A DNA stretch of 64,000 nucleotides, taken from NCBI GenBank assembly GCA_040770465.1, contig JAXGJB010000009.1:1-64000 (forward strand), written 5' to 3'. Numbering within the stretch: the first letter of the stretch is position 1; every line of letters starts with the position of its first letter. Below the pieces are notes generated by a model, which was given only the letters and a program-made list of their open reading frames with translations, did not search any database and was not told where the DNA came from. Position numbers and translations under genes: made by a program. This stretch comes from Methanothrix sp. (lineage in GTDB: Archaea > Halobacteriota > Methanosarcinia > Methanotrichales > Methanotrichaceae). This document shows positions 1 through 64,000 of this stretch, piece after piece.

Positions 1-928
1 TGTGTGTATATTATGTATGACACTCGGAGCGAGTGCGGTAGAGTATCCAGAATTTAGGTCGGCTGTATCGACAACGGGAATAACTGCCAACTTTGAATCA
101 GTCTATTCGCAAGCTGAAACACTTCATATGGTATACGACATAGTCGACCACGATGAAAAAGGCATTGTATACAAGTACAAAGACACAGGAAGCTGGGGCA
201 TTTTGAAAGATGATGGTACAGTGGTTATTGCGAGTACATCTGCATTTAGTCTGGATGTAAAGGATGTGCTGAATGCCGACCTTGTCAGAGCCAAAAACCT
301 GGTCATAGCTTCGGGAGGTAGTACTTCTGATGCGCCTCTAGTCTACTATGTCGACGATCCATACTTGTATCGAGTCATAGAATATGATTTCGATAGCAGT
401 TTTGATCTAAACTTATATATCCCTAACTGTACTGTGCAAGGCGCAATCTTATCAGTATCGGGTTCTGATTTTGCTCAGACAAACGTAAATGATGAGATTG
501 TACAAGGCGGACAACACTATTGGATAGACAATAGCGAAGTTTCTGGCTGTGATTTACGAACCTGTAACATGTTCAAAAACGCTCCCAGTGGGATTTCCTG
601 TGTTCCAGAAGCCTGTAAATCTGATTATTTAAGGGGCGTAAGTGTAGCTCCGGTCGATATAACTGGAAAACTTGGACCTGGGGTCCATAGGTTCAATGCG
701 AGGTATATAAGTGACCCGCACACTATAACAATCGAAGCAGTGACATCAATCTCTGAAGATGAGATGTTGCTGTACAACGATCCTTACACGATATTGATAC
801 CAGAAACCAGGTCATCACCAATGACCGCCCTCTATGAGCTGATCGAGCCAGTGGAACAAGCTGATAATACGACCTTCGAGACTCCCGCGACGAATAGCAC
901 GGTATTAGAGCAGGCACAGAAAACCTGA
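1..928 (+). CDS. Hypothetical secreted protein (start at or before the window edge)
   Basis: Long ORF with a hydrophobic N-terminus (ILCMTLGASA) and a Cys-containing core; visibly more AT-rich than the neighbouring housekeeping genes. Confidence 0.7.
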   Translation, partial: VCILCMTLGASAVEYPEFRSAVSTTGITANFESVYSQAETLHMVYDIVDHDEKGIVYKYKDTGSWGILKDDGTVVIASTSAFSLDVKDVLNADLVRAKNLVIASGGSTSDAPLVYYVDDPYLYRVIEYDFDSSFDLNLYIPNCTVQGAILSVSGSDFAQTNVNDEIVQGGQHYWIDNSEVSGCDLRTCNMFKNAPSGISCVPEACKSDYLRGVSVAPVDITGKLGPGVHRFNARYISDPHTITIEAVTSISEDEMLLYNDPYTILIPETRSSPMTALYELIEPVEQADNTTFETPATNSTVLEQAQKT

Positions 929-1283
929 TCTATGTTGTCTCAACTGCGAGAAGTCCTCAGTTCGGGTGGCTAGGTGTTCCACCTCTCCACCTAAATCATC
1001 CTTTTTATAAATCAATATAATAATATGGCAGATCCAGACTCAACGCCTTCATCATCCGAGGCTTCGCCAGCGCCTCCTCTTCGAAGAGTATATTCACGCT
1101 TCCCAGGTACACATTCCTGGCGCCCCCCCCCGATTCTTGGATTATCTCTATGGACTCGCCTGCTTGGATGGCCGCTATGCCGACGTTCCATTCATCGCCG
1201 AAGCAGATGATTCGCGACGGCTTTCCCTCCCGACCTCCCAAAGAGGTTAAATAAATCCGCCACGAAGGCTCAACCGGCGATAT

Positions 1284-2543
1284 ATGATGTCATTTGAGAT
1301 CGAGAACATTCACGCTCGCGAGATCCTCGACTCGCGAGGAAACCCCACCGTTGAGGTAGACGTCTGGACCTGCTGCGGCTTCGGCCGGGCTGCCGTCCCC
1401 TCGGGCGCGTCGACGGGGACCCACGAGGCTCTTGAGCTGCGGGACGGCGATGACCGATACGGCGGCAAGGGCGTCCTCCGGGCGGTCAAGAACGTCAACG
1501 AGATCATCGGGCCGAAGCTGATCGAGTCCGGCATCGCCGCGCTGGAGCAGCGGGCCGTCGACAACTTCATGCTGGCCCTGGACGGGACACCCCTCAAGTC
1601 GAACCTCGGCGCGAACGCGATTTTGGGGGTCTCCCTCGGTGTCGCTAAGGCCGCTGCCGACGAGCTGGGTATACCACTCTACCAGTACCTCGGCGGCGTC
1701 AACACCACGACCCTGCCGGTGCCTTCCTTGAACGTCCTCAACGGCGGCCAGCACGCCGGAAACGACCTCGCGATCCAGGAGTTCATGATCCTCCCGAAGG
1801 GCGCAAGCTGCTTCTCGGAGGGCCTCCGGATGGCGGCGGAGACCTACCACGCCCTCGGCAAGATCCTCCAGGGGAGGTACGGCGCGGGAGCGACCAACGT
1901 CGGCTACGAGGGAGGCTACGCCCCGCCCCTGAACAAGACAACCGACGCCCTCGACTCCCTGATGTCCGCCCTCGACGTCACCGGCTACGATAAAGAGATC
2001 GGGATCGGGATGGACGCTGCCGCCTCCAGCTTCTACAAGAACGGGACCTACGCCATCGACGGCAAGAAGCTATCCAGCGGCGAGATGGTCGACTTCTACG
2101 CGGACCTCGTGGCAACCTATCCCATCATCGCCATCGAGGACCCCTTCGATGAGGAGGGGTACGACGACTTCGCCGCCCTGACGGCCCGGCTCCCGGGAAC
2201 CATCATCGTCGGCGACGACATCTACGTCACCAACGTCCAGAGGCTCGCGAAGGGGATCGAGATGAAGGCGACAAATGCCCTCCTCCTCAAGCTCAACCAG
2301 ATTGGCTCCGTCTCCGAGGCCTTCGACGCCGCCCGGATGGCTTTCAGAAACGGCTTCAAGGTGATGGCAAGCCACAGGTCCGCCGAGACCGAGGACTCCG
2401 CCCTCGCCGACGTGACCGTCGCCCTGGGAGCCGAGATGCTCAAGACCGGCGCCCCCGCTCGGAGCGAGAGGAACGCCAAGTACAACCAGCTCCTGCGGAT
2501 CGAGGAGGAGCTCGGGTCCGCCGCGAGCTACGCCCGGATCTGA
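1284..2543 (+). CDS. eno: Enolase (phosphopyruvate hydratase)
   Basis: AREILDSRGNPTVEV, VPSGASTG, LLKLNQIG, SHRSAETED and RSERNAKYNQLLRIEE motifs. Confidence 0.98.
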   Translation: MMSFEIENIHAREILDSRGNPTVEVDVWTCCGFGRAAVPSGASTGTHEALELRDGDDRYGGKGVLRAVKNVNEIIGPKLIESGIAALEQRAVDNFMLALDGTPLKSNLGANAILGVSLGVAKAAADELGIPLYQYLGGVNTTTLPVPSLNVLNGGQHAGNDLAIQEFMILPKGASCFSEGLRMAAETYHALGKILQGRYGAGATNVGYEGGYAPPLNKTTDALDSLMSALDVTGYDKEIGIGMDAAASSFYKNGTYAIDGKKLSSGEMVDFYADLVATYPIIAIEDPFDEEGYDDFAALTARLPGTIIVGDDIYVTNVQRLAKGIEMKATNALLLKLNQIGSVSEAFDAARMAFRNGFKVMASHRSAETEDSALADVTVALGAEMLKTGAPARSERNAKYNQLLRIEEELGSAASYARI

Positions 2544-2612
2544 GACGGCAGCGTCGCGGCTGGAAGGTGCGGCTCGAAAGGTCTATAATCGAAAGGCTCC
2601 AAGGGCCGGAGC

Positions 2613-2921
2613 ATGGAATACTCGTTCAAGAGGGGCTTTAAGCCCGAGCTTGATAGGATCAAATCAACACTGGAGGAGGAGTTTCCCACCGAGATCCGGG
2701 TGGAGGGTGGGAGGCTTCTTCTCAGCTACGGCGCCCTCAAGTCCATCGAGGTCTCGATCGAGGGAAAGAAGCTCATCGTCAATACCGAGTCCTCCGACGA
2801 GGTCGGCGACGATCTGATCCTCGACACCAACAAGAGATTCAGAAACTTCCTGGAGAAGGCCACCGGCTACACCGCAAAGCAGAGGCTCCAGCAGGCGAAG
2901 AAAGAAGTGAGCAAGGGCTGA
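2613..2921 (+). CDS. Conserved archaeal protein (DUF5611-like)
   Basis: YSFKRGFKP at the N-terminus and FLEKATGYTAKQR at the C-terminus, typical of this small methanogen family. Confidence 0.75.
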   Translation: MEYSFKRGFKPELDRIKSTLEEEFPTEIRVEGGRLLLSYGALKSIEVSIEGKKLIVNTESSDEVGDDLILDTNKRFRNFLEKATGYTAKQRLQQAKKEVSKG

Positions 2922-3161
2922 GCCGGGTCTTTTTCGCCCTTCGCATCCTGCTTTTCTGCCCGTCTCGTTCTGCCTTCTCACCCGTTGCCTTCTCACCCGT
3001 TTCCTTCTGCCCAGGCATTCCGCCTTCTCATTCTGCTTTCTCATTCCGGCCTTCGACCAGCAGCCGCTGCTCGGTCCCACCTCCATCGGGCATCCGTTCT
3101 TCATGTCGGGATCCCGCCTGGGAGTCTCTCTTTCGTCAGCCTCAAGCCTCTCTAGCAGGAT

Positions 3162-4262
3162 CTAGCAGACCCGTAGCCTCCCCGCCACGAACTCCTCCAC
3201 CAGGTCCCCGACCCTCTCCAGGTGCCGGTCGACGATGGCCACGATCCTCCTCTCGGCGCTGCCGTCGGGGGGGTTCTCGCCCCTCACCTCCACCGCCTTG
3301 AGGAGGGGCTCGGTCAGCGGGGCTCCGATCCTGCTCACCAGGGTGACGTACGCCTCTTCCACCCCGTCGAGCTCGGCGATCTCCTCGGCCGCCCGCTGGG
3401 CCACCACGTTGTAGATCTTCCCCACGTGATTTACGGGATTCTTTCCCGCGATCGCCTCGATGGACATCGGCCGCATGGGGGTGATGAGCCCGCTCCCCCG
3501 GTTCCCCCGGCCGGTGGCGCCGTCGTCCCCCATCTCGATCGAGGACCCGGTCAGGGTGAGGAAGATGTTCTCCTCGCCGTCGGCGGCGTTGACCGCGACC
3601 CGTGCGTCGACGGCTCCGAGGATCGTCTCGCGAACCTTCGCCTTCACCTCCAGGTAGTCCTCCATGGAGGAGACGAACCTGGAGACGATCGCCGCCGCAG
3701 CCACCAGGTTCAGCTCATCGCCGATCCTCACCGCCATAACCTTGGTGTCCTCACCGACGCCCCTGACTCCCCTGATCCTTCCCTCAAGATCCAGGACCAA
3801 AGCTTCTGTGGAGTTGAGGGGCGCAAACCCGACCCCGATCGACGTGTCGTTCGCCCCCCTCTTCATCAGGCTCCGAAGCTCCGGCGACCCCTCCCTCACC
3901 CTCGCGTCGATTCTGTACTCCACCAGGTTCGCGAGGGACCGTTCGAGATGGTCTGAGGCGACCCTCGCGATCAGAGCGTCCAGACCCTCCCCCTCCGGGG
4001 CCGTCGCCCTGCCACCGACGATCACCGTCGGCGGCTCCAGCACCTGGCCGCCGCCGAATTTGACCTCCGTCCTCCCGGCGGTTATCAGAACCTTGTCGAC
4101 GTTGTGGTGGAGGATCTCTCCGAACTCCTCCAGGTAGAACCGCGACAGCTCTCGCGAGATCGCCTCGGATATCCCATCCGCCAGCGTGTCCGGATGGCCC
4201 AGCCCCTTCCGCTCCACCACCTCGAAGGGCAGAAGACTGTACTTGACAAAATCGATCATCAA
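3162..4262 (-). CDS. mat: Archaeal S-adenosylmethionine synthetase
   Basis: [43 protein letters not shown] and [14 protein letters not shown] motifs. Confidence 0.95.
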
Positions 4263-4405
4263 AACACCCGAATATATTACTGAATCTCCGAATTAATATT
4301 TTGATCGGTTCTGATGAAATCGCCCCCGAGAAGTACGCCGATTGTCGAAGGCCGCTGGTCCAAACGTCGATCAATCTCATCTTAGAATTAGGACAATACT
4401 CCGAT

Positions 4406-4427
4406 TTGACAAATGTAAATTTGTCAA
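4406..4427. promoter_or_regulatory. Perfect 9-4-9 inverted repeat in the divergent mat/pan promoter region (candidate operator)
   Basis: TTGACAAAT-GTAA-ATTTGTCAA, about 30 bp upstream of a TTTATAA TATA-like box before pan. Confidence 0.5.
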
Positions 4428-4498
4428 CGAACTCGTCCGTCGATGAGCATGGAAAATTTATAATAATCATCCTATCACTGAGGGTGTAATTTATATTC

Positions 4499-5761
4499 AT
4501 GAAAGAGCATTCGATTGAGCACATGACTGAGTCAACAATTACGCCAGATCAGGAGTCGATTCAGGAATTACACATAAAGAGGATCACAGCTCTGGAGAAC
4601 GAGAACAAACACCTGAGCGAGGAGATAGAGACCCTCAGGATGGAGAAGGAGGATACCAGAGCCAAGCTCGTTGAGACCCTCATATCCAACAAGAAGTACA
4701 TGCGGGAAGAGGAGAGGCTGAAGAAGGAGAACGCCCTTCTCCGGAGGATGCCCCTCTTTCTGGCGACGGTGGTGGAGATGGGGGAGGACTACGTCCTTCT
4801 CCGGCAGCACGGGAACAACCAGGAGTTCATAACCACCACCTCCCCGGAGATGATGGAGAAGCTGGAGCCGAACACTCGAGTCGCCATTAATAACTCCCTC
4901 ACAATAGTGAGGGTTATGGACAAGTCCGTCGACGTCAGGGCCAAGACGATGGAGCTGATAGAGGCCCCCACCGTCTCTTACGACCAGGTGGGCGGGCTTG
5001 AAGACCAGATAAGAGAGGTGAGCGAGACCGTCGAGCTACCCCTCACCCAGCCCGAGCTATTCGCCGAGATCGGTGTGGAGCCGCCCAAGGGCGTCCTCCT
5101 CTTCGGACCTCCGGGTACCGGCAAGACCCTCATCGCCAAAGCGGTGGCCCACCACTCTCGAGCCACCTTCATCCACATGTCGGGAAGCGAGCTAGTCCAC
5201 AAGTTCATCGGCGAGGGAGCGCAGCTCGTAAGAGACATATTCCAGATGGCGAGGGACAAGGCCCCGGCCATCGTCTTCATCGACGAGATAGACTCCGTCG
5301 GGTCCATCAGGACCCACGACGGGACCACTGGGAGCGCCGAGGTGAACAGGACGATGATGCAGCTGTTGGCCGAGCTGGACGGCTTCAGGGCCAGGGGCGA
5401 CGTCAAGGTCATCGCCGCCACCAACAGGATCGACATCCTCGACCCCGCCCTCCTCAGGCCGGGCAGGTTCGACCGGATCATCGAGATCCCCATGCCCAAC
5501 TTCGACGCCCGCCTTTCCATCCTTGCGATCCACACCAAGAACATGAAGATGGACTCCGAAGTGGACCTTCGGGCCATCGCGAAGGAGACGGAAGGCGCCA
5601 GCGGTGCCGACCTCAAGTCCATCGCCGTCGAGGCGGGGATGATGGCCATAAGGCGCCGCGGAAGCTCGGTCACGTCGGATGACTTCAAGAGAGCCGTGGA
5701 CAAGGTCCTCGGCGAGGAGATGCTCCCCCGGGTCGACGAGTCCATGAGGATGTTCTCTTAA
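4499..5761 (+). CDS. pan: Proteasome-activating nucleotidase
   Basis: N-terminal coiled coil and OB domain, GPPGTGKT Walker A, FIDEID Walker B, DPALLRPGRFDR; C-terminal MFS resembles an HbYX tail. Confidence 0.95.
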   Translation: MKEHSIEHMTESTITPDQESIQELHIKRITALENENKHLSEEIETLRMEKEDTRAKLVETLISNKKYMREEERLKKENALLRRMPLFLATVVEMGEDYVLLRQHGNNQEFITTTSPEMMEKLEPNTRVAINNSLTIVRVMDKSVDVRAKTMELIEAPTVSYDQVGGLEDQIREVSETVELPLTQPELFAEIGVEPPKGVLLFGPPGTGKTLIAKAVAHHSRATFIHMSGSELVHKFIGEGAQLVRDIFQMARDKAPAIVFIDEIDSVGSIRTHDGTTGSAEVNRTMMQLLAELDGFRARGDVKVIAATNRIDILDPALLRPGRFDRIIEIPMPNFDARLSILAIHTKNMKMDSEVDLRAIAKETEGASGADLKSIAVEAGMMAIRRRGSSVTSDDFKRAVDKVLGEEMLPRVDESMRMFS

Positions 5762-6020
5762 GGTTGGGGGGGATTTGGGTTTGATCGCCGAAACCTCGGC
5801 GATCCTCTTCCCCTGAGATCCACTTCGTATATTTGATATATCTCTTCATTATATTTCTATTTTAATCATCTTTGTCTCTCTATATATAAGTTCCATCCCG
5901 AAGCTCATCAGAGCTGAATTCATCAGAGCCGAATATCTCTCACTGGCTCCATCTGTGGGGTTTGGTCGGGCTCCGTTTAGATCAGATCCGTCTGCTGGGG
6001 GAGGATATTTGAGCTCCCAA

Positions 6021-7205
6021 TCAGCCCTGGATGGCGTACTTCTCCGAGGGGTTCTTCAGGGGGCTGTAATCCTTATCCCTTTCGGAGATCGTTTGCGGAC
6101 TATCGCCGAGGCCGTCGCCGAAGTCGTCACATCCGAAGTAGCCGCTCCAATGGTTGCCGAGATGCCTCCTGTACGGGACTCCTCTGTAGACGTAAATGAG
6201 CCGGTCCGTTGAGTTCCAGTAGTTTGTGGAGTTCCAGGAATAGGCATTTTTACCGTTGTTGATGATGTTGTTCATGTAAATTCTGTTGTTGAAGGAGTTG
6301 TCGGCGTATAAGCCGAAGTCGTTGTAGCTGAGGTTATTTCCTGCTATGATGTTCCCGTTGGAGCTCTCAAGGCTGATGCCGTCCAGGTTGTCTCTCGCCG
6401 TATTGCTGGAGACGGCGTTCCTTGTGGAGTACAGGAGCCTGATCCCGAAGATGTAATTGTATCTCACCTTGTTTCCTCGGATGGTGTTGCAGGTCGATCG
6501 GAGGAGCCAGATCCCCTCATTCTCGTTGTATCGGGCGATGTTGTTGGTGATGGAGTTGTTGCTGCTCTCGCCCAGGATTATCCCCGCCCACTGATTCAGG
6601 CTGGCGTTGTTGTTTCTTATGCTGTTGTTGCTCGCTTTGCTGAGGAGTATCCCGCCGAAGGTGTTGTTGCAGGCGTTGTTCTCCGCAATGGTGCATCTCT
6701 GGGAAGTGTATATTGAAATACCCACGTCGTTGCTGCAGACGGAATTTTTCAGAATACTGTCACCGCCGGAGCCGTCAAGGACGATGCCGTAGTAGTTTCT
6801 ACTGATATCGTTGTCTCTTATTATGCAATTTTTTGATATGACCTTTATGCCGGCATCCTTCCACAACCTCCCCGATTTGGTGACCTCAAATCCCTCGAAG
6901 ACGACTCCATCGGCGGAGATGATGACGGCGCTTCCCATTTCATCAGCGTCCACCACGGGCCTTCCTTCGCCCGTGTCCAGGCCGATTAAGGCCAGCTTCT
7001 TGGTAATATTTATATTTTCGAGATAATGACCGCTCTTGATGATTATCCTATCACCTTCTCTGGCCCGGTCGATGGTGGCCTGGATGGGATTCTCTTCGGA
7101 GTCAGGACCGACTACGTATGTGGCAGCAATGGTCGGTCCAAGCCATAAGATCAGGACGAAGGCCGAGACTGCAAAACCCCTTTTGTAGACGCCGCGTCTT
7201 AGCAT
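6021..7205 (-). CDS. Secreted NosD/CASH right-handed beta-helix protein
   Basis: Signal peptide, IQATIDRA..GD.I, repeated GI.L..S.NN.I..N units and GNHWSGY..D..GDGLGD; start chosen at the ATG with an upstream GGAG. Confidence 0.85.
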   Translation of the reverse strand: MLRRGVYKRGFAVSAFVLILWLGPTIAATYVVGPDSEENPIQATIDRAREGDRIIIKSGHYLENINITKKLALIGLDTGEGRPVVDADEMGSAVIISADGVVFEGFEVTKSGRLWKDAGIKVISKNCIIRDNDISRNYYGIVLDGSGGDSILKNSVCSNDVGISIYTSQRCTIAENNACNNTFGGILLSKASNNSIRNNNASLNQWAGIILGESSNNSITNNIARYNENEGIWLLRSTCNTIRGNKVRYNYIFGIRLLYSTRNAVSSNTARDNLDGISLESSNGNIIAGNNLSYNDFGLYADNSFNNRIYMNNIINNGKNAYSWNSTNYWNSTDRLIYVYRGVPYRRHLGNHWSGYFGCDDFGDGLGDSPQTISERDKDYSPLKNPSEKYAIQG

Positions 7206-7330
7206 GGGACATCTCCACTTCCGGTCGAGAATAGGCATTCTATGCATTAAAAGCTTTTTTATGCGTCCATCGCAAAACTCAGCCGATTTAAGCCGAAAAT
7301 CTTAAGTATTTCTGGGTTTTCTGTCCCATT

Positions 7331-8467
7331 GTGGAAGTGGACGATAATATTTCGGTGGAAGAGGATATCTTCTATGAGTATACCGTCCCTTCTGATATCG
7401 GGCCAGACGGTTTCGATCCAGGCTCCAACATATCTAACCTTACTCCGGACCTTCCGAGGGAGCTCGCTTCGGAGTTGCCCGCAGAGCTCACCGGGGACGG
7501 CCCCAAGGCCACCTTGACCTCGTTCATCGATCACCTACACCAAGCTCTGGGTGAACAGCTCTTTGAAGCATTACAGATCTTCATCGAGATAGTCGTCATC
7601 GTCCTCGTGACCTATCTGGCCGCCAGGATGGTGAGGCGTGCGATCACAGTTCACCTGCCCAGGGTCGTCTCTACCGGAAAGACGGGCGTTGATGCAGAGA
7701 CCGAGCTGACCCTCAGGACTCTGATCAGCAAGCTTCTCGTAGCTGTCATCTACATCGCCGGTTTTCTCCTGGTGATCTCCAGGATACCGACTCTCAACAG
7801 TCTCGCTGTAACTCTGCTGGCTGGTGCAGGTGTTGCAGGCATCGCCATAGGCTTTGCTGCTCAGGACTCGCTGTCCAACCTCATATCCGGGATCTTCCTT
7901 GCGGTCTTTCAACCATTTCGCGTCGGTGACTTCATAGACTTCGAAGGCGAGTATGGCCAGATCGAGGATCTGACCCTGAGGCACACCACCATAAGGACCT
8001 GGGACGGCCGGAGAATCTTCGTCCCCAACAGCATCATGGGCAACCAGCCGATAATCAACTGGTCGATAACCGACCCCGTCATAACCTGGAGAATAGACGT
8101 CGGGATAGGCTACGGCGCAGACATCGACAGGGCGAGAGAGATCATGCTCGAGGTGGCGAAGAGACATCCTCTGGTCCTGAAAAACCACGAGATATCGGTG
8201 AGGGTTACCGAGCTTGGCGATTTCGCCGTAAACATGAGGCTGGCTGTGGACGTTCCCAACAGGGATGTGGCCTACACCACCGCCTGCGACCTCAGGGAGG
8301 CGATAAAGAAGAGGTTCGACGAGGCCGGGATAGAGATACCCTACCCCTACAGAAACCTCCTCATCCAGAATCCGATCGTACCATCGCAGAGCCCTGAATA
8401 TCAGGATCCATTGGCTCAAGGTTTCCATCAGCCTGATGAGGTGCCTTTGGGGGGGAAGGCCTCATGA
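7331..8467 (+). CDS. mscS: Small-conductance mechanosensitive channel
   Basis: GIAIGFAAQDSLSNLISG, PFRVGDFI, T.IRTWDG..IFVPNS and GIEIPYP motifs. Confidence 0.92.
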   Translation: MEVDDNISVEEDIFYEYTVPSDIGPDGFDPGSNISNLTPDLPRELASELPAELTGDGPKATLTSFIDHLHQALGEQLFEALQIFIEIVVIVLVTYLAARMVRRAITVHLPRVVSTGKTGVDAETELTLRTLISKLLVAVIYIAGFLLVISRIPTLNSLAVTLLAGAGVAGIAIGFAAQDSLSNLISGIFLAVFQPFRVGDFIDFEGEYGQIEDLTLRHTTIRTWDGRRIFVPNSIMGNQPIINWSITDPVITWRIDVGIGYGADIDRAREIMLEVAKRHPLVLKNHEISVRVTELGDFAVNMRLAVDVPNRDVAYTTACDLREAIKKRFDEAGIEIPYPYRNLLIQNPIVPSQSPEYQDPLAQGFHQPDEVPLGGKAS

Positions 8468-8469
8468 CC

Positions 8470-9024
8470 TCAGAGCCTGGACCTGATGATCTCCAACAGG
8501 TCTTCGATCTTTCCGCCTTTGGCTGAGACGGGTGCGATTTTATCTCGCCACTGGCTCCAGGGTGGGAGCATCCCCAGCCGTTCGCCGATGGCGTCTAAAG
8601 TGGCGTCGGGATCTCTGACCTTGTCCATCTTGTTGGCGGCCACAACGACGGCGAGGTCCAGATCGGTCAGAAACTCGAAGAGCTCCACCTCTAGGGGAAC
8701 CTCTCCCCTCTCTTCCCACCGGTCGGCTATCTCGACGAAGCTGGCGGCGTCTATCACCTGTATGACGAGGAGGATATCTTCATCGTTATCCTCGAAGTAC
8801 CGGACGATGAAGTCCTTTGTTCCCTCCTGGACCTTCTTATCGGCGCCCTTCATGTAGCCGTATCCCGGCATGTCGACGTAGGTTACGTTCCCCACCCGGA
8901 CCCTGGCGGGGCCGACGGTAACTCCGGGCCTTCTTCCCACCCTCACCTTCTTGCCCGTCAGCCGGCGAAAGAGGGTGGATTTTCCGACGTTGGACCTGCC
9001 AATCAGGACGATCTCTGAAGCCAT
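8470..9024 (-). CDS. engB: GTP-binding protein EngB
   Basis: GRSNVGKST, RPGVT, DMPGYG and NKMD motifs. Confidence 0.92.
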   Translation of the reverse strand: MASEIVLIGRSNVGKSTLFRRLTGKKVRVGRRPGVTVGPARVRVGNVTYVDMPGYGYMKGADKKVQEGTKDFIVRYFEDNDEDILLVIQVIDAASFVEIADRWEERGEVPLEVELFEFLTDLDLAVVVAANKMDKVRDPDATLDAIGERLGMLPPWSQWRDKIAPVSAKGGKIEDLLEIIRSRL

Positions 9025-9110
9025 GGACGATCAACTCTTCTCCGTATCGAGCCGCCACCAGAAATTCGTTTCTCTCCTCGGAGCCGACGGTCTGGATACG
9101 CCGGCCGACC

Positions 9111-9126
9111 GGAAGGCTTATATTCG
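9111..9126 (+). promoter_or_regulatory. BRE + TATA promoter of putative sRNA 1
   Basis: GGAAGGCTTATATTCG, with the TATA box centred about 26 nt upstream of A9147 at the base of the hairpin. Confidence 0.6.
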
Positions 9127-9146
9127 ACAAATGCCGTATGTATGAT

Positions 9147-9216
9147 AGGCAAAAGTCGACCGCACGTTTTCCTCCCTCCCTAAAAATCCCTACACCCGAC
9201 TTTTGCCCCTCCCTTC
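9147..9216 (+). ncRNA. Putative small RNA, copy 1 (hairpin with C-rich loop)
   Basis: Stem GGCAAAAGTCG (9148-9158) / CGACTTTTGCC (9197-9207); loop contains CCTCCCTCCC and AATCCCT; pyrimidine tail; no ORF. Confidence 0.6.
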
Positions 9217-9272
9217 ATTGCAGTATATCATCGGTTTATTTTGGCGGGATCCGGCAAATTTGCGGGTCAACA

Positions 9273-9288
9273 GAAAGGTTTATATTCG
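9273..9288 (+). promoter_or_regulatory. BRE + TATA promoter of putative sRNA 2
   Basis: GAAAGGTTTATATTCG, exactly 162 bp after the copy 1 promoter and with the same spacing to AGGCAAAAGTC. Confidence 0.62.
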
Positions 9289-9308
9289 TCAGATGACGTG
9301 GTAACATC

Positions 9309-9384
9309 AGGCAAAAGTCTGATGGCAAAAGCGTCCCTCCCTCCTGAATCCCTTATATCGACTTTTGCCCCCACCTCCCTTTTA
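9309..9384 (+). ncRNA. Putative small RNA, copy 2 (hairpin with C-rich loop)
   Basis: Stem GGCAAAAGTC (9310-9319) / GACTTTTGCC (9360-9369); loop CCCTCCCTCCTGAATCCCT; tail CCTCCCTTTT. Confidence 0.6.
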
Positions 9385-9446
9385 TCCACGCGTCGGAAAC
9401 CTTTAAGGGCGTCTTCATAGTTCACTTTATCTGCCGGTGTTCGACC

Positions 9447-11297
9447 TTGACCGAAGAGATCCTCGTCTATCTGTCGGCCATCCTGGTGCTGGGAATAGGC
9501 GCCCAGTGGTTGGCCTGGAGGATGGGTCTCCCGTCGATTCTGGTCCTGCTCATATTCGGAATTCTGGCAGGCCCAATAACAGGTCTATTGGACCCGGACC
9601 GGATCTTCGGGCCTCTCCTCGTTCCCATGGTATCCTTATCGGTCGCGGTGATCCTCTTTGAAGGGGGTCTTAACCTCAAGATCGACGAGCTGAAAGAGAT
9701 CGGCGGCGTCGTCCGCAACCTCATAACACTGGGGGTATTGACCACGTGGGTCTTGTCCTCCGCAGCCGCCACCATAATCCTGGGCCTCGATCTTTACATC
9801 GCGATCCTATTCGGCTCGATCCTGGTGGTAACGGGGCCGACGGTCATTTTGCCGATGTTGCTACACATCCGTCCCAGCGGAAAGGTCGGAGACATAGCGA
9901 AGTGGGAGGGGATCATGAACGATCCCATAGGGGCGATGCTGGCGCTTCTGGTCTTCCAGGCGATTCTGATGGGCGGAGCTGAGGGGACCCTCGCCGCCAT
10001 CCTCCTCGGGACGATGAAGACGGTCTTCATAGGGGTCCTGACCGGGGTCATCGGCGAGATCCTTCTCGTCCAATTCTTGAAACGTTACTGGATCCCCGAC
10101 TACCTTCAAAACCCGGCGGCACTGATGATGGTGGTGACCGTATTCACCGTATCGGAGCAGTTCCAGATGGAGTCGGGGCTCTTCGCGGTGACGGTGATGG
10201 GGGTGGCTCTGGCAAACCAGAAGGCCGTCTCGGTCCAGCACATAATCGAGTTCAAGGAGAACCTGAGGGTGCTATTGATCGCCGGCCTCTTCATAGTCCT
10301 GGCTGGAAGGCTCTCCATAGAGGACCTGGAGTACATAGACGGGTTCAGTCTGCTATTTCTCGGGATACTGATGCTGGTGGTCCGGCCTGCGGCCGTCATC
10401 GTCTCCACCTGGGGTGCGAAGCTGAGGTGGCAGGAGCTGGTATTTCTCTCCTGGATGGCTCCCCGGGGGATTGTGGCGGCCTCGGTATCTTCCGTCTTCG
10501 CCCTGACGCTCGCGGGTGAGGGTTTTGCTCAGGCGGAGATGCTTGCTCCTCTCACCTTCTTTGTGATCATCGGGACGGTGGCGGTGTACGGGATCGGAGC
10601 CGCGCCCCTGGCCTGCTTGCTGGGCCTGGCTCAGGCAAACCCTCAGGGCGTCCTGATAGTCGGGGCCAACGTCTGGGCCCAGAGGGTCGCCGAGGCCCTC
10701 CAGGATGCTGGAGCGCGAGTTCTCGTCGTCGACTCCAACTACAGCCAGATATCCCGGGCCTACGAGGCTGGGCTTTCCACATATCACGGGAACATCATGG
10801 CGGATCACGTACTGGAGGAGATCGACCTGGAGGGGATGGGCCACCTCTTGGCCCTCACCTCCAACGATAAGGCAAACTCGCTGATATGCTTCCACCTTTC
10901 GGGGATATTCGGGAGGGCGAACGTCTACCAGCTCCCTCCGGTGGCGGAGGCCTACCGCGGCAAAGAGTTCGTCCAGCCCGCCCATCTCCGGGGCAGGTTC
11001 CTCTTCGGAAGAGAGGTGACTCTATCCTATCTTGCCCAGAGGTTTGAGGCCGGAGCCGAGATCGAGTCGTTCAGGCTAAAAGGAGATTACGGTTACGATG
11101 AGTTCAAGGGCTGCTACGGCAAGTCTGCGGTCCCGATGTTTCTCGTCGGGGAGGACGGAGACCTCCGCATCTTCACCGCCGAGGAGAGTCGTTTCGTGCC
11201 CAGGTCCGGCGAGGTTCTGATCGCCCTCATAAACCCCAGCGGGAAGGATACCGATGTATGTTCACCAGACGGTCTGAGGTCCAACGAAGTGTTTTAA
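9447..11297 (+). CDS. NhaP-type cation:proton antiporter (CPA1) with C-terminal TrkA-N/RCK domain
   Basis: ILFEGGL, VTGPTVI, WEGIMNDPIG and APRGIVAA motifs; about 12 TM helices followed by the GVLIVGAN Rossmann-like domain. Confidence 0.9.
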   Translation: MTEEILVYLSAILVLGIGAQWLAWRMGLPSILVLLIFGILAGPITGLLDPDRIFGPLLVPMVSLSVAVILFEGGLNLKIDELKEIGGVVRNLITLGVLTTWVLSSAAATIILGLDLYIAILFGSILVVTGPTVILPMLLHIRPSGKVGDIAKWEGIMNDPIGAMLALLVFQAILMGGAEGTLAAILLGTMKTVFIGVLTGVIGEILLVQFLKRYWIPDYLQNPAALMMVVTVFTVSEQFQMESGLFAVTVMGVALANQKAVSVQHIIEFKENLRVLLIAGLFIVLAGRLSIEDLEYIDGFSLLFLGILMLVVRPAAVIVSTWGAKLRWQELVFLSWMAPRGIVAASVSSVFALTLAGEGFAQAEMLAPLTFFVIIGTVAVYGIGAAPLACLLGLAQANPQGVLIVGANVWAQRVAEALQDAGARVLVVDSNYSQISRAYEAGLSTYHGNIMADHVLEEIDLEGMGHLLALTSNDKANSLICFHLSGIFGRANVYQLPPVAEAYRGKEFVQPAHLRGRFLFGREVTLSYLAQRFEAGAEIESFRLKGDYGYDEFKGCYGKSAVPMFLVGEDGDLRIFTAEESRFVPRSGEVLIALINPSGKDTDVCSPDGLRSNEVF

Positions 11298-11337
11298 AGC
11301 GGCTTGAAGTTCAATGAAGTTCAAGGATAAAAATGAC

Positions 11338-11360
11338 GAGGGGACGGCGGCGGTCCCCTC
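11338..11360 (-). terminator. Hairpin terminator downstream of cassette gene B1
   Basis: GAGGGGAC/GTCCCCTC 8-bp stem followed on the minus strand by a T-run; lies between convergent genes. Confidence 0.55.
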
Positions 11361-12220
11361 TAGCTGCAAACACAGCTGAAGATCCCTGCACTATCCCTGG
11401 GGAAGCTGCACGGATCGAGGTCCGAGCACCCGCCGACACAGCATGAGAGCCAGTCGGTCTTGTTCGTCTTGTTGGTGTAGACGAACTCCATCTCGACCCG
11501 TCTCGTTATGTCGAAGGTTCCTTCGTACCTCTCCTCGCCTAAATTGATCAATCTCCCGCCCTCGCCGACCTGTCGGTACCTGAGGTCTGCGATCCCGGTG
11601 GAGTGGGAGGCGGTGTCGTAGACTGTGGACCTGGTGGGATAGACGTCGGTGCTGATGATGGTGTCGTTTGTGGCGATGACAGTGGCGTTGAGCCTGTCGA
11701 GCCTCATGGCGACGTTCCTCTCCCGGGATAGCTCTGGGTTGTAGAGGAAGCTTGATCCGACGACGTCTCCGTTATTTCCGGCCGAGTCCCGGTCGTTGAT
11801 CATCTTGCCGAGGTAGTCTGTAGTCTTGCTGGCGTTCAGCCTCACAGGCCAGCTCTCCGTCAGGGTGATCGTCCAGATCTCGCTTCCCGCGGGCTTGAAG
11901 TATGTCCGGTTGACCCCGCCACTGGTCTTGGCCAAAAGGTCGATCACCTCCTGGGAGCTGTATGTCCCTTCCAGAGCCGCCGTCCTCTCCCGGAGTCGGA
12001 CGTCGTTTGTGGCGAGGTCGGAGCTTCCGGAGTAGTAGGGAGATAGAACCCGTCCAGAAGGGGTCACGGCTATGGGGGCGATGTCCCCCTCCACTGAGCT
12101 CTCCATCTCGAAGCTGATGTTGGCGGACTGCCTTGTGATCCAGAACGAAGAGCCATCGGTGATGTTGTCCACCCCGAAGGTGTACGAGGCGGCGGAGGCT
12201 CCCGATATCAGCCCCGCCAG
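11359..12220. repeat. 862-bp direct repeat, copy 1
   Basis: Matches 13543-14404 (offset 2184); the only difference seen is A12155/G14339 (synonymous). Confidence 0.95.
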
Positions 12221-12256
12221 GAGGAGCGCCGTCGTTAGAGCGCGATATCTGTTCAT
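11360..12256 (-). CDS. Secreted hypothetical protein B1 with Cys-rich C-terminus
   Basis: Starts MNRYRALTTALLLAGLISGASA, 3 nt after the upstream stop; C-terminus WLSCCVGGCSDLDPCSFPRDSAGIFSCVCS. Confidence 0.85.
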   Translation of the reverse strand: MNRYRALTTALLLAGLISGASAASYTFGVDNITDGSSFWITRQSANISFEMESSVEGDIAPIAVTPSGRVLSPYYSGSSDLATNDVRLRERTAALEGTYSSQEVIDLLAKTSGGVNRTYFKPAGSEIWTITLTESWPVRLNASKTTDYLGKMINDRDSAGNNGDVVGSSFLYNPELSRERNVAMRLDRLNATVIATNDTIISTDVYPTRSTVYDTASHSTGIADLRYRQVGEGGRLINLGEERYEGTFDITRRVEMEFVYTNKTNKTDWLSCCVGGCSDLDPCSFPRDSAGIFSCVCS

Positions 12257-12258
12257 CT

Positions 12259-13383
12259 TTACAGCTCCACAATAATCGCATCGTCGCCGGTATCGCTGGT
12301 CCAGGCCCAGGACTCGAATGATTTGGTGCCGGACCAAAACCTTTCTTCTAATTTTCCTGTCGAATACGCCCAGGGCCATATGACATTCCCTTCGGCGTAG
12401 GATCGTTGATGGGCTCTCGCCTCGCTGTCGTCCACGCTGGCCTCGCCCTCGAACTCGAAGTACGCGTTCCCGCTGATCCAGTTGTCGACGTAGGCGACGT
12501 AGTTCTTGTCTGGGTTGCGGGCTTCGCAGTAGGCGTAGGCCCCGCTTCCATCGATCACCGCCGACTGGCGAGCTGTGGCGCTGTTTCCAGCTTTGACCTG
12601 CTGGGAAACATCAAGGGATCCGTCATAGACGTTGGCGTAGTCCACGACGTAGCTCCCCTTGGAGTCCATCCCTATACCGTAAGCCGTCGAGGAATATCCC
12701 TGGGCTTCGACCTTCTGAGTGGCTGCGACGCATCCACCCGTGGCAGCTTTGACCTGCTGGTAAGCATCAAGGGATCCGTCAGAGACGATGGCGTAGTCCT
12801 CGGCGTAGCTCCCCTTGGAGTCCCTCCCTTGGCCGTAAGCCGCCGCGTAAACTCCCTGAGCTTCGACCTTCTGAGTGGCTGCGACGCTTCCGCCCGTGGC
12901 GACGGACTGGGATGCGGATATGTCGGCCAGGTAGGTGCGAGATCCAACGCCTGCAAAATCTCCGCCCTGGGTGCCTGAGAGCTCGGAGGTCGTCCATGCG
13001 CTTCCGGTGGTGGATACGGACCTCGACGCCACCCCCGCCCCCGGCGTCAGAGTCGAGCTTCCCGAGCCGTCTATGCACGAGGCTCCCAGGGTCTCCAGGG
13101 CGTAGTTTATGACGTAGTCTGAGCCCCCGCCTCTTCCGCACATCACCTGATTTATATTCGCGTCGCCAGAGCCCGATAGGCTCTTTCTGTCGGTCATGCT
13201 GACGCCGTCGAAGCTGGCAGACGACTTGCTCCAGACACCGACGTTGTCGTCGACGTCGTAAGAGTCTGTCATTCCAACAGACTCACCTCCGTTGCTGGCC
13301 GAGAAATGGAAATCGATGGCATAAGCTCCCTGAAAAATCAAAAAGCATGCAATCGGGACGATCAACCTTAATAAGCGAGCCAA
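12259..13383 (-). CDS. Secreted hypothetical protein A1 with two internal 52-aa repeats
   Basis: TTG start 7 nt after GGAGGG; signal peptide ending QGAYA; IDFHFSASNGGESV N-domain; 156-bp internal tandem repeat at about 12590-12900. Confidence 0.82.
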   Translation of the reverse strand: MARLLRLIVPIACFLIFQGAYAIDFHFSASNGGESVGMTDSYDVDDNVGVWSKSSASFDGVSMTDRKSLSGSGDANINQVMCGRGGGSDYVINYALETLGASCIDGSGSSTLTPGAGVASRSVSTTGSAWTTSELSGTQGGDFAGVGSRTYLADISASQSVATGGSVAATQKVEAQGVYAAAYGQGRDSKGSYAEDYAIVSDGSLDAYQQVKAATGGCVAATQKVEAQGYSSTAYGIGMDSKGSYVVDYANVYDGSLDVSQQVKAGNSATARQSAVIDGSGAYAYCEARNPDKNYVAYVDNWISGNAYFEFEGEASVDDSEARAHQRSYAEGNVIWPWAYSTGKLEERFWSGTKSFESWAWTSDTGDDAIIVEL

Positions 13384-13520
13384 TGAAAATCCCTCCTGAT
13401 CCTGGCTTTTTCTTGGATTTGAATTAGATTTATAGCTTTCGCCTATCCTAAAAATCCAGCAAGAAATGGCAGCCAGGAGAAACATGAATAGAGAACAAAA
13501 ATACAGAATAAAATGAACGT

Positions 13521-13543
13521 ATGAGGGGAACAGCCCCCCTCAT
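13521..13543 (-). terminator. Hairpin terminator downstream of cassette gene B2
   Basis: ATGAGGGG/CCCCTCAT stem followed by T-rich sequence on the minus strand. Confidence 0.5.
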
Positions 13544-14404
13544 CTAGCTGCAAACACAGCTGAAGATCCCTGCACTATCCCTGGGGAAGCTGCACGGATC
13601 GAGGTCCGAGCACCCGCCGACACAGCATGAGAGCCAGTCGGTCTTGTTCGTCTTGTTGGTGTAGACGAACTCCATCTCGACCCGTCTCGTTATGTCGAAG
13701 GTTCCTTCGTACCTCTCCTCGCCTAAATTGATCAATCTCCCGCCCTCGCCGACCTGTCGGTACCTGAGGTCTGCGATCCCGGTGGAGTGGGAGGCGGTGT
13801 CGTAGACTGTGGACCTGGTGGGATAGACGTCGGTGCTGATGATGGTGTCGTTTGTGGCGATGACAGTGGCGTTGAGCCTGTCGAGCCTCATGGCGACGTT
13901 CCTCTCCCGGGATAGCTCTGGGTTGTAGAGGAAGCTTGATCCGACGACGTCTCCGTTATTTCCGGCCGAGTCCCGGTCGTTGATCATCTTGCCGAGGTAG
14001 TCTGTAGTCTTGCTGGCGTTCAGCCTCACAGGCCAGCTCTCCGTCAGGGTGATCGTCCAGATCTCGCTTCCCGCGGGCTTGAAGTATGTCCGGTTGACCC
14101 CGCCACTGGTCTTGGCCAAAAGGTCGATCACCTCCTGGGAGCTGTATGTCCCTTCCAGAGCCGCCGTCCTCTCCCGGAGTCGGACGTCGTTTGTGGCGAG
14201 GTCGGAGCTTCCGGAGTAGTAGGGAGATAGAACCCGTCCAGAAGGGGTCACGGCTATGGGGGCGATGTCCCCCTCCACTGAGCTCTCCATCTCGAAGCTG
14301 ATGTTGGCGGACTGCCTTGTGATCCAGAACGAAGAGCCGTCGGTGATGTTGTCCACCCCGAAGGTGTACGAGGCGGCGGAGGCTCCCGATATCAGCCCCG
14401 CCAG
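13543..14404. repeat. 862-bp direct repeat, copy 2
   Basis: Near-identical to 11359-12220. Confidence 0.95.
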
Positions 14405-14434
14405 CAGCAGTAGATATGCGAATTCCGTCCTCAT
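13544..14434 (-). CDS. Secreted hypothetical protein B2 (mature part identical to B1)
   Basis: Same mature sequence as B1 with a different signal-peptide N-terminus (MRTEFAYLLL). Confidence 0.88.
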   Translation of the reverse strand: MRTEFAYLLLLAGLISGASAASYTFGVDNITDGSSFWITRQSANISFEMESSVEGDIAPIAVTPSGRVLSPYYSGSSDLATNDVRLRERTAALEGTYSSQEVIDLLAKTSGGVNRTYFKPAGSEIWTITLTESWPVRLNASKTTDYLGKMINDRDSAGNNGDVVGSSFLYNPELSRERNVAMRLDRLNATVIATNDTIISTDVYPTRSTVYDTASHSTGIADLRYRQVGEGGRLINLGEERYEGTFDITRRVEMEFVYTNKTNKTDWLSCCVGGCSDLDPCSFPRDSAGIFSCVCS

Positions 14435-17083
14435 TCAGACCACGCTCGTTTCGGCATAAGCTCCAGTGTTGTCGGTCCGGGCCTCCCCGGTGACACTATG
14501 TGCCCCGAAGCCTCCTTTGGGACTAAAAGCCAGAGGATACGGTGGATTCCAAGCTTCGGCGACGATCCCGAACATGCCCACCACTGGGTACTTCTGTGTG
14601 GCCCGGGTGGAGTCGTCACCCGCGTACGCCCCCATCTCTCCATAGTTCAATCCTCCGGCTACCAATGTGGAATCCACGTCGGAGCGAGCTGTCCCATCGT
14701 CGGCGTGGGAGCCGAGGTGAATGTTTGTCCCGACTGCGCCCACGTTCTCGGCCGATGCCGAAGCGCTCGAGCTCGTATCGGCGCTGAAGTCGCCCCAGAT
14801 CATGGCGGAACCGGCCGTTACATCCCCGGAAACGCTGGCGACCCGGTCAGGTCCGCTGGAGTCGTAGGTCCCACTTATGGCACCAATGCCTCCACTGCCC
14901 TCTATGACCGTGAGCCACATATTCTTTCCTTCTGCGGAGGTGCTGTCTCCGGACTCAGCCTTCAGGCAGTCGGCGCTGGCAGCGGCAAAGTCGCCGACAC
15001 CCCCGGCGCCCACGGCCGACCCTTCAGCCGTCAAGGTGCTGGACCCTCCGATCAGGTTGAGCTGGGTGTTTCCGGCAGCTGCGCCTGTTCCTGCAGCGCC
15101 TTCACGGCTGGAGGCTTCTACAGATCTCGCAGTCACTTCGGCGCTGTTTCCTGTGCTGGCCTCGACGCTTCCGACGCCGACATAGTTCTTTTTGCCTGCG
15201 GCCCCGGCGCCGAAGATGGCGCCTTCTCCGTCGGCGTAGATGAGCAAGTTATTGAAGTCGATTGATCCAATCAGGTTGCCAGCGCCCGCCGCTGTTCCGA
15301 CGAAGCCTTCCTTGTTGGAGGCCTCGATCCCTTTGCCTGAGGCTCCGGTTCCAAAGACGGTTGTTTCGGCGGTCAGGGTGTCGCTCTTGATCTGGTTCTT
15401 TTTGCCGTCCGCAACAACGCCGACCCCGGCACCCTCAGCCCAGCCACCGATGTATCCGGACCACAGATTGACTTGTGCGCCCCCTGTGACCGCGGCGGCC
15501 CCGATGGATCCCTTCTTGTTGGATCCCTCTATACCCTCGCCGTAGGCTTCGAATCCAGAGCATCCGGTGCTCGCGCCTAGGGCGTCGCTCTTGATCTCGT
15601 TCTTCTTTCCGTCAGCGACCACACCCGCCCCGGCAACACCGGCTCCTCCGGTGATGAATCCGGTCTGCATATCGAGAGACACCGTTCCTCTTCCTGCGGC
15701 TGTGATTGCCCCTACTGATCCCTTCTTGTTGGTGGCCTCGATCTCCTCACCGAAGGCCTCGGTTCCAGAGCTACCGGTGCAGGCGGCCAGTGTTCCGCTA
15801 CTGATCGCGTTCTTTTTGCCCTCTGCGACGACACCCGCCCCGGCGGCATCGACGCCGCCTCCGATGTATCCGTTCTGCAGATCGACGTCGGCACCCAGGC
15901 TCCCTACGGCTGCGCCGGCCCCTACGAATCCCTTCTTGTTAGAGGCCTCGATATCCTCACCGAAGGCTCCTGTTCCAAAGCAACTGGTGCAGGCTGCCAG
16001 TGTTCCGCTACTGATCTCATTCTTTTTGCCGTCTGCAACGACGCCGACCCCGGCAGCATTGGCGCCGCCACCGATGTACCCGTTCTGCAGATTGACGTCA
16101 AGGCCGACGCTTCCTGCGGCAGCTCCTGCCCCGACGAACCCGTCCTTGTTTGAAGCCTCGATATTCTCACCGAAGGCTCCGGTTCCAGAGCAACCAGTGC
16201 GGGCGGCCAGGGTTCCGCTGATCTCGTTGTCAACGCCGACCGCGGCAATCCCGGCTCCTGCTGCCTCAGCCCCGCCATTTATGCGGAGGTTGCCGTTCGC
16301 GTCGATGTTGAGGTCGACGTTGCCGGCACCGGCTCCAGCACCCACGGCCCCAAGATCGCTTTCTGCCGATCTGATCTCGCCATAAGCCCAGGCGCTGTTT
16401 CCGGTTCCCGTGGCCAGCTTGCAGTCGACCTCAGCAGGTCCGGCCAGGTCCAGGGAGGATACGGCAACAGCCGCCCCTTCGCCCAATACATTCAAGGTTC
16501 CGGGGCCCACATCGACACACATGAAGCCAGCAGTCCCGAAGGCTGTTGGGAGGAACCCGACCATCTGAGTGTCCTGAGATGTCGCGATCCCGTCATCGAC
16601 CTTTATCGTCTGCTTCGAGTCGAGGGATCCGTCGAATACAAATGCGTGCTGCATAGTGCCCCTGACTCCCTGATATGCGGTGGAGACGACGGCGCTCTCG
16701 TCAGCCCCGTCGATGGAGACGTCCTGGACCACGTTGAGGGTATTGGGAGTGAGATGGGCGGAGCCGCAGGCCAGGGTCCGGGAGGCGTCCCGTGCGTATA
16801 TGTAGTTCGCCCCGGAGTAGCAGCCGCTCCCCGAGTATCCCTGGACGGCGTATACGTCGCCGGGTCCAGCAATCGTTCTCTTATCATCGATCGCTAGGCC
16901 ACCGCCGAAGCTCGCCGCAGACTCGCCGCTCACCTCGACGCTGTCGTCGACGTTGTAGGAGTCCCAGATGCTCACGCTCTCTCCGCCGCCATCGCTAGCC
17001 GAGAAATACATATCGATGGCGTAAGCCCCTTGAAGGACAAGAAGGCAAGTAATCGATACTGTCAATCTATGCAGTCCGGACAG
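14435..17083 (-). CDS. Large secreted Gly/Ala-rich repeat protein A2
   Basis: N-domain IDMYFSASDGGGESV is homologous to A1; about 70-aa (210-bp) repeats of the form IEASNK.G.VG...GAGVVADGKKN.I; start is CTG 17083 or TTG 17065. Confidence 0.85.
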   Translation of the reverse strand: MSGLHRLTVSITCLLVLQGAYAIDMYFSASDGGGESVSIWDSYNVDDSVEVSGESAASFGGGLAIDDKRTIAGPGDVYAVQGYSGSGCYSGANYIYARDASRTLACGSAHLTPNTLNVVQDVSIDGADESAVVSTAYQGVRGTMQHAFVFDGSLDSKQTIKVDDGIATSQDTQMVGFLPTAFGTAGFMCVDVGPGTLNVLGEGAAVAVSSLDLAGPAEVDCKLATGTGNSAWAYGEIRSAESDLGAVGAGAGAGNVDLNIDANGNLRINGGAEAAGAGIAAVGVDNEISGTLAARTGCSGTGAFGENIEASNKDGFVGAGAAAGSVGLDVNLQNGYIGGGANAAGVGVVADGKKNEISSGTLAACTSCFGTGAFGEDIEASNKKGFVGAGAAVGSLGADVDLQNGYIGGGVDAAGAGVVAEGKKNAISSGTLAACTGSSGTEAFGEEIEATNKKGSVGAITAAGRGTVSLDMQTGFITGGAGVAGAGVVADGKKNEIKSDALGASTGCSGFEAYGEGIEGSNKKGSIGAAAVTGGAQVNLWSGYIGGWAEGAGVGVVADGKKNQIKSDTLTAETTVFGTGASGKGIEASNKEGFVGTAAGAGNLIGSIDFNNLLIYADGEGAIFGAGAAGKKNYVGVGSVEASTGNSAEVTARSVEASSREGAAGTGAAAGNTQLNLIGGSSTLTAEGSAVGAGGVGDFAAASADCLKAESGDSTSAEGKNMWLTVIEGSGGIGAISGTYDSSGPDRVASVSGDVTAGSAMIWGDFSADTSSSASASAENVGAVGTNIHLGSHADDGTARSDVDSTLVAGGLNYGEMGAYAGDDSTRATQKYPVVGMFGIVAEAWNPPYPLAFSPKGGFGAHSVTGEARTDNTGAYAETSVV

Positions 17084-17185
17084 AGATCTCCCTCCTCAAT
17101 CAATTCCTTTTGCTCACTACTGATTGAGAATCTATATAAAAATTCCGATTTTAGTTATAAAAAATAATTATATAACATAGTTATA

Positions 17186-18454
17186 TCAAGCAACCTTCAC
17201 CACAGCCCTCCCCGCGAACAGAACCGAGTTGTAGGCATCATCCTCCACCACGACTATGGGAACGTAATCGCCGGCCTCGGCATCGACCTCGGTGAGGCTG
17301 ACCCTGTAATTGAAGAGGGGTGACCTGGAGAGGACCAGCGGCAGATGATAGCCGGCCGATATGGTCCTGTTATCGGATGATGCGGTCACGTTGTAGAATA
17401 CGATGGCGCTTTCGTCCTGGGCTGCGGTCACGTTCTCCGCCATGTAACCCATGTAATTGACGCCGGGAGACGTGGCGTTCAGAGCCTCCCGAGATATGTA
17501 GTGGACCTGCCCTGATAGGTCGATCAGGCCGTTGAGGATTCCATCATCCCCAAAGTAGGCATAGGCTGCGATCTGAGACTCCCCGCGATCCAGAAGGAGG
17601 ATGCAGGGTATAGAATGGGCAAGGAGGGGTCGGAACTGGTCTGATACTCCGGCCACCTCGGACGCGAGGACGGGAGATACGGCGCCGTCGGGTCCTGAGA
17701 CCTGATAGAACGTCCCGGGCCAGGAGAACTGGACCGTCGCCTCCCCGCCATCGATATCCCGAACCTCCGACCAGACCACCTCTCGTGAATCGTTATCTGC
17801 CAGGTACAGGGTCGCAGTCTTGAGGTTCTGGTCCGGGTCTTTCACCTCTACTTCGATCCTTGCGGGGCGATTTTTGCTCGCGATATCGTTTGTGAGTCTG
17901 AGGTCTGATACCTCCGGAGCTGGAGAAAAGCCCACTGCCCGGATCATCCATTCGGTCTCGTTCTGCCGGTACGGATCCAGGTCCCAGACAAGTAGACGGT
18001 TGGGATTTCGAGCGGAGAATTGGGACATGTTCGTCGCGGGACCGATGTCTGTTCCAACGTAGATCCCGCCGTACTCGTAGAGGGAGATGAGGAAGAACCC
18101 AGATACAAGGACGTCGGGGACGTCCACGACGGCCCAGCCGAACTCGTCGCCGAAGAACGAGTCGGCCCTGTCCGTCACCTTCGATATGAGGTTGTAGTCT
18201 TCGTCCCAGATCTCCAAGACGAAGATCTCGGAGGTGCTGTTCGGCTCCAGCTTTCCGTAGACGGCAGCTTCCGACAGGGTCCAATTTCCGGGAGGCGCTT
18301 CAAAGATGACGGTGTGGCCCCTTCCGCCCCCCATCATAAAGCCGTTTTCCGCAGCTCCATCGTCGAGATAGAGGGTCACCGGGATCTCACATAAGCCGCT
18401 CTGGCAAGCGATGACGAGTTGAATCAAGAGCACCATCGCAATCTTCGTCATCAA
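17186..18454 (-). CDS. Secreted hypothetical protein
   Basis: Signal peptide, long ORF with host-like codon usage, YLDDGAAENG motif. Confidence 0.75.
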   Translation of the reverse strand: MMTKIAMVLLIQLVIACQSGLCEIPVTLYLDDGAAENGFMMGGGRGHTVIFEAPPGNWTLSEAAVYGKLEPNSTSEIFVLEIWDEDYNLISKVTDRADSFFGDEFGWAVVDVPDVLVSGFFLISLYEYGGIYVGTDIGPATNMSQFSARNPNRLLVWDLDPYRQNETEWMIRAVGFSPAPEVSDLRLTNDIASKNRPARIEVEVKDPDQNLKTATLYLADNDSREVVWSEVRDIDGGEATVQFSWPGTFYQVSGPDGAVSPVLASEVAGVSDQFRPLLAHSIPCILLLDRGESQIAAYAYFGDDGILNGLIDLSGQVHYISREALNATSPGVNYMGYMAENVTAAQDESAIVFYNVTASSDNRTISAGYHLPLVLSRSPLFNYRVSLTEVDAEAGDYVPIVVVEDDAYNSVLFAGRAVVKVA

Positions 18455-18670
18455 AGCCCCTCCAAGACCTGCGATCTATCGGGATTTCGGCTCAACATGT
18501 GGCGATATCGGTCCTCTTCGATCCTCATGGAGATAGTATTTACATTTCTGTCTATTAGTCATTTTTGAGGCTCAGTCAGGGCTTGAAGCTCATCGGGGTC
18601 CCACCCGAACAAATTACCTCCACGTCGATGACGGCCGGTCGTGGGGATCTGGCATTATAATGAGCCTTCA

Positions 18671-19585
18671 TCAATCTTTTCGGTTCCTGTAGATCTCCCT
18701 CAGAACCTCCCGGTGCATCGAGACGACGGCGTCGCCGAGGATCCCCATGAAGAAGAGCTGGAACCCTACGATGATCAGAACGGCCGTCAGGATCGTCAGG
18801 GGTATGTGCTCGGTCCGGGTGGCCAGCCACTCGCTCGCGACGTAGAGGCCGAGGAGGAAGCCGGCGGCTCCGAAGAACGAGCCCATCAGACCGAAGTAGA
18901 ATAGAGGGTTGTGGGTCTTGGCCATCCGGTAGATGGTGGCGATGATCCTCGCGCCGTCCATGAGGGGGTTGAGCTTCGTCTTCGTTCCGGTCGTCCTCGC
19001 CCGGTAGGTTATGGGGACCTCGGCGATCGATAAACCCTTCTTGACGCTCTCGACTGTCATCTCCGTCTCGATCTCGAAGCCCTCCATGGTGAGGTCGAGC
19101 CGTCGGACGGAGTCGCGGTTGAAGGCCCGATAACCGGTGAGGATGTCGTTAAGGGGCACATTGTAGGTTATTCTGAAGAAGAAGTTGATCAATCGATTCC
19201 CTGCCGAGTTCAGACGGGTCAGGGCCCCTTTCTGGAGGTTTCCGAACCGATTTCCCATGACGTGGTCGGCTTTTCCCGCGAGGACCGGGTCGAGGAGGAG
19301 GCCGACCTCGGACGGAAGGTAGGTCCCGTCACCGTCGATCATCACGATGTACTCGGCCTCGATGAGGTCGAAGGCCTCTTTGAGGGCCTGGCCCTTCCCC
19401 TTCCCGCTCTGGACGACGACCCGGGCTCCGGCAGCCTTCGCCAGCTCGCAGGTCCGGTCGCAGCTGTGGCCGTCGATGACTAGGATGTCGTCGAAGCCCA
19501 TCCCCCTGAACTCGCCGATCACCTCGGCGATGGCGTCCTCCTCGTTCAAGGTGGGGATCAGAATGCAGACTTGATGGTCGGTCAA
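18671..19585 (-). CDS. aglJ: GT2 glycosyltransferase, AglJ-like (dolichol-phosphate glycosylation)
   Basis: ILIPTLNEE, IDGHSCDRT, MIDGDGTY, DILTGYRAF and GFEIETE motifs; two C-terminal TM helices. Confidence 0.88.
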   Translation of the reverse strand: MTDHQVCILIPTLNEEDAIAEVIGEFRGMGFDDILVIDGHSCDRTCELAKAAGARVVVQSGKGKGQALKEAFDLIEAEYIVMIDGDGTYLPSEVGLLLDPVLAGKADHVMGNRFGNLQKGALTRLNSAGNRLINFFFRITYNVPLNDILTGYRAFNRDSVRRLDLTMEGFEIETEMTVESVKKGLSIAEVPITYRARTTGTKTKLNPLMDGARIIATIYRMAKTHNPLFYFGLMGSFFGAAGFLLGLYVASEWLATRTEHIPLTILTAVLIIVGFQLFFMGILGDAVVSMHREVLREIYRNRKD

Positions 19586-19652
19586 CGCTGATCAGCTCTT
19601 CTCCCTTTTTCCAGTGGTCGATCCTCGGATGGGGCTCCCTTCTCCGGCCGTG

Positions 19653-20963
19653 TCACCTCAGGGCCCCTTTTATGAACCCCTCAAACCTCTTCACAAGATC
19701 TGCCGCATCCGCCCCCGCGGTCTCGACGTAGAGCCTGATGAGGGGCTGGGTGTTGGAAGGCCTGATGAGGACGGTATAATCCTCGCCGCAGATCTTGAGG
19801 CCGTCGGTGGTATCGGGCTCCAGGGATGCGAGGTCGCTTTCCAGCCGTCTCATCACCTCAGCCGCCGACCCCTCTATCCGGATGCTCTTCTGGACGTAGG
19901 GGTAGTCGGGGATGGCGTCGGCGAGATCTGAGAGCTTCTCGCCCCGGGAGACGATCTCGCCCAAGGCCAAGCTCATGGCGAAGGGGTCGTCGGAGAGCTG
20001 GAACTCCGAGAGGAAGAAGTGGGCGCTCCGCTCGACGCCGAGGACGGCGCCCTCGTTCTTCACCCGGTTCGCGACGTAGACGTCTCCCACCCTCTCCCGG
20101 ATCACCTCGATCCCCAATGGTTCCAGCTCCCGTTCGACGATCATGGAGCAGTCGAAGCCCGCCACCACCTTGTCGCCGGGGCCGTACCGTTCTTTCGCCA
20201 GGATCACCGCCACCTTCTCGGGGGTGACGATCCGCCCCCGATCGTCTACCACCAGGCCCCGGTCGGCGTCGGGGTCGAAGCCGACGCCGTAATCCGCCCC
20301 CGTCTCGACGACCAGCTTTGCAGCATCCCGGAGGGATTCTTCCGTGGGGGCGGGGCCCCGGCCGGGGAACAACCCGTCGGGCTCGCCGTTGATCATCCTC
20401 CCGTCGAAGTCGAGCCTCTGGTAGAGCATGGACATTCCGCAGGCGGAGCCGTTCCCCATGTCCAGGACGATCCGGAGGGGCCGCTCGATGGAGAGCTTCC
20501 CTTCGACGTAGTCGGCGTACCTCTTTATAACATCTTCAGGGGCGCGATTGGTCTTTTTCCCCTCGCCCTCTCGAAAGGCGCCCTTCTCGTAGATCTCCAT
20601 AATCCCGGTCTTGTGGTAGAGCATCCCGTACCCTTCGGCGGTCCTGAACCTGATGCCGTTGTACTCGGGGGGGTTGTGGGAGGCCGAGATGTAGGCGGCA
20701 GCGTCGTAGCCTTTTTTCCAGGTCTCAAAGCTGATAATCGATATCGGAAGGACGCCGTAGCTGTCGACGTTGCAGCCGGTGGATAAGACCCCTTCCAGGA
20801 AGGCCCGCTCCACCGAGGGGCCGCTCACCCTCGTATCCCTCCCGAGAGTTATCCTGCCGTCGGGGAGGTAGGACCCCAGGGCTTTTCCCACCTTCCGCGC
20901 GATACCCTCGGTCAGCTCCGTCCCGTAGACGCCTCGCACGTCATAAGCTCTGAAGACTGTCAC
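19653..20963 (-). CDS. Phosphomannomutase/phosphoglucomutase family protein
   Basis: FRAYDVRG, ISASHNPPEYNG, FDPDADR and IRPSNTQP motifs. Confidence 0.92.
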   Translation of the reverse strand: MTVFRAYDVRGVYGTELTEGIARKVGKALGSYLPDGRITLGRDTRVSGPSVERAFLEGVLSTGCNVDSYGVLPISIISFETWKKGYDAAAYISASHNPPEYNGIRFRTAEGYGMLYHKTGIMEIYEKGAFREGEGKKTNRAPEDVIKRYADYVEGKLSIERPLRIVLDMGNGSACGMSMLYQRLDFDGRMINGEPDGLFPGRGPAPTEESLRDAAKLVVETGADYGVGFDPDADRGLVVDDRGRIVTPEKVAVILAKERYGPGDKVVAGFDCSMIVERELEPLGIEVIRERVGDVYVANRVKNEGAVLGVERSAHFFLSEFQLSDDPFAMSLALGEIVSRGEKLSDLADAIPDYPYVQKSIRIEGSAAEVMRRLESDLASLEPDTTDGLKICGEDYTVLIRPSNTQPLIRLYVETAGADAADLVKRFEGFIKGALR

Positions 20964-21020
20964 GGTAGAGAGGTCGCCAGAATATCTGAAATAGTTTTCG
21001 AAAAACCGTCGGGCTTGCCG

Positions 21021-21782
21021 TCACCTTTCAAGGGACCCTACGGCGTGGCCCGACCTGATAGATCCGATCCTCACACGCACCCGGTCGCCGACGGCTGCGC
21101 CGGGGACGAAGACCTTGAACCCCTCGACGTCGGCGACACCGTCTCCCGACTTGCCAACGCCGAAGATCTCGACTTCAAGAACCTCCCCCACCTTCACCGG
21201 CGGTAAAAAGAACCCCTGGCCGACGACGTACATCTCGGCGCTCTCCTTTCTGGAGGCGGCTGGGGAGTGGGACTGGGCTCTTCTGAACCTCTCCTTCACC
21301 TCCGAGAGGTAGTCGAGGAAGGTGTCCCCCTGGAAGACCTTCACCAGGAAGTTTCCGCCGGGCTTGAGTGCCGATTCGGCGACCTGGAGGGCCGATCGGG
21401 AGAGGTCGATGGACCTTGCGTGGTCGAGGGTCCAGTTTCCCGAGAGGTTCGGCGCCGCATCGCAGATCACGACGTCCGCTTTCCCGCCTAGGGCCTCGAC
21501 GATCAGCTCCAGGGTCTCGGGGGTGGTGATGTCTGCCTTGATCGTCGTCACCCCATCGATCGGCTCGATGGCGAGGAGGTCGACCCCGACGACCCGGCCG
21601 CCGGAGATCTCCTTTGCCACCTGGAGCCAGCCGCCGGGGGCTGCCCCCAGGTCCAGGACGGCGTCGCCCCGCCTGATCAGCCGGAACCTCTTATTGATCT
21701 GCTGGAGCTTGAAGGCCGACCGGGCCCGGTACCCCTCGGCTTTGGCCTTCCGGTAGAAGTAGTCCTTTTGATCCCTGGCCAT
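21021..21782 (-). CDS. rlmE: 23S rRNA Um2552 methyltransferase with C-terminal TRAM domain
   Basis: YRARSAFKL, LDLGAAPGGW, CDAAPN, KVFQG and SRKESAEMY motifs; TRAM GKSGDGVA..VFVPGA.VGD. Confidence 0.93.
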   Translation of the reverse strand: MARDQKDYFYRKAKAEGYRARSAFKLQQINKRFRLIRRGDAVLDLGAAPGGWLQVAKEISGGRVVGVDLLAIEPIDGVTTIKADITTPETLELIVEALGGKADVVICDAAPNLSGNWTLDHARSIDLSRSALQVAESALKPGGNFLVKVFQGDTFLDYLSEVKERFRRAQSHSPAASRKESAEMYVVGQGFFLPPVKVGEVLEVEIFGVGKSGDGVADVEGFKVFVPGAAVGDRVRVRIGSIRSGHAVGSLER

Positions 21783-21918
21783 CAAGGGGTATTTTCGGCC
21801 CAAGGCGATAAAGGGCTTGTGGTTCGACTCAAATAAAAAAAACACGTGGCTCATTAAGCCAGGAAGACGTAGAATCTCCAAATGACCCATGTCTTCTTTT
21901 TAGCTTTCTAGCTTCTTT

Positions 21919-22341
21919 CTAAGTCGAATCCAACCAGTTGATTATCTCCTTTGCGAAACGGGAGAATACGGTCAAGGCTTTGAGGAAGTTCTCGAATACC
22001 AGGTCTGGTTCAATCCCTGTATAACGATGAATCAGAACGTTGCGAAAGCCCCCCAGCCCTTTTATCAGCAAGTAGAGTTCCTCTGAGATCACCTCGTTGT
22101 CAAAGAGGCCCTTCAGGCTCTCCTCGTAGCTTTCTGGATAGACTCCAAATTCTTCTGAGAGAATGTGGTCTGCTATGTCGAAGATCACCGAAGCTCCGGC
22201 GATCAGGCCTCTCTCGATGATCCATCTCTCGCTCAGATCGCTTCTCAGCGAATCGAGGGTGATGTCTCCGTATCTGGAGAGTTCCCGACGTATTATGTCC
22301 AGCTCTTTCAACCGTTCGTCTACTGACTCTCTTCTGAACAT
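21919..22341 (-). CDS. hepT: HEPN (DUF86) RNase toxin of an MNT-HEPN pair
   Basis: GFRNVLIHRY (R-X4-H-X-Y) motif; overlaps the upstream MNT gene. Confidence 0.85.
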   Translation of the reverse strand: MFRRESVDERLKELDIIRRELSRYGDITLDSLRSDLSERWIIERGLIAGASVIFDIADHILSEEFGVYPESYEESLKGLFDNEVISEELYLLIKGLGGFRNVLIHRYTGIEPDLVFENFLKALTVFSRFAKEIINWLDST

Positions 22342-22775
22342 CAGATCATCCTCTTCTTGAGAGCATCCATCTGCCGCCTGCGCATCGGCGCCGTATCGCG
22401 GTAGAGGTGCAGAGTATCCAGAACGAAGCGCTCTCTTGCGGCTTCATCGGAGACGTAGATGGGTCTCCCCGACCTGACGATCTCAAAGCGCAAGACTGGC
22501 GACGCCCTTCGAAGGTCGACCAGGTCGAGCCGCTCGGTCCCCAGGGCGTCGACGATCTTATCCCTCAGCCTCCAGGCGGGCTCTTCCGGCGTCGCGGTCA
22601 GAACGGCGAGATCAACGTCGTGGGGCTCTCGATCGGTTTCATCTCTTGCAAGCGAGCCGAAGAGGTAGGCGAGGATCACGTCCTCCTCCTCAAAGAGGCT
22701 GGTCAGCTTTTCGAGAGAGCTTCTTATCTCCTCAGGAAGGGGCCGATGTCCAGCCCAGCGCTCGGGAATGCCCAT
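22341..22775 (-). CDS. mntA: Minimal nucleotidyltransferase antitoxin
   Basis: YLFGSLAR...HDVDLAV (GS...DxD) and LDLVDL motifs. Confidence 0.85.
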   Translation of the reverse strand: MGIPERWAGHRPLPEEIRSSLEKLTSLFEEEDVILAYLFGSLARDETDREPHDVDLAVLTATPEEPAWRLRDKIVDALGTERLDLVDLRRASPVLRFEIVRSGRPIYVSDEAARERFVLDTLHLYRDTAPMRRRQMDALKKRMI

Positions 22776-22971
22776 AAGATCTCCTCAGTGATTCTGGTGG
22801 TATGCTCGGAATATATATTTTCATCCGAGCGGATCTCAGGTCGGCGCCGGATGGGGCGGATGTCCACGGTTGGGCGCAAAGCCCCAGAGAAAGGGGGACG
22901 AGGCGGCCGTGTGGAGGCGCATTTTGAGGAGAATGGTTTAACTGATTGGTCGCATATATTCGACCAGGTGA

Positions 22972-23190
22972 TTGGACGTGTGGACGTTTACGGCTGTGGT
23001 CTATAGGGAAGAGGAGATGTACGTGGCCCAATGCCCCGAGGTTGGGACGGTCAGCCAGGGTGAGACGCCAGAAGAGGCCGTGGACAACCTGAAAGAGGCG
23101 ACCGAGCTTTACCTGGAAGAGTTTCCTCTGGAAGAAAAGAAACGACCTTTCATAACCACCTTTGAGGTGGTTCCCGTTGTCAAAGCTTAG
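22972..23190 (+). CDS. hicB: HicB-family antitoxin (UPF0150)
   Basis: YVAQCPEVGTVSQGETPEEAVDNLKEATELYLE; the exact start codon is uncertain. Confidence 0.85.
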   Translation: MDVWTFTAVVYREEEMYVAQCPEVGTVSQGETPEEAVDNLKEATELYLEEFPLEEKKRPFITTFEVVPVVKA

Positions 23191-23257
23191 GACGGTCTTT
23201 GGCGAGGCGGCGGTCAAGATTCTCTATAACAAGTTCGATTTTGCCAGGTATCTGTGA
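23177..23257 (+). pseudogene. hicA: Truncated HicA toxin remnant
   Basis: TTG-start frame overlapping the hicB end reads MSKLRTVFGEAAVKILYNKFDFARYL*, like HicA N-termini but stopping before the GSH catalytic motif. Confidence 0.6.
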
Positions 23258-23429
23258 GCATCCGTTCTTGAGTCGGGCTAGTTCCTGCCGAGGGCGTTGA
23301 TTCATCTTGTTTTCGCGGCTCGATCTCTTCGCCTCTGCCTGACCTGCGCGACGTTCACGGAGCCTCCGGGCTCCTGGGGCTTTGACCCTCGTTGTCCGAA
23401 ACAGAACCCTTCATCACCCACCTGGAAAG

Positions 23430-23489
23430 CGTGAACTGCGACGTTCTGGTGGTGGGAGCCTCCCACTCGGGGATCGCGGCCGCCACATC
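23430..23489 (+). repeat. 60-bp duplicate of the 5' end of the geranylgeranyl reductase gene
   Basis: 58/60 identical to 25374-25433 (CGTGAACTGCGACGTTCTGGTGGTGGGAGCC...). Confidence 0.9.
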
Positions 23490-23770
23490 TTCTGCGAAGT
23501 CGTGGGCCGAGGCAATCCTGCGGGTGAGATTCCTCCGATAATCATGACCTCGTCCTGAGGCAACGCACCGCTAGCGGACCATGCGCCACATTTCTGCATT
23601 TGCTAGCAGTCGGAATATACATAGAATCCAAGAAGAGTGGTCCGTCCTTTAGGTAGAAATGGATTAATCAACCCATATAAATATCCGAGTTTAGAGATTC
23701 CACTAATGTGATAACATATAAATAGCATTAAATTTTAACTATGTTAATCCGTATAACAAGGTGAGGAGCT

Positions 23771-25288
23771 ATGATAAAATGGAGTGTCTTAAGTAAATCG
23801 ATTTTAGTTCTGCTGGTTTTGGGTTCGGCTTTGTCGATCAGCCTATGCGCCCAACATGATGACTCTAGCGAGACAGTAGAGGTTTGGCTGACAACCGGAG
23901 ACGAGGCAAATAAATTAAAGCAACAAAATGACAAAAGTTTTACATCAGAAGAAGAGATTAATCATCCGTTTATTTTAATAAAGGAAAATATTAAGTATCA
24001 GACTATGGAAGGTTTCGGAGCTGCAATGACAGATTCCTCTGCCTGGCTGCTTAACGAACTAAAGGCTAATAATAGCACTAAATATTGGGAAGTCATGAAG
24101 GTATTATTCAACAAAACTGAGGGGATCGGCATAAGTTATATCCGTCTGCCCATGGGCGCTTCAGATTTCGCGCGATATAACTACACCTATGATGAGATGC
24201 CATCCGGTCAGGTCGATCCGAATCTCGCAAATTTTTCAATTGATCGCGATAAGGATTACATAATTTCCGTCCTTAAAGATGCAATCGCGATAAACCCACA
24301 AATCAAGTTTATGGCAAGTCCGTGGAGCGCACCAGCTTGGATGAAATTGAACAAAGAACTTAATAACGGTAGCCTCAATCCAGAATACAGGAAAGCATAT
24401 GCGAATTACTTTGTAAATTTCACCCAAGCCTATCAAGATGAAGGGATTCCAATTAGCTTAGTTACAGTTCAAAATGAACCACAAAACCCGACACCGGAAT
24501 ATCCAAGTATGAAAATGGAATGGTACGATCAATCCGATTTTATAATTAACTATCTTGTTCCAGCATTTAAAAATGCCGCAAGAGATGATCCGGATTTTAG
24601 CACAAAGATTCTTGTCTGGGATCACAATTGGGATAATCCATCATATCCGACTAACGTTCTGAATGATATCCAAAATGATACAGATGCGAATGCATCTGTT
24701 GTCGGTTCCGCTTGGCATAGTTATAGCGACGACCCACACCCTGAGAATCTGGGACTAGTTTATAAGTCGCATCCTGATAAAGGCATTTACTTCACAGAAG
24801 CCAGCGGCCACTACGATCCTACAAAACAAAAAGCTGATACATGCTTTGCCGGTGATTTGATTTGGGGCATCGAAAACGTTTCCATTGGAGCAACTCGCAA
24901 TTACGCCAAGACCGTTCTATACTGGAACCTAGCATTAGATCCAAATGGAGGACCACGTCTAATTGAAGATGATGAGTGCAGAATGCGTGGGATTGTAACT
25001 ATAGATCCCCTCAATGAAACCTTCAACAATACAACCGAATATTACGTCCTCGGCCATCTTAGCAAGTTCGTAGATCCAGGAGCAAGAAGGATTAATTCGA
25101 CCTCGAACGCTTCTGTGGATAATGTAGCTTTCCTGAACCCTGATGATTCGATTGTGCTGCTAGTCTTGAACAACGATGATACCAATCCTAAGTCCTTCGA
25201 TGTCCAGTGGCGTGATCAGCATTTCAGCTACGAGCTCCAGAAGCAGTCTGTTGTTACATTCAAGTGGAATCAAACCGCAACCGCCTAA
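23771..25288 (+). CDS. Secreted glycoside hydrolase family 30 (glucosylceramidase / beta-1,6-glucanase-like)
   Basis: YQTMEGFGAAMTDS, RLPMGASDF, ASPWSAPAWMK, QNEP (acid/base), DHNWD, YFTEA (nucleophile), WNLALD and YYVLGHLSKFV motifs; strongly AT-rich. Confidence 0.92.
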   Translation: MIKWSVLSKSILVLLVLGSALSISLCAQHDDSSETVEVWLTTGDEANKLKQQNDKSFTSEEEINHPFILIKENIKYQTMEGFGAAMTDSSAWLLNELKANNSTKYWEVMKVLFNKTEGIGISYIRLPMGASDFARYNYTYDEMPSGQVDPNLANFSIDRDKDYIISVLKDAIAINPQIKFMASPWSAPAWMKLNKELNNGSLNPEYRKAYANYFVNFTQAYQDEGIPISLVTVQNEPQNPTPEYPSMKMEWYDQSDFIINYLVPAFKNAARDDPDFSTKILVWDHNWDNPSYPTNVLNDIQNDTDANASVVGSAWHSYSDDPHPENLGLVYKSHPDKGIYFTEASGHYDPTKQKADTCFAGDLIWGIENVSIGATRNYAKTVLYWNLALDPNGGPRLIEDDECRMRGIVTIDPLNETFNNTTEYYVLGHLSKFVDPGARRINSTSNASVDNVAFLNPDDSIVLLVLNNDDTNPKSFDVQWRDQHFSYELQKQSVVTFKWNQTATA

Positions 25289-25374
25289 TGCGGTTTGATC
25301 CCAACTATATCTTTGGTGTTCTCATTCTCCCTCATAAGAAACCTTCATCACCACCCTTTCCCCACCAAATAGTC

Positions 25375-26535
25375 GTGAACTGCGACGTTCTGGTGGTGGG
25401 AGCCTCCCCCTCGGGGATCGCCGCCGCCACATCGGCCGCCGAGGGCGGAGCCGAGGTGATCCTCCTCGACAAAGATATGGGCGGCGAGTTCGACCACCCG
25501 GCCAACACCTTCTTCGACGGGATGTTCTCCCGGGCGGGTCTCGCGGTCGAGCGGGATTACGTCCTCCACGACCTGGACGGGATGCACATCATCTCGCCCG
25601 GCGGGTGCGTCATCGAGATCCCGGCGCCGGGGAGGTTCATCGACCGATCGAGGTTCGATGATCTTCATCTCGAAAGGGCCGAGATGGCCGGGGCCAAGCT
25701 TCTCCGGGGCGAGGCGAAGAGCGCCCCCCTGGCGAGCGCCAGCCGAAGGGTCGAGACCGATTCCGGCGAGATCGGGGCCCGGGTGGTGATCGACGCCTCC
25801 GGGGTCGATGGTCTGATCGCGAGAAAAGAGGGGCTCGCGCCGCTGAAGCATCCGGAGGACGTCGCCTGGGCCGCCGAGGCGGTCGTCGAGCTTCCGGGCC
25901 TTGGGGAGGAGAAATACTTCGAGTACTTCGTCGGCTCGATCTCGCCGGGCTGGAAGGCGACCTTCTCCCCCGGCGGCGGCGATATGGCAACCCTGGGCGT
26001 CTTCGTCCGGGGGCACGGCCGGGACGTCCGCCCGTTTCTGGAGCGTTTCGTTGAGATGTTTAAGAAATACAAGTCCGCCGACTACGACGTCGCAGAGATG
26101 AAGATAGTCTCCATCAACCGGGGCGGGGACGCGATTGCGACGCTTCCGGGCGAGATCGTCTCCGATTCGCTGATGGCGACGGGGGCGGCGGCGGGGATGA
26201 GCGGGATGGCCTACGCCATCCGGGCGGGGACGATCGTGGGCGAGGTCGCCGCCGGGGCCGCTGCGTCGGGGGACGTCTCGAAAAGGAGGCTTTCGGCATA
26301 CGCCAGCCGGTGGCGCCGCGAGTTCGGCCTGGAGTACCGGATGGGCCGGGCGTCTCTCGTGACCCTCGGCAGGCTGAAGGACGAAGAGATAGACCGGCTG
26401 GCCGAGGGCTTCGCGAAAAGTGACCTCGACCTCTCAGGCTCGTTCTTCAGAAAAGGCCTCTCGGCGGGGATCGCCATGGCCAAGGCGCGGCCCCGGACGA
26501 TCCCCGCCCTCGTCCGGAGCTTCGCCGAGGGCTGA
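25375..26535 (+). CDS. Geranylgeranyl reductase family FAD-dependent oxidoreductase
   Basis: DVLVVGASPSG..AA, IDRSRFD..L...A...GA and VIDASG motifs; GTG start at 25375. Confidence 0.85.
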   Translation: MNCDVLVVGASPSGIAAATSAAEGGAEVILLDKDMGGEFDHPANTFFDGMFSRAGLAVERDYVLHDLDGMHIISPGGCVIEIPAPGRFIDRSRFDDLHLERAEMAGAKLLRGEAKSAPLASASRRVETDSGEIGARVVIDASGVDGLIARKEGLAPLKHPEDVAWAAEAVVELPGLGEEKYFEYFVGSISPGWKATFSPGGGDMATLGVFVRGHGRDVRPFLERFVEMFKKYKSADYDVAEMKIVSINRGGDAIATLPGEIVSDSLMATGAAAGMSGMAYAIRAGTIVGEVAAGAAASGDVSKRRLSAYASRWRREFGLEYRMGRASLVTLGRLKDEEIDRLAEGFAKSDLDLSGSFFRKGLSAGIAMAKARPRTIPALVRSFAEG

Positions 26536-26579
26536 TAAGATAATGGCTTGCGGCTCAGGAGCCTGAGATCGCTCTCGGA

Positions 26580-26885
26580 TTAAGCCACCTCGACGTTGCT
26601 GCTCTCCTCTCTCGCCCCGCCGTCCTCGGGGAGCTTGATCTCGCCGTAGGTCGCCTCGTACCTCTTCAGGTTCGCGCCGAGGGCCCGAAGGAGCCTCTTG
26701 GCGTGCTGGGGGGTTATGGTCACGATGGCGCGCCCCTGGGCGAGGTTCGTTTCGGGGATCTTGTGGAGGAAGGTCAGGGTGACCTCGTCATCGGCGTGGC
26801 TTATCTTGATCAGATTTGCGTAGACCGGCTCCAGGCTCTCGGGTATCCTCACTCCGAGCTGCTGAGTACGCTTCTTCTCCGTCAA
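26580..26885 (-). CDS. DUF3467-like protein
   Basis: VYANLIKISH..EVTLTF...ITPQHAKRLLRALGANLKRYEATYGEI pattern. Confidence 0.75.
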   Translation of the reverse strand: MTEKKRTQQLGVRIPESLEPVYANLIKISHADDEVTLTFLHKIPETNLAQGRAIVTITPQHAKRLLRALGANLKRYEATYGEIKLPEDGGAREESSNVEVA

Positions 26886-27041
26886 ATCATTTTCACCAGG
26901 AGGTCCGTTGGAAGGAGGTCTGTCTTATCCTTTCCGCCGCTTGGGAAAGGGAGGGTGGGATGAAGTGGTGAGGGAAACGAGGTGGGGTGGGAAAAAGGTG
27001 GAAAGGAAAATCCTTTATCTGCTGAGGCGATTCTCACCTCC

Positions 27042-27566
27042 ATGATAGAGCTGAGGAGTGACCCTTACGTCCTGAAGTCCAGAACCGTCCAGGAGACGGA
27101 GCTTGACTTCAGGATCAACCTGAACCTCTCCTGGTGTCGTGGCGTCCTCTTCAACGTGGTGGCGCTGAAGAACTCCGTCGCCATCGTCGAGTACGACGCC
27201 ATCCTCTGGACCGATGAAGCTCTCATGTTCATAGAGTACAAGGACTCGGTCGCCGCCTACAAGAACCTCACCACCAGGCGGATCCAGCAGATAGGAAGCT
27301 TCGCCAAGAACATCGCCGCAGGCCTCGGCTATCGGGCCTACACCTTCCTCGTGGTTGTGAACGGATTGACCGAAGAGACCGCCCGGGGCGGGGCGGTCGT
27401 CATCCCCCTCTTTATGCTCGGAAGCTACGAGCCCACCTTCAGCTCAGCAGTAACGGAGCTGGAGCTGATCGAGAAGTTGATCGAGAAGTACAACCGGGGC
27501 GGAAACCCCGATGTGGCCGGAGACTTTGAGAAGCTGAAGACGATCATCGAGACGGGGTTACCTTGA
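27042..27566 (+). CDS. Hypothetical protein with a PD-(D/E)XK-like motif
   Basis: EYDAILWTDEALMFIEYK; its stop overlaps the aroK start. Confidence 0.7.
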   Translation: MIELRSDPYVLKSRTVQETELDFRINLNLSWCRGVLFNVVALKNSVAIVEYDAILWTDEALMFIEYKDSVAAYKNLTTRRIQQIGSFAKNIAAGLGYRAYTFLVVVNGLTEETARGGAVVIPLFMLGSYEPTFSSAVTELELIEKLIEKYNRGGNPDVAGDFEKLKTIIETGLP

Positions 27567-28414
27567 CCCGAAGGGGAAGGGCGACAGCCCTCGGCGCCGC
27601 CACGATCCTCAACGCCGTCGCCAACTGGAAGGGCTCCGCCTTCGGCGTGGACCTGAAGACCTCCGCCGAGGTGGTCCTGGACGACTCGCCCCGGGTCAGA
27701 GGAGACGTTCACGGCATCGACGACCGGCTGATCGTCCGATCCGTTGAGCGGGTCCTGGAGAGGTTCGGCGTCGCCTCCGGGGGCGTCGTCAGGACAGAGA
27801 GCGAGATCCCCCTCGCTCGGGGGCTCAAGAGCAGCAGCGCCGCCGCCAACGCCGCGGTCCTCGCGACCCTCGACGCCCTGGGCGAGGAGCTGGACTCCAT
27901 AGAGGCGACGAAGATCGGGGTCGCGGCGGCACGGGACGCCGGGGTCACCATCACCGGAGCCTTCGACGACGCCGCGGCATCGATGCTGGGGGGGGTCGTC
28001 GTCACAGACAACCGGGAGATGAAGCTTCTCAAAAGAGTGGAGGTGGATTCAGAGGTCCTCCTCCTCGTCCCCGAGGAGAAGATATTCTCAAAAGACACCG
28101 ACGTCCGGAGGTCGCGGCTAATAGCGCCCATCGCGGACCTGATCTTCGAGCTCGCCCTCGCCGGCGACTACCCACGGGCGATGACCCTCAACGGCCTCGT
28201 CTACTGCTCCGCCCTGAAGCTATCAAGCGACCCCATATTCGCGGCCCTCGCCTCCGGCGCGAGGGGCGCCAGCCTCTCGGGGACGGGTCCAGCCTACGCC
28301 GCCCTCGTGGAGGACGAAAATATCGACGATGTCGAGTCGGCGATGCTCGATCTGGGCGGAAGGGTGATAAGGACGAAGGTTAACAACAGGGGCTCGTTCA
28401 TCGGATCGAGGTGA
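27563..28414 (+). CDS. aroK: Archaeal shikimate kinase (GHMP family)
   Basis: GAATILNA, SEIPLARGLKSSSAAANA, TITGAFDDA and LSGTGP motifs. Confidence 0.93.
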   Translation: MTRRGRATALGAATILNAVANWKGSAFGVDLKTSAEVVLDDSPRVRGDVHGIDDRLIVRSVERVLERFGVASGGVVRTESEIPLARGLKSSSAAANAAVLATLDALGEELDSIEATKIGVAAARDAGVTITGAFDDAAASMLGGVVVTDNREMKLLKRVEVDSEVLLLVPEEKIFSKDTDVRRSRLIAPIADLIFELALAGDYPRAMTLNGLVYCSALKLSSDPIFAALASGARGASLSGTGPAYAALVEDENIDDVESAMLDLGGRVIRTKVNNRGSFIGSR

Positions 28415-28704
28415 CCATCATGAGCCTGGAAGATCTTCGCGCAGACGTTCAAAAAGTGGACCAGGAGATAATACGACTGATAGACGAGCGGGTGAGGCTA
28501 GCAGAAGAGATCTTCGAGGCCAAACGGGATCTTGGCGTCGGAATCGAGGACAAAAACCAGGAGAAGCTGGTGATGAAGAGGGCCCTGGACAATGCCACGG
28601 AGCTCGGCCTCGACGCCGGCGCGATAAAGGAGGTCTTCGCGACCCTGATCAGGATGTGCCTGGAAAAGCAGCACGAGCTTCTGGGGGAGGACAACCTCCC
28701 CTAG
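28411..28704 (+). CDS. Chorismate mutase (AroQ class)
   Basis: LEDLRADVQKVDQEIIRLIDERV..A..I...K pattern; follows aroK. Confidence 0.85.
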   Translation: MTIMSLEDLRADVQKVDQEIIRLIDERVRLAEEIFEAKRDLGVGIEDKNQEKLVMKRALDNATELGLDAGAIKEVFATLIRMCLEKQHELLGEDNLP

Positions 28705-28776
28705 CCTGCTGAATAATTCATTCGCTTGATCGAACCAGGCGCTTCGATGGAACTCGCCTTTTGGAGATTGAAATCC

Positions 28777-29166
28777 ATGACCGAAATCGCCGTCATATCC
28801 GGGTCCAAATCGGACAAGCCCGTGGTGGACAAGGTCCTTCGGGTCCTCTCGGAGAAGGGGATCGACACCGAGGAGAGGGTTTTATCGGCCCACAGAAACC
28901 CCGATGAGCTGGATCGGTACATAAAGGAGACCGACGCTAAGATCTTCATAGCCGTGGCGGGCCTCTCCGCCGCCCTCCCCGGCTTCATCGCCTCTCGGAC
29001 CGACCGGCCCGTGATAGGGGTTCCCGTCAGCGCGAAGCTTGGGGGCTTGGACGCCCTCCTCGCCATCTCCCAGATGCCGCCCGGAGTCCCCGTCGCCTGC
29101 GTGGGGATCGACTCCGGGGAGAATGCGGCCCACCTGGCGTTGAGGATGCTGCTGGTGAATCGATAG
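28777..29166 (+). CDS. purE: N5-CAIR mutase / AIR carboxylase
   Basis: [26 protein letters not shown] and [11 protein letters not shown] motifs. Confidence 0.93.
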
Positions 29167-29202
29167 CTTTTATACGGAAGAGCTGGTATCCAAAGGCGGG
29201 AT

Positions 29203-29646
29203 TTGATGTACAGGAAGATCCTGATCGCCACCGACGGCTCCGAGATCTCGATACGCTCCAGCAGGCACGGCGTAAAGCTCGCGAAGTCCCTCGGCTCCGA
29301 CGTCCTGGTCATCTACGTCATAAACGAGATGGCCGTCTCCAAGGCCATAGCCGCCCTCGTAGGCAGGGGTTTCTCCCAGGAGGATCTGAGAGCGGCCCTC
29401 AAGGGCTCCGCCGAGAAGATCGTGGCGGAGGTATGCAAGATGGGCGAGGCCTCGGGGGTCCGGGTTGAACCTCTCATCAGGGAGGGGGACCCGGCGTCCA
29501 GGATCCTCGACGCGGCCGGGATCGAGGAGGTCGACCTGATCGTCATGGGCAGCCATGGCGAAGGAGGGATCACCTCGAAGCTGATCGGGAGCGTGGCGCA
29601 GAAGGTCCTGAACTGGTCCGATACGCCGGTGATGATAGTGAGGTGA
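29203..29646 (+). CDS. Universal stress protein
   Basis: KILIATDGS and DLIVMGSHG...LIGSVAQKV motifs. Confidence 0.92.
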   Translation: MMYRKILIATDGSEISIRSSRHGVKLAKSLGSDVLVIYVINEMAVSKAIAALVGRGFSQEDLRAALKGSAEKIVAEVCKMGEASGVRVEPLIREGDPASRILDAAGIEEVDLIVMGSHGEGGITSKLIGSVAQKVLNWSDTPVMIVR

Positions 29647-29788
29647 CGAGGCGCCTCTGAGCCCTATATATGCCATATATAAGGCTTCTTGATGTCGGTA
29701 TCGGAAAGATACCTATTTATATCAAAGGCGTAATGGATAAACTCAAAAGGTGCAGAAGGTTGTAGGGAGATTTGAGAGGTGTGATAAA

Positions 29789-30220
29789 ATGTACGATCGG
29801 ATTTTAGTTGCTACAGACGGCTCCGCAAAGTCTAAGGTCGCGGTACAGCACGGCGTGGACCTGGCCAAGGCGACCGGCGCGAAGGTGCTCGGAGTTTACG
29901 TTGTGAACGAGGTCGTCGTGGCCAGCGCCGTGAGGCAGCTGGGCGCCGACAAGAAAGAGATCGAAGCCAAGCTCCAGGCCGGCGGCGAGAAGGCCGTCGC
30001 CGAGATCAAGAAGATGGCCGATGACGCTGGCGTCGCCGTCGAGACGATGGTCAAGTCCGGGGCACCCGCCAACATGATCGTCGACCTCGCCAGGACTGAA
30101 GGAGTCGATCTGATCGTCATGGGGAGCCACGGTGAGAGCGGCGTAACGAAGCTCCTCATCGGAAGCGTCGTCCAGAAGGTTCTGTATTGGGCTACCTGCC
30201 CCGTCCTCGTAGTGAGATGA
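29789..30220 (+). CDS. Universal stress protein
   Basis: RILVATDGS and DLIVMGSHG...LIGSVVQKV...PVLVVR motifs. Confidence 0.92.
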   Translation: MYDRILVATDGSAKSKVAVQHGVDLAKATGAKVLGVYVVNEVVVASAVRQLGADKKEIEAKLQAGGEKAVAEIKKMADDAGVAVETMVKSGAPANMIVDLARTEGVDLIVMGSHGESGVTKLLIGSVVQKVLYWATCPVLVVR

Positions 30221-30226
30221 TTTAAG

Positions 30227-30337
30227 ATGGCAGTCGAGATGATTTCCTCAGGGATCGCATATCCCGCCTTTGCGGTGACTTTCATCGTCGGCACGCTCCT
30301 CGCCTACACGGTAATCAGCCTGATAGGCGGCAGCTAA
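30227..30337 (+). CDS. 36-aa single-TM small protein (not in the ORF track)
   Basis: MAVEMISSGIAYPAFAVTFIVGTLLAYTVISLIGGS*, starting 6 nt after the USP stop and before the terminator; host-like codons. Confidence 0.6.
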   Translation: MAVEMISSGIAYPAFAVTFIVGTLLAYTVISLIGGS

Positions 30338-30348
30338 TTCGACAGATC

Positions 30349-30389
30349 AACGTCCTCCCCGGAGGGAGGACGTTTTCGTCTCTCTTTTT
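30349..30389 (+). terminator. Hairpin terminator
   Basis: AACGTCCTCCC-CGGA-GGGAGGACGTT 11-bp stem followed by a T-rich tract. Confidence 0.7.
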
Positions 30390-30476
30390 GATCGTGGCTC
30401 GTTTCGAGACGCTTCGGATATCTTGAAAAATAGCGGTCGGCAGACCGAAAGGTCTAGGCCGACTTCTGCTTCCCGA

Positions 30477-31535
30477 TCACTCAGCTTTGAAGTATTCCGG
30501 AGCCGTCTCCAGGGCTCGGGCGATCAGCTCGGCGCAGGCCTCGAGGTCTTTCGTGCTCAGAACCTCGACTGGAGAGTGGATGTACCTGGTGGCGACGCTG
30601 ATGAGCCCCGTGTGAATTCCCTCCCTCGTCAGCTGGATGGCGGTGGCGTCGGTGGTCCCGCCGCCGGAGACGTCCATCTGGACGGCGATGTCGAACTTCG
30701 CGGCGGTCTCGGCGAGCCAATTCACTACCTTCTCCGATGCGATGAGACCCCGGCCCGAGGCGTCGGCGATGGTGATCACAGGCCCCTTCCCGATCTCTAG
30801 ATTCGAGTCCTTCTTCTCGATCCCCGGATGGTCGCCGGGGATGGTGACGTCGGTTGCGAGGGCGACGTCGGGCCGGAGGTCGAAGGCGCTCGTCCTCGCC
30901 CCCTTCAGCCCCACCTCCTCCTGGACCGTCCCCACGGCGTAGATCGTGGATTTCGCCTTCGTCCGCTTCAGGGCCTCGATCATGATGGCGACCCCGGCCC
31001 GGTTGTCGAAGGCTTTGCCCGTCACTCTGTCCCCCGCAAGCTTTGCGAAGCTCCGATCGATGCTCATGGGGGTTCCGGGCTTGATCCCCAGAGCCTTAGC
31101 CTCGTCCTGGTCCGCGCATCCGGCGTCCACGAACATGTCCTTGATCTCGACCGGTTTCTTCCGGTCGTCGGGCTTCATGACGTGAGGGGGCTTTGATCCG
31201 ACGACGCCGCAGATCGGCCCCGAATCGGAGTGGATGACCACCCTCTGGTTCAATAGGGTCTGATCAAACCAGCCCCCGATGGTGACAAAGCGTATGAACC
31301 CATTCTCGTCGACGTACTTGGTCATGAGGCCGATCTCATCGATGTGGGCTGCGATCATCACCGATGGTCGGTCGCCTTTCTTGGTGGCGACGAGGTTTCC
31401 TAGTTTGTCGACTCTCATCTCATCGACGAGAGGGCCGATCTCCTCGCGGAGTATCTCCTGGATCGACCCCTCTCGGCCGGATATCCCGTGGGCGTTGCTC
31501 AGCCGTTCAAGAAGCCTTTGAATCTCGCTCATCAT
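30477..31535 (-). CDS. M42 family (TET/FrvX-like) aminopeptidase
   Basis: AAHIDEIG, GKAFDNRAG, VQEEVGLKGA, GGTTDA and RYIHSPVE motifs. Confidence 0.92.
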   Translation of the reverse strand: MMSEIQRLLERLSNAHGISGREGSIQEILREEIGPLVDEMRVDKLGNLVATKKGDRPSVMIAAHIDEIGLMTKYVDENGFIRFVTIGGWFDQTLLNQRVVIHSDSGPICGVVGSKPPHVMKPDDRKKPVEIKDMFVDAGCADQDEAKALGIKPGTPMSIDRSFAKLAGDRVTGKAFDNRAGVAIMIEALKRTKAKSTIYAVGTVQEEVGLKGARTSAFDLRPDVALATDVTIPGDHPGIEKKDSNLEIGKGPVITIADASGRGLIASEKVVNWLAETAAKFDIAVQMDVSGGGTTDATAIQLTREGIHTGLISVATRYIHSPVEVLSTKDLEACAELIARALETAPEYFKAE

Positions 31536-31580
31536 TGATCATCTCGTTTTTATAAATGTAAATTAAATTCAAGTTGAAGT

Positions 31581-33116
31581 TCAGGCGGACCTCATCCTCG
31601 CCCCCGAGTTCCGGGACCGGGTGACGACTACCTCTCCCCCCACGTCCCTCATCGCCTCCATCGCCGCCGACTCGATATCCCTCGTCCCGGAGTCGGCGAC
31701 GGCGTAGACCGTGGGGCCGAAGGAGCTGAGGCCGGCACCGGCGGCTCCTGCCGCCCTCATCTCCTCCATGAGGCTTCGCACGAGCGGGTGCTGGAGCCCC
31801 ACCTCCACCTTCTTGAACCCCAGCTCCTGGACTCTGTTTATGGCTGCACCAAAGCCGTCCAGGTCCCCCGCCATCACCGAGGGCATCATCCCCACCATTA
31901 TCAGCCGGCAAAGCTCCGCCACCTCGCCCTTCGGCACTGGACAGAAGGTGCCGAAGACGTCCACCTCCTTCCTGCCGTGAGCGCCTTTCGGCAGATTCGG
32001 CATCGCCAGGACGAAACTCCAGTCCCTCGGAATTTCGGTCCTCATGATCACCGGCGGAGGGGCGACCCCCAATGATGCGGAGGAGGGGCGGAAGTCCGTC
32101 TTCTCCTTTCCCGGTCCGAAGGAGTGGCCGCCGTCGACGATGAACCCGCCTCCCTCGAAGGCGGCGACCCCGATGCCGCTCGTCCCGCCCCTGCCGACGG
32201 CGGCGGCGATCTCTCGGGCCGATGCGGGCCGGCCGTACAGCTCGCAAAGCGCCTTCCCTACAGCCATCGCCAGCTGGGTTCCTCCGCCGAGGCCGACGTG
32301 CTGCTTGTAGCTGGACCACACAGTGATCTTTGCGCCCCCGAGGTCGAACCGGTCGATCGCGGCCTGTGCTGCGGCCCTCGCCCGGTCGGCGTTCTCGCCT
32401 CGGATGGTGAGTTCCTCCTCCCTCTCCGCCTCCACCACGATGGAGGGCTCGTCCAGGGCCACCCCCACGCCGCCGTCGACGCGCCCCAGGTCACCGGCTA
32501 GGTCGGTGAGGGTCATGTGAATCCGAGAGGGGGTCTGGACGATCACCCTCCTTCTGTCCTGAAAGTTGTTGTAGGGGAAGGTCTCGGTGATGGCCATAAG
32601 AGGCGTGCCGTGCCTGATGATCTTGTAGTCCCGGGAGAGCATCGGCTCTTTGGAGAAGAGGTTGAAGACGCCTTTCATCTCCCCCGCCTCTTTTATGGCT
32701 CTGACCCTCAGAAGGTCGCGCCTCGACTCGATCTGGTGCTTCTTGAGGATCGTTCCGATGGGGACATCCGCCCGCATCAGGTCGCTTCGAAACCGGTCCT
32801 CGAGCCGTTTCAGAGGGGTGAAGGATGCGGCGTGGATCAGGGTCTCTCCCGATACGGAGTTTTTGAGCTTGACGACCCTGTAGTTCACCTCGTCACCGGG
32901 CGCGATCTCCAGCTCGCGAGCCGTCTTTTCGTCTGCCGCCACCACCTTCTGGACGAGGGTCTCGATCTCGACGGGGCTTCCGGTGACGACCTCCAAGAGG
33001 GTCGTCACGGAGCCGTCGGTCCCCAGGAGCATCTTCTGGACGGGGCTGAGCCTGCCCACCGCCTCCTCGAGACTTCCGATCTCCTCTTCGATCTTGCGGG
33101 GCGACGATCTTTGCAC
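31581..33116 (-). CDS. Beta-RFAP synthase fused to an N-terminal chorismate pyruvate-lyase-like (DUF98) domain
   Basis: N-part LLGTDGSVTTLLE...ADVPIG...ITETFP; C-part TPSRIH, HVGLGGGTQ, GRGGTSGIG..AF..GGFIVDGGH and LSSFGPT. Confidence 0.85.
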   Translation of the reverse strand: MQRSSPRKIEEEIGSLEEAVGRLSPVQKMLLGTDGSVTTLLEVVTGSPVEIETLVQKVVAADEKTARELEIAPGDEVNYRVVKLKNSVSGETLIHAASFTPLKRLEDRFRSDLMRADVPIGTILKKHQIESRRDLLRVRAIKEAGEMKGVFNLFSKEPMLSRDYKIIRHGTPLMAITETFPYNNFQDRRRVIVQTPSRIHMTLTDLAGDLGRVDGGVGVALDEPSIVVEAEREEELTIRGENADRARAAAQAAIDRFDLGGAKITVWSSYKQHVGLGGGTQLAMAVGKALCELYGRPASAREIAAAVGRGGTSGIGVAAFEGGGFIVDGGHSFGPGKEKTDFRPSSASLGVAPPPVIMRTEIPRDWSFVLAMPNLPKGAHGRKEVDVFGTFCPVPKGEVAELCRLIMVGMMPSVMAGDLDGFGAAINRVQELGFKKVEVGLQHPLVRSLMEEMRAAGAAGAGLSSFGPTVYAVADSGTRDIESAAMEAMRDVGGEVVVTRSRNSGARMRSA

Positions 33117-33204
33117 AAGAAAAAAGAAGTGCCGGCTTGCATAAAGTTTTTCCCCTCTGATGACGAGCCTTCTCCTCTATCCGGGCTTTGTGGAGGTTGC
33201 TATA

Positions 33205-34461
33205 TTGAATACGTCGAGAATTACGGGGTTTTATAAGCTTCCAGCCGCCGATCGGCTGAGGATCGTGGCGGAGAATGTGGGATTGGGGGACGAGGATGTC
33301 GAGGCGATCGGCGGGTCGGGCTTATCCCTCGGCCAGGCCGACAAGATGGTCGAGAACGTCGTCGGCCTCTTTGCGATCCCCCTGGGGATCGCCACCAACT
33401 TCGTCATCGACGGGCGGGAGGTTCTCATACCCATGGCGACGGAGGAGCCCTCGGTGATCGCCGCCGCCAGCAACGGGGCGAGGATGGCCATCGCCGGCGG
33501 AGGCTTTGTCACCAGCAGCACAAGGCCCGTGATGAGAGCCCTCATCCAGGTGACGGGGACAGACGACCCCAACGGAGCGAGGCTCGCCATCCTGGCACGA
33601 ACCGATGAAATAGCGGCTCGGGCGAACGAGAAGGACCCGATGCTGGTCAGATACGGCGGAGGCGTCGTCGGCGTCGAGGCTAACGTGGTCAACACCAGGA
33701 AAGGGCCGATGGTTGTTGTTCACCTCCTCGTCGACTGCAGGGACGCCATGGGCGCCAACGCCGTCAACACCATGGCCGAGGCCCTCGCCCCCTTCATCGA
33801 GGAGATCACCGGCGGCAAGGTATACCTGAGGATCATATCGAACCTCGCCGACCTGAGGCTCGCCCGGGCAAGGGCCCTCTTCAAGGCCGACGAGATCGGG
33901 GGGGCCGAGGTCGTCGACGCCATAGTCCTCACCAGCGCCCTCGCCGAGAGCGACCCCTATCGGGCGGCAACCCACAACAAGGGGATAATGAACGGGGTGA
34001 CGGCCGTGACCATGGCCAGCGGAAACGATACTCGGGCCATCGAGGCCGGAGCCCACTCTTACGCCGCCCGAGGCGGAACCTATCGATCCCTCTCGGTCTA
34101 CGAGAAGAACAGGGACGGCGACCTCGTTGGCACCATCGAGCTTCCCGTCGCCGTCGGGACCGTCGGAGGCGCGACCCGGGTCCATCCCGTCGCTCGGGCC
34201 AACATGAAGATCCTGGGGCTGAAGTCCGCCGACGACCTCGGAAGGATCCTGGCATCGGTGGGCCTCGCCCAGAACTTCGCAGCCCTCCGGGCTCTCGCCA
34301 CCGAGGGGATCCAGAGGGGTCACATGTCGCTACACGCTCGGAACGTCGCCGTCGAGGCGGGGGCAAAAGGCGACGAGATCGAGGCGGTGGCGGCGAAGAT
34401 GGCGGCCGAGAAGATGATCAACGCGGATCGGGCAAAAGAGCTGCTTCGTGAGATGAGATGA
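33205..34461 (+). CDS. mvaA: Class II HMG-CoA reductase
   Basis: ENVVG, PMATEEPSVIAAAS, DAMGANAVNT, THNKGIMNG and EGIQRGHMSLHARN motifs. Confidence 0.92.
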   Translation: MNTSRITGFYKLPAADRLRIVAENVGLGDEDVEAIGGSGLSLGQADKMVENVVGLFAIPLGIATNFVIDGREVLIPMATEEPSVIAAASNGARMAIAGGGFVTSSTRPVMRALIQVTGTDDPNGARLAILARTDEIAARANEKDPMLVRYGGGVVGVEANVVNTRKGPMVVVHLLVDCRDAMGANAVNTMAEALAPFIEEITGGKVYLRIISNLADLRLARARALFKADEIGGAEVVDAIVLTSALAESDPYRAATHNKGIMNGVTAVTMASGNDTRAIEAGAHSYAARGGTYRSLSVYEKNRDGDLVGTIELPVAVGTVGGATRVHPVARANMKILGLKSADDLGRILASVGLAQNFAALRALATEGIQRGHMSLHARNVAVEAGAKGDEIEAVAAKMAAEKMINADRAKELLREMR

Positions 34462-35291
34462 GCCTTTTGATCGGGGTTTTGGGGCCGGAAGGAACCTTTT
34501 CGGAGAAGGCGGCGAAACGGTTCGACCCACAAGCAAGCCTCCGCTACTTCCGGGACTTCGAGGAGGTGATCGCCGCCGTCGAGGGAGGCGAGGTGGACCG
34601 GGGGGTCGTCCCCCTGGAAAACAGCCTGGAGGGGTCGGTGGGGATGACCCTCGACTCCCTCCTCCGCCGCGACGTCAAGATCGTCGGCGAGATCAACCTC
34701 GCGGTGAGACACTGCCTTCTGGGGATGGGGCGGGCTGAGGAGGTGAAGGTGATCCTATCTCACCCCCAGGCTCTCGCCCAGTGCAGAAGCTACATCAAAC
34801 GTAACTTCCCCGAGGCCGAGCTCAGGACCACCGGCTCCACCAGCCACGCCGCCCGCCTCGCCGGCGAGTTCTCTGAGATGGCGGCGATCGCCGACGCCGA
34901 GACCGCAGAACGGTACGGCCTTTCGGTGATCGGGCGGAACGTCCAGGACTCAGACCAGAACGTCACCCGGTTTGCGGTGGTGGGCCGGGAGGCAGCGGGG
35001 CCGAGCGGAAGAGACAAAACGTCCCTGGCGGTATACCTGGAGCGGGCCGAGCCCGGCGCCCTCTGGGAGGTTCTGGGAGAGTTTGCCAAGAGGAAGATCA
35101 ACCTCACCAAGATCGAGTCGCGGCCCAGCAAGCGGGGACTTGGAGACTACTACTTCTTCATCGATCTTGAGGGGCACGTCTCCGACCCCCTCGTCGAGGA
35201 GGCCCTGGCTCGTATAAGGGAGAGGGCGGCCATGACCAAGGTTCTGGGGTCCTACCCCCGGACGGACCTGAGCGATAACTCGGAGAGATGA
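34458..35291 (+). CDS. pheA: Prephenate dehydratase
   Basis: LGPEGTFSE, PLENSLEGSV, SHPQALAQC, NVTRF and INLTKIESRP motifs. Confidence 0.95.
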   Translation: MSLLIGVLGPEGTFSEKAAKRFDPQASLRYFRDFEEVIAAVEGGEVDRGVVPLENSLEGSVGMTLDSLLRRDVKIVGEINLAVRHCLLGMGRAEEVKVILSHPQALAQCRSYIKRNFPEAELRTTGSTSHAARLAGEFSEMAAIADAETAERYGLSVIGRNVQDSDQNVTRFAVVGREAAGPSGRDKTSLAVYLERAEPGALWEVLGEFAKRKINLTKIESRPSKRGLGDYYFFIDLEGHVSDPLVEEALARIRERAAMTKVLGSYPRTDLSDNSER

Positions 35292-35297
35292 GGTGAG

Positions 35298-35807
35298 ATG
35301 GAGCAGGAGAGGCTGGGGGATGAGATGCCGAAGGATGGGAAAGGGCGAAAGAGAGAAGAGAGGAAAACCCAACGTGCGAAATCTCAAAATATCGCAGCAT
35401 CCCTGAAGAAGACCGCCGCAAGCTTCGCCCGCGTCTTTCCGGTCCTCATCGGGGTGATGCTCCTCATCTCTCTTATTCTGGTCCTCGTCCCGTCGTCCCT
35501 CTATGGGAAGGTCTTTTCCGGGAACGAGATCTTCGATCCCCTGATCGGAGCCGCTATAGGGAGCATCGCCGCCGGAAACCCCATAACCAGCTACATCGTC
35601 GGCGGAGAGCTGATAGACCAGGGCGTGAGCCTTCTGGCGGTGACGGCCTTCATAGCCGCCTGGGTGACCGTCGGCGTGCTGCAGCTGCCCGCCGAGGCGA
35701 CAATATTGGGAAAGAGGTTCGCCCTGATCAGAAACGGAGCCGCCTTCCTATCGGCGGTGCTGGTGGCCATCCTCACCTCCGTCACCCTGGGGCTGATCTG
35801 GCCTTGA
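35298..35807 (+). CDS. Permease half-protein (DUF318/ArsP-like)
   Basis: About 4 TM helices; GSIAAGNPITSY..GGEL...GVS pattern. Confidence 0.75.
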   Translation: MEQERLGDEMPKDGKGRKREERKTQRAKSQNIAASLKKTAASFARVFPVLIGVMLLISLILVLVPSSLYGKVFSGNEIFDPLIGAAIGSIAAGNPITSYIVGGELIDQGVSLLAVTAFIAAWVTVGVLQLPAEATILGKRFALIRNGAAFLSAVLVAILTSVTLGLIWP

Positions 35808-36307
35808 CAATCAGAACCCCATCAGCAAAGCACTTTCTTATTCTTTTGGCAGCCCTCTACATCGGGGTTGCCGCCGCCGATTTCGACCTCTTTTTGAGGG
35901 CGGTCTCGGTCTTCGCCAGCCTCCTATCAAGCGTCCTTCCGATCCTGGCCCTCGTCCTCGTGATCATGTCCCTTCTGAACCTGGCGATCCAGCCCGGAAT
36001 GGCGAAGAGGATGCTCGGAGAAGGGTCGGGGCTGAAGGGGTGGACCTTCGCCCTGGTGGGGGGCGTCCTCTCTTCAGGCCCCATATACGTCTGGTACCCT
36101 CTCATCGCAGATCTCAGAGAAGGGGGGATGAGAGCCTCCCTCGTTGCGGCCTTTCTATACGCCCGGGCGATCAAGGTGCCGATGATCCCCCTTCTCATCT
36201 ACTACTTCGGCTGGAACTTCACCCTCATCTTCACCCTCTACCTGTTGATCTTCTCTGTCCTGAACGGGCTTATTGTCGAGAGGCTGACGGAAAGTGGAGA
36301 CGGATGA
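35804..36307 (+). CDS. Permease half-protein (DUF318/ArsP-like), partner of the previous gene
   Basis: LGEGSGLKG...GVLSSGPIYVWYPL..L...G pattern; overlapping start/stop. Confidence 0.75.
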   Translation: MTIRTPSAKHFLILLAALYIGVAAADFDLFLRAVSVFASLLSSVLPILALVLVIMSLLNLAIQPGMAKRMLGEGSGLKGWTFALVGGVLSSGPIYVWYPLIADLREGGMRASLVAAFLYARAIKVPMIPLLIYYFGWNFTLIFTLYLLIFSVLNGLIVERLTESGDG

Positions 36308-36554
36308 GAAGGGGGCTTGCGGTGGAGCGGGAGATCCTCTCGACGGTTCAGGTCCTCATTCGACCCGAAGATCTCCGAGCTGAAACCGCCAGCCTTAAAG
36401 GCAGAAAAAAAGGCAGAAAAAAGCGACCACCGCGCCCTCTGAAAGGATGAATTACGACTTCGGGGATGGCCTATAGGTTTATCTAATAGAAATGTAGCAT
36501 ACTCGGTAGCACGTCAAGCTTTACTACTTCAGGTGAATTTGGGAGGCGACGAGA

Positions 36555-37709
36555 TTGGGAAAGATAAAATTAGCAATTGCCGGTTTGGGCAATTGCGCCA
36601 GCTCTCTCATCCAAGGAATTGAATACTACAAAAATTCAGATGATGATAATTGGATAGGGCTGATGCATCAGACCGTTGGCGGCTACAGGCCGGGAGACAT
36701 AGAGGTGGTAGCAGCCTTCGACATAGACGAGAGGAAGGTGGGAAAGGACGTCAGCGAGGCGATCTTCTCCCCGCCAAACTGCACAAAGACATTCTATTCC
36801 GAAGTCCCCTTCATGGGCGTGAAGGTGAAAAAGGGGCCGGTCCTGGACGGAGTTGCCCCTCACATGCACACATACGACGACGAAAAGACCTTCATCGTCT
36901 CGGACCTGGAGCCCTGCGACGTCGTCAGGGAGCTGGAGGAGAGCGGCGCCGAGGTCCTGATAAACTACATGCCCGTCGGCTCCGAGGAGGCCAGCCGTTT
37001 CTACGCAAAGGCCGCCCTGGACGCCGGCGTAGGCTACGTGAACTGCATGCCGGTCTTCATAGCCTCCGATCCGGCGTGGGCGAAGAAGTTCAAAGATGCG
37101 AACGTCCCCATAGTCGGAGATGACGTCAAAAGCCAGATCGGAGCCACCATCGTCCACAGAACCCTCGCCAAGCTCTTCAACGACCGGGGATGCAAGCTCG
37201 ATCGGACCTACCAGCTGAACACTGGCGGCAACACCGACTTTTTGAACATGCTCAGCCAGGACCGTCTCAAGTCCAAGAGGATCTCCAAGACCGAGGCGGT
37301 CCAGTCGGTCCTGGACGTCCCCCTCATGGCCGACGACATCCACATCGGCCCCTCCGACTACGTCCCGTGGCAGAAGGACAACAAGATCTGTTTTCTGAGG
37401 ATGGAGGGGAGGATATTCGGCGACGTCCCCATAAATCTTGAGCTGAGGCTCTCGGTGGAGGACTCCCCCAACAGCGGCGGGTCCACCATAGACGCCATCA
37501 GGGTCTGTAAACTGGCCATCGACAGGAATATCGGAGGCCCCCTGATCGAGATATCCGCCTACACCATGAAACATCCTCCGATCCAGTATCCCGATTTCGT
37601 GGCCCGAGACCTGGTGGAGAAGTTCCTGAAGGGCGAGGTCTACGACGCCTCCCCCGACGCCCACCTGAGCCCGAAGATGGCCACCGCGATCCAGGACAAG
37701 GGCGAGTGA
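36555..37709 (+). CDS. ino1: Myo-inositol-1-phosphate synthase
   Basis: GLGNCASSL, NYMPVGS, GDDVKSQIGAT, QLNTGGNTDF and EDSPNSGG motifs. Confidence 0.95.
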   Translation: MGKIKLAIAGLGNCASSLIQGIEYYKNSDDDNWIGLMHQTVGGYRPGDIEVVAAFDIDERKVGKDVSEAIFSPPNCTKTFYSEVPFMGVKVKKGPVLDGVAPHMHTYDDEKTFIVSDLEPCDVVRELEESGAEVLINYMPVGSEEASRFYAKAALDAGVGYVNCMPVFIASDPAWAKKFKDANVPIVGDDVKSQIGATIVHRTLAKLFNDRGCKLDRTYQLNTGGNTDFLNMLSQDRLKSKRISKTEAVQSVLDVPLMADDIHIGPSDYVPWQKDNKICFLRMEGRIFGDVPINLELRLSVEDSPNSGGSTIDAIRVCKLAIDRNIGGPLIEISAYTMKHPPIQYPDFVARDLVEKFLKGEVYDASPDAHLSPKMATAIQDKGE

Positions 37710-38172
37710 GAAGAGAGGGTCGGAGAAGAAGAGGGGCGGAAAAGTCCTGCAACCTTCCCACGTCGCTTTCCATCTCGCCCCTCCCTGTCGCCATCCCCAA
37801 AGGCGACCTTTCATCGAGGCCGGAGGTCGCGGCTCCGATATCGCCCGAGAAAGGAGCCGCAAACGTCTCTTCCCTCTTGGAGTGTGGCGCGTACGGGCGG
37901 GACGGTCAATCGCCCTGCCCGATGGGCGGTCTTTAGACATTTTCCAACATACAATCCAGAATCTAAAAATTTTGTTCACCGGTTATTAGCTTGATGGAGG
38001 GAAAACGAAAAGTAGATTGAAAAACAGACCGGAGATCTTGACAAGTCATTGGGAGCGGTGGGGTTTAGGCGCCTTCGATGATTGTGGAGTAATCTAGATT
38101 GGAAAAGTCGGAGAGATGCGTAAGAGGCTGCAGGGGCGATTCCGAGATGGCATATCAATCCTTGAGGTTTTC

Positions 38173-39834
38173 ATGATCCGGGTTCTGATGGTGGACGACG
38201 ACCCCTCAATTCTGGAGGTATCCGCCATATTCCTCGAGAGGGCCGGGGATATCAAGGTCGATGTGGCGGAGTCGGCGGCCGACGCCCTCCGGCGGCTTTT
38301 AGACGAGACGAGGCCCTACGATGTGGTAATCTCCGATTACGCCATGCCCGAGATGGACGGGATCGCCTTTCTCAAGGCGGTACGAAGCCGGGACCCTCAC
38401 ATCCCCTTCATCCTCTTCACCGGAAAGAGCCGCGAAGAGGTGGTGATCGAGGCCCTGAACTCGGGCGCCGACTATTACATTCAAAAGGACGGAAACCCGA
38501 AGGTCCTCTTCACAGAGCTCTCCCATCAGATCAGGCAGGCTGCGGGCCGGGAGAAGGCGAGGAAGGCGGATCTGGTGCAGCGGGATCTGGCCCTGAAGCT
38601 CTCAGGGGCGACATCTCTATCAGTGGCTCTAAAGCTCTGCGTGAATGCGGCTATTGAGGTCTCCGAGACAGACTGCGGGACCATGTACCTTCTGGACAGA
38701 GCCACCGGTACCTACGTCCTCATCCACTCAACGGGATTCTCCCCTGAATACCTCGAGGCGATATCAAAACGAAGGCGAAACCCCAGCACATCCCTGATAT
38801 CGAAGGCTGTAGAGCCGATCTACATCGGGTATCAGGACAAGAGCCTCCCCCTCCAGAAGGCCCGCGAGCAGGAGGGGCTCCGTGCCATGGCCGTGGTCCC
38901 CATTCATCACGAGGGAGGGGTGATAGGTTATTACAGCGTCGGAACTCACACCTCTGACGAGGTCCCTCTCTCGGGACGCAGCGCCCTCGAGACGATCGCC
39001 GCCATCACCGAAAACGCCATCTTCCGCCTACAGGCAGAGCAGGAGCTCAGGAAGAGCGAGGAGAACTACAGAGCCCTGGTGGAGGGGCAGACCGACCTGA
39101 TCTGTCGCTTCTTCCCCGACGGGACGATCACCTTCGTCAACGAAGCTTACTGCCGCTACTTTAGAAAGAGCCGAACGGAGTTCGTCGGGCAGAGCATCTT
39201 CTGCCTGGTGCCCGAAGAGGTCCGAGAGAGGATTATAGAGAAGATGACCACCCTCACCAAAGATCGACCTACAACGACGTCTGTTCATAAGGCGATCCTG
39301 CCCGAAGGCGATGTGCGCTGGCTTCAGTGGACGGACCGGGCGATCCTGGACGACTGCGGAACGATCGTCGAGTTCCAGTCGTCCGGAGAGGATGTAACCA
39401 ATTTAAAGGTCGCTGAAGTGGCCCTTAAAGAGAGCGAGGAGCGGCTGAAGATGGCCGTCGAGGGAGGAAAACTGGGGATCTGGGACTGGAATCTGGTGAC
39501 GGGAGAGGAGACGTTCAACGAGAAATGGGCCGATATTCTCGGCTACTCCCGCCAGGATCTGGAGAAAACTCTCGGGATCTGGGGCCGGCTCATCCATCCC
39601 GACGACCGGGCAGAGGCGAAAAGAGCCCTCAACGACCACCTGGCGGGGCTGACCCCATACTGTGAGACGGAGCTCCGGATGATGTCCAAGGACGGGCGCT
39701 GGGTCTGGATACACGGCCGAGGGAAAGTGGTATCGAAAGATGGGAACGGCCGCCCCACCAGGGTGATCGGCGTCATCCAGGACTTAAACGAGACCCGAAG
39801 GTTCCGGGAGCCTCTCCAGCAAACAAAAAGCTGA
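38173..39834 (+). CDS. REC-GAF-PAS-PAS signalling protein, truncated before the kinase domain
   Basis: VLMVDDD, ISDYAMPEMDG (REC); a GAF segment; two PAS/PAC domains (FVNEAYC, LIHPDD). Confidence 0.85.
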   Translation: MIRVLMVDDDPSILEVSAIFLERAGDIKVDVAESAADALRRLLDETRPYDVVISDYAMPEMDGIAFLKAVRSRDPHIPFILFTGKSREEVVIEALNSGADYYIQKDGNPKVLFTELSHQIRQAAGREKARKADLVQRDLALKLSGATSLSVALKLCVNAAIEVSETDCGTMYLLDRATGTYVLIHSTGFSPEYLEAISKRRRNPSTSLISKAVEPIYIGYQDKSLPLQKAREQEGLRAMAVVPIHHEGGVIGYYSVGTHTSDEVPLSGRSALETIAAITENAIFRLQAEQELRKSEENYRALVEGQTDLICRFFPDGTITFVNEAYCRYFRKSRTEFVGQSIFCLVPEEVRERIIEKMTTLTKDRPTTTSVHKAILPEGDVRWLQWTDRAILDDCGTIVEFQSSGEDVTNLKVAEVALKESEERLKMAVEGGKLGIWDWNLVTGEETFNEKWADILGYSRQDLEKTLGIWGRLIHPDDRAEAKRALNDHLAGLTPYCETELRMMSKDGRWVWIHGRGKVVSKDGNGRPTRVIGVIQDLNETRRFREPLQQTKS

Positions 39835-39861
39835 ACATCCTTGCAGGGGTAACCGCCACCT
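39819..39861 (+). pseudogene. Frameshifted remnant of a histidine kinase H-box
   Basis: The shifted frame reads ANKKLNILAGVT; ACCGCCAC gives T-R-H with one extra C. Confidence 0.65.
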
Positions 39862-39916
39862 TTTGGGCGGTTTATCATCACAACCTTTTTATCCAGACCG
39901 ACCTCTCAAACCGTCC

Positions 39917-40198
39917 ATGACGAAACAGGTCCACGCAGCCCACATACTTGTAAAAACAGATAAGAAAGCGAAGGAGATCATCGAGAGGATCAACAAGGGC
40001 GAAAGCTTCGCGGAGATGGCCCGGAAGTACTCCGACTGCCCCTCGGCGAAGAACAAGGGCGACCTCGGCTGGTTCGGCAAGGGTAAGATGGTCCCCGAGT
40101 TCGAGAAGGCAGCCTTCGATGGGGAGAAGGGAAAGATGGTCGGCCCTGTGAAGACCGATTTTGGATATCATATAATAAAGATTCTGGATAAAAAATAA
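39917..40198 (+). CDS. Parvulin-type peptidyl-prolyl isomerase
   Basis: HAAHILV, FAEMARKYSDCPS, GDLGWF, MVPEFEKAAF and TDFGYHII motifs. Confidence 0.92.
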   Translation: MTKQVHAAHILVKTDKKAKEIIERINKGESFAEMARKYSDCPSAKNKGDLGWFGKGKMVPEFEKAAFDGEKGKMVGPVKTDFGYHIIKILDKK

Positions 40199-40419
40199 AT
40201 AACTGATTCCGACCGGAGATCTCTTCAAAGAGGCTGGACTGGGATGATCACGCTTCAGGTTGCCTCATTTTCTCGCAAGGAATGGCTCAAAAAATGGGCC
40301 CAGATCGTGCTGGGCGAAAATTTGGAGCTTCGCAAATGGGCAGAGGCCGCGGCCCAGATCCCAGATATCCGGGCCGTCCTCTTCCCTGAAAGATCGTCCT
40401 CCTTCTCCTCATCTGGCCT

Positions 40420-41346
40420 TCAGCTCAGGCTCTCCATGGTGGCGAGGCTCGCGTCGTACCCATGGGTGTACAGAGCGTACCAGACTATCGAGGCAACGCC
40501 TCCCTTTCCGCTGGAGTAGACCACCACCGGTCTCTCCTGGTTGAGGCCGCTGAAGGCAGAGGCGAGAGCCTCGTCGTCGGCAAGAAGGCCATCCGCATCC
40601 AGGATCGCCGAGCTGTCGATGTTGATCGCCCCGTCCAGGTGGTCGGCGGCGTACTCCGTGGGGCTCCTGGCGTCCACTAGCTGCCCATCAGCGGGGAGAG
40701 CGTCGGTGAGGAGGCCGAGGTTCGGCTCCGGGTTGTATACGGCGCCAGCCCTGGGTGTGGGGGTCGCGACGAACTCGAGCCCCGCAGCCACGTGGTCGGC
40801 CCTCGTCCCCTCAAGAAGGACGACGTCCTGGTGGCCCAGGTATTTCATGACCCAGAAGGCGAAGGTCTGGTATACGAAATTGTCCCCGTAGATGACCAGG
40901 GGATCGACTTCGCTGATCCCGGCTGCCCCGAGGAGGAGCGCGATCTCGTCGGGCGACTTCAGGGTTCCATTATCGGCGAAGACCTGATCGAGGGGCAGGA
41001 GAATCGATCCCTCGATGAAAGAGGCCTCCCCGGGGACTCCGGCGTAGGCCATTACCATCCTTTTTTCACCGATCTGATCGGCATATAGCGCCGAAGGGGC
41101 GATGGACGGCAAAGGCTCGTTCGATAATGCCCCAACCTCCCCCCCTTCGCCTTCCGAGACCGTCTCTTCTGAGGTGGTCGTTTTCGAGAGCTCATCTGCC
41201 CAGGAGATGCCCATAGAATCTGCTCCCGCCCAGCCTGAGGCACTTCCGGCGCCGCAGCTGGCGCATGCAGAAGCTCCGCCCACCAGGGCGGCTGCGAGCA
41301 TCATTACCGCCATAATCTTTGATAAAAGCCTTACTTCATTTTGCAT
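40420..41346 (-). CDS. Exported tandem rhodanese-domain protein
   Basis: Signal peptide, FW.MKYLGH..V.LLEG, LVDARSPTEY...HLDGAINI; the predicted active-site loop VYSSGKGG has no Cys. Confidence 0.8.
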   Translation of the reverse strand: MQNEVRLLSKIMAVMMLAAALVGGASACASCGAGSASGWAGADSMGISWADELSKTTTSEETVSEGEGGEVGALSNEPLPSIAPSALYADQIGEKRMVMAYAGVPGEASFIEGSILLPLDQVFADNGTLKSPDEIALLLGAAGISEVDPLVIYGDNFVYQTFAFWVMKYLGHQDVVLLEGTRADHVAAGLEFVATPTPRAGAVYNPEPNLGLLTDALPADGQLVDARSPTEYAADHLDGAINIDSSAILDADGLLADDEALASAFSGLNQERPVVVYSSGKGGVASIVWYALYTHGYDASLATMESLS

Positions 41347-41873
41347 ACCGATCTCCTCCACAAGATGATCCAGATCATAACTCCGTTTAAATGAAAGCCC
41401 TTCGAAGCAGAAGCTCGAGAGAAAGAACGTTCAGCCCTCAGGTTATAATCTTCCGATGATCGCGATCCTCTCCTTCCCGGCCTTCGGCCTTGAAGTCGGA
41501 TTTCGCATCCTCTGCTCCTGTTTTGGCATATAGCAGTTCTCTTCGCCCCAATCCCTCAATAGCTCCCCCTTATCGGGGGCCCATCTCAAGAACGATCCTC
41601 CTTCGATCTCCATATTTATCATTGATTCGGTCGGACTCCATAAATGCCCTGGTGAATACCGCCCTCATGGCGCGTCCGCCCCTCCTTCCAGCGCCGCGGA
41701 TCGGAAGTGGGAGGTCGAATCAACGTTGTCGTCCTTCGCAGAGCCTCAAAGTCCAGGAGGAGCTGAGCAAGTATAGATCGCGATCTTCTGCCGAATGCCC
41801 CCCCGGTGAAGGAGGGCAGAGGGTGGGGGTCGATTGGGATGGAGAGGCCTGAGAAAAGAAGTTAAATCTCCGG

Positions 41874-42443
41874 ATGGCATTCCGAGCGACTGGAGCTGGA
41901 ACTTTGTCGTCTATCGACGCGATCAATCTCGCATTGGCCGTCATCCTGGCGGCCCATCTCGGCGGGCCCGCCATGGGTGAATCTGTCCTGGCCCACACAA
42001 TCGGATCAGGTCCTGAGGACTGGTGGATAGAGTACCCCGATCAGCATCCGAACGCCGGGTCCGCGGTGGACCACCCCACCTGGGCCCTCGATCCGCTGGA
42101 GGAGAAGCCGCTGATCATGCTGATCCACAGCTCGGGCTGTTCTGCCTGCATCAAGCAGGAGGAGGACATACAAGAGGTTCTGAGGGATCTAGGCGACGAT
42201 GTTTCCTATCTGGACGTACTCTACGATGATGATATTGATAAGACCTGGACTGCACTGGAGATCTACGATCCGACAGGCGATCCCGGAAATGTTCCTGTGA
42301 CCGTCCTGTTGACCCTCGCACCCGGAGACGACGGCGATCTCGAGGTAGCCTGGCACAGCTACCTCGGCTCGCGAGGAGAGGAGCGGATAAGATCGTATCT
42401 CAACGACGCCATCGTCCTCTACGAAGAGAACTCCGAGGGCTGA
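41874..42443 (+). CDS. Exported thioredoxin-fold protein
   Basis: KPLIMLIHSSGCSAC (CxxC) and cis-Pro loop NVPVT; hydrophobic N-terminus. Confidence 0.75.
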   Translation: MAFRATGAGTLSSIDAINLALAVILAAHLGGPAMGESVLAHTIGSGPEDWWIEYPDQHPNAGSAVDHPTWALDPLEEKPLIMLIHSSGCSACIKQEEDIQEVLRDLGDDVSYLDVLYDDDIDKTWTALEIYDPTGDPGNVPVTVLLTLAPGDDGDLEVAWHSYLGSRGEERIRSYLNDAIVLYEENSEG

Positions 42444-42457
42444 GGACGGCGAGATCT

Positions 42458-43892
42458 GTGAACCTAGCGGGAACGAAGGCCCCGATCCAGGGCATGGCGT
42501 TGTTTCTGGTCCTCCCCTGCCTTGTATTCTGCCTCCTGATATTCTGCCTTATTCCACCCTCGTTCGCGGCGTCGGACGCGCCCGGGGACGAAGGCTTCGC
42601 GCCGGACTTCGAGGCGTTGGACATTGACGGGAATTTCGTCAAGCTTTCGGAACTCCGGGGTCAACCCCTCATCCTCCACATAACAAACATAGAGGTCCCC
42701 ATCTGCATCGAATGTGAGGAGGCTATAAGGGGCCAGGTCGAAGAGCTATCGAGGCTGGCGAGGGCGAATCCGGACGCTGAGATTGTAACCATAAACTTGA
42801 GGAAGAACCCTTACTCCAAGGATGGGAGAACCCTCGCCGAATCCTGGTGGGGGGTCGAGATCCCCTGGTCCTGGATCGAGGACTTCGATCCTTATCCCGC
42901 AGCCGGAAAGTACATCGATTACTGGAGCCGGCATGGCGGATTTGCCAACCCCACATTAATCATCGTCGATGATGACGGCCGGATCTCGGAGGTATATCAA
43001 GTCTATCTCATGGGAGAAGGGATGGTGGACGGCGTCAAGACCGCCGAATCCCTCAAAAGCGCCTGCGATAGGGCCGCAGACGTTGAGGATGGTCCCGGGG
43101 CAGGCGGGCCCCTCGACGCCCCCCCGCGAGGTGACCTTCGTCGGGATGTTCGGCCTTGGGATCGTAACGTCCCTTGCACCCTGCTCCATCGCCCTCTTGA
43201 TCGCCGTCTTCAGCTACCTGATGACGTCTCATCGAAGCAGGATACTGGCCCCCGACGGGGGGAACTCCTCGCCAAGAGAGGGGTTTCTGATAGGGGTGGC
43301 TTTCACCCTGGGGATGGCGGTGGTCTTCTTCTTCATCGGCCTGTTCATATCAAACCTGGGGATCTTCGTGAGAAGCTCCCGGTTCTTCGATCTGGCTGCC
43401 GGGGTGCTGATGATAATCCTGGGGATATCCAGCTTCAAACCCCTCGGCGAGATCCTGGAGCCGCTAACGGTTCGTCTCCGGCGCCGAAAGGGCGTCGAGG
43501 AAGAGGTGAGGATGAAGAAGAGCATCATGGAGCAGTTCATAAACATCTCCGTCGGCCTCTTCAAGTACTCCGCCTTCGTCGGGGCCTTCACCCTGGGGGT
43601 CTTCTTCGCCCTGGGATGGGCCCCATGCGCCATATCTCTCGTCTTTCCCGTCCTCATCTGGCTCTTGGCTCAGAACGTATCCCCGATCACTGGCGGTCTA
43701 TTGCTCTTCGTCTTTGGTGTGGGCCACGGCGTTCCCATAATACCCATATCCACCTTCTCCCGCTCCTTCTGCGGAGCCATCGGCGAGAGGTACATCGCCT
43801 TTGGAAAGTGGATCACGGGAGGTTTCGGAGTCCTGATCATAGTGACGGGGGTGGTATTTGCGGCCAGGTACTTCGGCTACACTTTCTGGTGA
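42458..43892 (+). pseudogene. Redoxin (TlpA/AhpC-like, CIEC) - CcdA/DsbD membrane-domain fusion, frameshifted at or near the C7 tract 43119-43125
   Basis: Frame 1: APDFEALDIDG..VKLSELRGQP, CIEC, ANPTLIIVD. The +1 frame: LGIVTSLAPCS...LGWAPCA...GVGHGVP. Deleting one C joins them as D-A-P-R-E-V-T-F. Confidence 0.75.
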
Positions 43893-43953
43893 GCCCGATT
43901 TTCCGTCAGGCGCTTCGGCTACACCTTCTGATAAGCCCGATTATCCGTCCAGG
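43871..43953 (+). repeat. 42-bp imperfect tandem duplication of the ccdA 3' end
   Basis: CTTCGGCTACACTTTCTGGTGAGCCCGATTTTCCGTCAGG versus CTTCGGCTACACCTTCTGATAAGCCCGATTATCCGTCCAGG. Confidence 0.8.
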
Positions 43954-44091
43954 TCCCTGGGTCTTCTCAAACGTCTCCCCCTTCAGGGATGGGGGGACGG
44001 CCTGCAAAATAGCCTGTCGCCCCTCATCAAAAGGAATAAATGGTAATAATTCAAAGACCCGCCTCATAAGAACAGGGAGGTTAGGTTATCC

Positions 44092-44505
44092 ATGAAAATA
44101 ATTTTGACGGCACTGATCATCGCCACGCTCCTGGTGGGGATGGGCGCAGTAGCCAAAACTCCTATTGATCTGAGCACCTTAGACGATAAGGCGGAGATAA
44201 AGTCCAGCATGACCCCCATGGTCATATCATACACCCCAGACGTGCCGAAGACCACCATGAACGCCGTTGACGTGAGGACCCTGGGCAGAAGCTTCGGAAC
44301 CTTTGCAGGCTCCAGCATGGAGCCCCTGGAGATCGGCGCCTCAAACCCCATAACCGTCACGCCCGGCTTCTCGATATCCAAGAGCAACAGGACCCTATCG
44401 ATGGTAACGGTTTATACGCCGCCCTTCTCTATATCCAAGAGCAACAGGACCCTTTCTCAGGTGACGACTTGGACTCCGGAATTCTCGATCTTCGGAGGAG
44501 CGTGA
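44092..44505 (+). CDS. Small secreted protein with 19-aa repeats
   Basis: GGAGG RBS and signal peptide; TP.FSISKSNRTLS twice plus a partial third. Confidence 0.8.
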   Translation: MKIILTALIIATLLVGMGAVAKTPIDLSTLDDKAEIKSSMTPMVISYTPDVPKTTMNAVDVRTLGRSFGTFAGSSMEPLEIGASNPITVTPGFSISKSNRTLSMVTVYTPPFSISKSNRTLSQVTTWTPEFSIFGGA

Positions 44506-44584
44506 AGGCCCCAAACCGGGCCTTCACGAGATCGAAGGACTCCAGTTTGAGCGGATCGGCTTCTGAGATGGGAGTGGAGCAATT

Positions 44585-44749
44585 TTGACAGTCAGGCTGG
44601 TGGTGGACGGGACCGCGATCCCCATGAACCACTTCACCCAGGAGATCATGGAGAAGGTCGTATCGGGTGTTGCCGAGTCCCTGCGGGGAGTGGATCCCCA
44701 ATGGAAGAGGATGGTCGTAGAGGTGGAGCGGGACGAACAGACGGGATGA
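44585..44749 (+). CDS. 54-aa protein resembling the C-terminal domain of archaeal MobB (not in the ORF track)
   Basis: TTG start after GGAG; MTVRLVVDGTAIPMNHFTQEIMEKVVSGVAESLRGVDPQWKRMVVEVERDEQTG*. Confidence 0.65.
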   Translation: MTVRLVVDGTAIPMNHFTQEIMEKVVSGVAESLRGVDPQWKRMVVEVERDEQTG

Positions 44750-44755
44750 TCGGCT

Positions 44756-45304
44756 TCAGCTCTTTTTGGACTTTTTGAAGGCCGATGAGAGGTCTATGAG
44801 GTAGGTTCCCTCTTTTATGGCCATCACCAGCTCTTCTCGCTCGAAGAGGGACGGGAGGTTCAGCTCGTAGGTGCCCGGCTCCGGCATCCTGATGCTCTCC
44901 AGCGATTTGTCTTCATCGATACTCCGTTTTTGAGATCCCTGCTCGGGCGGGTTTTTTGATCTCTCCGTTCTCGGATCCAGATCGAAGAATCCAAGGGTTC
45001 CCTTCCCCTTTTTTCTCGGCTTCCCTTTCCGGACCGCCCCTTCTTTCCGTCCTCCTTCGGGACGACCAGCCTTCTTATCCCGGCTCGGAGCTTTTTTATC
45101 CTTCTCGCGAATCGAATCGGCGGCCTCCGGCCGGAGCTTATCGGTACCACCGATCTGGGAAGCCTGCAGCGCACCCTGACCCTCTCCTATCTTATCTCTG
45201 GACTTGACGAAGAGGAACTTCTTCCAGCCGCAGACGGGACATCCCTCCAGGACGTCCATGCCGTCCTCGAAGACGCTCCTGCATCGGGTGCACATGTGGG
45301 GCAT
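44756..45304 (-). CDS. oapC: Zn-ribbon protein DUF2072 / OapC
   Basis: MPHMCTRC..VFEDG...GCPVCGWKKF and LESIR..EPGTYELNL motifs. Confidence 0.85.
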   Translation of the reverse strand: MPHMCTRCRSVFEDGMDVLEGCPVCGWKKFLFVKSRDKIGEGQGALQASQIGGTDKLRPEAADSIREKDKKAPSRDKKAGRPEGGRKEGAVRKGKPRKKGKGTLGFFDLDPRTERSKNPPEQGSQKRSIDEDKSLESIRMPEPGTYELNLPSLFEREELVMAIKEGTYLIDLSSAFKKSKKS

Positions 45305-45309
45305 GCTGG

Positions 45310-45675
45310 TCAGTCACCGACCGAGACCTTGGTGCTGATCTGGTACTTGTCCTTCTCAACGGTCCGGAGCTGGTTTGCGGGCCCGATGACGGTCATCCTC
45401 GTCTTCAACCCGGGCTTGCCGAGGATCTTGTTTATAAATGTTGATTCGTTCTTGACGGGGTAGCTCTCGATCTCTATCCCGGAGAACTCGTCGAGGCGGA
45501 TCTCGGTCATCGTCATCTCGATCAGCTTGACCTCCTCCTCCGGGGTCAGGCCCAGCTCCAGCACCACGATGTTTCCCCTCTTGACCTTGCTCAGTATGAG
45601 CCGGATCTTCTCCATGGAGGACATGGACTCCAGCCTCTCGGCCGAGATCAGATCCATCTGTACTTCCCGCATCAT
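45310..45675 (-). CDS. oapB: DUF2073 / OapB protein
   Basis: MEKIRLIL..V..GNIVVLE.GLTPEEE..LIEMTM and TVIGPAN motifs. Confidence 0.88.
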   Translation of the reverse strand: MMREVQMDLISAERLESMSSMEKIRLILSKVKRGNIVVLELGLTPEEEVKLIEMTMTEIRLDEFSGIEIESYPVKNESTFINKILGKPGLKTRMTVIGPANQLRTVEKDKYQISTKVSVGD

Positions 45676-45676
45676 C

Positions 45677-46318
45677 TCACCCGAAGTGCCTCGCTATGGC
45701 CGCATACAGCTCATCGATGTTCGATCCTTCCAGGGCGGAGATGGGTACAAGGGGGTGTTGGGGAAAGGCCGACTTGATCCTGGAAGGAGAGGCCTTGGGC
45801 AGATCCATCTTGTTGGCCACGATCAAGAGAGGGAGTTTCCTCGCCTCCATATTTCCCACCACCGTTACGTTCACCTGAGTGTAGGGGTCCTCTGTGGAGT
45901 CCATCACCAGAAGGATGCCGTCCAGGTCCTCCAGCCATTTTATGGCCTCGATGACCCCCTCAGTCGCCTCCTTGGCTCTCCTCTTGGCCTCCTCCTCCTC
46001 CAGCCCAAAAGCCATGAACTCCCTGAAATCGATCTTCGTGGCCATCCCCGGCGTGTCGACTATGTCCAGCTCGACGCTCGATCCGTTGGCGTTGATCATC
46101 ACGCCGTCCGTCCTCATGGCCCTCCTCGTCTCGTGAGGGATGTTGGAGACTCCGCCGATATCCATCCCGCTCCAGTCCTTGACGATCCTGTTTGCGAGGG
46201 TGGTCTTTCCGGCGTTGGGCGGACCGTATATGCCAATTCGAGCCCTCTTTTTGCCGAAGATCCCTTTTATCCAGACGGCAAAGTTCATCTTTAGACTTCT
46301 GATGACGCTCATGCCCAA
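45677..46318 (-). CDS. oapA: Era-like GTP-binding protein OapA
   Basis: GPPNAGKTTLANRI, PHETR, DTPG, RAKEATEGV and NKMD motifs. Confidence 0.88.
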   Translation of the reverse strand: MGMSVIRSLKMNFAVWIKGIFGKKRARIGIYGPPNAGKTTLANRIVKDWSGMDIGGVSNIPHETRRAMRTDGVMINANGSSVELDIVDTPGMATKIDFREFMAFGLEEEEAKRRAKEATEGVIEAIKWLEDLDGILLVMDSTEDPYTQVNVTVVGNMEARKLPLLIVANKMDLPKASPSRIKSAFPQHPLVPISALEGSNIDELYAAIARHFG

Positions 46319-46680
46319 TCCTCTTGATGAAAGATGATCATGTATGTACTAATAATTTTCCACCGCTTTTTTTATAGTCATCGATCCAAAATGAATTCCG
46401 GCGGTTTCTCGGAATTTCGATGGCTTCTGATCTTTTGGTCAGGTTTTCGCCCCGGAAGATCGACACAGAAGCCAATGGTCTTGACTTTTGAGATGAGATG
46501 TAACCAGCCAGATCGGTCCTCGATATGAGGGCATGGACCGGAACGCCGAGGGACTGAGATGGCCGACGCGGGAATGGGGCGAAATAGAACGGTCCCGGCT
46601 CAGGAGAGGGCGGCTAGAAAGGGATGGCCCGTTGCTCCTTTCTGGGGGATCCTCACCAGGGTCCGTCTGCCGCTGGCCCC

Positions 46681-47781
46681 TCAGGGGAGGTTCTGGGTCT
46701 GGGCCGGACAGTCAGACCGAAAAGCATCAAACTCGCCCGAACTTCTGATATCCTTCCATATATCTTCGAGAGATCGCTCTCGAACGTCTCCGACGACGTC
46801 GCCTATGTAGGGGCAGGCCCTAACGTTGCCGTCAACGCCCACATGAAGCCAGCGGCGTCCCGCCATGCATCCCAGCATCTGACCCTCGAAGTAGGTGGAG
46901 GAAAAGACTCGGGGGCCACCGGGGGTGCGGTTGACCTTCCTGTAGAACCGGAGTATCGTCTCCCGGTCTATGGTGGTGAGCCGCTCCTCGGGGGATTTCG
47001 GGATTCCCTCCCAGATCGAGAACTCGTGGACCCCAAGCTCTGTTGCCAGGTCGTAGAGGTCGAAGATATCCGGCACATCGTCGCCCTTCACGTGGGTCGA
47101 CATGGTGACGAGGAGGCCAGCGTCCAGAGCCATCTTTATGGCACCGATCGCCTTCTCGTGAGCTCCTGGGACGCCACGGATCCGGTCGTGGACCGCAGGA
47201 TCGGTGCTGTAGACCCCGATGAGGATGTTGTACAGGCCGGCATCCTTCAGCTTTCGTGCCGTCTCGGGGGTCATCTCGAGGCCAGGGGTGAAGAGGTTGA
47301 CCACCGCTCGCTCCGGGTCGACGTGGCGGATCAGCTCGAAGACGTCGTCCCGGAGGAGGGGGTCGCCCTCGGTGAAGGTGATGATGGAGGCTCCGAGGTC
47401 CAGGGCTTCGTCGACGATCCTTTTGATCTCGTCGGCCGAAAGCTCACCCTCGCCCTCTTTGATCAGGCAGTGATCGCAATTACAGCCGCAGTTCCTGGTG
47501 ACCTCGATGCTCACGGTCTGGGGGACGAACCTGCCGATGGCGATCTTTGCCTCGCTGAGAACGAGCCTCTTGAAGGGGCCGCTGGGGATGGGTGGAAGCC
47601 AGGTGGATGCGACTACGTCGTTCTCCCTCACCAGGGCGGGCTTCTCCTCGGCCAGTCTCTGGTTGATCCTGTTCAGAGCCGGCTGGACCAGCACCGAGAT
47701 CGCTCCTCGGGCCAGGAGCATTCTCCGATCCTGGTCGTAGTCCACCGTCAGGGCGGTGGTCTTCAGTAGAGGGGTCATCAA
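46681..47781 (-). CDS. Radical SAM protein with SPASM/twitch domain
   Basis: CGCNCDHC (CxxxCxxC), FTEGDP and CMAGRR...DGNVRACPY motifs. Confidence 0.88.
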   Translation of the reverse strand: MMTPLLKTTALTVDYDQDRRMLLARGAISVLVQPALNRINQRLAEEKPALVRENDVVASTWLPPIPSGPFKRLVLSEAKIAIGRFVPQTVSIEVTRNCGCNCDHCLIKEGEGELSADEIKRIVDEALDLGASIITFTEGDPLLRDDVFELIRHVDPERAVVNLFTPGLEMTPETARKLKDAGLYNILIGVYSTDPAVHDRIRGVPGAHEKAIGAIKMALDAGLLVTMSTHVKGDDVPDIFDLYDLATELGVHEFSIWEGIPKSPEERLTTIDRETILRFYRKVNRTPGGPRVFSSTYFEGQMLGCMAGRRWLHVGVDGNVRACPYIGDVVGDVRERSLEDIWKDIRSSGEFDAFRSDCPAQTQNLP

Positions 47782-47877
47782 AAGGCCAATCTCGGCCGAG
47801 AAGTTATAGAGTTATCGATCGTCCGAGCCATAGAGTTAAAATAACTGATCGCCGAGTAGGCCCCGGGTGATATTGAA

Positions 47878-49050
47878 TTGTCTGAAGTTATAGTCCTCGC
47901 CTATTCTGGAGGCCTCGATACGTCGGTCTGCATCCCCCTCCTCCGGGAGCATTACGGCTTTGACAAGGTGATAACGGTCCTGACGGACGTGGGCCAGCCG
48001 AAGGAGGATATCGAGAGGGGAAACAAGAGGGCTGAGAAGCTGAGCGACGAGCATTTCGTCATCGACGCGAAGGATGAGTTCGTCAACGACTACATCTTCC
48101 CAGCCATCAAGGCCAACGGCTCTTACGAGGGGTACGTCCTGGGCACCGCCATCGCCCGGCCCCTGATAGCGAGAAAGACGGTGGAGATCGCAAAAAAGCT
48201 CGGCTCCGACGCCCTCGGCCACGGCTGCACCGGGAGGGGAAACGACCAGCTGAGGTTTGAGGCGATATTCAGGGCGACGGATATGAGGGTGGTGGCCCCG
48301 ATGCGCGAGATGGACCTGAGCCGCGAGTGGGAGATCGATTACGCTCGAGACCACGGGATAGACGTCCCCGTCACCCGGGAGAAGCCCTGGTCCATCGACG
48401 AGAACCTCTGGTCCAGGAGCATCGAGGGCGGCCTTCTCGAGGACCCCTTCTTCGAGCCACCTGAGGAGATCTACGCCTGGACCAGGTCGCCTGAGGGAGG
48501 GCTCCCCCCCCGGAAGGTGGAGATAGAGTTCTCTCGCGGGGTGCCGGTCGCCCTCGACGGCGTGAAGATGAACGGCGTCGAGCTGATCTCAGAGCTTAAC
48601 AGGATCGCGGGAGAGCACGGAGTCGGCAGGACCGACATGGTCGAGGACCGGGTCCTGGGGCTGAAGGCGAGGGAGAACTATGAGCACCCGGCGGCGACGG
48701 TCCTTCTCAACGCCCATCAGGACCTGGAACGGCTGGTCCTCTCCCGGGCGGAGCTGCGGTTCAAGGCGATGGTGGACGAGGCCTGGTCGGAGCTCGCCTA
48801 CATGGGCCTGGTGAACGATCCCCTCTACGCCGACCTCTCCGCCTTCGTCGATGCAAGCTCGAAGAGGGTGAACGGCACGGTCAAGATGAAACTGTCTTCT
48901 GGAAGGGCTTTCTCCGTCGGAAGGAGGTCGCCGGACGCCATTTACGACCAGGAGATGGTCTCCTTCGACAGCCAGACCCTGAGCCAGAGGGACGCTGAGG
49001 GGTTTGCCAAGTACCACGGCTTTCAGGCCCGGTTCCTCGCGAAGCGGTGA
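47878..49050 (+). CDS. argG: Argininosuccinate synthase
   Basis: [31 protein letters not shown] and GLKARENYE motifs. Confidence 0.96.
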
Positions 49051-49123
49051 GATCGCAAAGCTCTGAGGTTGCGAAGGCGCTGAGGGGCAGACTATATCAG
49101 CAATTAGAGCCTGAAACTCAACC

Positions 49124-49504
49124 ATGGCTGAGCTGGTAATTTCGGAGAAGTCGGGGTCAAAAGACCTCGCCCCCATCGCGCTGGCCGCGAACCAGATCCT
49201 GGGGCTTCCCGTCACCATGAGGAGCCTCGACGCCCCCGGTGTGAGGGTGGAGAAGGGGAAGGTTCTCGACGAGGAGTATTCGGGGCCGATCCTCGAAGAG
49301 GTGATGGCCTCGGGAAAGGCCACGAGGACGGTGCCCAAAAGCGGGGTTTACGGAGGCGTTCCCGTATCCGTCGCCCCCATAATGGACCGGGATGGAAAAG
49401 TGATCGCGGCGATGGGGGTAGTGGACGTCGTCGGGACCATCGACATCCCCGCCGTCTTCGGCGCTTACACCGAGGTCGTCAAAGAGGTATCGGGGAAGAG
49501 ATGA
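49124..49504 (+). CDS. DUF2111-like methanogen protein
   Basis: LPVTMRS...GVRVEKG.V.D..YSGPILE and GVPVSVAPI..AAMGVVD pattern. Confidence 0.75.
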   Translation: MAELVISEKSGSKDLAPIALAANQILGLPVTMRSLDAPGVRVEKGKVLDEEYSGPILEEVMASGKATRTVPKSGVYGGVPVSVAPIMDRDGKVIAAMGVVDVVGTIDIPAVFGAYTEVVKEVSGKR

Positions 49505-49562
49505 GGCTCTGGAGATGAGGCTCTGGAGATGAGGCTCTGGAGATGAGGCTCTGGAGATGAGG
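49498..49562 (+). repeat. 14-bp tandem repeat (GAGATGAGGCTCTG), four copies plus a partial copy
   Basis: Four perfect units with no spacers; the downstream gene start AGATGAGGATCCGGAG is a degenerate unit. Confidence 0.95.
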
Positions 49563-49570
49563 ATCAGTAG

Positions 49571-50038
49571 ATGAGGATCCGGAGGGCGGAGGCCGGGGAC
49601 CTCCCCTCGATCCTCGCCGCGGAGAGGGCCTGTTTCTCCCCGGACCTCGCCTTCCCTCCCGAGACCGTCTCCTTCCTCGTCGCGGAGGCGACGACCCTGG
49701 TGGCCGAGGACGGCGCCCTTTTCGGCTTCGTCGGAGGCTTCGTCAGCGGCGGGTGGGGGAAGGTGGTGACTTTGAACGTCCTTTCTGAACGTCGCGGAGA
49801 GGGCGTCGGCAGGAGGCTGATGGAGGCCCTGGAAGTGGAGTTCGCATCTTTTGGCGCCAGGGCCATCATCCTTGAGGTCTCGGTGGAGAACCGGGAAGCC
49901 GTCTCCCTCTACGGGAAGTTGGGCTACGAGAAGGTCGCCCTCCTCGACGGGTACTACGGCCCCGGGAAGGCCGCCATTCTGATGAAGAAGATGCTGAACG
50001 CCGGCACCCTTCTTTCAAACCACAAAATATATCGATAA
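49571..50038 (+). CDS. RimI-like GNAT acetyltransferase
   Basis: RRGEGVGRRL, LEVSVENREA..LY.KLGY and YYG motifs. Confidence 0.85.
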   Translation: MRIRRAEAGDLPSILAAERACFSPDLAFPPETVSFLVAEATTLVAEDGALFGFVGGFVSGGWGKVVTLNVLSERRGEGVGRRLMEALEVEFASFGARAIILEVSVENREAVSLYGKLGYEKVALLDGYYGPGKAAILMKKMLNAGTLLSNHKIYR

Positions 50039-50058
50039 ATAGAACGATTTAATCGGCC

Positions 50059-53000
50059 ATGAAGCTCTTGGCCCTGTCAATTCTCATCATCGCCATGACC
50101 TTTGCATCTGCGGCCGCCGGAGATGACCCGTCTGGAGGATGGCTCGGGAAGGCCATAGGCTTCTACACCAACGAATCTTACGATCTGGCTCTTCTTTATG
50201 TGAACAAGTCTCTGGACATCGATCCAGCCTATCCGGACGCCCTGAACCTTAAAGGGTACATCCTCAGCGATCTCGGGAGGTTTGATGAGGCTGAGGGGTG
50301 TTTCAATCGGTCTCTGGCGATCGACCCCTCGGACCCCCGCATCTGGTACAGCGAGGGCTTCGTCCAACAGGCCCTGGGGATGTACGATCGGGCCCTGGAA
50401 TCTTACGACCGCGCCATCGATCTCAACTCCACCGACCCGGACTTCTGGCGGGCGCGGGGGCTTGCCCTCTACAGCCTCGGACGGTACGAGGAGGCGGTTT
50501 CTTCCTACGACGAGGCGCTGGTGATCTATCCCGCCCAGGGCGACATCTGGTACCAGAAGGGGCTCGCCCTCAGCAGCATGGAGAGGTACGACGAGGCGAT
50601 CGAATGTTACGACTTCGCCATCACCATCGACGGATCGGACGCTGCATCCTGGCACGCCAAGGGCTTTGCCCTTTACAGCCTGGGGAGGTCCGAGGAGGCC
50701 CTGGATTGCTACGACCGGGCGATAGCGATCGACCCATCCAGCACCGACGTCTGGTACAACAAGGGGATCGTCCTAGCAAGCCTGGGAAGGGGAGAGGAGG
50801 CGGATCGATGCTACGACGCCGCCGTCGAGATCGATCCCCAATACTATCCGGCCTGGTACAACAAGGGTCTCTCTCTCTTCGGCCTCGGCATGTACAACGA
50901 GTCGATCGCGTGCTACGACCGGGCGATAGCGATCGACCCGTCCCTCGTCGCCGTATGGAACAACAAGGGGAACGCCCTCTTCAGCCTGGGCAGATTCGAT
51001 GAAGCCCTGGTCTGCTATCGGAGGGCTGTAGAGATCGATCCGAGCTACTCCAACGCCTGGTACAACCAGGGGATAGTCCTTCAGCGGCTGGGACTGGGTG
51101 AGGAGGCGGTGGAGGCTTACGACCGTTTGATCGAGATAGATCCCGGCTACAGGGACGTCTGGTACAACAGGGGGCTCGCCCTCTTCGGCCTCGGGAGGTT
51201 TGAGGAGGCGATCGTCTCCTTCGACAGGGTTTTTGAGACCGACCCCGCCAACGGCGACGCCTGGTACAATCAGGGGCTCGCCTTGAGTCGCCTGGGCAGG
51301 TACGAGGAGGCCCTGGGATGCTACGATAAGGCCCTGGAGTCGGACCCCCGCCGGACGGACGTTTTGAACAACAAGTGCAACACCCTCTACGGCCTCGCCC
51401 GGTACAACGAGTCGGTGAGCTGTTACGACCAGGTCATCGGGGTCGATCCCGGCTACGAGAACGCCTGGTACAACAAGGGGGTCGCCCTCTATCGGCTGGG
51501 GAGGTACCAGGAGGCGGTCACCTGTTACGACGAGTCGATATCCATAAACTCCTCCCGGGTCGACGCCTGGCGCGGCAGAGCCGACGCATTTTCTGGCCTT
51601 TCGATGTACGACGAAGCGGTAGAATCCTACGACGGGGCCATCGCCCTCGATCCCGACGACCCGGACGTCTGGTACAACAGGGGGCTTCTCCTCTACAACG
51701 CCAGCAGGCTGGAGGAGGCCGTCGACAGCTTCGATCGGGTCATCGAGATCGACGACTCTTATCCCGAGGTATGGCGGTTGAAGGGGCTCGCCCTCTACGA
51801 CCTGGGGCGGTTTGAGGAGTCGATCGAATGTTACGACCAGGCTCTGTTGATCAGCCCCTCGGACGTCTCCCTCTGGTACAACAAGGGGGTTGTCCTCTCA
51901 AGCCTTGGCAGATACGAGGATGCCATATACTGCTATGACAGGCTAATCGAGATCGATCGTTACGATAAAGGGGACGCCCTCTACAGTCTGGGCAGGTACG
52001 ACGAGGCCATAGACTGCTATGATAAGGTGATAGAGGTGAGCCCCTTCGCGGCGAAGGCCTGGTACCAGAAGGGGTTGGCCCACCAGATGCTCGGCGATTT
52101 CGTCAACGCCTCCGAATGTTACGACGAGGTCATCGAGATCGACCCCTCTTATGAAGGGGTCTGGCGGAGCCGGGGTCGCGTCCTCTTCATGCTGGGAGAT
52201 TACGATGGTGCCCTCGTCTCTTACGATGCGGTCCTGAAGGACGATCCAACGGACCTTGAGGCCATGAAGGGGAAGGGCGACTCCCTCCGCCACCTGGAGA
52301 GGTTCGAGGAGGCCCTCGCCTGCTACGATGATATCCTGAAGATCGACCCTGAGGACCCGAAGGCCTGGAGCGGCAAGGCCCTCGCCCTCACCGGCCTCGA
52401 GAGGTTCGACGAGGCGATAGGGTGTTACGATCAGGCCATCGTGATGAACTCCTCGGAGAAGGATTTCTGGATCGGCAGAGGCGGCGTCCTGGCAAAGGCC
52501 GGGAGGACCACCGATGCGATCGAGTCATACGACCGGGCCATCTCCCTCGATCCCCTGGATGCCCGGGCATGGTATGAGAGGGGCCTCGCCCTCACGAGTG
52601 CCGGAAGGTTCGAGGAGGCCATCGCCTCCTACGACGAGGCGATCTCTATAGATCCGTCCCGAGCGGATGCCTGGCACGGCAAAGGGACCGTCCTCGAGGG
52701 TTTGGGGCGGGGTGAGGATGCCCTCGCCTGCTATGACGGCGCTCTCCAGGCGAACCCCTCGGACTCGGCCTCCTGGCTCCGGAAGGGCTCGGTCCTGGAG
52801 GGTATGGAGAAGAGCGCAGAGGCTCTCGCCTGCTACGAGAGGGCGGCAGATATCGATCCGACCTCTGCCGAGGCCCGGGCGAGGAGAGGGCACATACTCT
52901 TGGGCATGAGTCGGTATGCTGAAGCCCTGGAATCTTACAACCGATCGGTGGAGATCGACCCGTCCAATGCTACGATCTGGTTCGAGAGGGGCCAGACCCT

Positions 53001-53271
53001 TCAGAACCTCGGCAGGCTCCAGGAGTCTGTGGAGAGCTACAACCGGTCGACGGAGATCAGTCCAGACTCCGCCGAGGTCTGGTACACCAGGGGAACGGCC
53101 CTCGACGGCCTCGGCCTATACGAGGAGGCTGTAGAAAGCTACGACCGAGCCTTGGCCCTCGATCCCGACGACGCGAAGATCTGGAACCGGAAGGGAGACG
53201 ACCTCTACAAGCTGGGCCGGCACAAGGAGGCCGTCGAGTCCTACGACAGGTTCATCGAGCTCAGCTCGTAG
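50059..53271 (+). CDS. Secreted TPR-repeat protein (about 30 TPRs)
   Basis: Signal peptide followed by continuous W.NKG..L..LGRYEEA..CYD.AI.IDP repeats. Confidence 0.92.
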   Translation: MKLLALSILIIAMTFASAAAGDDPSGGWLGKAIGFYTNESYDLALLYVNKSLDIDPAYPDALNLKGYILSDLGRFDEAEGCFNRSLAIDPSDPRIWYSEGFVQQALGMYDRALESYDRAIDLNSTDPDFWRARGLALYSLGRYEEAVSSYDEALVIYPAQGDIWYQKGLALSSMERYDEAIECYDFAITIDGSDAASWHAKGFALYSLGRSEEALDCYDRAIAIDPSSTDVWYNKGIVLASLGRGEEADRCYDAAVEIDPQYYPAWYNKGLSLFGLGMYNESIACYDRAIAIDPSLVAVWNNKGNALFSLGRFDEALVCYRRAVEIDPSYSNAWYNQGIVLQRLGLGEEAVEAYDRLIEIDPGYRDVWYNRGLALFGLGRFEEAIVSFDRVFETDPANGDAWYNQGLALSRLGRYEEALGCYDKALESDPRRTDVLNNKCNTLYGLARYNESVSCYDQVIGVDPGYENAWYNKGVALYRLGRYQEAVTCYDESISINSSRVDAWRGRADAFSGLSMYDEAVESYDGAIALDPDDPDVWYNRGLLLYNASRLEEAVDSFDRVIEIDDSYPEVWRLKGLALYDLGRFEESIECYDQALLISPSDVSLWYNKGVVLSSLGRYEDAIYCYDRLIEIDRYDKGDALYSLGRYDEAIDCYDKVIEVSPFAAKAWYQKGLAHQMLGDFVNASECYDEVIEIDPSYEGVWRSRGRVLFMLGDYDGALVSYDAVLKDDPTDLEAMKGKGDSLRHLERFEEALACYDDILKIDPEDPKAWSGKALALTGLERFDEAIGCYDQAIVMNSSEKDFWIGRGGVLAKAGRTTDAIESYDRAISLDPLDARAWYERGLALTSAGRFEEAIASYDEAISIDPSRADAWHGKGTVLEGLGRGEDALACYDGALQANPSDSASWLRKGSVLEGMEKSAEALACYERAADIDPTSAEARARRGHILLGMSRYAEALESYNRSVEIDPSNATIWFERGQTLQNLGRLQESVESYNRSTEISPDSAEVWYTRGTALDGLGLYEEAVESYDRALALDPDDAKIWNRKGDDLYKLGRHKEAVESYDRFIELSS

Positions 53272-53370
53272 TAGAAGAAAGAAGCTCGGCCCGCGATCTA
53301 CCTTGGGTCCGGCGGGCCTTGCAGAGGGGCCACCAAAAGATATATCGAAGACGAGAGGCATCAGGCGCCC

Positions 53371-55236
53371 ATGAGAATCGGGGCTCTTCTCCTGCTGACC
53401 TTCGTCCTCGCCCTGGCAGCTCCCGCAAAGTGCGATGAGCCGTCGGCCCTCGACCATCTCGAAGAGGCGAACCGCTCTTATCAGGAGGGAAAAATCGACC
53501 TGGCCCTTCAGTCCCTGAACAGATCTATCGAGATCGATCCGGACCAGGCCGAAGCGTGGATCTTCCGGGGGGAGATAGCCCTCTACAACCTGAGCGATCG
53601 AGAGCTTGCGGCAGAGTCCTTCGATCGGGCCCTCGAGATCGATCCAAAGAACGCAAAAGCCTGGTACGATCTGGGAAACGCCCTATCCTTTCTCGGCAGC
53701 ATCGATGAGGCCCTTCAGGCTTACAACCAGTCTCTGGCGATAGATCCCAATAACGAGAGGGCATGGAACAACAAGGGCCTGATCCTGGGGGTTTTAGGCA
53801 GGTACGAGGAGGCAATAGACTGTTTTGGCCGAGCCCTCAATTCTAACCCAAACCTCGCTGAGGCCTGGCAGAATAAGGGGAGCGCCCTCCGAGCGCTGGG
53901 AAAGAACGAAGAGGCCCTCGATTGCTTCGATTCCGCTCTGGAGATTGACTCAAACCTATCAGGGTCCTGGAAGGGGGCTGCCGACGCCCTCCGGTCTCTG
54001 GGAAGGACCGATGAGGCGGTCGAGCGCCTCGACGGGGCTCTTCTGGTCGACCCCGAAGACAAGGCCGCCTGGAACGAGAGGGGTCTCCTCCTCGGCGTCC
54101 TGGGGAGGTACGAGGAGGCGGTCGAGAGCTTCGATTCGGCGATCGCCATCGATCCGAACTACTCCCTCGCCTGGAACAACAAGGGGCTCGCCCTCCACGA
54201 TCTCGGGAGTATCGAAGAGGCCCTGGAATGTTACGACCGGGCCGTCGAGATCGACCCCTCTTTCGTCCTCGCCCTGTACAATCGGGGTAGGGCTCTGTAC
54301 GACCTGGGAAGGCTCGAAGAGGCGATCGAAGCTTACAACTCGACCTTGGAGGCCGATCAATCATTCTACCTCGCCTGGAACAATCGAGGCGTTGCCCTCG
54401 TCGACCTGGGGAAGATCGACGAGGGGCTCGCAAGCTACGACGGGGCCATCGCGATAAATCCGGACTACGATATCGCCTGGTACAACAGGGGGTCCGCTCT
54501 CTACCAGCAGGGCGAGTTCTTCGAGGCGATCAAGTGCTACGACGAGGTGATCAGGATCGACCCGTCGAGCGCCGACGCCTGGCACAGCAAAGGCCACGCC
54601 ATCTATCGAATGGGCCGCCCCGGCGAGGCGGTCTGGTGCTACGACCAGGCCCTCGATATAGATCCCGAGAGGGCCGAGACCTGGCTTGACAAGGGGATCG
54701 CCCTCGCCGGCATGAACAGAAAGGCGGAGGCTGGCGAGGCTTTCGACCGGGCGATAGCGATCGATCCGGAGTATGAGCCCGCCTGGTACAGGAAAGGCAT
54801 TCTCGCCTACGGCTCCGGCGAGGTCGAGGAGGCGTTTGACCTCTTTTCTCAGGCCACCCTCCTCGACCCACAACATGCCGAAGCCTGGAACAACAGAGGA
54901 TGGCTCCTCCACACCCTCGGCAGAGACGATGAGGCCCTCGACTCCCTGGACCGGGCCCTGGAGGCGAACTCCTCCCAGGTGGATGCCTGGAACAACAAGG
55001 GCGTCGTCCTCTCGGCCCTGGGGAGGTACGAAGAGGCTCTGGCCTGCTACAACAGAACCATCGAGCTCGATCCGGGTCACGCCAACGCCTGGAACAACAA
55101 GGGGGCAGCCCTCTATAGCCTCGGACGTTACGAGGAGGCCCTCGAATGCTACAATAGGGCGCTTGAGATAAAACCCGGCTTCGTCGACGCCAAGGCGAAC
55201 AGGGCGTCGGTCCTCCGGAGATTGCAGGAGGGGTGA
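53371..55236 (+). CDS. Secreted TPR-repeat protein (about 17 TPRs)
   Basis: Signal peptide followed by TPR consensus repeats only. Confidence 0.92.
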   Translation: MRIGALLLLTFVLALAAPAKCDEPSALDHLEEANRSYQEGKIDLALQSLNRSIEIDPDQAEAWIFRGEIALYNLSDRELAAESFDRALEIDPKNAKAWYDLGNALSFLGSIDEALQAYNQSLAIDPNNERAWNNKGLILGVLGRYEEAIDCFGRALNSNPNLAEAWQNKGSALRALGKNEEALDCFDSALEIDSNLSGSWKGAADALRSLGRTDEAVERLDGALLVDPEDKAAWNERGLLLGVLGRYEEAVESFDSAIAIDPNYSLAWNNKGLALHDLGSIEEALECYDRAVEIDPSFVLALYNRGRALYDLGRLEEAIEAYNSTLEADQSFYLAWNNRGVALVDLGKIDEGLASYDGAIAINPDYDIAWYNRGSALYQQGEFFEAIKCYDEVIRIDPSSADAWHSKGHAIYRMGRPGEAVWCYDQALDIDPERAETWLDKGIALAGMNRKAEAGEAFDRAIAIDPEYEPAWYRKGILAYGSGEVEEAFDLFSQATLLDPQHAEAWNNRGWLLHTLGRDDEALDSLDRALEANSSQVDAWNNKGVVLSALGRYEEALACYNRTIELDPGHANAWNNKGAALYSLGRYEEALECYNRALEIKPGFVDAKANRASVLRRLQEG

Positions 55237-55418
55237 TGGCTGATGGCTGATCCGAGATGGGGTCCAGGAAGGCCGGCAAATGGACGGCGTTCTTCCCTTA
55301 GATCGCAGGAGGGGTGAAGGCCGATCCGAGAGGATCGCGCTATCTGCCACGTCGAGGCGAGTTCAGCGCAAATAACGCGCAAAGTATTTCAGGCATAGGC
55401 CGAAAGTGGGCCGTTACT

Positions 55419-56255
55419 ATGATGAACGGAATCAGGACTACCCTACTTTTGGCAAGCCTTACAGGGCTGATGCTTCTGATCGGGGGAGCCCTGGGTGGCA
55501 GAGGCGGCATGATGATAGCCCTCCTCTTCTCCCTGGTGATGAACATGGGAACGTACTGGTACAGCGATAAAATTGTACTGAAGATGTACCACGCGAAGGA
55601 GGTGACTCCTGCCGGGTCGCCGGAGCTCTACGGGATCGTCCGGGGGCTCGTCGACCGGGCGAAGATGCCGATGCCGAAGGTCTACATCGTCGACACCCCC
55701 ATGGCCAACGCCTTTGCCACCGGCAGGAACCCTTCGCACGCTGCCGTGGCCGTCACCACCGGCATAATGAGAATTCTGGACAGAAATGAGCTGGAGGCGG
55801 TCGTGGCTCACGAGCTATCTCACGTAAGGAATAGAGATACTCTGATCAGCTCCGTCGCCGCCACCATCGCCGGCGTCATAACCTTCATAGCCAACATGGC
55901 CCAGTGGGCTCTCATCTTCGGGGGCGGGAACGACGATGATGGGGGCAACATCGTCAGCATCCTGGCCATGGCGATCCTCGCACCCATCGCGGCTCTCATA
56001 ATCCAGATGGCGATATCCCGTTCCCGGGAGTTTGGGGCCGACGCCGGCGGGGCCGAACTCTCTGGCCATCCCATGGCTCTGGCCAGCGCCCTCTCGAAGC
56101 TGGATATGGCATCTGGAAGGGCTCCTGTCGACGTCAACCCCTCGACCGCCCACATCTTCATAGTCAACCCCCTCAAGGGCAAGAAGCTCGCCTCCCTCTT
56201 CTCAACTCATCCGAGCACCGAAGAGAGGATCGCGCGGCTCTCTGCGATGCAATAG
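55419..56255 (+). CDS. htpX: Zinc metalloprotease HtpX
   Basis: [27 protein letters not shown] and [11 protein letters not shown] motifs. Confidence 0.95.
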
Positions 56256-56414
56256 AGCTCTCTATTGATCTCTGCTCGACGTTGTGAGGGCGGAGATCCT
56301 TAACCCATCCCGGCGTCGTTAGGGCAGAGGCCATTTCGTATTTTGAGATCGTGGAATATGGAAATCCGATGGTGATGTAAAATAATTGAAACGTGACGAA
56401 GAGAGAAATCCTCG

Positions 56415-57731
56415 ATGACCCCTGAGATAATAATCATATTTTTGCTGATAATCGCCAACAGCATCTTCGCTCTCTCCGAGATAGCCGTCGTCTCATCCCG
56501 GAAGGCCAAACTACAGCAGATGAAAGAGGAGGGGAACTCGGGCGCCAAAACCGCTCTCGATCTCGCAAATGAGCCCACGCCCTTCCTCTCGACGATACAG
56601 ATCGGGATAACCCTCATAGGGACTCTGGCGGGGGCCTTTGGAGGCGCCACCATCGCCGAGGAGCTGGCCCTGGTGATGGAAGGTACACCGGCTCTGGCAT
56701 CTCACAGCCAGCTCTTCAGCATCGGGATCGTGGTGGCGGGGATCACATATCTGACCCTGGTCCTCGGAGAGCTGGTTCCCAAGAGGGTGGCGTTGAGCAA
56801 CCCCGAGAAGATCGCATCCTTCGTCGCCTCGCCCATGAGCCTCCTCTCCAGGATCGCCGCACCCCTGGTCTTTGTGCTGACCGCCTCAACTAACCTGGTA
56901 ATCAGGATCCTTGGCATAAAGCCGAACGATGAACCTCCGGTCACAGAGGAGGAGATCAAGATCCTGATAGACCTGGGGACGGGGGCGGGGGTCTTCGAGG
57001 AGGCGGAGAAGGAAATGGTGGAGAGGGTCTTCCGCCTCGGGGACAGGAGAGTTGCAACCTTTATGACCCCGAGGTCGAAGATCGTATGGCTCGACGTCGA
57101 TGATACGCCGGAGACGATCCGGGAGAAGACATCCGGCAGGTCTTACTCCCTATTTCCCGTATGCAAGGACGATCTTGACAAAGTCGTCGGGGTGGTCCAG
57201 GCAAAAGACCTCCTCTCGCATGCCGACGAGGGTGATGAGTTCGACCTCTCGGGGGCCGTCCTCCCCCCTCTATTCGTTCCCGAGAGCATGAGGGGCTTGA
57301 AGGTCCTGGAGCGGTTCAAGGAGACGGGGATCCATCTGGCCATCGTCGTGGACGAGTACGGCGCAGTCCAGGGGGTGGTGGCTCTCACAGACATCCTGGA
57401 GGCGATAGTGGGGGATATCCCTCACATCGACGAGCTGACAGAGCCTCAGATGATACGAAGGGAGGACGGCTCCTGGCTGATAGACGGCATGATGCAGATC
57501 GACGAGTTCAAGGAGGCCTTCGGGGTAGATGAGCTGCCGGAGGAGGACGGGGGCCTCTATCAGACCCTGGGCGGCTTTGTGATAATATACTTTGAGCGGA
57601 TACCATCTTCAGGCGACCACTTCGACTGGGGTGATCTTCGCTTCGAGGTGGTGGACATGGACTACAACCGGGTGGACAAGCTCCTGGTCGCGCCCTTGAA
57701 GAGATCCCCTGATGAGAAGCGTGGATCTTAA
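56415..57731 (+). CDS. Hemolysin-family / CNNM-CBS-CorC membrane protein
   Basis: FALSEIAVVS, FLSTIQIGITL, GELVPK, CBS pair (VVDEYG) and CorC C-domain. Confidence 0.9.
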   Translation: MTPEIIIIFLLIIANSIFALSEIAVVSSRKAKLQQMKEEGNSGAKTALDLANEPTPFLSTIQIGITLIGTLAGAFGGATIAEELALVMEGTPALASHSQLFSIGIVVAGITYLTLVLGELVPKRVALSNPEKIASFVASPMSLLSRIAAPLVFVLTASTNLVIRILGIKPNDEPPVTEEEIKILIDLGTGAGVFEEAEKEMVERVFRLGDRRVATFMTPRSKIVWLDVDDTPETIREKTSGRSYSLFPVCKDDLDKVVGVVQAKDLLSHADEGDEFDLSGAVLPPLFVPESMRGLKVLERFKETGIHLAIVVDEYGAVQGVVALTDILEAIVGDIPHIDELTEPQMIRREDGSWLIDGMMQIDEFKEAFGVDELPEEDGGLYQTLGGFVIIYFERIPSSGDHFDWGDLRFEVVDMDYNRVDKLLVAPLKRSPDEKRGS

Positions 57732-57897
57732 AGAGGCCCCATGACGGGGAGAAGGTAGCTTAAAGAGATGCCATGATGCAAATAATCGGCACTTGATCGA
57801 GGGAGGACGTTTGGGCTGGCGACGATCATCATATGGCGACGCGAGATCGAGTCGTACAATCCCGATTCATCTTCGTAGTTCGACCATCGACGAAACC

Positions 57898-57935
57898 TTT
57901 ATATAATCACCAGCGGTTACTAACTATAAATTACC
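57898..57935 (+). promoter_or_regulatory. TATA box and candidate repressor site for the ArsR-cdc48-lonB unit
   Basis: AAACC-TTTATATA followed by TAATC..GGTTA / CTAAC-containing imperfect inverted repeats. Confidence 0.45.
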
Positions 57936-57941
57936 TTTTGA

Positions 57942-58658
57942 GTGATCGTTTTGGATCCCGTAGAGATTCTGGACATACTGGGGAACGAGAACCGCAGAAG
58001 GATCCTCCAGCTCCTATCATTCCGCCCCTTCTACTTCAACGAGATGGCAAAGAGGCTCGACCTCGGCCCCAAGGCGGTGATAGACCACCTGGAGATGCTG
58101 GAGCGGGCGGGGCTCATCGAGTGCTACCGGGACGACCGGAGGCGGAAGTACTTCAGGATAGCCGATAACGTCGTCTTAGAGGTGGCCTTCTCACCCCACT
58201 CTTATGGGATCAGAACCTATCGGCCCGAGGAACTCCAGAGGTCCGCGGCCACGGCTGCCAGGGGCGAAGGGTTGGCGGGTCAGGCCATGCCAAAAAGATC
58301 GAGATCCGATTCGCCGAGGTCCGATTCGCCGGCCCGGGATCAGGGCCGCTCCGGGGAGATGGATGGAATCTGCTCGCGGCTCCGGGAGCTGGAAGAGGAG
58401 AGGCTCCGGCTGAGAAGGCTGATGGAAGAGATATACTCTGAGGAGATCTTGATCAGGAGGCTGGCCTTCGGGCTCATAGAGGAGTGCGCCACAGACCAGC
58501 TGGAGGCGGATATCCTCACCGCCCTAGTATCCGGCGAGTCGGGGACCGAATCCCTGGCCCGGAGGCTCGGGATCCCCCAGGCCGTGGTGGAAGAGAGGCT
58601 GAAGGTCCTTTTGGACCAGGGGAAGGTTCAAAAGCGGGACGATGGTTGGACGATATGA
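57942..58658 (+). CDS. ArsR-family HTH regulator (HSR1-like heat-shock regulator)
   Basis: LDILGNENRRRILQLLS.RP...E....L.GPKAVIDHLEMLE.AGLIE; sits directly upstream of cdc48. Confidence 0.82.
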   Translation: MIVLDPVEILDILGNENRRRILQLLSFRPFYFNEMAKRLDLGPKAVIDHLEMLERAGLIECYRDDRRRKYFRIADNVVLEVAFSPHSYGIRTYRPEELQRSAATAARGEGLAGQAMPKRSRSDSPRSDSPARDQGRSGEMDGICSRLRELEEERLRLRRLMEEIYSEEILIRRLAFGLIEECATDQLEADILTALVSGESGTESLARRLGIPQAVVEERLKVLLDQGKVQKRDDGWTI

Positions 58659-58703
58659 GCGAATTCGGACCAGGTGGACCAAGGATATCGGACCTCGATC
58701 AGC

Positions 58704-60869
58704 ATGAATAAGACCATCACTCTCAAGGTGGCGGAAGCCTACCACAGGGACGTCGGCAGGGGCATCGCAAGGCTCGGCCAGGATCTCATCGGCGAGATGG
58801 GGCTTGAGGCGGGCGGCGTCGTGGAGATCCAGAGCAAGAAGACCACCGCCTACGCCGTAGCCTGGCAGATATCTTCCAAGGACTCGACGGACGTCATCAG
58901 GATAGACGGAAACCTCAGAGGCAACCTGGGGATCGGGATAGACGACAGGGTGGTCGTCAGAAAGAGCGAGGCAAGGCCCGCGAAGAGGGTCGTCGTCGCC
59001 CCCACGACCAGGACGAGGCTCATCGGTGGACCTCAGTACCTCCACCGGACCCTCCTGGGCCGGCCCATCGTCAAGGGCGAGCAGCTGAGAATCGAGATGA
59101 TATCGTCGTCCCTCGGCTTTGTGGTGGTGAGCACCTTCCCGAAGGGACCGGTGGTGGTCGCCGCCGAGACCGAGATCAAGATCCTGAAGGAGACCCTCGA
59201 GGAGATGGCGGTGAGGGAGATCTCTTATGAGGACATAGGGGGCCTCTCGATGGAGATCAGGATGGTCAGGGAGATGATCGAGCTTCCCCTCCGCCACCCC
59301 GAGATCTTCCAAAAGTTGGGGATAAAACCCCCACAGGGCCTCCTCCTTTTCGGCCCGCCGGGGACCGGAAAGACCCTCATCGCCCGGGCCGTGGCCGGCG
59401 AGACCGAGGCGAACTTCATCAGCATCAGCGGCCCCGAGATCACCTCCAAGTTCTACGGCGAGTCAGAAAAGAGGCTCCGGGAGATCTTCGAGGAGGCGGA
59501 GAGGTCCGCTCCCTCGATCGTCTTCATCGACGAGATCGACTCGATAGCCCCGAAGAGGGAGGAGGTGGCAGGCGACCTGGAACGGAGGGTGGTGGCCCAG
59601 CTCCTCTCCCTCATGGACGGCCTCGCCTCCCGGGGGGAGGTGATCGTCATCGCCGCCACCAACAGGCCGAACACCCTCGACCCCGCCATCCGACGGGGCG
59701 GCAGGTTCGACCGGGAGATCGAGATCGGAATCCCCGACAAGAACGGGAGGCTCGAGATCCTCTACGTCCACACGAGGGGTATGCCCATCTCCGAGGGCGT
59801 TGACCTGGAGTCGATCGCCGAGATGACCCACGGCTTCGTCGGGGCGGACCTCGCCTCCCTCTGCAAGGAGGCGGCGATGCACACGTTGAACAGGCTGATC
59901 CCGGACCTCGACTCCGAGGAGGAGATCCCCGGCGGGGTCCTCGAAGATCTGATGGTGACGGAGGACGACTTTCGGTTCGCTCTCAAGATGATCGAGCCCT
60001 CCGCCATGAGAGAGGTCTTCGTGGAGGTCGCCGAAGTCCACTGGGACGAGGTCGGCGGCCTCGACCGGGCGAAGCAGGATCTGGTGGAGGCGGTCGAGTG
60101 GCCCCTCAAGTATCCGGACGCCTTCGAGTCGATCGGGATCAGGCCTCCCCGGGGCGTCCTCCTCCTCGGCCCGCCCGGCACGGGAAAGACCCTCCTCGCC
60201 AAGGCCGTGGCCACCGAGAGCGGGGTCAACTTCATCTCGGTGAAGGGGCCGGAGCTCCTCTCCAAGTGGGTCGGCGAGTCGGAACGGGCGGTGAGAGAGG
60301 TCTTCCGGAAGGCGAGGCAGGCGGCTCCATCCCTCATCTTCTTCGACGAGGTGGACTCGATGATCCCTGCCCGGGGGTCGGGGCTCGACTCTCACGCCAC
60401 CGAGAGGGTGGTGAGCCAGTTTCTGACGGAGATGGACGGGGTCGTCGAGCTGAAGGACGTCGTCGTCCTCGCCGCCACCAACAGGCCCGACCTCCTCGAC
60501 CCCTCCCTCCTCCGGCCGGGGCGGCTGGACCGATTGATAAGAATACCGATGCCCGACGGAGAAGCGAGGGAGAAGATATTCGAGATCCACCTCTCAGAAA
60601 TGCCCCTCGCCGAGGGCGTCTCCATCTCCGACCTGGCGGAGATGACCGACGGCTGGACCGGAGCTGACATCGAGACCCTCTGCCGCGAAGCTGGGATGAT
60701 CGCCCTCAGGGAGAAGATCGTCCCGGGTATGAGAAGAGAGGAGCTGATACCAGACGATATCCAGGTCGAAGGTCGCCACTTCCGGGAGGCCTTTGAGAGG
60801 GTCAAGCCTCACCTGACGCCGGAGATGGTGGGGGATTACGCGAGGCTTATGAAGGAGTTCGAGGTGTGA
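58704..60869 (+). CDS. cdc48: CDC48/VAT AAA+ ATPase
   Basis: N-domain (RDVGRGIAR), two AAA modules with GPPGTGKT, and EPSAMRE linker. Confidence 0.96.
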
Positions 60870-60918
60870 GAGCAAATTGACGATTCAGCATCAGTTATTT
60901 AGGCTAGAAGGTTCACCT

Positions 60919-62841
60919 ATGGTCGAGAGGGCCGATATTTTGTTGGACGACGAGAAGAAGGATCTGTTGGGGATCACCGAGTTCGAGGACACCAGCAGCG
61001 TCAAGGTGCCTGAGAGTCTGATCGACCAGGTGATCGGCCAGGACGAGGCGGTGGAGGTCATAAAGAAGGCGGCCCACCAGCGCCGCCACGTGATGTTGAT
61101 AGGCTCCCCCGGCACGGGCAAATCGATGCTGGGAAGGGCCATGAGCGAGCTTCTCCCCGTAGAGGATCTCCAGGACGTTCTGGTCTACAACAACCCCGAG
61201 GATAACAACAACCCCAAGGTCAGGGTAGTCCCGGCGGGAAGGGGAAGGCAGATAGTCGACGCCCACAAGATGGAGGCGCGGAAGAAGACCCAGACCAGGA
61301 ACATGTTCTTCATGCTGATCATGATGGGCCTGCTCGTCTACGCCTACTATACGGGCCAGCTCCTCTTCGGGATCATAGCCGCGGCCCTGATATTCCTCTC
61401 CATGCGCTACCTCATCCCCAAGGACGACTCTCTGGTGCCGAAGCTATTGGTGGACAACAGCAAACAGAAGAAGGCGCCTTACGTCGACGCCACGGGAGCC
61501 CACGCCGGAGCCCTCCTTGGAGACGTCCGCCACGACCCCTTCCAGTCCGGCGGCCTTGAGACCCCGAGCCACGATCGGGTCGAGTGCGGCGCCATCCACA
61601 GGGCCCACAAGGGCGTCCTCTTCATCGACGAGGTGAACACCCTCCGGCTCGAGTCCCAGCAGAGCCTCCTCACCTCCCTCCAGGAAGGAGAGTACCCCAT
61701 AACCGGCCAGTCCGAGCGCTCCTCCGGAGCCCTGGTCAGGACCGACCCCGTACCCTGCGACTTCGTCATGATCGCCGCTGGAAACCTCGACGCCATGGGG
61801 GGGATGCATCCCGCCTTGCGGTCCAGGATCAAGGGTTACGGCTACGAGGTCTACATGAGAGACACCATGGACGACACCGTAGAGAACCGGGAGAAGCTGG
61901 TCCGGTTCGTCGCCCAGGAGGTGACGAGGGACGGGAAGATCCCCCACTTCACCAGGGACGCCGTCGCCGAGATCGTGAGAGAGGCGAAGAGGCGGGCCGG
62001 GAGGAAGGGCCACTTGACCCTCCTCCTGCGGGATCTGGGCGGCCTGATCAGGGTGGCAGGCGACGTCGCCCGGTCCGAAGGAGCAGCCCTCACCGACGCC
62101 AGGCACGTCCTCGAAGCCAAGAAGATGGCCCGGTCCGTCGAGCAGCAGCTCGCCGACATGTACCTGGAGCGGAGGAAGGACTACAGCATGTTCAAGAACG
62201 CCGGAGCCGAGATCGGGAGGGTCAACGGCCTCGCCGTCGTCGGAGACTCGGGGATAGTCCTCCCCATAATGGCCGAGGTCACCCCTGCCCAGTCCAAGGA
62301 GGAGGGGAAGGTGATCGCCACAGGCCGGCTCCAGGAGATCGCAAAAGAGGCGGTCCAGAACGTCTCGGCCCTGATCAAGAAGTTCCTCGGAGAGGACATC
62401 ACCAACAAAGACGTACACATCCAGTTCATAGGAACCTACGAGGGGGTCGAAGGTGACAGCGCATCGATATCGATAGCGACAGCGGTGATCTCCGCCCTCG
62501 AAAGCGTACCCATCAAGCAGAACATAGCCATGACGGGGTCCCTATCGGTGAGGGGCGACGTCCTCCCCGTCGGAGGCGTCACCCAGAAGATCGAGGCCGC
62601 GGCCCAGGCCGGGATCACCACCGTCCTCATCCCCAAGTCCAACGAGGGGGACGTCCTGATCGATGAGACCTTCAGGGACAGGATCAAGATCATACCGGTC
62701 ACTTCGATCAGCGAGGTCTTCGAGTACAGCTTCTCGGGCCAGAAGCCGAAGCTTCTGGAGAAATTGAAGAAGTTCGCCGCGGAGAAGAAGCTTGGGATCG
62801 TCCTCCCCGAGACGATCCCGACTCCGAGCAAAAGTCTGTAG
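60919..62841 (+). CDS. lonB: Membrane-bound ATP-dependent protease LonB
   Basis: LIDQVIGQD, GSPGTGKS, TM insert, HDPFQSGG, EGDSAS (catalytic Ser) and VGGVTQKIEAA motifs. Confidence 0.96.
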   Translation: MVERADILLDDEKKDLLGITEFEDTSSVKVPESLIDQVIGQDEAVEVIKKAAHQRRHVMLIGSPGTGKSMLGRAMSELLPVEDLQDVLVYNNPEDNNNPKVRVVPAGRGRQIVDAHKMEARKKTQTRNMFFMLIMMGLLVYAYYTGQLLFGIIAAALIFLSMRYLIPKDDSLVPKLLVDNSKQKKAPYVDATGAHAGALLGDVRHDPFQSGGLETPSHDRVECGAIHRAHKGVLFIDEVNTLRLESQQSLLTSLQEGEYPITGQSERSSGALVRTDPVPCDFVMIAAGNLDAMGGMHPALRSRIKGYGYEVYMRDTMDDTVENREKLVRFVAQEVTRDGKIPHFTRDAVAEIVREAKRRAGRKGHLTLLLRDLGGLIRVAGDVARSEGAALTDARHVLEAKKMARSVEQQLADMYLERRKDYSMFKNAGAEIGRVNGLAVVGDSGIVLPIMAEVTPAQSKEEGKVIATGRLQEIAKEAVQNVSALIKKFLGEDITNKDVHIQFIGTYEGVEGDSASISIATAVISALESVPIKQNIAMTGSLSVRGDVLPVGGVTQKIEAAAQAGITTVLIPKSNEGDVLIDETFRDRIKIIPVTSISEVFEYSFSGQKPKLLEKLKKFAAEKKLGIVLPETIPTPSKSL

Positions 62842-62986
62842 TTGGTGGAACGAGGGAGAGATAGCGGAAAAAGCACCTTTTTGCGGAGCAGGTCTCTCAC
62901 ATCATCCGAGTCGCGGCCGAAATACCGCGGCCGCTCCCCTCGCAGCCGTTCTTTTTGAGTTTTGCACATTTATCGTGCCGTCGGCT

Positions 62987-63068
62987 CTGACAGACATGTT
63001 TTGATCTCTGCTGACAGACATGTTTTGATCTCTGCTGACAGACATGTTTTGATCTCTGCTGACAGACA
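62987..63068 (+). repeat. 24-bp tandem repeat (CTGACAGACATGTTTTGATCTCTG), three copies plus a partial copy
   Basis: Three perfect adjacent units immediately before a GTTAAGT TATA-like element upstream of tldD. Confidence 0.95.
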
Positions 63069-63125
63069 GGGTTAAGTCATACCAGCACCCTCCTCTCGTC
63101 GGAGAAGTCTGTAGAGGCGGATCAG

Positions 63126-64000
63126 ATGGACGAATTTCACGATCAGCGAATTATAAGGGGCAAGAGCACGAGGGTGGTCCTGGACAACGGGGAGCTGGAC
63201 GAGATCTCGGAGAGTTTCTTTCTGGGAGCTGCCGTCAGGGCCCTTTCGGGAGGGTCCTGGGGATTCGTCCAGACCGAGAGCCTCGACGACCTGGCGAAAG
63301 ATCTAAAGACGGCAAAACGGGCCGCGAGGAGGATCGCCGGAGCCGAGCGGCTGGATCTGGCTCAGTCTCTTCCCGGCAAGAGCGCGAAGGTTCCCGTGAA
63401 GAAGGACCCGGGCGACCTCTCTTTGGAGGAGAAGGTTGGCCTTCTCCGGGAGATAGAGGACGCCGCCAAGGTGAAAGGGGTCTCCAGCACCCAGGCGGTC
63501 TACAACGAAGTCGTGGTGAAGACCAATTATACCAGCTCCGACGGCAGGGATATCGAGGGCGAGACGACGAGGGTCGGGTTCTACGTCACCGCCGTCGCCA
63601 GCCGCTCCGGCGTCTACCAGGCTGGGATGGAGAGCAGAGCCGGGACCTGCGGCCTTGAGCTCTTCGACGACGTCGATGCACCGGCCCTCGCCCGGCGGGC
63701 TGGAGAGACCGCTGTGGCACTGCTGGAGGCGAAGGCCCCGAAGGGGGGGAGCTATCCCGTCGTCGTCGATCAGGAGCTCGGCGGCGTCTTCGTCCACGAG
63801 GCGGTGGGCCACGCCGTCGAGGCGGACATCGTCCTTGAGGGCGGCTCGATCCTGGAGGGGAAGATCGGCGATGTGATCGGCTCAGAGCTGGTGACGGTCA
63901 AAGACGACCCGAGCCTCCCCCTCTACGGCCACTACCCCTTCGACGACGAGGGGAGCGCCTCCGGCGAGACGATCCTGGTCGAGAACGGCATCCTCCGATC
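63126..64000 (+). CDS. tldD: TldD/PmbA family metalloprotease (runs off the window end)
   Basis: Open frame from ATG 63126: GAAVRALSGGSWGF, GVFVHEAVGHAVEAD (HExxxH) and FDDEG. Confidence 0.9.
   Translation, partial: MDEFHDQRIIRGKSTRVVLDNGELDEISESFFLGAAVRALSGGSWGFVQTESLDDLAKDLKTAKRAARRIAGAERLDLAQSLPGKSAKVPVKKDPGDLSLEEKVGLLREIEDAAKVKGVSSTQAVYNEVVVKTNYTSSDGRDIEGETTRVGFYVTAVASRSGVYQAGMESRAGTCGLELFDDVDAPALARRAGETAVALLEAKAPKGGSYPVVVDQELGGVFVHEAVGHAVEADIVLEGGSILEGKIGDVIGSELVTVKDDPSLPLYGHYPFDDEGSASGETILVENGILR

Follow-up and report, generated by a model that had tools for sequence, protein, structure and literature searches.

Two predicted hairpin sRNAs of a Methanothrix genome as members of an undescribed RNA family with a shared promoter operator and candidate targets in energy operons

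Two similar units stand side by side in Methanothrix sp., flanked by an engB-like GTPase gene on one side and a Na+/H+ antiporter gene on the other, and the question is what they encode. They lie in the window, the whole stretch of 64,000 nucleotides analysed here (contig C9), which comes from a genome of 2.54 Mb that is 94.85% complete. The original prediction, made from the sequence, described them as a tandem pair of promoter-driven hairpin sRNAs with a C-rich, anti-Shine-Dalgarno (SD) loop. Direct reading bore out the layout: the units are spaced by 162 bp, and each contains a BRE/TATA element followed by an inverted repeat of 10-11 bp around a C-rich loop of 38-40 nt and by a CU-rich tail. 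The features of the window are the following.

8470-9024, - strand: engB-like GTPase gene (PF01926), flanking; by synteny a constant neighbour within the genus
9111-9124, + strand: BRE and TATA box of unit A (TATA TTATATT at 9118-9124; family profile ACCGAAAG-TTATATT)
9125-9136, no strand: operator 1 palindrome of unit A, -22 to -11; PWM score 17.3
9147-9158, no strand: 5' stem arm of unit A as a weak second operator-like site, 22 bp past operator 1; PWM score 9.6
9148-9219, + strand: predicted sRNA of unit A, ~70 nt, ends inferred; 54.6 bits with covariance model R1 (copy in training set)
About 9147/9148-9158 with 9197-9207, + strand: stem of unit A, around the unpaired C-rich loop 9159-9196
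9166-9179, + strand: predicted seed of unit A, 14 nt perfectly complementary to the ribosome-binding site (RBS) of fpoK (C1:147476)
9171-9179 and 9185-9191: loop motifs of unit A, CCTCCCTCC and AATCCCT
9273-9286, + strand: BRE and TATA box of unit B (TATA at 9280-9286)
9287-9298, no strand: operator 1 of unit B, a perfect palindrome; PWM score 15.7
9310-9384, + strand: predicted sRNA of unit B, ~75 nt; 53.5 bits with R1 (copy in training set)
About 9309/9310-9319 with 9360-9369, + strand: stem of unit B
9336-9344 and 9347-9353: loop motifs of unit B, CCTCCCTCC and AATCCCT
9394-9406, + strand: separate BRE/TATA-like element directly before the antiporter gene, kept in relatives where the antiporter follows
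9447-11297, + strand: Na+/H+ antiporter gene with TrkA-N domain (PF00999 and PF02254), flanking; a variable neighbour
57880-57893, no strand: operator-like site of the ArsR-type regulator-cdc48-lon operon; score 12.6; touches the BRE

Both loop motifs are read at matching places in A and B, as predicted, and no ORF of at least 60 aa lies inside the units; two short ORFs that begin or end in engB merely touch the unit A promoter. The tail of unit A carries a second CU-rich motif and that of unit B a second CCUCC with a U-run. The loop of unit B also holds a second GGCAAAAG (window 9324-9333) that permits an alternative fold; it is specific to this genome, as the B copies examined in relatives show none. 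The spacer between TATA box and stem had been called diverged, which is true of its last ~8-10 nt, while its first 12-14 nt form a conserved palindrome (9125-9136 and 9287-9298). In the family profile the TATA box lies at -29, counted from the stem's first G, and, given archaeal promoter geometry, this places the presumed start site at the first purine of the stem, G9148 and G9310. Because the antiporter gene has its own BRE/TATA-like element and follows within the fetched locus in some relatives only, unit B does not appear to be its leader. A and B occur together beside engB in 11 of the 15 other genus members. Downstream of the antiporter gene, the window contains near-identical duplicated secreted-protein genes (11360-12256 and 13544-14434), interleaved with Gly/Ala-rich surface-protein-like ORFs.

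Two measures support the predicted structure. Both units fold better than shuffled sequences (z of -6.3 for unit A and -3.3 for unit B against 200 shuffles), and the stem pattern, present at 3 loci of the genome (6 matches with both strands counted), has no match in the reversed genome. Across 70 diverse copies, 96.8% of stem cells are paired, against 34-55% in slid registers. Double changes number 23 versus 10.5±2.5 in shuffles (0/500), in a test that the relatedness of the copies inflates. At stem pairs 4-7 and 9 of 166 copies, the departures are 80 G·U or U·G, 12 C-G and 1 mismatch, where the wobble counts are favoured by the collection patterns, which allow A/G in the 5' arm. Such wobbles point to an RNA read from the + strand, because the opposite strand would show A·C mismatches. 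The stem of 10-11 bp is near invariant in sequence and remains so in the operator-less family f5. CCTCC is present in 157 of the 166 loops, and 113 of them hold CCTCCT, a CCUCCU-type single-stranded seed. An own promoter, the absence of an ORF and a conserved structure, as expected of a trans-acting RBS-masking sRNA, are thus all found in the units, and A and B are predicted to be transcribed independently, as sRNAs of ~70 nt. In the available text of a dRNA-seq study of Methanolobus psychrophilus, the Northern probes of its sRNAs are unlike this family (PMC5378194).

The original prediction missed the other copies and the class-wide spread of the family, as well as an operator and a candidate regulator. 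Two siblings are indeed present in the window, but the pair is not alone: the genome contains six siblings, A and B, C on contig C5, D and F on C12 and E on C37. C and D have the same stem as A and B, and E and F have the same promoter and seed with a short 5' hairpin instead of the stem (hereafter stemless). A short tandem repeat of ~16 nt in four copies lies just downstream of sibling D (C12:54850-54930).

A covariance-model scan of related genomes, which had been proposed as a check, was performed with a model (R1) built from the RNA alone, without promoter. It recovered the family in 27/27 Methanotrichaceae genomes (family f1), with 3-20 matches per genome, a few of them reverse-strand echoes. 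Elsewhere, matches were obtained in 7/7 genomes of f5, 5/10 of f4 and 5/25 of f3, f3 and f4 being, by our assignment, Methanosarcinaceae and a Methanoperedens-like family. None was obtained in the 10 genomes of f2 and f6-f8, nor in 8 genomes of genus g15, where sRNA41 occurs, and beyond the class a single weak match, without the loop, turned up among 128 genomes. Outgroup members, from three related families, keep the stem sequence, differ in their C-rich loops and are usually single-copy. A loose pattern run over f4 equalled its control apart from 12 recognisable members. BLAST with the region matched 15/15 other genus genomes, 21/24 of Methanotrichaceae and 0/16 outside, and the promoter pattern is found in 93/104 Methanotrichaceae genomes versus 1/196 others, with a near-empty reversed control. 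Across 185,579 species genomes the exact pattern occurs in 108 stretches; among the 80 of these 108 matches that were listed, the titles are Methanothrix, Methanocrinis, Methanosaeta, Methanotrichaceae, Methanosarcinales or 'uncultured archaeon'. The original prediction recognised no described family, and Rfam agrees: the best E value is 2.7 between 8600 and 10000, and the Rfam covariance models gave no match at gathering threshold at the six homolog loci. Among the papers listed in searches of the open-access literature, none describes the family, the operator, the regulator or any sRNA for Methanotrichaceae. A and B are almost certainly members of a real and undescribed RNA family. The best explanation of its distribution is that it spans the class of Methanotrichaceae and Methanosarcinaceae and was expanded by duplication in Methanotrichaceae.

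The conserved palindrome, CG[TAG]CA-NN-TG[ATC]CG, directly follows the TATA box at -22 to -9 and leaves just -8 to -1 free in a pattern-selected set of 174 promoters. The full palindrome is present in 62 of 80 Methanotrichaceae copies that were recovered without any promoter in the model, and in 59 the right half stands 11-12 nt ahead of the start. The two outer halves change independently of each other, which fits a protein site and not a hairpin. Exactly six promoters of the genome combine BRE/TATA with an operator scoring at least 12, and all six belong to the sRNA genes; the next scores 6.7. Upstream of protein genes, operator scores of at least 12 are found for 14/2030 genes of this genome, 0/27 ahaH, 0/27 cdhC, 0/27 acs and 2/25 mcrB; the mcrB sites reach 17.5, and one of them may be an adjacent sRNA copy. 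In two protein-gene promoters of the genome the site lies upstream of BRE/TATA: that of the ArsR-type regulator-cdc48-lon operon and that of an XRE-HTH gene. A perfect palindrome scoring 19.0 touches a BRE/TATA-like element in AT-rich DNA at C4:104314, with no called gene. The 5' stem arm is weak as an operator (family median PWM 4.3), f5 keeps this arm without operator 1, and the stemless siblings have a near-consensus operator in its place; that the arm doubles as a second DNA site is an uncertain suggestion from these sequences.

The XRE-HTH gene (PF01381, 239 aa; C33:14329-15048, - strand) heads an operon with genes that we take to be HMG-CoA synthase, thiolase and DUF35-like genes. A metagenome scan yielded 64 loci of the XRE gene, and in 63/63 with upstream sequence the operator (score 14-18.7) stands at a fixed place; these 63 reach down to ~52% protein identity and many are close kin. 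A TTCG half-site lies 21-22 bp past the operator of the XRE gene, over the BRE, at the same spacing as that from operator to stem in the sRNA genes. Because its own promoter carries the same operator, as in autoregulation, the XRE protein is the likely cognate factor, and we consider it rather probable, from promoter sequence, that it regulates the sRNA operators; the alternative operator-binder would be another factor controlling the XRE operon. The protein family is large (6244 homologs found overall). In a structural model with pLDDT 67.9, the C-terminal half gives a borderline match to DRTGG domains (Z 8.0, rmsd 3.0, 90 residues) and a Z of 7.0 with a CBS-pyrophosphatase DRTGG domain. Foldseek returned no match to the regulator at E<=0.001, and an Atlas search with its C-terminal part gave leads under 0.9 only.

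The operator-like site of the ArsR-type regulator-cdc48-lon operon is found at the same place in 7/30 family loci, from three genera, and this operon is a possible further regulon member. Its ArsR-type regulator (57942), which we take to be HSR1/Phr-like, was rejected as the operator-binder, as it has its own, different box after its TATA. The operon (window 57880-62841) has a TAAC...GTTACTAAC box after TATA that is conserved across the family and is likely a heat-shock operator. A DtxR iron regulon of RyhB-like type was rejected as well: the DtxR-like protein of f4 has no tblastn match in the genome, the feoB operon has its own box and the ftr1 promoter palindrome differs. In f4, the sRNA copy lies after feoB in 9/12 fetched regions; the FTR1-DtxR-like-feoB operon found there has a TTAGG-N4-CCTAA promoter palindrome, with the sRNA just downstream in a subset. 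The operator reported for MsvR, in the text consulted, is TTCG-N7-9-CGAA (PMC3729527). The operator described here loosely fits TTCG-N8-CG(T/A)A near TATA, but its inner bases differ from TTCGTAN4TACGAA and the site sits at the XRE gene; the V4R domain (PF02830) was not found in this 94.85% complete genome, and MsvR was rejected. FilR1 was considered and is not supported, the available part of PMC3991700 giving no motif for comparison.

Perfect complements of the siblings were sought in the start regions of our own 2332 gene calls. Among the longest are 14 nt for A with fpoK, 13 nt for D with ahaH and 11 nt for C and E with mcrB. The gene ahaH, identified by PF16999, is the first of the A1Ao ATP synthase operon, and mcrB is the first of the mcr operon (methyl-CoM reductase); the names fpoK and mcr are our assignments, partly from query families. 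Ranked among 2083 candidates of this genome, ahaH comes 2nd for D and 16th for C, and fpoK 37th for A.

The ahaH leader has two sites, the distal one in 24/27 and the proximal one in 25/27 Methanotrichaceae genomes, and neither in 29 outgroup genomes. They complement CCCUCCUACAUC, which is among the commonest loop types. In 5/5 genomes with the leader variant GAGGGTAGAGGGA, the CCCUCUAC loop is present and the CCUCCUACAU loop absent, and the reverse is true in 7/7 others, probably by one evolutionary split. The tandem seed of a g19 sibling pairs with both ahaH sites at -42.9 kcal/mol. The mcrB site GGTAAAGGAGG is exact in 24/27 genomes. Its form GGT-A3-GGAGG faces a U3 loop in 8 genomes and the A4 variant faces a U4 loop in both g6 genomes; 2/12 genomes are without a C-type loop for mcrB (one set is incomplete, with 10/12 copies). 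The mcrB indel and the ahaH switch each amount to about one evolutionary event.

Against core-preserving shuffles, the mean z is -2.5 for ahaH (p<=0.05 in 9/12 genomes), -1.9 for fpoK (4/11) and -1.7 for mcrB (3/12), and 17 other start regions of the same or related operons range from -0.89 to +0.87. Tests of own versus foreign genus gave p=0.003 for mcrB and 0.049 for ahaH, neither of which survives Bonferroni correction over 20 tests; mcrG (0.025) and fpoL (0.04) score alike, and fpoK gives 0.17. The three candidates were picked from the top matches of the window's genome before the relatives were analysed, and kin are not independent, so that the target results are suggestive, post hoc and kin-dependent. 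On this complementarity we lean towards ahaH and mcrB being true targets. Unit A fits fpoK, a weaker case than that for the family: the 13-nt fpoK site is present in 13/13 genus members tested, and unit A keeps the full match in 7/14. In the same region an 8-9-codon micro-ORF joins the fpoJ2 stop to the fpoK start via ATGA overlaps (C1:147450-147480); other genera have it too. It overlaps the predicted seed site and may serve translational coupling.

No convincing or conserved target was found for unit B. Its candidate site in ferredoxin-thioredoxin reductase varies, and its mcrA match was rejected, as it falls in the mcrG coding sequence and shows no excess pairing. A histone gene was rejected as a target of A, the site not being conserved in 5 relatives. 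Complements of the f5 loop were limited to the sRNA itself and one 3-mismatch site, and the 16S 3' end was not found in the window's genome. Pairing does not exceed that of core-preserving shuffles at the acs start region or at the cdh start regions tested, namely cdhB, cdhC and cdhD (z about 0) and the cdh small ORFs (-0.9). These small ORFs, two of 63-65 aa rich in Lys, Ala and Pro, lie in the ACDS operon between cdhC and cooC (C16:40446-40952), are conserved family-wide and have strong GAGGGAG-type start regions.

Sibling sRNAs exposing a C-rich anti-SD seed are the best reading of A and B, as originally proposed, given the wobble and compensatory changes of the stem, the family-wide conservation and the target-side covariation of other siblings. 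Parts of the data can be read otherwise. The RNAs could be broad dampeners, whose CCUCC core covers many AGGAGG-type sites or competes with the 16S tail, the matches being partly incidental. Up to 20 near-redundant matches per genome, a second CCTCC in the tail of 100/166 copies, GGAGG in 388/2332 called start regions and the modest target statistics are consistent with this idea. We consider it unlikely, however: just 3/20 start regions exceed core-preserving shuffles, the sibling-specific loops are orthologous across genera, and specific pairing is indicated by the compensatory indel at mcrB and by tandem non-SD sites in the leader of ahaH. It also seems distinctly improbable that the invariant stem is the functional site, perhaps as a decoy for the XRE factor, with a secondary role for the loop, since promoter and C-rich seed persist in the two siblings without this stem and the loops covary with mRNA leaders; this reading draws on the stem sequence being kept in four families, with wobbles but few true swaps, and on the resemblance of the 5' arm to the operator.

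The units might even act as DNA, either as a module of promoter and operator that offers three protein sites or as a MITE-like repeat, without functional RNA. The copies are numerous, often tandem and have inverted ends of 10-11 bp, and assembled contigs from three digester metatranscriptome runs of one study, which cover the flanking genes patchily and cannot show a 70-nt RNA, include none over 9042-9443. Yet the G·U-type asymmetry fits one strand, the arm-to-arm distance varies from 21 to 49 nt across the 166 copies, the conserved promoter keeps a fixed distance from the inverted repeat, outside it, and the copies are syntenic orthologs, as seen for A and B beside engB, so that we judge a DNA-only role very improbable. 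Hardly credible is a cis-acting element, whether a leader of the antiporter gene, 63 nt upstream of which unit B sits, or a toxin-antitoxin-like antisense to a small peptide gene on the - strand. The latter strand reads as a strong SD sequence, and a 15-codon ORF lies opposite unit A, but a start follows the SD in only 63/166 copies, with scattered ORF lengths, so that this ORF is not conserved, and the neighbours differ between siblings and species.

Comparison with known systems supports the sibling-sRNA reading as one of analogy. The likenesses originally drawn to cuckoo RNAs and to RBS-masking sRNAs of Methanosarcina mazei stand as such and not as memberships, the defining features of these RNAs being absent here. 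According to the text consulted, sRNA41 (RF02905) of M. mazei represses the translation of polycistronic ACDS mRNAs, masking their RBSs through a CCUCCU loop seed (PMC5867862). It is likewise a trans-acting sRNA of a methanogen, and its seed CCUCCUAAAUC resembles the CCUCCUGAAUC of unit B, but it has a 113-nt scaffold of three stems with a long 3' stem, against one terminal stem around a large loop here, and no such operator is visible in its promoter. RF02905 gave no match in the window's genome and was found in 3/4 other genomes and in the M. acetivorans control. The Methanosarcina-like genome G085 has four sRNA41 matches above the Rfam cut-off, so that this family is multi-copy as well. As described in the available text, the cuckoo RNAs of Alphaproteobacteria (CcsR, RSs0680) exist in several, often clustered, sibling copies that share an anti-SD motif in the loop; each RNA consists of 2-4 neighbouring hairpins, whose stems vary and whose 9-27-nt loops all contain CCUCCUCCC (PMC4615179). 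Clustered multi-copy siblings with an anti-SD loop motif are shared with the present family, which differs in its single hairpin per unit, invariant stem, 21-49-nt loop and own archaeal promoter. From the accessible parts of two papers, sRNA162/171 and sRNA154 of M. mazei mask RBSs through a single-stranded region, sRNA162 being 191 nt long with homologs reported only in Methanosarcina (PMC3510493, PMC5867862). They differ from the units in size and structure and have no Rfam match here. In bacteria, one factor switches several related base-pairing sRNAs in the Qrr, AbcR and RyhB/PrrF systems. The likeness to these lies in the regulatory scheme; the present family differs in its archaeal promoter, its up to ~20 copies and its predicted targets in methanogenesis and ATP synthesis.

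We propose that the terminal stem would tie the 5' end to the 3' part of the RNA and hold out an unstructured loop, whose CCUCC core would nucleate on AGGAGG-type ribosome-binding sites. Sibling-specific flanking bases of the loop would select the mRNA (ahaH, mcrB, fpoK and others), and pairing would block translation initiation at the head of main energy operons. We regard such RBS masking as likely on the complementarity observed, although plain masking leaves the invariant stem unexplained, because it is kept in the operator-less f5. All siblings would be switched jointly via the palindrome between TATA box and start, an XRE-DRTGG dimer on this operator keeping the sRNA bank off, a direction suggested by position only. 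Release of the factor would allow the sRNAs to be made and would curb methanogenesis and ATP synthesis, probably when energy or substrate runs short; as to the signal, energy or substrate status is no more than a guess drawn from the DRTGG fold and from the operons under joint control. The explanation as a whole, with sibling RBS-masking sRNAs, operator, XRE switch and energy-gene targets, is in our view probable. Its strongest form, in which one XRE-DRTGG factor and up to ~20 sibling sRNAs with loops co-evolved with mcr, A1Ao ATP synthase and Fpo leaders make up a joint brake, is tentative and somewhat doubtful.

Methanotrichaceae live in digesters, wetlands and sediments as obligate acetate-using methanogens. 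If the proposal is true, methane formation and energy conservation in these acetoclastic methanogens would be under a single post-transcriptional brake, with links to a mevalonate-entry operon and, in some genera, also to the cdc48-lon operon. For an archaeon, such a sibling-sRNA regulon would be unusually large. The occurrence of the family in methylotrophic relatives and Methanoperedens-like genomes means that genetically tractable hosts may exist. The sRNA bank, its operator, the candidate regulator and the mcrB and ahaH sites offer a way into how slow growers reduce methanogenesis.
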